Notes under the pieces: generated by a model
The model's input: the letters and a program-made list of their open reading frames with translations, nothing else
What the model was told of the DNA's origin: nothing
Databases searched by the model: none
Shown: positions 1 through 34,696 of the stretch, in pieces
How the letters are laid out: the number at the start of each line of letters is the position of its first letter
Position numbering within the stretch: the first letter of the stretch is position 1
Program-made: the position numbers and the translations under genes
Source: Perkinsus chesapeaki ATCC PRA-425
Taxonomy: Eukaryota > Protista > Perkinsozoa
DNA: 34,696 bases
Direction of reading: 5' to 3'
Assembly: GCA_013115145.1 (NCBI GenBank)
Contig: JAAPAO010000376.1
Location: 1-34,696, forward strand

Positions 1-334
1 GTATCTTCCGTGGGCGAGCGAGATTGCATCTTCACGGACTTGCGGGACGCGTGCAGCGTCACGGTACGTGACACTCCTCATACTCATCCACCGAACCCGT
101 CGGAACCATGGGCGTACTGCTTCCTGTGCTCGAGGGACCGATTACCGGCTCCACGACAATGCCATCGAAGAAACCTGGTGTCACCGTGGTACCAGGTTCA
201 ACCATATGTGTCGGGCTGCTGTCCGTCAGCGTGGGAAGCACACCCAGGTTGAGATCTTGTATGTCGTTGAAGCTGAACTCGCCGAGCACAACTGCCAAAA
301 TGGCGAACGCTATAATGTAGGGGAAACTTATCAT
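1..334 (-). CDS. Secreted or surface protein, 5' part only (signal peptide plus Ser/Thr/Pro-rich mucin-like region); probably continues beyond the window start
   Basis: ORF 334->59 begins MISFPYIIAFAILAVVLG (hydrophobic signal-like) followed by a T/P/S/G-rich stretch (PTLTDSSPTHMVEPGTTVTPG...VVEPVIGPSSTGSSTP). A GT donor (CAC|gtaccg) just before the TGA at 59 suggests splicing to further exons. Confidence 0.6.
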
Positions 335-400
335 TATGACACTGTTAGGCCGGTTAAGGATAATATAACTAATGAATATTGATGATAAAGCGATAAGCTG

Positions 401-800
401 TCGGGGCCCCCAACTTGGGGGCTACTGAGTCAGTAGTACTGACCCTAGTCCCCGATTGCCTTGGCTTTTCGCGGACTGTTATATTCGGGCTATGAGTGAA
501 AATGGTCACTGACCAGCGCCCAGTAACTAGGGCGGCCCCAGCTGTCCTCTACGCAATCTGCGACCAGCGCAGTACGGGGTTACCAATTTTGCCTAACTGC
601 ACGACAATTTGTCACTGTCGTCGACAAATGATTTTCAGAGGTGGTGCAGCATTACTGCATTACGGCATTCGTACGGTACAAATCGTACCCCGTCAGGTTT
701 ACTCTCAGCTACATGTTACGTACTCATTCCGCGTGGGAACAAACCTGTTGTGTTACGTAATTTACATAATGTAACACACCCGGTGTGTCACACTGTGTCA
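401..800. repeat. Cluster of short inverted repeats (odd-length palindromes) in a divergent intergenic region
   Basis: CCCCCAA-C-TTGGGGG 407-421, CTACTGA-G-TCAGTAG 422-436, GTCAGTA-G-TACTGAC 429-443, enclosed by TCGGGG 401-406 / CCCCGA 450-455. Also TGGTCA-C-TGACCA 503-515, GACAA-T-TTGTC 603-613, TTACAT-A-ATGTAA 762-774 and ACACAC-CCG-GTGTGT 774-788. Confidence 0.75.
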
Positions 801-973
801 GTACAGCTATTGGTCGCGTTACCGTTTAGCAACAATTTACGGAGCTGTTAAAGCTTGGCAAACTCGATTCTGTATCTCAATCGCTATATCGTATAACTCG
901 GAGGTTCCAGGCGTTTGTCACTGGTCTTGAGCCAGTCAGGTTTTACTGTTTTTCATTTGCGGCTCACAAATTA

Positions 974-2860
974 ATGGATTTGACTGCTTCCCAGCGTTTC
1001 CAGCCAGTCACAGCGCGGGAGCAGGAACTTCATGGCTATCCTGTTGGTCTAATGACTAGTCAATCTCTCTCGGCAACAGTAATATGTATGACTGATAGCC
1101 TGGCAGTACCCTCGTGGAGTATTCCCTATGTAGTACTGTTACCTTGTGATCAGCAACACAACGGCGTGCGAGCCCCAAGCTATGTTCCCAATCCTAATAT
1201 GGATCACATGGAGTCATCAGTTTACTCTGAGGCAATTCGAGAGGACTCGAGACCGACTGATGTGCTGCCTCCTCAATCGTTGGCCACTTATCTAGACTGT
1301 GCAGTAAGCACCAAATCCATGCGCGAGAATAACCGAAGATTTCACTAGCCATGGTAAGGTACAACGACTCCATTCGTTATTGTCCTTCGCCAAACGGCAA
1401 GAGTTGAGAAGCGCTCTGGCTCGCTGGTCTGAAGTGCCGACCCTTGCACACAATAAAAAGGAGTTTCATCGGGCACGGGAGCAGGTTCGCAAGTATTATA
1501 TAAGGTTGCGCTCTACTTGCTTCCTTCAGCTGATAAGCTCTATGCGCCGGGAGAGAAAGGACCATGACTATGCCATTACAGTAAGAATATTTTGCTCGGT
1601 TAACATGCATGTATACCCTCAACTTAACGCCGACGGTTAGACAGTTCATGATTGAACGGCAATCTAGGGATCGATAATTCTTTTACGACTAGAGTTCACC
1701 CAAGGAGACCGTCCACGCGATCGATAACTAAGCAAACAGCCTGCATGATGTAGCTTACACCAGGGTCTTTTTCGAGGTTCTGAATCAGCGATGGGCGATC
1801 AAAGCTCAGGAAGTGGCGAATGACGTGCTGGCCGCAGAGGAAATTGACAAAGAATATGGGTACTTAATCCCAATCACAAATCGCAGGTCGCAACTGCTGG
1901 AAATTAGGGCGAAAATAGCCGAGTGCCACAGCAACTGGGAAAGTCGCCACTTGGAGTTGAGGGACCAGCTCAGGACTGTGGTGTTCGAGGATGGTGTTTC
2001 ACGCGGTTTGGTTTTGTTGAAGAACGCCATCGGCCGGTCTACTCATCGTACTCTTCAATCAACAATCAGCAAGTAAATGCGTCGCTTGAGAATACAAAAG
2101 CGGGGGCCTTCAGATGGAAGGACTTGGCAAGTTTTCTCCCTGGAGACGTTTTCGGTGACTCGGCAAGAATCGTAAGTCTCTGAGCAAACTCTGTTTAGAG
2201 CGATCGTTGGATCTCGCTGCAGCCTCCATGCCGCCTGAGTGAAAGCCTCTCAGGTTTCTGGTTTGTTTCCGGAAGCTTCAACTGCCGTAGGGAGTCGGCT
2301 CACTACGATCGCTGTCCTCACGTAAAAAGGCCACCTGGAAATATTTGGTTTCTACACCTTAGCCTTTTCACAGGCACAGCTACGAAGAGTTGGATACTAC
2401 TATTAATCGCTATCGGGCGGAAGCCTATCGACGTCTGCAACTCGAGCAGAGCCAGAGAAATAGGATTCCCGCAGTAGGCTCGCCAACAGCCAACCCTTGA
2501 GGCGGAGCAGCGGTGTTCATTTGCTCTTCAGGCGAGGGCTATCGGAACTGCGCTAAGAAAAGTTCTCCTAAGTAGGATTGTTTACGCTAAAGCATTATCA
2601 AGATTCCATAATTCTTCAGAAGTTTATGACCGGGCTCTGCAGGATGCGAGAGATTATGCAGAGCTTTCCTCAATAACAGTTCCTATTAACTGTAGGAACG
2701 ACAGAAGCGACCGTTCTGAGATTAGCTTATCCTTCCTCTTCCATAGTAGCCTCTTCATCGTAGATACGGAGGTTCCCAAATTGAAGTTGCCTCCTTCGAA
2801 TTCGAGCTTGGAAGTTGGTGTGGATGAAAGTGGTTGTTTTCAAAGCATTACTATCCTATA
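974..2860 (+). CDS. Multi-exon hypothetical protein; exon structure uncertain, may extend to 3274
   Basis: Successive open frames bounded by GT/AG sites join plausibly: ELRSALARWSEVPTLAHNKKEFHRAREQVRKYY..., LHDVAYTRVFFEVLNQRWAIKAQEVANDVLAAEEIDKEY..., HSYEELDTTINRYRAEAYRRLQLEQSQ..., FHNSSEVYDRALQDARDYAELS. Largely helical; no family recognised. Confidence 0.45.
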
Positions 2861-3037
2861 ATCATGTCTCTAACTAATTTGATATCTCCCATCACATTAC
2901 GTTGTGTTGACTACAGTATTCGTGTCGTACAAAAAAATCCACTTGTTCTCTTACTTGGCAACTTATTTAACACAAACCTAACAACACCCCAAGCACGTAC
3001 TATTCGCTAAACGAGACGGGCTAATACTCCCAATCAG

Positions 3038-3274
3038 GACATCTTGACTAATGTGCGAGATCTGTTGAGCTTTGGTAAGGAAACGAAGGAGGTATTCCTA
3101 CTCGATCCGTAACCTGCAGTTTCCGGACCATATCTGTATAATGAACACTGGCTCATAACGCAAGAGACGATTATTAGATTTGATAAGGAAGGTGAACTTG
3201 CCGAATCGTACAATAAGCAGCGAATGGAGGGCCCCATTGAGTTAATCATCATCAGGCAGTTCCTCATCCTTTGA
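3038..3274 (+). CDS. Two candidate terminal exons of an unknown gene, possibly the 3' end of the 974-2860 gene
   Basis: Acceptor caatcag|3038 and a 45-nt GTAAG...CAG intron at 3075-3119 join DILTNVRDLLSF to VSGPYLYNEHWLITQETIIRFDKEGELAESYNKQRMEGPIELIIIRQFLIL*. Confidence 0.35.
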
Positions 3275-4618
3275 GAACAAGGCAGCGGCACCAGAACTCT
3301 GCAGGACATGCTGCGGAGTCTGAGTAAGAGAGTGACGTAATCCGCATGATAATACGTAACTTACATCAACCTCGGTGTTGTCCTCTTCTTCCTCGTCATC
3401 AGATGAATCAGAGGATTCATCATCCTCATCTTTAAACAGTGTAGGATCGAAGGCAAACAGATCCCTAATAAGCACTCATCAGCTTAAACCATCTGCAATA
3501 GTCACAATGCCCTTCCTTACCTTCCAGACATAACACTCCGTTTCTCTTTCTTGGCCTGAGCAATACGCTCCTGCTTCTTTCGTTCTTCATCAGCTTCCCT
3601 CTCCTCTTGTTTCTTCTTTTTCCACGCGGTAAACGTTTCGAGGGTAACAGGAGTTCCTAATAGGCAAACATGATCGGTATCAATCCTATACAAAAGGCAA
3701 ATGGTATTGCTATTATTATTTACCTCCTGCAGGCAAGGCTTGTCGTTCTTGCTCGATGATCTCATCGATTGATGGACCATTGTCATAATCATCCTCATCA
3801 TCATCTGTTTTCTTCTTCTTAAGGACGTATCCAGGAGGCAATGCGTGTCGATATTTACACTTATCACCACCATTAGGACACACCCAGAACTGGAAGGCAT
3901 TCTCAAACATCCCCACTCTACGATATAAACTTACCCAACCATAAACACCCTTCTCCACGGCATCGAGGAAATACTTGCAGATGATCTCTGTTGGCTTATT
4001 CTGGTTTGTAGCATTATGCTTCGTCTTAATGACTTGTTCCAGTTTAGCCTGGTCCCAGTGGTCCATAGTATCCTGCTTCTTCTCCTCTTCAGACTCGGAT
4101 TTATTTCGGTTATCAGAATACAGATCGATCTTGCCATATTTCTCCTCCTACCATGCACACCCATATTAACCATAATAACATCAGCTCCCCTCCACTACAC
4201 ACCTCTTCCTTCTTCTTTTGTTTGGCTGCCTTCTTCTTATCCTTTTTAGTCTCCAATTGTACTCCAGAGAATATTGACTGCAACAAGAACTGCCGTTGTT
4301 CTTCCTTCTTCTTCTCTTCTCGCTTCTCAAACTAGCCACGACGACCAAGTCCATGTCACTCATTTTAACCGCACAATTACCTCGTTCTTTTGAGGCCCCC
4401 GTTGACCAGGTTTAGCCTTCGCTGCGGCCTGCACTTCCTGGACATACCTGGACTTGCTAAGTACCCCAATGTTAGCAATGAGAATGCTACTACCTCTGAA
4501 CCTTATGAGACTTGTTCTTATTCTTAAGGCCGAAGGTCTTGTCCTCAGCGACCCTCTCCCGGGCCTTCATCTTTGCCTTGTCCGCCCCTCGATCTTGTTT
4601 GGTAGCTTTAGGGGGCAT
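3242..4618 (-). CDS. ZC3H15: ZC3H15 / DFRP1 / Tma46 homolog (DRG family regulatory protein 1), multi-exon
   Basis: Spliced product MPPKATKQ...EDKTFGLKNKNKSHKVQRYV...KIDLYSDNR...DTMDHWDQAKLEQVI..KH...[42 protein letters not shown]...TPVTLETFTAWKKKK...SGRDLFAFDP matches the ZC3H15/Tma46 signature motifs. Confidence 0.95.
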
Positions 4619-4755
4619 GGCGACGAATCACGTAATAGCAAACGGAAAAGTGACGACAATACTGATAACCCATACCACCACCCCAGAACACAACAACGAG
4701 GAGGAAGTGTTAGCGAATATTGGTGAATAAGAAGCGGAGGGAAACTGTTACACCA

Positions 4756-6435
4756 TTAACCCGACGTCTTGACAATCTGTACCACATCCTCATCATAAAG
4801 CACCTAACAATTGATAGGCCATGGCCGAGGGAGGGGCGTAGGATGCTATTACATGGTCCCTGCCAACACGCTGTGGGTTGTGCTTCACTGACATACCCCA
4901 GACTAAGGCATACTTAAACTCTTCGAGAATGCTCTATAAAATAACGATTAGTATCATACTAATATCATGCTCTACCTTGTGCAGTTTGAGACAGAAGTCC
5001 TCTACAGTACACTTCTCCCGTGGTAGGATAACTGGCTCTGAGTAATCTGGGACCTGTCCCTTTGGCTTAGTGTATACCTAAATGACGCCCAGATACTAGA
5101 AGTGATGGCGGCGGCACAGTTCTCAAAAAGAAGAAGGCCCCGTCTATTGGATTGTGTTAAACTTCACGTTTAGAGAGTTTAATGAAGTCCTGCCATTTTC
5201 GAAAGTGTGGCCTGCCCGTGTGTGTGCCTTATAAAATTCGACTTATAGACTAATGTGATAGAAACACGTCACGTGATTGTTGATGTATGTGTTGTTGTTG
5301 TCGTGGTGGTGATGGTGGTGTTAAGTTGATACTTACTCTGATAAGGTCCATATAGTCCCACATTTTATCCTTTAAACCATCAATATTCCATCCAAGATCA
5401 GCTGATATAGGAACGTAATGAGGGCATTTGCATATAACATCAAGCTCCTCAATAGTAATGGAATCTATCTTATTCATCACATACAAGCATGGTACATATT
5501 TCCGTCCACCTAACGATAAATTCCATCGTACTGGTGACAGCAGGAAGAGGACTCACCTTCTATGATATCAATAAGATCATCACTAGTAGCATTACAGCGG
5601 AAGACTATAGAAGCATTGGTGATTCGGAACTCTTTACAGATAGTAACAACTGTCTCCTCATCCATACCGATCAATCGATAACCAGGTGCCACAGTGATAT
5701 TGATGCCACCCTTATCAGCCTTAGTTATCACAATATTAGGCTTCTTCTTGTTCAATCTCATACCGAACCCTTCAAGTTCGTGCTCGATCTTCCGTTTTTG
5801 AGTAAGAGGCTTAGTAACATCCAAACAGATAAGAATAAGACTACATGTCATAGCCACACTAATAACCTGTTTACCTCTACCCTTACCATCCTTAGCACCC
5901 TCAATAATACCTAATACACACATCCTATCCAGTGCCAACATGTCACTCATCCGCCCCCCCCGCCGCCCCTCCTACCAGGAAGATCCAACACCTGCACTTT
6001 AGCACCTTTATACGTATATACACCAGGAACGCATGTTAGAGTTGTGAACTCGTAGGCAGCTGTCTCAGAGAATGTACCAGTGAGCTGCAATAACGGCAAT
6101 AATGTCCTCCACATTACCTTAAGCATGATCATTACCTTATTTAGTAATGTTGATTTCCCCACTGATGGGAACCCTATAAGCCCCACTCGTGCATTACCAG
6201 TAGCCTTTACATCAAACCCTTCACCGCCACCACCACCACCGCTCTTGCTGGACCCGCTTACCAACTGAAAGGGAAATGAGAAGATGCTCGGTGAGCTCGG
6301 TAGAGGGGGTGGTACCTCAGTCTTCAGCTTGGCAAGCTTTGCCTTTAAACGACCAAGATGGGCGTTGGTGGCCTTATTCTTCTGAGTTCGGGCCATCTCA
6401 GCCTCGATCTCATTGATCCTATCTAAAGTACTCAT
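4756..6435 (-). CDS. DRG1: Developmentally regulated GTP-binding protein 1 (OBG family GTPase, DRG1/Rbg1), multi-exon
   Basis: [16 protein letters not shown]1 [10 protein letters not shown]2 YEFTTLT, G3 [17 protein letters not shown]4 NKID, and a TGS domain [12 protein letters not shown]...[38 protein letters not shown] and YTKPKG are DRG1-type rather than DRG2-type. Confidence 0.96.
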
Positions 6436-6614
6436 ATTGTTGCTGCAGGCGGTAGATGGTTAAAGTATAACCAAACTAATGATAAATGGTGGGGAAGGAG
6501 GAAAAAGAAAAGAACGAGCAACAACTTACAGCCTTTTAAAATGAAACTATTTGTTAAAAACTTAGACACTATCATGGTGTTGACTCAGAGAGGACTATTT
6601 TCATACCAACTTTC

Positions 6615-8166
6615 TCACAACTTTGAGGGAGTAGTGGCTCTGATGGTGTTAATGTGCTTCAAAACCACATCGGTCTCGGCCACTATCTCACGAAGCAGCT
6701 CTCCTGCCGGCCTGAAACATAGGGATGACTCATACGATATGATACAATGTCCTACTTGAGCTCGTTGATTGCTACTACTGACTGCCCAGCTAGCAATGCA
6801 GAGTTGTTGGGGTCAACGATCTCATCTAGCTTAGGGTCATCTTTTCGACGTAAAGGCCCACCAGTTCCATCACCCATCAGACCATAGAAGGCTGTTGGCT
6901 TTACCTATTTAATCCTCTATGACCAACAGCCGCTCACCTATCCCCTACTCCCCTTTACCTTATCATCCATAAGGTCCTTAGCAAGTGGCACTATCCCAGC
7001 CTCCAATAGCTTATCCCTGGCTGCTGGCTGCGACTCCCATCGCTTCACAAACTCGTTCCTGATAACCCTACAAGGTCTACCAGTGTAGGCTGTGGTGCGC
7101 ATAGTGGCTGTTTTGAAATCAGTTTTCAACAGTACCTGCGTTACGACCATCTCCCACCATCATTCTCTATAGCACCCTTCTTTTACCTCCTTTGCCCTTG
7201 GCTCCACATTAGACTCAGGTGTCATCAGAAAGCGTGTGCCCATCCAGACCCCACTAGCTCCCAATGCCAGAGCTGCAGCAACACCACGGCCGTCTCTGAT
7301 ACCGCCGGCTGCCACTACCAAAACCTAACATATATAGAGTACAGTGTATACGAGCAATGTAATGATACGTACATCAGAGCCAAAGTAGTTCTTATGGCCT
7401 TTACACAAATCAACGGCTATCGGCACTAGTACTGTAGTGGCGACATCTCCGGTATGACCACCTATACGGTGGTATATTAGGATACATTATTTTCCTATCC
7501 TATCTTACCGGCCTCCGTGCCCTGGGCACATATTATATCACAACCAGCAGTAATAGCTTTGGCTACATGGGAAGGATGACCAATCATATTCATCACTACA
7601 GTGCCATTCCTATGGAGCTTATCAGTGACCCATTTAGGAGGGACACCAACAGCACATACAAACAGAGGTACTTTCTCATCAACCATAACCTATAGTAACA
7701 TCATTAAGATGGCTCAGAATCCCTACACCTACTTGAACGAGACCTTGTATCTGCCCACCAGTGTAGTCCTTATTGGTCTTTCTAGCATTAGGATTCTCAT
7801 TAGGGTCAGCTGGCAATAATAAATCTACCTGATGAACACAGACTATTGTCTACCTATCCTTTTAAGATAATCCTCTAGCACCAGGGGAAAAATAAAAAGA
7901 TATTATCTTACCCCAAATGGTTTCCCTGGTATAAGCTTGGCTTTAAGCTCTCTAATAACCTGTCTAAGACCATCAGGGCTAAGTCCAACTGCACCAATGG
8001 TACCAATACCACCAGCATTGGACACCTGACTTTAACTATATTCAGTAAATAGTATACTACTTACCGCAGCAGCAAGATCAGGGCCTGTTACAAAGAACCC
8101 CATACCAGCACACATTATAGGATGCTCTATTTTAAGAAGGTCGGTTAGTGGAGTGCGTAGGGACAT
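6615..8166 (-). CDS. Nitronate monooxygenase / 2-nitropropane dioxygenase family FMN enzyme with C-terminal SKL
   Basis: MSLRTPLTDLLKIEHPIMCAGMG..., SNAGGIGTIG, DIICAQGTEAGGHTG, VVAAGGIRDGRGVAAALALGASGVWMGTRFL, RTTAYTGRPCRVIRN, LAGQSV. The last exon ends ...TTPSKL*. Confidence 0.9.
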
Positions 8167-8260
8167 GGTATGGGTATGGTTTGTCACCAAAATACTACAT
8201 AGAGTGTACCGTAAAACTTACCAAAATCCGGCTATTAGGCCACTAGTATCCTGCCTCCAA

Positions 8261-8455
8261 GCGCGCAAAAACGACAGAAATAAAATGAATTTTTTGAATG
8301 GTCTGACTCCACTTGATCGGCGGCTTGTTTAGGATGTTCAGTAGTGTAAAGTTCAGTAGGTGTACATGCACAAGTGGACCACCCGCTCACAAGCAAAAAT
8401 TTTCAAAAAAGATATCGATCGAGATGGCGCGCGCTAAATGGAAATGTCGGCGCGC
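8261..8455. promoter_or_regulatory. Candidate bidirectional promoter with three GCGCGC motifs
   Basis: GCGCGC at 8261-8266, 8427-8434 and 8450-8455, between divergent starts at 8166 (-) and 8490 (+). Confidence 0.35.
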
Positions 8456-8489
8456 ATTCTGGTATTAACCGTTGTTGGTTATTATCTCT

Positions 8490-9641
8490 ATGACATGGAG
8501 GCACGGACGACGGCAGGGGACCACAGCATGTCAGGCTTGGTTTAAGATAGATAATCATCTAAGGCCAAGATGGGTATTTAGAAAGCAAAGGCTAGGACAT
8601 GAGGTCAGGTAATAACCACTTCATTACTATGGGATGGTATCTTGAGGTTAGGAAGAAGTCACCCATGCTCACTGTAAATGAACGTGTATTCTGGCAGCCA
8701 GGCCTCCGTGCTCATCCTGCCTTCAGAGCCTCTGTAGTTGTTCTATTATTTCATTATTATGTCACAATAGGTCCTCAATGGTCTAGAGCCTACTCATTCC
8801 CCTATGACCCGATTACCACGGACATACAGTGGGTAAGGCTGCTGCTGCTGCTGCTCGCTTCTTACAGGTGATAAACGAATAATCCTTAGTATGGGAAGCC
8901 CCGAATACGTCGGTCGTCAGTATCTATTAACCCAGGACCATGTCCCTGAACATCTGCGGCTGGTATTGTTGCTGCTATAGGCTATATTGGATGATGATAC
9001 CCTTTAGGCTTATGAATCTATTGATACACCTTTATCCTCTCACCTTGCTACCGTCTCTACTGATTTATTTCCACACAGACAGCTAGCTCAACTTTGTGAG
9101 GAATTTGATACCGTAACTTCCTCATAGTCGTTATCTTTTATAGTATACCCACCAGGTATGGCATCATGGCAAAATCCGTAAAGGTGGCAAACTTCAAGCC
9201 TTCCAAGACAAACAGTCTTCGTAAGCCCTCCTCCCAATATACTCCCATCACTCACTGGGCCCTCAGGTCTCAACAGCGAGGGCCTTACCCCTATGTCGAG
9301 GAGGCTGGCTTCCCTATATTGGATCTCTTTGTCAATGAAGTATCCACCCTCCCTAGGTGGAAGAGTATGCATACGGTTAGGTGCTTTACACTAAACATCG
9401 ATTTAAGCAAAGGCAGCATCCTAAATGGAATGTATGGAAGAAGTTCAAGAGCCGATGCAGACGGCGATACTCTGGACGGTAGTAGCCGAGGGGGGGAGGG
9501 GGAGGAGTAATGGACAGCCTGTCTATTAGGGAGGCAGTATTGAACAGGAAGAAGCTTATAGCTTGGAAGTTTAGAGTGCAGAATAAGAGTAATCAGATGG
9601 TAGCCCAGGTTAAGACACAGGCAGCAGCTAAAAAGGAATAG
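8490..9641 (+). CDS. Multi-exon basic hypothetical protein, candidate mitochondrial protein
   Basis: Canonical splicing yields a continuous frame: MTWRHGRRQGTTACQAWFKIDNHLRPRWVFRKQRLGHE|VRKKSPML...|...DHVPEHLRL|AYESIDTPLSSHL...|YTHQVWHHGKIRKGGKLQAF...QHPKWNVWKKFKSRCRRRYSGR|EAVLNRKKLIAWKFRVQ...AAAKKE*. Function is not recognised. Confidence 0.6.
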
Positions 9642-9813
9642 ATGGCCCCCAGCCACTGCCACTGCTGCTGCATGGACGTGGTTTCTGATATCTTTACTGT
9701 TTGTTGGTGTTATAGTGATGGACTGATTAACAAACAGTAAGACAGTAATGGAAATGTTGTTATTAATGTACATCCCTTCTTATCGACATGCATAATCCTC
9801 AATTAAGGATATA

Positions 9814-11244
9814 TTATTGTTGAACACAGGCATCCGGTGCTAGAGAACAGCTCTTGGAATCTCGACCAGATAATACCATACACTTTAGACATTTCCACCA
9901 GGATGTCTCAGGGGCTACTACAGCAGCAGGCTCTTGGATCTGCTCAGCCTTATCCTTCTCTATAGTCTGCCGTAAGAGGTCTATTGTCAATGCCAGCTCC
10001 TGAGTTTGCCGTTCCTGCTTTTCTAAGGACTCGGTGATATTACGCTGCCACCCTGAAGGCTCATACCTCAACAAGAGCTGAATGATTACCTAGATCCTGT
10101 ACTGCACCCGGTATGCTCATACGCATCAACATATGCTGTTCATGGGTACGTAGAGCCTTCTGGCTGAGGGAATGGACCAATGCCCCAGAGGGTGGAGTGG
10201 AGCCTCTTCCACCGGATCGTCTACGCCTCCTTCGCTCATTCGTGAATGGCGTGCTGCTAGCATTGCCTGCAAGGGTTTCAAGTGTGACGATGTGAAACAC
10301 TCCTACTCGAATTGGATCCATGGACGGATTTCTGATCCTCAATATAATCCCTCAGGAACATATAAATAGCATCGGAAATCTCCCCAGTGGTCAGCAGCTG
10401 GGCTGGGTCGTCAGGTATCGCCCTAATACCACCGCTGTCCGGCCTCCTCCAGCCCCATTATTACGCAAGGACGTTATCCCAATAGTTCACTGCCTCCTCG
10501 TTAGTACATGCCTTTTTAACATCCGATACTATAGCGGCTACCGCTCCAGCCTTAACCCCATCAACTTCAGGTCGAGAGGCTTGACATGCATCCAGCACAC
10601 GGTCCCGGAATATACGAATGCCTGTTAGTGCGGTATGATACAGTGGCAAGGATTTACCATATACCATCTAAAATGATATCACCGCTGGAGTCCTCGACAT
10701 CACCTGCTCGATCTATTGCCCTCCAGAATGAAAGGAAATCCATATCCTCATTATCAACCTGTAGAAAGCTGTACTGTAGAGGGGCTGTACTTATTGGCCA
10801 CTTCAGTGAGGTTCAATAAGGTACTCTTCCATCTCTCTATAAGCTGTGGCCTGGGGCATACTGATACATTAGTGTCCTCTGCTGCAGTAACATCATTAGC
10901 ATCTGTCAGGCTTATGAAGGATAGGGAAGGGGATGCATTACCTTCATCATGGGTAGCACAATGGGCAGCATAAAAGTGATAAGAGAACGCTGCATTATGG
11001 AATAGGACCGACTGAGGTACGGCATCCCTATCTGGGACGGCAGTCGAGCGATCTGCCTCTGATGAAATGGACGTCAGTCGTCTGTCTTTCGTAGAGGCCT
11101 ACGATCAGCCTGGTGCTGCTGCTCCCCTTCTATAGTGTTGCTTTGAATAGGTAGACTTATCATAGATGGTGAATCCATACCAATACGCTTGGATGGTGTG
11201 ATGGCATCCGATGCATTCACACCAATGTTGGGGCTGCTAAACAT
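9814..11244 (-). CDS. Multi-exon hypothetical protein with C-terminal coiled coil; start uncertain
   Basis: Exon frames RLTSISSEADRSTAVPDRDAVPQSVLFHNAAF..., VDNEDMDFLSFWRAIDRAGD...|GIRIFRDRVLDACQ..., and LEKQERQTQELALTIDLLRQTIEKDK...CVQQ*, with GT-AG boundaries. Confidence 0.6.
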
Positions 11245-11357
11245 ATTAAGGCTAACAACTACAATGAGGCATTGTCCAATGTTGACTAAATAAACAAGAG
11301 AGCGGTATAGGAAACTATTAATAACACGCAGTATTTATCGACCAGCGTCACTGTCAG

Positions 11358-12790
11358 TTAGAAGGTCTGAGAAATACCACATAAACCCAGGCAGGGCTTA
11401 TCATAAGCCTTACCGCAGAGTCCAGCATGCTTCCCATAATCTGTAGTATATTATCCTCTAACATATCCTCAACATTATGCTCCTAATAATAATCGAGTAC
11501 AGCCCCTCCCCCTAGCCTTCATTATTATTACCAGTCCCTTCTTAGGATCTATCTTTCCAGCATTCTTTACTACTATCTCATCCTCTGTTAACTTAGTCTC
11601 ATCCTGTATTAAATCATTGTATCTGACCCCCGTATAACTCTAATAATAGTGACCCCTATTACCCCTTAGTCATCTTTAATATATTGCTCATAAGCTCTGC
11701 ATTCTTTTTATCATGATCCGAATAACTAGTCAACCTGCGGACATTATTAAGTATTATCTAAGGCTGCTGCAGGTCCCCTGCCTTAGTCCATCCTGCCACT
11801 TCTCTTTATGAAGGTTAAGCAACATCCTCTGCTCCAATGGGTTCTTTTTATAGCTTATAGCGATACCTTAACAGCACCCCGTCTGTATATGATTTATGCT
11901 GTTGCTCTTGTTATTACTGTAATAATGTCTATTGAGACCATGAATCAATGCGGACAATGAAGGCCTGTTAAGATGGCCTATGTTGGAGGTAGTCTGCCTA
12001 GGCTCCTGGCCGAGCATCAGCATTTGAGGGTTTATAAGACGGAAGCAGTCTATGACCACCTTTCCTTTAACAGACTAAAAGAGGAGTAAATATGGTTAAC
12101 AAAGCAAAGGCTCTCCACATCCCCACACCCGAAAGGAGCGTTATTGGTACTACCTGAATGGGATCCACCACTATACCCACTGCTCGGGGGTTAAGCTGCT
12201 CAAACGCCTGTTGAGTGTTGATATCAGTACCAGAGAACCAGCAACCAAAACCAGGATGGGAATGGTACCATCCAACAACGTTTTCGGACCTGCAAACGGT
12301 AATGGAGGAGATACGCCCTTTGGTTTATGACCTTCCAGTCTGATTGAGCATCTCCAACATAGTAGCTTGGAACACTTCATCAATGGATTCTACTGATACA
12401 GTGTTACCTAAGTTGGGGACGTATTAGGGACATAGAAGACTGTTATAACGTACCAGACTGTGGCATGGAGAATACATCAACCACCTTAACAGTATAATCA
12501 TCGATAAACTCACCAAGTAGTAACCCCATGACCTCCATCGGTACACCAGCACGACCTAAATAAGCAACCCTTTACTACGTGTAAGCCTAGCAGCAGCATT
12601 CATACCATGTTTAAGCATCTTAAGTAGTGCTAAACTTGATACAAATACCTGTACTAAATATACCCCCACTTCAGCAGCCTTAGTACTATACCTGTTCACT
12701 TGTATCAGGTAATGTTTGATCCTCTCTACCACCCATCCCAGCCCCTCCACCACCGGCTAGGTTTTGCAACTGTTGCTGTAGGTTCATCAT
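11358..12790 (-). CDS. RPN11: 26S proteasome regulatory subunit RPN11 (PSMD14), JAMM metalloprotease, multi-exon
   Basis: [20 protein letters not shown]|[34 protein letters not shown]..., JAMM motif [53 protein letters not shown]...[14 protein letters not shown], and C-terminus [13 protein letters not shown]|TF*. Confidence 0.97.
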
Positions 12791-12849
12791 CTTTAAGGAG
12801 GGCGGTCAATAGAAAAAGTGCTATTATAACAACAACAGTGCAATTTATC

Positions 12850-12981
12850 GGCGCGTGACACAAAGTCGGCCTTCCTATGTTTCTCTTGCTGAATATATTC
12901 GCCTCTATATACAGTCACACATGAGATTGGAAGAGTCACGGTGATTTTTCCGTGCCGGGGTATAATTTCGTGGCGCGTGAC
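12850..12981. promoter_or_regulatory. Candidate bidirectional promoter with duplicated GGCGCGTGAC motif
   Basis: GGCGCGTGAC at 12850-12859 and 12972-12981, each preceded by AATTT, in the 255-bp gap between the divergent RPN11 and CCDC25 starts. Confidence 0.45.
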
Positions 12982-13045
12982 CCTTTCTCTACCAACCTCT
13001 TCCTTACTTGTTGTTGTTTCTCCTTCCCTCCTTGTTCCTTGAAAT

Positions 13046-14166
13046 ATGGTATTCTTCTACGATTGCTGTGATCCCCGTTATAAGGTGTATATGGGACGGG
13101 ATAAATATGAGAATGAGGAACTACTTAAATATGGATGGCCTGAGGATGTTTGGTTTCATGTAATATCCCTAGGTTGCTACATGCATATAATTTATTTTTG
13201 AACAAAGCATAGGATTTTGTGATCGATTATGGATGCCGGAGTTAGTGTATCAACCTCCAAGGAATCTTTAAATCAGGTTGACGATCATTCATCTGCACAT
13301 GTTTACTTGCGACGGCCTTTGGAGCTCCCTAAGATTGATGATATCCCAGAGGAAGTATTAGAGGAGATGTGCCAGCTTACTAAGAACAATTCTATAGAAG
13401 GAAGCAAGGCACCCAAGGTTGATATAGTGTAAGGGACTCGGGTACGGTGATATAGGCACTAATTGAAAAATAGGAGTATCGTGTGTGAGTAAATATGGAC
13501 CTGTTTTGCGGAGAGCAAACTATATAATCTGACACATATATTGCGAGTTGTGGAAATGTTGGTATTCCAGGTACACAGGTTTCAAGAACCTCCGAAAGGG
13601 TGGGGATATGGCAACTGGACAAGTAGGGTTCCATGACACTAAAAAGTGCAAGTAGGGCTTCCTTATCGATCTGAGCTATGCGGTCATGGCAGACCCTCAG
13701 GTTTGTACGTAACCTTCATCGAGATAGAGAGATTGTTAAGAGAATTGAGAAGACTAAACGGGAGGAAGATGTCGATCTTTACGCCGAGAAGGAGGAGCGT
13801 GATAGGAAGGAACGATTAGCACGGAAGAAGGTAACATTTGGCAGCGGTAGCAGTGATGTTAAGGGATGTATTGCAGGCTGCTAAGGATAGGGCAATTAAA
13901 GAGAAGGCAGAGAAGGAAGCAGCTATTAAGGAAAAAGAACTCCGTAGCTATAAGGCATTCGATGTAATAATAGGGAATCTACGTCTGACAAATATAGTGG
14001 CCGAGGACAGATATAATGCATGTGAAACTGAGATATGGCTTAACTTTATACAGGAACACCACTTTCCCATTGTCAGGAATGTGATGAGTTGAAGACCTCT
14101 AACGCGGATCTAGGCGGTGATGGCACCATAGAGTCATGCCGTGAAATAGAAGATGACTTCATGTAA
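13046..14166 (+). CDS. CCDC25: CCDC25 / Jlp2-like protein (NFACT-R / DUF814 domain plus coiled coil), multi-exon
   Basis: MVFFY...[25 protein letters not shown]|[12 protein letters not shown]...[13 protein letters not shown]...GQVGFH...IVKRIEKTK...ELRSYKAF...EIEDDFM* is typical of CCDC25, including the EDDFM end. Confidence 0.93.
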
Positions 14167-14304
14167 GGATGAGGATGAGGAGGACATCAACAACGTTTAC
14201 TATCACCATCACACTGTTGTATATATCTCCCATTTCTTGGTCCTCGTATATGTCTCTATGACTTGGGTTATAGTAATACTAGTAGGTATTGTTAGTTTTT
14301 TGCA

Positions 14305-15311
14305 ATGGATAACTTGGTTGGTTATATACCGCCTGTGACCAAGGTAATAGGAGGGGTAATGGGTGGCCAGGACGCTAAAGCATCTTACTGTAATATTAGT
14401 ACTACTGCTACTGTATATCAATTCAATGGTGATTCAGCAGCGCTTGTTAGTACTCTTACATTAGTCTAAGTCTAAGATAAGAGTTAAAGTCTTCTTTATT
14501 ATATGGTTATTAGGGTATGCTGGTTATATCCTTTGGCCTTATGGCAGCATGTACCCTTGAGTTCATATCCCCCTTTTCATTATACTTCAACTGGTAATAC
14601 CACCTCCCAATCATCAACGTTACCTCTCTACCCCGATCATTTGTCAGGGAGATGGTATGGGAGCATGGGCAATGGTGGCGACTATTTACGTGTTTCCTAT
14701 TCTATGGTGATCTTGGACTAGGCTTCATGTGGAATGTATACGTTATGTACTTCTATTGCTCCCAATTAGAGGAAGTTGTCTTTAGACAGCGGTAAGGCAC
14801 GGAAGGAGCCGTCTGCAGACCTTAGCACACCTTCAGGTCCGGTGACTTTGTTTATATGCTATTAGTATCTATGTTCATGCTTTTGGGTATATCATTCCTT
14901 ACTGGCCACTTCTCTAACTTTTACTCTGGAGCCATTATTGATGTCATGACGTAGGTCCCACTACTACCACTCATTCTGCTACCTCCAAAGCCAGGTACGT
15001 ATGGGCTCGACGTAACCCTGGTGCCAGAGTACATGTCATTGCCTTCACTGTACAAGCACCTTACCTACCTTGGATACTTGCTGGTATATCATTGGTAATA
15101 AGGCAGATACCACATAGAGTCTGAGTTGTTATTAATTCAGATAATGGGTGGTCAGCTAGCAGACCATCTCCAAGGCATACTGGCTGGACATATCTATTAC
15201 TTCTTTACCGATGTCTACCCTAAGATGCCAACATCTAACGGCCTACAGCTCCTCAGGACACCTAAGCTACTCAAATGGGTATGTGGCCAAAAGGATGACG
15301 AGGCTGCATAG
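14305..15311 (+). CDS. Derlin (Der1-like ERAD rhomboid pseudoprotease), multi-exon
   Basis: MDNLVGYIPPVTK|...SPFSLYFNW|...GQWWRLFTCFLFYG...FYCSQLEE...TYVWARRNP...APYLPWIL...GILAGHIYYFFTDVYP...LLRTPKLL; WR motif and GxxxG present. Confidence 0.93.
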
Positions 15312-15369
15312 CCGAGCGGCGGAAGTAGACCGTTGTATGATATGTCTTATTTTCACTGTTCTATTTGGA

Positions 15370-15748
15370 TTAGCGTTTGAAGTGTTTGTTAATAGTCATC
15401 CAGTTTATTAGTATGGGCAAGCGTCGTTCGGAGCCCCTAAAGACAGTCTTTACTGAGACTGTTGATGAAGGTGGATGGGAGGTAGATGACACTCTTATGG
15501 ATGAGAATGTCCCACTTAAGGCCAACACTCCCCTGTCCCTTGTTATAAGGTAATAAGGGAATTCATCATAGAGTGGTGATGCCACTTGTCGTCAGAGAAC
15601 ACCCCGAAGCTCCCCAAACAAGCACATGGCCATCGGTCATACCGCTCCCTCCACCAAGTCCTCCAGAAGGGTATATACTCGGAGAATTGAGTGATGATGA
15701 ATACATGCTGGGAGAGCTATCTCCATAGTATTGCATTACACCAGGCAT
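15370..15748 (-). CDS. Possible small two-exon hypothetical protein (about 105 aa, Ser/Pro/Tyr-rich)
   Basis: MPGVMQYYGDSSPSMYSSSLNSPSIYPSGGLGGGS is joined by a phase-1 GTATG...AAG intron to VASPLYDEFPYYLITRDRGVLALSGTFSS...KHFKR*. No homology recognised. Confidence 0.35.
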
Positions 15749-15796
15749 TTGTGTTAGTAACAACGCAATAGGTTAAATAATATAGAGAATAGTTCA

Positions 15797-16716
15797 CTAG
15801 TCATCCTTACTGTCCGAAGACTTCTTGAACTCGGACATACCAACATCAGCTTTGCCATCAATCTCTTGATAAACATAAACAACAGCATTGGACCCTTGTA
15901 CCTGATGAAGGATAAAGAGAAGGAGTGGTATACAGCAGTAAGGCCTACAGCCATTAGCATGAACGCAGGTACAGTGGTGCCGTCGGGGCGGACACCAGGG
16001 GCTTGGGACCTAATGAGAAGGGGATAGAAGGAAGCTTGTGCTAAGAGAGCTTACCCTAGAAGGTTAGGGTCATATGCACCTGTTGCTGAGCCTGGGTTAA
16101 TAAAGAATTTACCCTGATATATGAAATATAGAGGTAAGGCGGCGGCAGGTCCTACCCGATGCTCCGTTATACCATGTAGATGTGGTGATCCATACACTAA
16201 GATATCTACATCCAACTTACGTTGCCACATACTCAGGGCCTCCTAAGGTTCATAACAATGTAATTAAATAACATATAGTTGTATAGTACAAGGTCTCCAG
16301 GTGGTGTGATTTGATGACCATGTATAAGACCAATCTTGAAGTCCCCAACCTTGCATGTGATATACTCTGGCAAAGGCTTATCTTCGCTATCGGTATCCTC
16401 TAGTTCCCCTCGAACCTATACCATATTCCCTACCGCTCTCTTTGTTAATCGGTTAAGCCTTACAACGTATATAGACTGTTGGCCCATAACTCTAACGTTT
16501 TCCTGCATCTCCTTACTAGAGCCTATGTTCCCTGTGCAAAGGACTGTCCCTATTTTATCGGTATTCTAATAGGAACCTCTATCAGACCAACCTCCCACCA
16601 TTTACTACTACCAATAGCTCCCTAAAACACAGTGGCAGCTCTTTGGCCCGCTCAGGGATGTACATGTCACCGATGAGGAGGACCAACTCACCAAAGGATG
16701 AGTCCTCGTCTGACAT
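15797..16716 (-). CDS. VPS29: Retromer subunit VPS29, multi-exon
   Basis: [14 protein letters not shown]...[10 protein letters not shown]...VVRGE...[34 protein letters not shown]...[14 protein letters not shown]...[19 protein letters not shown]...EFKK. Confidence 0.94.
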
Positions 16717-16826
16717 CAATCAAAAGGGTACTGATGGAATGAGAAAAGATACTAGGTACTACGCAACCCAGAATCTGATAACGAGAATTTTACAAGATAC
16801 CAGAGCAGCAGCAGCAGTGTACAAGA

Positions 16827-17890
16827 TCAACAGTATTTATCGTGGACCTTCCTAACCCTCATATCTAGCATATCCTCCTTGGTAACATTCTTACTCACCT
16901 TCTCCGAGTGAGCCTTGTAACCGAAGGAACCATGTCTCTCTACATACCTACACCATCCTTATATTACCAATATTACACCCAACCTTACGTGAACAGGTTT
17001 TGCTGTTTCTTTTTGAACTTCTTCTGCAGTTCCTTATCTATAAGGTCCTCTACTGAACCTACTCCATCATTGTAACTAACTAAGTGGTTCGGCTGCTTAC
17101 CTCGGCCTTCGGTGTTGCCCTCCTCGTCTACCTCTTCCTTTTTCATTTTCATCTTAGCCTCCACTTTGCGCCGTAAAACCTCCCCATCCTTACGTACATG
17201 GAACTAACAACGCATCAAGCTTTGTGCTTTACCCAAGTAGGAATACCTCTGTTGTGGTGACGAAGTCCTGGCTGAAGGGATCGGACACCACTAGCGATCG
17301 TGATGATAGAACGCTGATGACCTGTCTTTCCTCAACCTAATATTAAAGTTAACACCAACGAGAGTAAGCCTTTGCAGTACCTGTAGGCTTTGGGGATGAT
17401 GGACGAGGATGGTATCACCTTGCTCTATCTCATCCATAAATTTAGTATTCATTCCCTAAAGTGTGTCGTCCTCCTCCTCTTCTTCTCCCATTGACCATTA
17501 TTACCTGTACTGTACTATTGGTACATACTATCCTTCCTGTGCATTTACGGACAGGGACTTCAGCTGGCTCGGAGGCTACACCATCGGACAGGATACCTAG
17601 AACCGTCAATAATGGTGATAGATTTAGATAACTAATAGGAAAAACCGTTTTAATTAATTCTAGTTAAACGAGCATTACTTGATTATAACTATATTATAAT
17701 TTTATATGGGTAAGATGCCACAGCAAAGGTGATGGGATTTAATAACCTCATCATCTGTGGAATAAGATTGGGTATTACCATCATCTTCGGCTACATGATG
17801 ATGCTTCTTAGACTTCTTCTTTTTCTTAGGTTTATCCCCCTTTAATATTAGAGGCCCTTTCCTTACCCTATCCCCTAATGAAGACATCAT
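16827..17890 (-). CDS. FRG1-like protein (FRG1-type termini, different central domain), multi-exon
   Basis: N-terminus RVRKGPLILKGDKPKKKKKSKK and C-terminus KEDMLDMRVRKVHDKYC* resemble the FRG1 ends (KLVLKG..KSKKKKSK; LLDRRAKLKADRYCK). The middle reads GRIVCTNSTVQGMNTKFMDEIEQGDTILVHHP. Confidence 0.6.
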
Positions 17891-18102
17891 AAAGGGAAGA
17901 CTTCACAACGTGCTTTATCCAACCCATTTCGAGGTCTGCGTCGCTCCGCTAACATGCAAGATTTGTTTACCATTTTTGTCAAATCGTTCTTGAATTGTGC
18001 GTCACTGAACGTGTGTTCCTTGCGTATTTGCCTCTGTAGATTTTATGTTCCCCTTTTATCCCCATCATTTTCTTTATATAGTCATCGTCCTCTTATTGAG
18101 CT

Positions 18103-19490
18103 ATGGGGCTCCAGAAGGTAACCCTGCCGATCGCTGCGCCTGGAAATTGAGTGGCCTGATGGTAGCTCTGAGCTACTAGTGGTCCTCTTAGTCTCTATAG
18201 TGCAGTGCTGCGATTATTATATCCGTTATTAATCTTGTCTGTTGTTGGCGTGGGCCTTCCCATCAATCCACTGTTAAACTGGGGTCTTAGGTATTCCCCC
18301 TACTAACACCACCCTCAAGGCTTCAAGTACTGTTGCCGAAGGAGCGGTAGAGACAGATACACTACCTGAGATGGGGAGGATAGGGGAGGGGATGGTGGAC
18401 AGACCGAAGACAGCCGATGCTGTTATTCTTGATGAGGGCCAGACCTTCAGGAACGATACTCCTTTAGAGCCCTGGGCTAACCGTAGTAGTAAGGCGCTCG
18501 TAGGGGTTAGTACAGAGGGTAGTGGTAAGAGGTCTAGTATACCAGAGATGGGAATGGGGCCACCAATCCCTATTGGGGTGCCATCGGGTAGTTTAGAAGG
18601 CATTAAGGGTGATGATAAGGAGGAGGAGACTACGGGTGGCAAGGGTAAACACAGGAAGCAGAGGCATGGCCGAGTTAGGCATCATCACCTGTCTGAAGCT
18701 GGGCCGGGGAAGGACAGCACCTTCCAAGCAGCTATAATACCAATCGGATTGAATGATTCTATGCAGTCTACTAGGGGGGCACCAGAGGGTTATGTTAGTC
18801 AGCCTGTGGATCAACGAACATCTTCTGCTGATGAAGCAAGGCTTAGTAATGATAATAAGGAGGAGGTTAAGGGATCTGAAGGCAGCATAGTGGATGATGG
18901 GATGATCAGAGGAGAGAGCGGTAAGAGCAATATTGATAGTAATGAACCAGACAAGTCGGAGGATCAAGGGGGTATTCAAGGCCCAGCCGAACATCATAAA
19001 GGGATGAAGCCAGTTGCCGGGCATAATAGTAAAACGGAGCATAGAGCTGCTGCTGCATCGCTCCGCCCTGTGAAAGCATCATCATCACATACTCTACCGT
19101 CGACAGTAGTGAATGGGTCTGCATCCTACGATGATGAAGATGCAGCTAGTAACAATGAAACATCTACTGTAGCCAAGAGTCCAATTGAAGGGGTGCAGCC
19201 TGCTAAGGGATATAATAATGATTTTATGGGAGGCACTGCTGCTGCTGTTAAGCCATCCATAGGTGGTCTAGAGGGGCAAAGGGATATTGACCAAGGTAGC
19301 CATCTGCCTAATGGAGATGTTGCAATGAGTGAGCTCTCCTGTCATATAGAAGGTTCGATATCCATATTATCTTTCAGGATCCTTTATAGCTGTCACTGTT
19401 GTGACGGTTGTATTGGTAATAGGCCTTATTGGGTCCTTTGTATGCTCTAAGGAATCATTCGATACTAGAAGGAGTCGGACAAGGTACTGA
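18103..19490 (+). CDS. Predicted type I membrane or surface protein: signal peptide, large low-complexity ectodomain, C-terminal TM helix; 3' end uncertain
   Basis: Introns 18118-18172 and 18225-18290 give MGLQKLLVVLLVSIVQCC. The 1-kb exon 18291-19328 is S/T/E/D/G-rich. Intron 19329-19377 gives RSFIAVTVVTVVLVIGLIGSFVCSKESFDTRRSRTRY*. Confidence 0.65.
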
Positions 19491-19697
19491 AGAGGGATAC
19501 GGTTAAGAGTGATATTCAAGCTTAATCAATCCTGAGTGCGGTGTAAAGCCAGCAGTCCGGTCCTATTACCATGCCTTTAGATCCCGTAGTAGTTATATAG
19601 TGGCTGTAGATACGATACAGCATATCATGGTAGTAGGAAATTGAACCTACCATCACCAGGGAGGAGGCATAATCTTGTACAGCCCCTCACACCAGCA

Positions 19698-19812
19698 GTT
19701 CAGCAGCAACAACAACAGGTCTGCAGCAGCAGCAGCAGCTCAAACTTATGGGTGTCATCATCACCTCCTCAGGTAGTGTATACATCCTCCTCCTCGTCTT
19801 CATCATCATCAT
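19698..19812. repeat. Low-complexity trinucleotide tracts (CAG/CAA and TCN runs)
   Basis: cagcagcaacaacaacag...gcagcagcagcagcagc and tcctcctcctcgtcttcatcatcatcatcc. Confidence 0.6.
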
Positions 19813-19954
19813 CCAAGAGGTTCTAGATGCTCCTTCCATGCTACCACTGGTGTGACCATCATGCTAAGTTGTCCCTATTAAGCCGCTTGTCGTTATAATA
19901 CGGTTATTGCGTTGTCATGCTCCCCCCTATTGCCACCGTCTTTTCAGTTCCACT

Positions 19955-20746
19955 ATGCCTCCTCTCTCTCACCACACAACCCCCTCCTGTGCTTGTACTG
20001 GTATACGCAGTTGTCGGCTTTGTGAGGATGCCGGGAGCCGGAGTCTCAAACATAATGTCTACAACCCTCAAGAACGGTTCCTTCCGGATGAAGTGCCAGA
20101 GTCAGGCAGGATCGATGCATTGCCACCGGGGCTGCGAGTGGTGCCAAATGCATTTACAGAGGCCGAAGAGAAGGAGCTGCTCTGTGAGGTTTATAAGGGG
20201 GAATGGAAGGCATCTCAGTCGGGCCGACGGAAGCAGGACTATGGTCCACAGGTCAACTTCAAGAAAAACAAATTAAAGTGCCCGGAAAGATTCAAAGGCC
20301 TTCCGCAGTACATGGACGAAGTGTTGGCTCGTGCACACTCTTTATTGGGCATGCCGATGGATTATGAGTGGCATGAGATGGTCGTACAGGAGTATACAGC
20401 GGATAGAGGGAGCAGTATAGCCCTCCATAAGGACCACAGTTGGGTCTGGGCTGATGGTATCTTGGATATATCCCTCGGTGCTGATTCCATCATGACCTTC
20501 GCCAACCCTTCTAGAGGCATTTACTGTGATGTAGAGCTGCCTAGAAGGAGTATATGTTTGATAGGAGGGGAAGCTCAGAGTGAATGGCTGCATGGGATAA
20601 GGCGAGGTAATGCTTGTATAGGCCCCCCCTCAAAAGAGGAGGAGGAGGTGAGGATATCTCTCACACTGAGGGTGCTTACTGAGGAGGCTGCAGCTACTGT
20701 AGGGGGAAAGGAAACTATAAGGAGGTCTCGAATGAGGTGTTGTTAA
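19955..20746 (+). CDS. ALKBH4: ALKBH4-like 2OG-Fe(II) dioxygenase, intronless
   Basis: N-terminal CACTGIRSCRLCE, the SQSGRRKQDYGPQVNFKK motif, HxD (LHKDH), distal H (WLHGI) and RISLTLR; single uninterrupted ORF. Confidence 0.9.
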   Translation: MPPLSHHTTPSCACTGIRSCRLCEDAGSRSLKHNVYNPQERFLPDEVPESGRIDALPPGLRVVPNAFTEAEEKELLCEVYKGEWKASQSGRRKQDYGPQVNFKKNKLKCPERFKGLPQYMDEVLARAHSLLGMPMDYEWHEMVVQEYTADRGSSIALHKDHSWVWADGILDISLGADSIMTFANPSRGIYCDVELPRRSICLIGGEAQSEWLHGIRRGNACIGPPSKEEEEVRISLTLRVLTEEAAATVGGKETIRRSRMRCC

Positions 20747-20884
20747 TGTTACTCTAATACCCGTACACTGTAGTGTTAGTCAATTACCAAGCAAACGGGG
20801 TACTACTTGGGGAGATCTGGGCCGACTCAATCGACTTGCTATGTCTTATTACTCTTGTAGACTTTAATTCGATAACATTTGAGA

Positions 20885-23769
20885 ATGGATGAGTTCGAGT
20901 TCGACCCTGATATGCAGTTGGTTGTTAAGGTACTACTGCTGCTGCTGTTGCTCAAGCTGATATTATCGTAACTCCTAGGTAGCTCCAGAGGACCAGCTCG
21001 ACCTTACACCAGAGGAGCTAGAGAAGGAGGTTGGTATCAGAGAGATTTGCCTTGCAGAGCCTCCTCCTGCTTCCATCCTATTATTAGGTCCCACCACGTG
21101 TCCTTCATCCTAATGATCCTCAAGCTCCGGACAACATAACACAATTCTCCTTTAAGGAGAGGATCTATAAACCCAATGATCAAGTGGACCATACAGCCTG
21201 GCATCTGGCAGTGGATGGGGTAGTCACCATCACTACCAGCGACTAGGTCATTGGTATTGGAAGGTTCTCATGCTCTCGGAGTCACCAGAGGCCCAGGAGG
21301 AGGATGAGGTACGGCAACGCAAGGCCAGAGAGCAGCAGATGCGTGATAGTACTGAGGCTGTTGATGTCTCTGTTGAGTAAGCACTCGAGAGCCGTTCCCG
21401 ACTTCTGTGTATGGGTATGTGATGGTATGACACGCAGGCTGTACGAAAGGAATGTATACCGCTGTCAGGCAAATTGACGGCGATCCAGATCCGGCTATCA
21501 ACACATTGAGGAACCAGTTCCACTTTGCCGATCGGGGTTCACAGACCAAGAATAGCATTATTAGAGATCGAGGCATTAGCACTGGTAAGACTAGGAGCTA
21601 GGAGGAATCGCTTGCGGGGTAGTGGAACTTTAGAGCCTCCCTCAACAACAACGCATAATGATACAGTGTCCCTATGGGGGATATATGATCATTATATGAA
21701 GGACATAGAGATGACCAAGGATAAGGCTGGAGGTAGTGGGGGAGGGGCAGGATGTTGAGCCGTACTGGTGGGGTCAGGCACTAGGAAGCTGACCAATGAG
21801 GATATGATAGATAGGAAGAAGGCAGGAGGGGATGCTGACCCGCTGTATGGTGATCCTATGAGATTGGTAATTAAGATAATGGAACGTATGGTTAATCAGA
21901 ATGCAGAGGGTGACATCTACAGCGATCTGAAGTGAGGGTTTGGGGGTAGGGGAGGAAATGAGGTCATCTCGATAGGTATTGGGAGGATCGCTCGGATGAG
22001 TACCGTGATGGTGATGGCACTCTTCTGCCCTTGTGGCGATTTGCCAGTGAAAAGGCAAAGCGGAAGCAAGTGACGTGTATAAGGTGCAATCCTAGGTAGG
22101 GCGGCAGGCTGAGGCGACTGACGGAGGCAATCTATAGCTGGCAGATACTCTGATCTATTCGCAGTTGGGTTTGGCTCATATGATTTCCTAAAGCAAGGTA
22201 CAGGGGTTATATGCTGCTATTCAATAAAGAATACACGCTTCCCTGAATACGTCTTTAATACCGACTCTGGTGTATGCTGCATAGATTGGCATCCCACCCA
22301 TCCGGCGATGTAAGGGACATACTCAACAATTAGATGGAGAGAAGGGCGGTCCGTGGGAAGTGGGAATTTGGTCTCGATTTAGGTTAGCGATTGGGCTTTA
22401 TGATGGTACGGTATTGGTCCATGATGTTCGATCAAAGAGCCGTAAGCCACTTTATCAGAGCACTATAAGAACTAATAAACATACTGATCCCGTTTGGGAG
22501 GTACATTGGAACACTGAAGACTCCGCTGGGGTAGGGAGATGTGCCTTTACCTCCTCGCACAGTTCAACCTGGTTCAGGTCCTCAACTTCTTTTCTATATC
22601 AGCTGATGGCCGTGTGAGCATCTGGCGGCTTATGAAGGACAAATTAGAGTATGCACCCGTTCCGTATCCATTTTATGTTGGTTATATTACCCTCGTTGGC
22701 AGGTCTGAACAACTGATGCAATTGAAGATAGCTGCACCATCACCAGAGGCTGAGAAGAAGGATAGTAGGATACCTCTGGAGCCGCGGTGCCATCATGCAT
22801 CTCTCAGACAGTCGAACAACCACCACTACCAACCCAGAGGATGATAAGGGTTTAGCTGGTGGGATGATGGATAGCCATTATAGTGCGGTGGGGAGCTGCT
22901 CCCTTTAGGCCTGGCTGGAGGCTTGTGCTTTGATTTCCATCCTACTGTTGATCATCTCTTCCTTGTTGGGACGGAAGAAGGCAAAATACACAAGTGCAGC
23001 AAGGATTTCTCTGGCCAGTAACCACCTCTACCTCGTTGACACCTCTACCTCGAATATCCTCCACCTCCCCTTGACAGATATCTATCAACATACGAGGGCC
23101 ACACTATGGCTGTTTACACTGTACGTTGGAATGACTACCACCCGAGGATCTTTATGTCAGCGAGCGCTGATTGGACGGTTAAGCTATGGGATCACACTCA
23201 AGAGTAAGCGTCCAGCGTTAGGGTAGAGTTTGTGCACCGCTGTGGGACAGATCCTGTCTGTTATCCTTCGATCTGGGTCAGGCTGTGGGGGACGTCGCCT
23301 GGGCCCCCTACAGCTCTACGGCATTTGCAGCCATCACCTCAGATGGTATAGTACATTTTTATGACCTATCCGTTAACAGGAATGAGCGCATTTGCTACCA
23401 GAAGGTAGGAGGACTGTTGGAGGAGCTGCCGCCGATGATTGGGCGATTTATGGTAGGTAGTACGAAAGGCTAAATTAACACATATAATGTTCAACACCAC
23501 CGAGCCAATCATTTTTGTCGGTGATGACCGTGGCGGTGTGAACTGCTTAAAGCTCTCACCGAACCTCCGAAAGTGAGCTGGGTCTAGTAGCTTGGACTCG
23601 TGGACGGTGGTTGTGGTCTAGGTACTGTGTTGTTACTGAGGAGGATGGTGATGTTACCAGGGAGGACTTGGAGATAAAGAAAATGAATAACTTCTTGGAG
23701 ATGGCAGTTGGGCCACAGAAGGACGACTCTGCTGCTACCGCTGCTGGAGTGGAGATGGTTGGTGCATGA
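20885..23769 (+). CDS. DNAI1: Axonemal outer-arm dynein intermediate chain 1 (DNAI1 / IC78-like, WD40), multi-exon
   Basis: [34 protein letters not shown]; [13 protein letters not shown]...EPP; [15 protein letters not shown]; [10 protein letters not shown]; FDFHP...[14 protein letters not shown]; [12 protein letters not shown]; [12 protein letters not shown]; [12 protein letters not shown]; [19 protein letters not shown]. Confidence 0.92.
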
Positions 23770-24057
23770 AGTGTTATTGTCAGTGTTATTCATATATACA
23801 AGTGCAGTGTTAGTTATAATAAGTACACACACCTCTACGATGGGGAGTTTCAACACTTCAATTCCTGGTATGTTCCAAGATTCCCCCCAGCGACCAGAGC
23901 TGCCCCCCCCCAGCATGACTAGATAACACAAAGCCTATCCTCATCCTCCTCAATGAGACGTGTTCCACTCAATCCTGCCACTCTGCTGCTCTATTGACTA
24001 TCTCTTCCTATCCAGACAGTATAGCTATTAAGAGCCTTTGGTGGTAAGCCACTCGGT

Positions 24058-25398
24058 TCAATCCGGTTGCTCAGTGGTGGCTAGTAGTTCATCCACTTTA
24101 GTTTGCCATCCTTCTATTCGGGTGCACCATTCTGGATTTACTGGTGATACGAAGTCGGTAAATGCATTATCAGTATCTGCCAGGCTAATACCGTGGCTCA
24201 CCTACCGAGTCTATCACCTTGAGCAGGATCCTTAACCCTATAGCAGTAGGCATGCAACCGGAGCCTGCCCTCTGGTGTGGGGCTTCCACCATACAGTGTA
24301 TCCCCTTTGATGGGGAAACCCATATGAGATAGATGAACCTGTGTTGTGGTAGATGTAAGGTATTGAGTGGTATTTAAGGCCTACCCTTATTTGGTGTGTT
24401 TTGCCTGTAATTGGCCGGCATGCAACGATACCATTACCGAGATGGCGAAAGAGAGTGGTACACTGCTGCGGAGCTGGTGGGCTATCTGTCGCGGGTTCAT
24501 CTACGACCTTGGACATTAAAGGTTGGTTTGGGACATGCTTCTCCACTACTATCGGAGCTCGGCATACTGAAGGTACCTGCTAATAGTCTTACTCCTCAAC
24601 AGTAGCAGCAGCAGCCTTATGGTGTTCACTTCGGTCGCGCTTTCTCCGACGTCTGCCACATAGACCTTAGCCAGCAATGACTTGTCCTTGAGTCGTTCGT
24701 GGATAGCTGCATTCTTAGCCAGTAGTATAACACCGCTGGTATCCCTATCGAGCCTATTGATGGGCCGTATAATGGGTACGTTAAGAGATTGCGTAAGAAT
24801 GTGAACGAGACATGTTCGCATGTATTTACCACCAGAATGGGTTGGCAGACCGGCCGGCTTGTGTACCTATAATGGTCGGTGCGCAGCAGCAGCACAGTAG
24901 TGTTGGTCCTATCCTACTGCAAGTATCCCTCTCATATCCTCTATTAGTATGATACGCTCATCTCCTTCATTAAATTTCACTTTAGGCTCCTCAACCCTCC
25001 ACGTATGAACCAAACCGTCCCCATTCCGCAGTACAGTGTCTACCAATCGCATATTCACCGAGCAACACAAGCGTGGATCGGCTGCCGCTGCTGTTACCTG
25101 GCTTGGCTCGATGAGGGACTGAGCTCTTCCCAGCTGCCTTAACTTTGATACGGCCCTCTTCACAGGCTTGATTGATATATTCCTCATCCAAGGCGAACTC
25201 GACGGACATGATATCCTTCAGCTTACCTACGTTCACTATACCTTAGATGGTATCCTAAGGTCACTTACGACCACGCCATCTCATCTTGCAATCGACCGAC
25301 TTTGTGGTAGTATAAGGTTTAGCTTTAATGCTTTGGTTTGTTATAATAAACTCATCTTCTGATGGGAGTATTACCCTCGATACGGGGCAGTGTGCCAT
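24058..25398 (-). CDS. RluA-family RNA pseudouridine synthase (RPUSD2/Rib2-like), multi-exon; start uncertain
   Basis: KPYTTTKSVDCKMRWRGR.LKDIMSVEF; catalytic INRLDRDTSGVILLAK; CRPITGKTHQIR|VHLSHMGFPIKGDTLYGG; LRLHAYCY. Confidence 0.88.
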
Positions 25399-25707
25399 AT
25401 ACCACTGATAATGAACTACTACGGCCCCACACTACGGGCTCAGGTACCCGACTAAGCTACATCCAGGTAACGTTTACAGTGGCTTTGAGGTCCATCGGAA
25501 AACACACTTCCTCGCCATAGGTGGGCCCGTCCAACGTGAGTTAGTTCCACAGTGGGTCACCAGCCTTTTTGCACGGCAGCCATTTCATTGTCCGACTTGC
25601 GTCATCTTGCGTTTTCTTGCATCTCCTTAACGCTCCCGGTCTGTGTCAGTTTTGCGTTGTTGTTGTATGCCCATCTGACGTGTAGGGTTTTTACCGATAT
25701 TATTATA

Positions 25708-27103
25708 ATGGTGGCCAAGAAGGAGGCTGATAACTCCTTTGACTCAGTAATAAAGCTATGCTGTGCTGAAGAGGTAATAACAACGGCGAGAGAGCTAATA
25801 GAATGGGAATCATAGTACTTTGTATAAGCTCCCTAGTGGATCTGCTTCATATGTGGCCTCGAACTAATGTAGTTGTATTCCATATGCCAGCTGGTGGGGC
25901 CTATAGCCTTTCCAATAGTGGTAGGGTTAATATAGGTCACTGATAGGCAGTAGTGGGTTGAATAGGTTACTAGCGATAAGATACCTGCTACTTCGATGGG
26001 GGATCCACCATGCACTGTGAGTAGGTATGGAATAGGTATAGGCTGGGTTATTGGGCAACTTGTACTATTTCATTGTATTGTGGAGCTATTATTGTTTAGG
26101 AGTGTGAGCCTGAAGAGCTCTCAGAGGTGGTGCTTGATGAAGAGAATTTACCAAAGATAACAAAAGCCGATATGAGCGGCGACATTGCCAAGTAGTCCGC
26201 CATTCTACTGTTGTATCATTAGATGTAGCTACGGTTCAGGTGCGAGAATCTTACGTTGATCAACTTAACCTGCTGTGGCCTTACAAGCATCGACGCCCCT
26301 TTTCCTGAGCTACCCAACGTACAGACTGTAGATATGAGCGAGAATAAGCTGACCTCTGACGTTCTAGAGTAAGTAGGCTCCCAGTGGGTGTGATGATGAT
26401 ATACTGTTTCTCTGTTCAGTAAGTTCAGCAATCTATCTGCCCTTCGGCTATTGGTGCTGCGGGGTAACCTGATAGAGACTGTGGATGAGTTCAAGGCATT
26501 GAGGGATCTTAAGGCCCTACAGGCTATTGACATCGGTAATGTGGGGGAGGGTGGCCTTGTAGAGGGGCTTATTAGAGGGCTGTCCTGTAACGAAGGTGGC
26601 CAACTACCGTGAGAAAATATTCAAGATGCTGGAGCAAGTTGAGGTTATAGATGATAGAGGGCGGGAGGTAAGCTCTAGAGGAAGGGACTAAGGGTAAGGA
26701 ATTGTGTACAGGGAGAGAAGGTTGATATGGCTCGGCTATTGGGGCTGACGAATGAAGATGGAGAGCTGGTATCAGAAGGCTCGGAAGAATCTGATGGTGA
26801 TGATGGTGATGTGTTGGATGCTCTTGGAAGGGAGGAGTTGAGGAAGATGCTAGAGTAGTAGCTAGTGGGAGAAGGAGGAGCTGTTTGAGATTTCATTGCT
26901 TTAGCTTGGAGGATGATGATGATGAGGAGGAGGAGGAGGACAGTGATCCTGATGAGAATGATAAGTCTGAGGATGAGGAAGATGTTGATCCTGATATACC
27001 ACCAGTAGCTAAGAACGACGAGAATAGCGAAGATGCAGAGCAGGAGGAAGAGAGTAGCCAACCGCCGGCTACCAAGAAAGCACGCAAGGGTGGTGTTAAG
27101 TAG
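25708..27103 (+). CDS. ANP32-like acidic leucine-rich repeat protein, multi-exon
   Basis: LRRs (LTLINLTCCGLTSID.PFPELPNVQTVDMSENKL; LRLLVLRGNLIETVDEFKALRDLKALQAIDI), LRR cap (CPVTKVANYREKIFKMLEQVEVID), a long D/E tail and a C-terminal NLS-like PPATKKARK. Confidence 0.85.
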
Positions 27104-27254
27104 CTCACAGGGTAGTGGCTACACTACTGCTGCCGCTGCTGCCGTTGTTGTTGTTTCCCACGTATACTGTCCCCTCTATACAGTAGATATTGTGTTGAGC
27201 TATAGTGGCCCAATAGATCTGTTGTTAGTTATATATATTTTATCATTATACACA

Positions 27255-28561
27255 ATGCCATTCTCAAGCAAAGTATTCAGGAATTTAAAAGACTCTGTAT
27301 GATTACCGTTTAACCGTAAATGGTTATTATTGTCTTTTTAGATTGTCGGAGTGAAGGAGCAAGATGAAGATCCTCTCAAGACCACCCGTCTCGCTATCGA
27401 AGCCTATAGCAAGGACTCCAAGGTGAGGCTTGCAAGCCCTCGCTCTATATCCCTAATGTTTGTTCTTCTTCAGGCCCTCTGTCAGACTTTGCAAGATTTC
27501 GCAAAGGCAAATGACGAGCTTGATGGGGTTAGAGGGGAAGTGGTGAACACAGCAAAGGCGTTCCTGTTGCCGATGGACCAGCAGGGTGGGCTTCAAGTGG
27601 CCTCTGATCCCGAGGTAGGTGGAGAAGCAGCAGTCTAGTGAGATAGGGCAGGATGTTGTTTTCAGTTGACGAAGGTTGGTAATGTGTTCTCGGCTCAAAT
27701 AGAGAATATGAGTCGATCTAAGACGGAGACTAGGAAACTCCTTGATGATGCTATAAGCGAGGCGTCGGCAATGGAGAGGAGGTTGGCTGATATAGACACA
27801 GCATTTGGGGAGAGAGATAAGGCTGCTGAGTTGGTAGCACATTACAAGGAGAAGATGCAGTCGCTTAATGAGGAGCATTTGAGCAAGCCTAAGAAGGATA
27901 TGGATGATAGAGTCAAGAGGGTAATAGGGGGAGGAGGAGGAGGGGTTCAGTTGTTGTTGTTGTCTTTCAGAATCTCGTTAAGCAACAGAATGCAGTTGAG
28001 GCGTACAAACGTGTGGATAACCAAGTCAGAGCGGATGCCAACCAAGTGCTGGAGGGCCGTCAGACTAGCTTCGCCAAGATACTCGAGAAGGTAGGTGGCT
28101 GACCGCCGCCGCCGCCGCAGGAGGAGGTGTGAGGAGATGGAGGTATGTGTTGTTAGATGTGCACGTATCTGGCAAAGAACGGCAAGACACAAGGTGAAGC
28201 TGTACCGGCATTCGAGGAGCAGATACCAGCAATGATTAGAGAGAGTGAGGCTAATTTGGAGAGGACCAGAGCCGCAAGGGAAGCTGCAAAGGCCGCTGCA
28301 TTGGCAAGGCCAACTAAGAGCAGCACCTCGACGCTTGTACAGCAGCAGCATACTGACCCGAAACCCGAGACACCGAAGATGGAGGATCAAACATCGACTG
28401 CCGTGAACACTCCTACTGCAAAGGAAGGGGATGATGGAGAGAAGAAGGTTGATGAGCATCAGCAAAAGGAGGCACCAGAAGCAGCTGAGGAGGGGGCCAA
28501 GGAGGAGGCAACCCCGGACCAGTCACCTATGAGATCAGCCGACTCACTTGATAAGGAGTAA
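27255..28561 (+). CDS. N-BAR-like protein, paralog A
   Basis: MPFSSKVFRNLKDS|IVGVKEQDEDPLKTTRLAIEAYSKDSK|ALCQTLQDF...|LTKVGNVFSAQIE...GERDKAAELVAHYKEKMQSL...KPKKDMDDRVKR|NLVKQQNAVEAYKRVD...ILEK|MCTYL...QIPAMI, then an A/E/P/T-rich tail. Confidence 0.8.
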
Positions 28562-28763
28562 TTCATTCGTTAGATACCCCAGTGCTCAGCAGCAGCACAT
28601 TCAAAACATTAAGACATTCATTCACTTACAGCCTTTTAAGGCATTGGCTACCACCGCCGCCCACTTACTGATAGAAACATTGTTTCCGTTGTGGCTGTTG
28701 CCATCCAGTATGTCGTTGAGTTGGGGAGGCACTGATGATTGCTGTTAGTTTTATATATCAATA

Positions 28764-30311
28764 ATGCCATTCTATAGCAGAACTGTTAGAGACCTCAAGG
28801 ATTCAGTAAGTCGCGGGGATGGATGGCTGGGCGGAGAGAGGAGGGCATAAGGTGCTGCAGCAGCAGCACTCACAGGCGATGTATTGAATGTTTTCATTTG
28901 ATATACATTTACTATGCATGTGCAAACTAGGCTTCAGTCGATGATGCAGAAGGAGCCCCTTGAGAGGATATTGTTATTGTGTAGATGTTTGGTGTGAAGC
29001 CAGAGAAGAGTGATCCTTTACAGAGGTCTAGAGAAGAGGTCACTGAATACCTCTCGAAGGCAAAGGTGAGAATTCCAACTCATGGGGTAATACGTTACTC
29101 ATAGCCTTGTTACTCAGGAGCTTCAAGCAACATTGTTGAACTTCCAGAAGACTGTGGATGAGATGGGGGCTATTAGGGAGGACGTCGTTAGACAGTCTCG
29201 AAACTTTTTAATGCCGCTCAGTGAGGGAGGTCAGGACTATAGTGCATCTTCGGGGGGACAGGTAGGCTAATGTGGTACCTAATAGTAGATTGTAAGGGTT
29301 TGGTCTTAGTACGCGAAGGTTGGAGAGTTGTTTGCTAATCAAATAGAGATAATGAGCACTTCGAAGGCCAACACAAGGTCCTTGTTGAATGATGCTATAG
29401 CTGATGCTGGCACACTCATAGAGAGGCTTACGGACCTGCAGACTCAGTTCAGCGAGAGGGATAGGGCTGGAGAGTCGGTCGAGCATTACAGGCAGAAGCT
29501 GTCGGATCTGAATACAGAGCAGGTTAATAAGCCTAAGAAGGATATACAGGACAGGATTAAGAGGGTAAGCAGCCTTACGGTGGCTGCAGCTGAGGGGTAG
29601 GCTGTCTGTTTTAGAATATCGTGAAGTACAATGAAGCTGTATCGAACTATCAGAGTATTGATGATGCTTGCCGATCAGCGGTGTCAGTGTTATTGGAGAG
29701 CCGCCAGGCAGACTTCTCCCAGATACTGGAGAATGTAGGAATGGAAAGGGGTGGTGTCGTTATCGGAACTGGCTACTGTACTTGAGCTCACCCTCCCGCG
29801 GACGTGTGGTATAACATCGGACAGGCTGCTGTTGATACATACGAGGTTAGTTCAAGTGGTCGTTTTGCTTCTAGTATGGCTTGTTGCCGCAAATAATGGG
29901 GAGGCTGCTGAGTAAGATAAGGCTAATCTAATTGCGTCTGCTCAGTGCAAGTAGTGTTTTTGACTTTGTTATTTTCAGATGTGCCTCTATATAGCGACCA
30001 ATGTCCAGTCCTCTACCTCTTGTATACCAGTATTTACCAAGGAAATACCAGATGCTGTGGAGCATAATAAAGCTCTTAGGGATGAACAGATTAAAGCAAG
30101 GAAGGAGGCTGCTGCTGCTGCTCCTAGCGCTGATGCTGCGGCTGGTGGTGTCTCTGATGCTACCAAGATACAGCCTCTTACTGAAGCCGCCCCTGAAGAG
30201 GTCAACGAGGCAGCGCCAGAGGTCGCAGAGAATGATACACCTAAAGGTGCTGATGGTGACGCTGATGGGAAGGTCGTCAATGGCCCTTCTGCTTCGCCAT
30301 CCACTGTGTAA
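28764..30311 (+). CDS. N-BAR-like protein, paralog B (closest to A)
   Basis: MPFYSRTVRDLKDS|MFGVKPEKSDPLQRSREEVTEYLSKAK|ELQATL...|YAKVGELFANQIE...SERDRAGESVEHYRQKLSDL...KPKKDIQDRIKR|NIVKYNEAV...ILEN|MCLYI...EIPDAV, then an Ala-rich tail. Confidence 0.8.
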
Positions 30312-30503
30312 AGACTTGAATTTTAGTAGCAGTTACTGTTGCTGTTGTGATGATGATGATTTGTTAACTTTAGCCCATTGGCATTTTTAATACACATACA
30401 TTTCTAGGGTAGTAATACAGGTAGTAACGATGTTGTTGAGTAGTAGTATATCTCAGTTTATCCCTTGTGAAGTTATTATTTAATATTTTTCATCACAACT
30501 ACT

Positions 30504-31669
30504 ATGGCAGAAAACGACATCAGCGCTACAAATGCGAAGCCTGCCGTCATGACTCGCCATGAGAGGACGGCCTCTTCATCGGTCGGCGGTGCTGCGCCAA
30601 CAGTAGCTTCGACATCGTCGTCGTCGTTGTCCAATGGCGAGGATCCTCTATCAAGTCTGCGAGCCCAGCTGCCTCAACATGAGGCTAAGGCTAGAGCTTT
30701 ATTGAGCTCATTACAGGAGATAGGGGATTATGTTAGTAAATTAGACGAGGCACAGCAGAAGACAGCAAGGCTATTCCGAACTGAACTCATGGCACCTTCA
30801 GGGCGTCCTGTCAACCACGATGTAATAACGCTCCTTGTGGGGATCGAACCTGCGTGCCTGTGAGGTAATATTTCTCTCTTTCTTCAGTACTCCCAAGCCT
30901 GCACTTTATTCGTGAACCAGTTGAATGCTATTCACGAATCTATACTGGATGCCCGATGTGAACTATCTGGAGCAGTATGCTTTGCTGAAGAGATGGTAGA
31001 TAGGAACCATGAGATACAGGGCAGACTACTGCAGCGGGACAGGACTAATGGTCAGCTTAAACGATGTATTATGAAAGTACAGGAGTTATCACAGAAAGAT
31101 ACCAAACATATGAGTAGAGATTATGACCAACAAATTGGAGAGGTAACCTAGTGCTACGAGTTGGCTGCTACCATCGGTTATCATCAGGCACTTAACAAAT
31201 ACCATAATGTTGAGCGTGAGGCCGAGACCTTGGATAAGTCGGTTACAGCCGATCTTAAGGCCCTTATTGAGCACCAGGATACCGACTATGCGAGAGTGCT
31301 GGCTCCGGTACTATTCACGAATACCTTTTACCTTACAAGGCTTCCCGTCAGTTCTCTCGGTATCTTGGTGTAGCTGCATCGACAGAGTCTAATACAGCAT
31401 ATATACTGGCTAAAAAAGTTCCAAATATGCTTCGCTCCGCCGTTCATGAAGATTTAGTGTCCGACCGAAGACCTCAGGCATTCTCAATTGATGAGGAGGA
31501 GGATGATGACGACGAGGCAGAGGAGGTATCGGCCGCTGGTGGCACTATAGATGCGTGCGTTGAGGAAACTCCGCGTGCAAGTTGCGAGGGCGCCGTACCC
31601 ACTGCTAGGCAGTCAGAGCCTCCCAAAGAGACCGCTCGACCGGCTGTACAAGGCCAGAAGGGAGCGTAG
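30504..31669 (+). CDS. BAR-like protein, paralog C (Ser/Ala-rich N-terminal extension, acidic tail)
   Basis: ...EDPLSSLRAQLPQHEAKARAL...KLDEAQQKTARLF...|YSQACTLFVNQLN...LQRDRTNGQLKRCIMKVQEL...|ALNKYHNVERE...DYARVLAP|FSRYLG...KVPNML. Confidence 0.75.
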
Positions 31670-32290
31670 AGAATCGTTCAACTTAGCTCCTGCTATCTCA
31701 GGCTGGCGCGTGCGACGTTGTCGTTGGGTGCTCTAGCATGAACGATACTGTGTGCAATTTTGTATAAGTTTTCTATACACTAAGCTCCGATTTGTATCAG
31801 CGCCATTTTTATCATTGTTGCATTGGCCACCTTCCGTTGCCACAAGAACCTGGAAAAGTGCAGGATTCCTGTCGGGAGGAGCTTGCGGCGTTATCTCCGT
31901 ATTTTCCATAACTACTGCACCACCAATACTTGTCGAGTTTTGAATACATCTCTATTGACTTTTGTTCAAGTAATCAATTGGCGGCTGGCCGCTCTTGCTT
32001 TCTGAGCATCATGAGGCTCAAGCTGATTTTTAACTCCCGACAATCTCGGGGTGTTTAAATTTCATATCTAGGATATATGCTTACATTTGGCAGTGGGATC
32101 ATTTTTAAAAGCATTTCAACTTATGTTTATCAAACGAGGCGATTGTCTTGCCGAGGCTAGCAACACAATGTCTCTTGTGGCACAAAGGCTTCGGAGCTAG
32201 TCCCGTGGCGAGTGACGTATTTTGTACCGGTAGTTGTATTTCGAATATTCTTAATAGGTTTGTTTTACCCTATTTGTTATTATTATTAAA

Positions 32291-33265
32291 ATGGATTTTG
32301 CTGAAGAAGGCGAGTGGAGCCCTATGAAGCACATCAGCGAGGAGAAGCTCGAATATTTCAGAGAGAATCTTCCCCAACGTGCGGGTGTTGCTGAAAATCT
32401 GAGAGACCAGATGGAACTGGTGAACCATTATATGCAGAAGCTGGATGAAGCTCAGAAGGATGTTGCTCGGTTGTTTGAAGAGCAACTTGTTACTGAGGAA
32501 GCTGAAGGCGAAAGCGACTACGTAAGCCTCTGTTACGCTGCGAGTTGAGGTGGTGAAGTGATGGTGTTCAGTTCCGTGATGCCTGTAGGGAGTTTTTGAC
32601 CAAGTCGGAGGCCTGGCACAACGCTGTTGAGTGCGCGCAGCCTAAAATGGATCGTGCACTTGCTAGAGCCCAAGCTGTAAGGCATAGCTCCTGCTGCTGC
32701 AACCTGAGTGTCATTTAGTAGCCGTCAGGTTGCTGGTCAATACAGACGTCTCGAAGAAGCTGACGATCTAAGTTCTCTTGATCACGTTACTGCCAACAAG
32801 CTCTATCAGTCGGTTCAGTGCCCCGGTGCGGACTACGCTAAAATACTAGCACCTGTAAGTGGTCTGATACGGCTTATTCTTGCTAGTCTATGATCGTGTT
32901 CTTGCTCTTAGTATTCTCGTTATCTCGGTTACTGCGCTCCAGGCAGCGACTGTGCCTCTGTTCTGGTTAAAACCGTCCCCCGTGAGATTCGCCGTGGTAT
33001 GAAGGACATCCCAGAGCCTGTCCTCACAGCTGAGAAGTCCACCGATCACAGTTCGTCTAGCTCTTCGTCTTCATCATCATCCAGCAGCGATGGCGAAGCC
33101 AGTGAAGGCGGTCACCATCGTAGCCGTCGTGGACTCTTTGGCCGCCGTCGTCAGGGCAGCGGCGAGTCCGGTAATGAAGAGAAGGAGCATGAAGAGGAGG
33201 AAGGCGGTGCCCATCATATGATGGTAGGAGGAACTGAGGTTACTATTGTACAGGATGGAGAGTAA
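32291..33265 (+). CDS. BAR-like protein, paralog D (internally shortened; closest to C)
   Basis: ...LPQRAGVAENL...KLDEAQKDVARLF...|FRDACREFLTK...ARAQA|VAGQYRRLEEADDLSSLDHV...DYAKILAP|YSRYLG...TVPREI, then poly-Ser, RSRRGLFGRRR and acidic tail. Confidence 0.75.
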
Positions 33266-33505
33266 ATACTAGAAATCTTTTTCTTTGCTGTCGCCATTTG
33301 AAAGGCTCTTTAGCAGCCACTGCGGTGGTGTGCGTTATTACAGATGAGTGTTTAATCGACTTGCCGTTTTCGGCAAGTGCGTGCCTTCCTTTAGCAGGCT
33401 GTTGTTGTGTTGTCCTCCATTGGTTGGCTAGTGCTTGCTTGTTCGTTGAATTATCGGAGATATGGGAAGTTTCCGTATTCGGTCAGGTTTTCTATTGTTA
33501 TTTAA

Positions 33506-34673
33506 ATGGTTGTCTTTTCTAGCAAACACTGGAGGAATCTTACCAACACGGTAGTAGCGGGTGGTTGGGTAACAGCGGCGCATTTAGTGGAGTTTGCCGT
33601 GGTGTCGTGGACTCTCTCACCCATTAGACTTGGCTTAGACTTTGTAATGGTGCACAGTGGAATAAGTCAGGTCATGGGGGTACAGGCCATCACTTCTGAT
33701 CCGTTGGAAAGCAGGAGGAAGCAGCTGGCGGACTACACAGGACGCGTTCAAGTAGACCTAAGCGACAGCGATGGGTCTGGTGGGGGTACCGTTTCTTGGT
33801 TAGGCTCTTCACCAGCATATAGTTCGATTGCTCTCCATCACAGATCAGCTCATTCAGAGCCACGATGATTTAATTAAGGATATGAATCTTATAATGGGAT
33901 GTTCCTCTACAGAGGATGTTACAAAGGAGCAGAAGGCTCCCAGTGATGAGGTCGGTGTTTGGGAGCTTGAAAGGGAATGGTGGGAGTATCGGCTGAAGAT
34001 GAGGAAAGGAGAAACCTTGATCTTTCAGAACGCTCGAGCAATATCCCTCTTCGAGGATCGGCTGGGCGAGTTCAATAAGATGGCGCGTGACGCGAGACCA
34101 CAATTAGAGAAAGCCAGAAATGAGGCGCAAGAATTAGTGCGGCGTACCGGTGACCTTCAAGAGAAGCTGAAGAGTCGCGACCGTGCCTACGAGGAGCTGA
34201 ATCATTATAATCAGAAGGTCACCGATCTCAAAGCAGAGATGGCCAAGAAATCAAAGCCTGATGTGAAGGAGCAAGAACGGCTGGATCGAGTAGGAAATGT
34301 CAATGATTATTGTGGAGATTCAGTCGTTGATAGAACGTTGATAAGCATCGTATAGCGCAGGAGAACTTCACCAAGTTGGACGGGGAAGTCCGAAGCGAAA
34401 TGGCGGTAGTTGTGGATAGTAAGGTGGTGGATATCGCTAGGGTGGTGGCTGAGGTAAGCCACGAAGGGAATCATTGACGTTACATTGCTGTTGTTGTATT
34501 AGTATTCTCGGTACCTTGGAACTGTGGGCTCGGCTGGAGTGAAGGATAACAACGTATTTAGGCAGGATATACCCAATATGGTCAAGGACTCGGCAGCGAA
34601 AGAGAATATTGCCGAAGGGAATGCCAATGAGGGCAATGCAGCAGCTTATCCCCACCTGCCGCCCCCTTCTTAA
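33506..34673 (+). CDS. N-BAR-like protein, paralog E
   Basis: MVVFSSKHWRNLTNT|VMGVQAITSDPLESRRKQLADYTGRVQ|ALHQHI...|NARAISLFEDRL...KSRDRAYEELNHYNQKVTDL...RLDR|NVDKHRIAQENF...VVAE|YSRYLG...QDIPNMV...PHLPPPS*. Confidence 0.78.
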
Positions 34674-34696
34674 TTATTCTACTAGCCACAGTGCAG

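Follow-up and report, generated by a model that had tools for sequence, protein, structure and literature searches.

What do five neighboring, diverged paralogous genes in the genome of Perkinsus chesapeaki encode, and to what known proteins are their products related? The window analyzed here is a 34,696-nucleotide stretch (contig JAAPAO010000376.1), in which positions 27255-34673 hold five plus-strand genes, denoted A to E, that the initial annotation, made from the sequence alone, took to encode N-BAR-like proteins. The reading we favor, with a probability of about three in four, is that the five genes stand at the head of a tandem array of P. chesapeaki paralogs that have diverged from one another, and that each product consists of a free-standing amphiphysin/Rvs/Bin3-type BAR domain, with three long helices spanning about 220-250 residues, and a disordered, mostly acidic tail behind it.

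Gene models and transcripts

The start positions originally given for the five genes proved correct, and all five genes splice into open frames. Gene A (27255..28561, plus strand as are all the features below) consists of six exons (27255-27296, 27342-27422, 27474-27614, 27666-27920, 27971-28090, 28157-28561) and encodes 347 aa, a BAR-like core and then an acidic low-complexity tail. Six exons also make up B (FOL47_006659, 28764..30311; 28764-28805, 28985-29065, 29118-29261, 29310-29564, 29615-29734, 29979-30311; 324 aa) and E (FOL47_006662, 33506..34673; 33506-33550, 33671-33751, 33804-33950, 34029-34289, 34334-34453, 34503-34673; 274 aa). Gene C (FOL47_006660, 30504..31669; 30504-30821, 30888-31142, 31188-31307, 31352-31669; 336 aa) and D (32291..33265; 32291-32521, 32572-32676, 32729-32854, 32912-33265; 271 aa) have four exons each; C lacks the short first exon, and its N-terminus is Ser/Thr-rich and disordered. 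The introns are without exception GT-AG and in phase 0, mostly 44-78 nt long, with three longer ones of 120, 179 and 244 nt. In A, B and E, exon 1 encodes 14, 14 and 15 aa, exon 2 encodes 27 aa in each, and exon 3 encodes 47, 48 and 49 aa; the large exon encodes 85, 85, 85 and 87 aa in A, B, C and E, and the next one 40 aa in all four; in D, the corresponding two exons encode 35 and 42 aa.

Most of the junctions proposed for A and B, along with introns 2-5 of E, were confirmed by RNA. The cDNA contigs attest introns 2-5 of A (an 868-nt contig), introns 1-4 of B and the end of C exon 1 (a contig that spans 30470-30821 and continues into exon 2 letters), and the E introns are attested by the MMETSP transcript P0002. 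In this transcript, the in-frame 78-nt intron 33951-34028 of E is removed, whereas the deposited 300-aa model P0001 keeps it; the present models of B and C are identical to the proteins deposited as P0006 (324 aa) and P0015 (336 aa). Intron 1 of A and of E was placed by homology and by the orthologs from Perkinsus olseni, and the model of D, over which there is no cDNA contig, by its splice sites, homology to C and the P. olseni ortholog. Genes A, B, C and E are transcribed. Moreover, the mRNAs of B and C bear a spliced leader: the B contig has a loose end, TTTGGCTCA, before 28747, at an AG acceptor (28747..28748) 15 nt upstream of the ATG, and the C contig has a loose end, CGTAGCCATTTTGGCTC, before 30470, next to an AG acceptor (30471..30472) 31 nt upstream of the ATG. 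Spliced-leader trans-splicing is used by Perkinsus (PMC3101222).

Homology and conservation of the array

By sequence comparison, A to E are homologous, with similarity far above chance. In BLASTP searches, C matched B (E 5e-16 over 218 aa) and an E-like paralog (E 1e-24), and exons 1, 3 and 4 of D matched C (E 6e-10, 0.003 and 1e-4, respectively) colinearly and with exon borders in common; D exon 2 showed no similarity in the comparison with C. The spliced products align as homologs, which bears out five consecutive plus-strand genes with common motifs and intron positions. The motifs themselves are as first described. An [ES]DPL motif is present as EDPL in A (27366-27377) and C (30639-30650) and as SDPL in B (29009-29020) and E (33695-33706), with EEKL at this place in D. 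The RD[KR]..(8)..Y..K...L motif, which falls at the end of helix 2, is found in A (27813..27866, as RDK..HY..K...L), B (29457-29510) and E (34176-34229) and in partial form in C (31035-31088); R50, D51, K63 and L67 of the motif alignment are invariant. The last exons begin with MCTYL in A (28157), MCLYI in B (where the motif through IP occupies 29979..30080), FSRYLG in C (31352) and YSRYLG in D (32912) and E (34503), in each case followed by [IV]P. The sequences form three groups, A/B, E (with F and G, described below) and C/D, rather than the two subfamilies, A/B/E and C/D, that had been proposed.

All five genes have one-to-one orthologs in P. olseni, in the same array, which agrees with the earlier suggestion of an old local expansion. 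The A ortholog (locus L001, 3039-4029) is 69-100% identical per exon, and the E ortholog is represented by P0014/P0004. In the comparison with P. olseni, pN is 0.10 and pS 0.80 for A, and across A to E pN is 0.09-0.17 against a saturated pS of 0.69-0.83, values that indicate strong purifying selection on all five genes since before the split of the two species.

The array extends beyond the five genes initially recognized. Two or three further members, comprising at least two E-like copies (F and G) and a diverged eighth, H, lie on contig C2865, and a ninth member is unlinked to the array, so that the Perkinsus family comprises eight or nine BAR-type genes, mostly in one tandem array. This family has not been described so far; in the literature searched, Perkinsus is tied to BAR domains or amphiphysin in passing mentions only. 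The analysis also corrects deposited gene models: that of E retains an intron, and those of A, F+G and H in P. olseni run together with adjacent genes.

Gene D is the most aberrant of the five. About 50 residues of the 85-aa exon, from helix 2 and the turn, are missing from it, and it has neither the RD..Y..K..L nor the DPL motif; its exon 1 has a net charge of -13, making it much more acidic than the other cores. Together with the missing cDNA contig, these features might suggest that some copies, D above all, are decaying duplicates devoid of function. We regard this as extremely unlikely, given that D has kept an intact reading frame and every splice site, that its P. olseni ortholog has identical exon sizes and the same shortening, and that pN is 0.17 against a pS of 0.69, as expected under purifying selection; the absence of a cDNA contig is no proof of silence.

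The predicted BAR fold of the B and C products

No member reaches the gathering score of any Pfam BAR-clan family: the best match of the E-like paralog P0007 is PF03114 (BAR), at 19.2 bits (E 0.0011) against a gathering score of 28.5 bits, B, E and the orthologs give just weak matches to BAR_3_WASP_bdg, Vps5 or BAR_4, C gives no BAR-clan match, and the array was not hit when the genome was searched in six frames with PF03114. Searched against the PDB, the family profile found the BAR protein 3caz of the red alga Galdieria sulphuraria as its best match (E 0.021, over the RD..HY..K..L...RI.RN motif). In UniRef, B and its ortholog are entered as "BAR domain-containing protein," and in the ESM-Atlas the nearest clusters of both B (0.94, 204 shared features) and C (0.93, 192 shared features) are of the Bin3 family.

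Among A to E, structure prediction covers B and C. The AlphaFold model of B (pLDDT 80, with 207 residues at or above 90) has helices at 27-72, 87-162, 166-227 and 230-261, and that of C (pLDDT 78) at 50-95, 105-176 and 183-268; both models are the elongated, kinked three-helix bundles of the BAR domain superfamily (CL0145). The top 50 Foldseek matches of B and of C are all BAR, N-BAR, F-BAR, I-BAR or BAR-like (Lsp1, GMIP) domains, led for B by 3caz; C superimposes on the N-BAR domains of BIN2/BRAP1 with rmsd 3.0-3.4 Å and TM 0.73-0.82. Independently of Foldseek, VIA-align matched B to the APPL BAR domain (Z 15.6), arfaptin (Z 15.0, rmsd 2.4 Å over 197 residues) and Bin1 (Z 14.7, rmsd 2.2 Å over 200 of 201 residues), scores to be read against its own note that unrelated helical models can reach Z ~13-14, long helical bundles scoring easily. 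That B and C fold as BAR domains is accordingly a prediction well supported in silico, even though the Pfam cut-off stays unreached. As originally proposed, the tails are disordered, and no SH3 or other domain was recognized.

Could the proteins instead form an antiparallel bundle of helices or a coiled coil, specific to this lineage, whose likeness to BAR domains is confined to the models, with no common origin or shared mechanism? The subthreshold Pfam matches, the E of just 0.021 in the PDB search, the Z of ~14 that helical models often reach against unrelated helical chains, and the failure of sequence searches to find relatives outside Perkinsus would all fit such a bundle. Nevertheless, four independent kinds of evidence (sequence profile, top Pfam match, language-model neighbors and two fold searches) agree on the superfamily, the best matches span the whole domain with rmsd 2.2-3.4 Å, and the predicted dimer uses the BAR interface, so that we find this alternative very unlikely.

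The dimer was predicted with two copies of B residues 1-265, which gave a homodimer score (ipSAE) of 0.77, compared to 0.00 for the best of three controls; among proteins of solved structure, 21 of 30 same-chain pairs reach the mark for this score, and none of 23 single chains does. At least 75% of contacts agreed between runs (partner pLDDT 83). The interface comprises residues 39-97 and 201-248, with symmetric contacts 53-53 and 223-223, so that the B dimer is predicted to be of the symmetric antiparallel type of the BAR superfamily, formed via helix 1 and the C-terminal end of helix 3, although this agreement may stem from solved BAR dimers that the model remembers. The dimerization anticipated by the initial annotation is hence matched, for the B homodimer, by a BAR-like symmetric interface. 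Residue 215, within the 201-248 stretch, is the first that exon 6 of B encodes; since the last-exon start lies in the predicted interface, its motif (MC.Y[LI] in A/B, [FY]SRYLG in C/D/E) may set the pairing partners.

Relationships to known BAR proteins

The closest known proteins appear to be the Bin3/Rvs161-type BAR-only proteins (PF03114), of about 270-350 aa with a single BAR domain and no SH3, PH or PX, to which the nearest language-model clusters of B and C belong and which likewise have a short N-terminal segment ahead of helix 1. In contrast to these, which are encoded by one or two genes, the Perkinsus proteins occur in 8-9 copies, have diverged too far for the Pfam cut-off and carry long disordered acidic tails. 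The N-BAR domains of amphiphysin, Bin1, BIN2 and Rvs167 give the best full-domain superpositions (Bin1 with B; BIN2 and BRAP1 with C) and share with B the symmetric antiparallel dimer, in B a predicted one; the acidic-Asp-Pro-type motif after the N-terminal segment presumably resembles TEDP of Rvs167. Unlike these proteins, those of Perkinsus have no SH3, their H0 helix is putative, and C and D lack the N-terminal segment. 3caz, a structural-genomics entry, is the sole PDB chain found by sequence; the alignment covers D..E..DHYK.K...L...RIERN..K...A..Y, at an identity of only ~13-16%.

An alveolate protein of similar description is TgBAR2 of Toxoplasma gondii (TGME49_320760), of 357 aa, with a BAR domain, then a disordered region, and no other domain. 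It is encoded by a single gene, tubulates anionic liposomes and localizes to the periphery of the cell, close to the inner membrane complex; its concave face is extremely basic, and it lacks an amphipathic helix (PMC11615899). The Perkinsus cores, in contrast, are neutral to acidic overall.

Given that UniRef already labels B as a BAR protein, the family adds to a type of system that was known before.

The N-terminal segment, charge and possible function

A short, cationic, aromatic first exon is common to A, B, E, F, G and H; in A, B and E it is 86-100% conserved in P. olseni, with a net charge of +2. The segment postulated to be an H0 helix is thus conserved and cationic, but its amphipathicity is just moderate: the hydrophobic moment of the first exon is 0.56-0.58 in A and B (reached by 3-5% of shuffles) and 0.36 in E (22%), 18-residue windows yield 0.35-0.42 (10-20% of shuffles), and in the model of B the pLDDT of this segment is below 50. 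Because this putative N-terminal helix is only moderately amphipathic, the N-BAR label for the family is tentative.

In the reading that we favor, the products would pair into crescent-shaped scaffolds that detect membrane curvature or bring it about, and the N-terminal segment may insert as a membrane helix. Alternatively, the BAR fold could be retained without membrane bending, in dimeric scaffolds that bind small GTPases, as does arfaptin, or cytoskeletal partners; the acidic tails would then be where the interactions take place. This fits the presence of arfaptin among the best structural matches of B, the weak amphipathic character of the N-terminus, the very acidic tails and the near-neutral to acidic cores (net charge about -1 to -6: about -2 in A, -4 in B and -1 in E), although these charges, computed per exon, say little about the concave face. 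Considering also that the nearest feature neighbors are Bin3/Rvs161-type proteins, which act on membranes, and that the cationic aromatic first exon is conserved among six members and across species, we deem such scaffolds improbable.

Implications

A bolder scenario, which we consider doubtful, is that one Bin3/Rvs-like gene gave rise to eight or nine BAR proteins specific to this genus, which fall into two types by dimer interface, may or may not carry an N-terminal membrane wedge, and include one short-armed member, D. Their defined homo- and heterodimers of differing curvature would shape lineage-specific membranes (such as cortical alveoli, large vacuole, zoosporangium or discharge tube), and in H there might even be a fusion with a two-pore K+ channel. 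The combinatorial heterodimers and the cellular role are speculation.

BAR proteins, whose banana-shaped domains pair up and bend membranes, play a central part in endocytosis and in the shaping of organelles. In alveolates they are almost uncharacterized: it was in 2024 that two of them, from Toxoplasma, were first studied biochemically (PMC11615899). A conserved, expressed tandem family in a shellfish parasite offers a natural series, with or without the N-terminal segment, with two interface motifs and with one shortened arm, that could serve questions of how BAR dimer specificity and curvature evolve, and its members are candidate markers for perkinsid membrane compartments.

Gene structure and expression of the paralog array

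The window corresponds to the full length (34,696 bases) of Perkinsus chesapeaki contig C2811. The five consecutive genes on its + strand, which the initial annotation interpreted as an array of N-BAR-like paralogs, were modeled by placing GT-AG introns on the three-frame translation such that each gene reads through. The resulting models place A at 27255-28561 (347 aa), B at 28764-30311 (324 aa), C at 30504-31669 (336 aa), D at 32291-33265 (271 aa), and E at 33506-34673 (274 aa), with six exons each in A, B, and E and four each in C and D. The introns number 21 in total; each is in phase 0, and most are 44-78 nt long. The early exons of A, B, and E encode 14, 14, and 15 aa, then 27 aa in each gene, and then 47, 48, and 49 aa; the later exons of A, B, C, and E encode 85, 85, 85, and 87 aa, followed by 40 aa in all four. 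Gene C has a single 106-aa exon, a fusion of the first three, and D has exons of 35 and 42 aa in the positions of 85 and 40 aa elsewhere. The GC content of the window is 42-50% and does not change abruptly at the array. The motifs [ES]DPL and RD[KR]..Y..K...L, as well as a last exon starting with MC.Y[LI] or [FY]SRYLG followed by [IV]P, are all present where they had been reported, and the original observation of five spliced genes with shared motifs is confirmed.

Transcript and protein data support most of these models to varying extents. Among the cDNA contigs from three public runs, compared with positions 27255-33254, joints at exactly the predicted sites were found for introns 2-5 of A (in one 868-nt contig) and introns 1-4 of B; the end of C exon 1 is supported as well, the loose end of the contig being the first letters of C exon 2. 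Gene D has no coverage among the cDNA contigs of these runs, which proves nothing with regard to D. The deposited proteins P0006 and P0015 are identical to the B and C models, respectively; no database protein for A or D was retrieved by searches with E, B, the family alignment, or the 85-aa exon profile. A search with the open frame 33804-34352 retrieved the deposited E model FOL47_006662 (300 aa), P. olseni orthologs, and an MMETSP transcript. The deposited model keeps the in-frame, stop-free 78-nt intron 33951-34028, which is removed in the transcript. The transcript begins with MRLTNT, and the genome (33506-33550) encodes ..HWRNLTNT; the 5' end of the transcript thus departs from exon 1, which may be due to an alternative 5' end, to a leader added within exon 1, or to an assembly artefact.

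Trans-splicing is known in Perkinsus (PMC3101222). Two contigs carry DinoSL-type letters immediately before positions 28747 (B) and 30470 (C); they come from a leader-primed marine metatranscriptome whose identity to P. chesapeaki is at least 99%. The exact leader letters on these contigs may derive from the library primer. The AG acceptors lie 15 nt (B) and 31 nt (C) upstream of the start codons, and the leader letters indicate that B and C are expressed as separate trans-spliced mRNAs.

Homology and age of the five genes

As proposed, the five genes are homologous. The alignment of C with B begins at the DPL motif, ends at the VP motif, and covers 218 residues (E = 5e-16); that of C with an E-like paralog covers 235 residues (E = 1e-24). 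D was compared with C one exon at a time: exons 1, 3, and 4 match C residues 46-96, 205-231, and 232-262 (E = 6e-10, 0.003, and 1e-4), are colinear with C, and have coinciding borders, whereas the similarity of D exon 2 to C was undetectable at this level.

The same array is present in P. olseni (JABANN010000134.1), with a one-to-one ortholog for every exon of A-E and 57-100% identity, except for E exon 3 (43%). Non-synonymous divergence between the two species is 0.09-0.17 per site for the five genes, including D; synonymous divergence is 0.69-0.83 and saturated, so that no dN/dS ratio is given for A-C. The one-to-one orthology and the low non-synonymous as opposed to saturated synonymous divergence indicate that all five genes predate the split of P. 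chesapeaki and P. olseni, and that each of them, D included, is subject to purifying selection. The proposal of an old local expansion is thus borne out by the P. olseni orthologs, but its division into two subfamilies is not, because the identity matrices yield three groups: A/B (53% identity in the 85-aa exon), E with the additional copies F and G (about 55%), and C/D (38% in the 40-aa exon), with C showing 20-30% identity to all others.

Extent of the family beyond the window

The array is larger than the five genes originally described. When all six frames of the genome were searched with the profile of the 85-aa exon, two further copies were identified on contig C2865. The last 73 bases of the window (34624-34696) are 100% identical to C2865:26531-26603 (minus strand), just upstream of G, one of these copies. 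In the same part of C2865 (25190-31173; loci L009 and L006), F', a copy with 98.8% identity, is truncated where the contig ends; together, these observations indicate that the two contigs abut. F' and G represent either a very recent duplication, or gene conversion, or two haplotypes. In P. olseni, F and G directly follow E, and the annotation combines them into a single protein of 561 aa, which has a faint BAR match. A local profile search revealed a diverged eighth member, H, which follows G in both species (P. olseni locus L001 15178-16340; P. chesapeaki C2865, L009 2792-2628), starts with MPFFEKSKTLRKIKEK, and carries a GDPL motif. The same search detected an unlinked ninth member on the minus strand of contig C564 (about 49050-50620; L008 702-2274), where five colinear exon pieces match profile positions 5-39, 86-136, 133-168, 174-214, and 210-244. 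The part of the window upstream of A produced zero matches to the family profile.

Several features of the P. olseni assembly and annotation deserve mention. The gene models merge A with an upstream LRR gene and F with G. H appears there as the N-terminal part of a 940-aa gene, the remainder of which includes a two-pore K+ channel (Ion_trans_2, with two TVGYG filters); the fusion is either genuine or a product of merged gene models. In L001 (7455-8725), C has the inverted orientation and faces D head to head, the N-terminal coding parts meeting at about 8520; in protein P0011 from another P. olseni isolate, B is followed by C on one strand. The inverted C reflects either an inversion polymorphism or a misassembly.

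Evidence for the BAR fold

Sequence methods alone give weak signals, yet these point in a single direction, toward BAR. Pfam searches produced nothing significant with single exons and only sub-threshold matches with whole proteins, among which BAR-clan families recur, including BAR_3_WASP_bdg, Vps5, and BAR_4; the PF03114 match of P0007, an E-like paralog, is likewise sub-threshold (E = 0.0011). A phmmer search of the PDB with P0007 returned nothing significant; the single best match of the family profile among all PDB sequences was the Galdieria BAR protein 3caz (E = 0.021), with an alignment that spans the most conserved motif of the family. UniRef labels B and its ortholog 'BAR domain-containing protein'. 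By ESM Atlas features, B (0.94) and C (0.93) both lie closest to clusters of the Bin3 family, and next to BAR, arfaptin, and FAM92 clusters; the ESM Atlas search by shape returned mixed helical proteins and was uninformative. The best Pfam BAR score in the genome (E = 6.6e-5 over 90 aa) is that of a separate exon at C812:32695-32964 (L010 1501-1770), which shows no match to the family profile and is probably part of the canonical BAR gene of P. chesapeaki.

Structure prediction, the check suggested in the initial annotation, is clear for the two proteins on which it was run, with B and C both modeled as BAR folds. The AlphaFold model of B (pLDDT 80) consists of helices 27-72, 87-162, and 166-227/230-261, flanked by disorder in residues 1-21 and 270-324; that of C (pLDDT 78) consists of helices 50-95, 105-176, and 183-268, and its disordered ends comprise residues 1-45 and 270-336. 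The best 50 Foldseek matches of each model in the PDB are all BAR-superfamily domains. In a second, Foldseek-independent search of 48,161 chains with B, the top-ranked matches were the APPL BAR domain (Z = 15.6), arfaptin (Z = 15.0; 197 residues at rmsd 2.4 A), and Bin1 (Z = 14.7; 200 of 201 residues at rmsd 2.2 A), and the first 35 rows were BAR-type entries apart from one sperm-axoneme chain. C matched the N-BAR domains of BIN2 and BRAP1 with rmsd 3.0-3.4 A and TM 0.73-0.82.

B is also predicted to form a homodimer. Two copies of residues 1-265 scored 0.77, compared with 0.00 for the best of three controls. Among proteins of solved structure, the pass mark was reached by 21 of 30 that form pairs of one chain and by none of 23 that are single chains; the tool cautions that such a pass may reflect solved relatives memorized by the model. 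The runs agreed in at least 75% of contacts, with a partner pLDDT of 83. The predicted interface is symmetric (53-53, 223-223) and involves helix 1 and residues 201-248, similarly to BAR dimers. The last exon of B starts at residue 215, inside this predicted interface, and accordingly the alternative starts MC.Y[LI] and [FY]SRYLG may mark two pairing classes.

The N-terminal segment and features relevant to possible membrane binding

The first exon of A, B, and E, described in the initial annotation as resembling an amphipathic H0 helix, is short and conserved: it encodes 14-15 residues that are identical to the P. olseni counterpart in A and show 86% and 93% identity in B and E, respectively. 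It is cationic (+2) and aromatic-rich, and exons of this type also occur in F, G, and H; an N-terminal segment of this kind is lacking in C and D. The helical hydrophobic moment is only moderate (0.56-0.58 in A and B, 0.36 in E) and does not make a clear case for an amphipathic helix; in 18-residue windows it is 0.35-0.42, values reached by 10-20% of shuffles. AlphaFold gave no confident model of this segment.

The cores are about neutral to acidic and the tails are acidic, with a net charge of -13 in D exon 1. Among comparable proteins of alveolates, only Toxoplasma TgBAR2 has been studied, and the Perkinsus proteins differ from it in this respect: TgBAR2 is highly basic and can tubulate anionic liposomes (PMC11615899). 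In D, a stretch of about 50 residues is missing, which corresponds to the turn together with the distal half of helix 2; judging from its sequence, D therefore cannot form a full-length arm.

Distribution

An exhaustive search of 1.84 billion representative sequences with the 85-aa exon profile retrieved seven proteins, six of which are from Perkinsus or are unnamed family fragments; the seventh, P0010, was rejected as an unrelated repeat protein. Word searches with E, B, and the family alignment retrieved Perkinsus proteins only, and BAR proteins of Perkinsus were not treated in the literature searched. Since proteins with only a BAR domain are familiar and B already carries an automatic BAR label in UniRef, we regard the array as an expansion of a known kind, namely, a lineage-specific expansion of BAR-only proteins.
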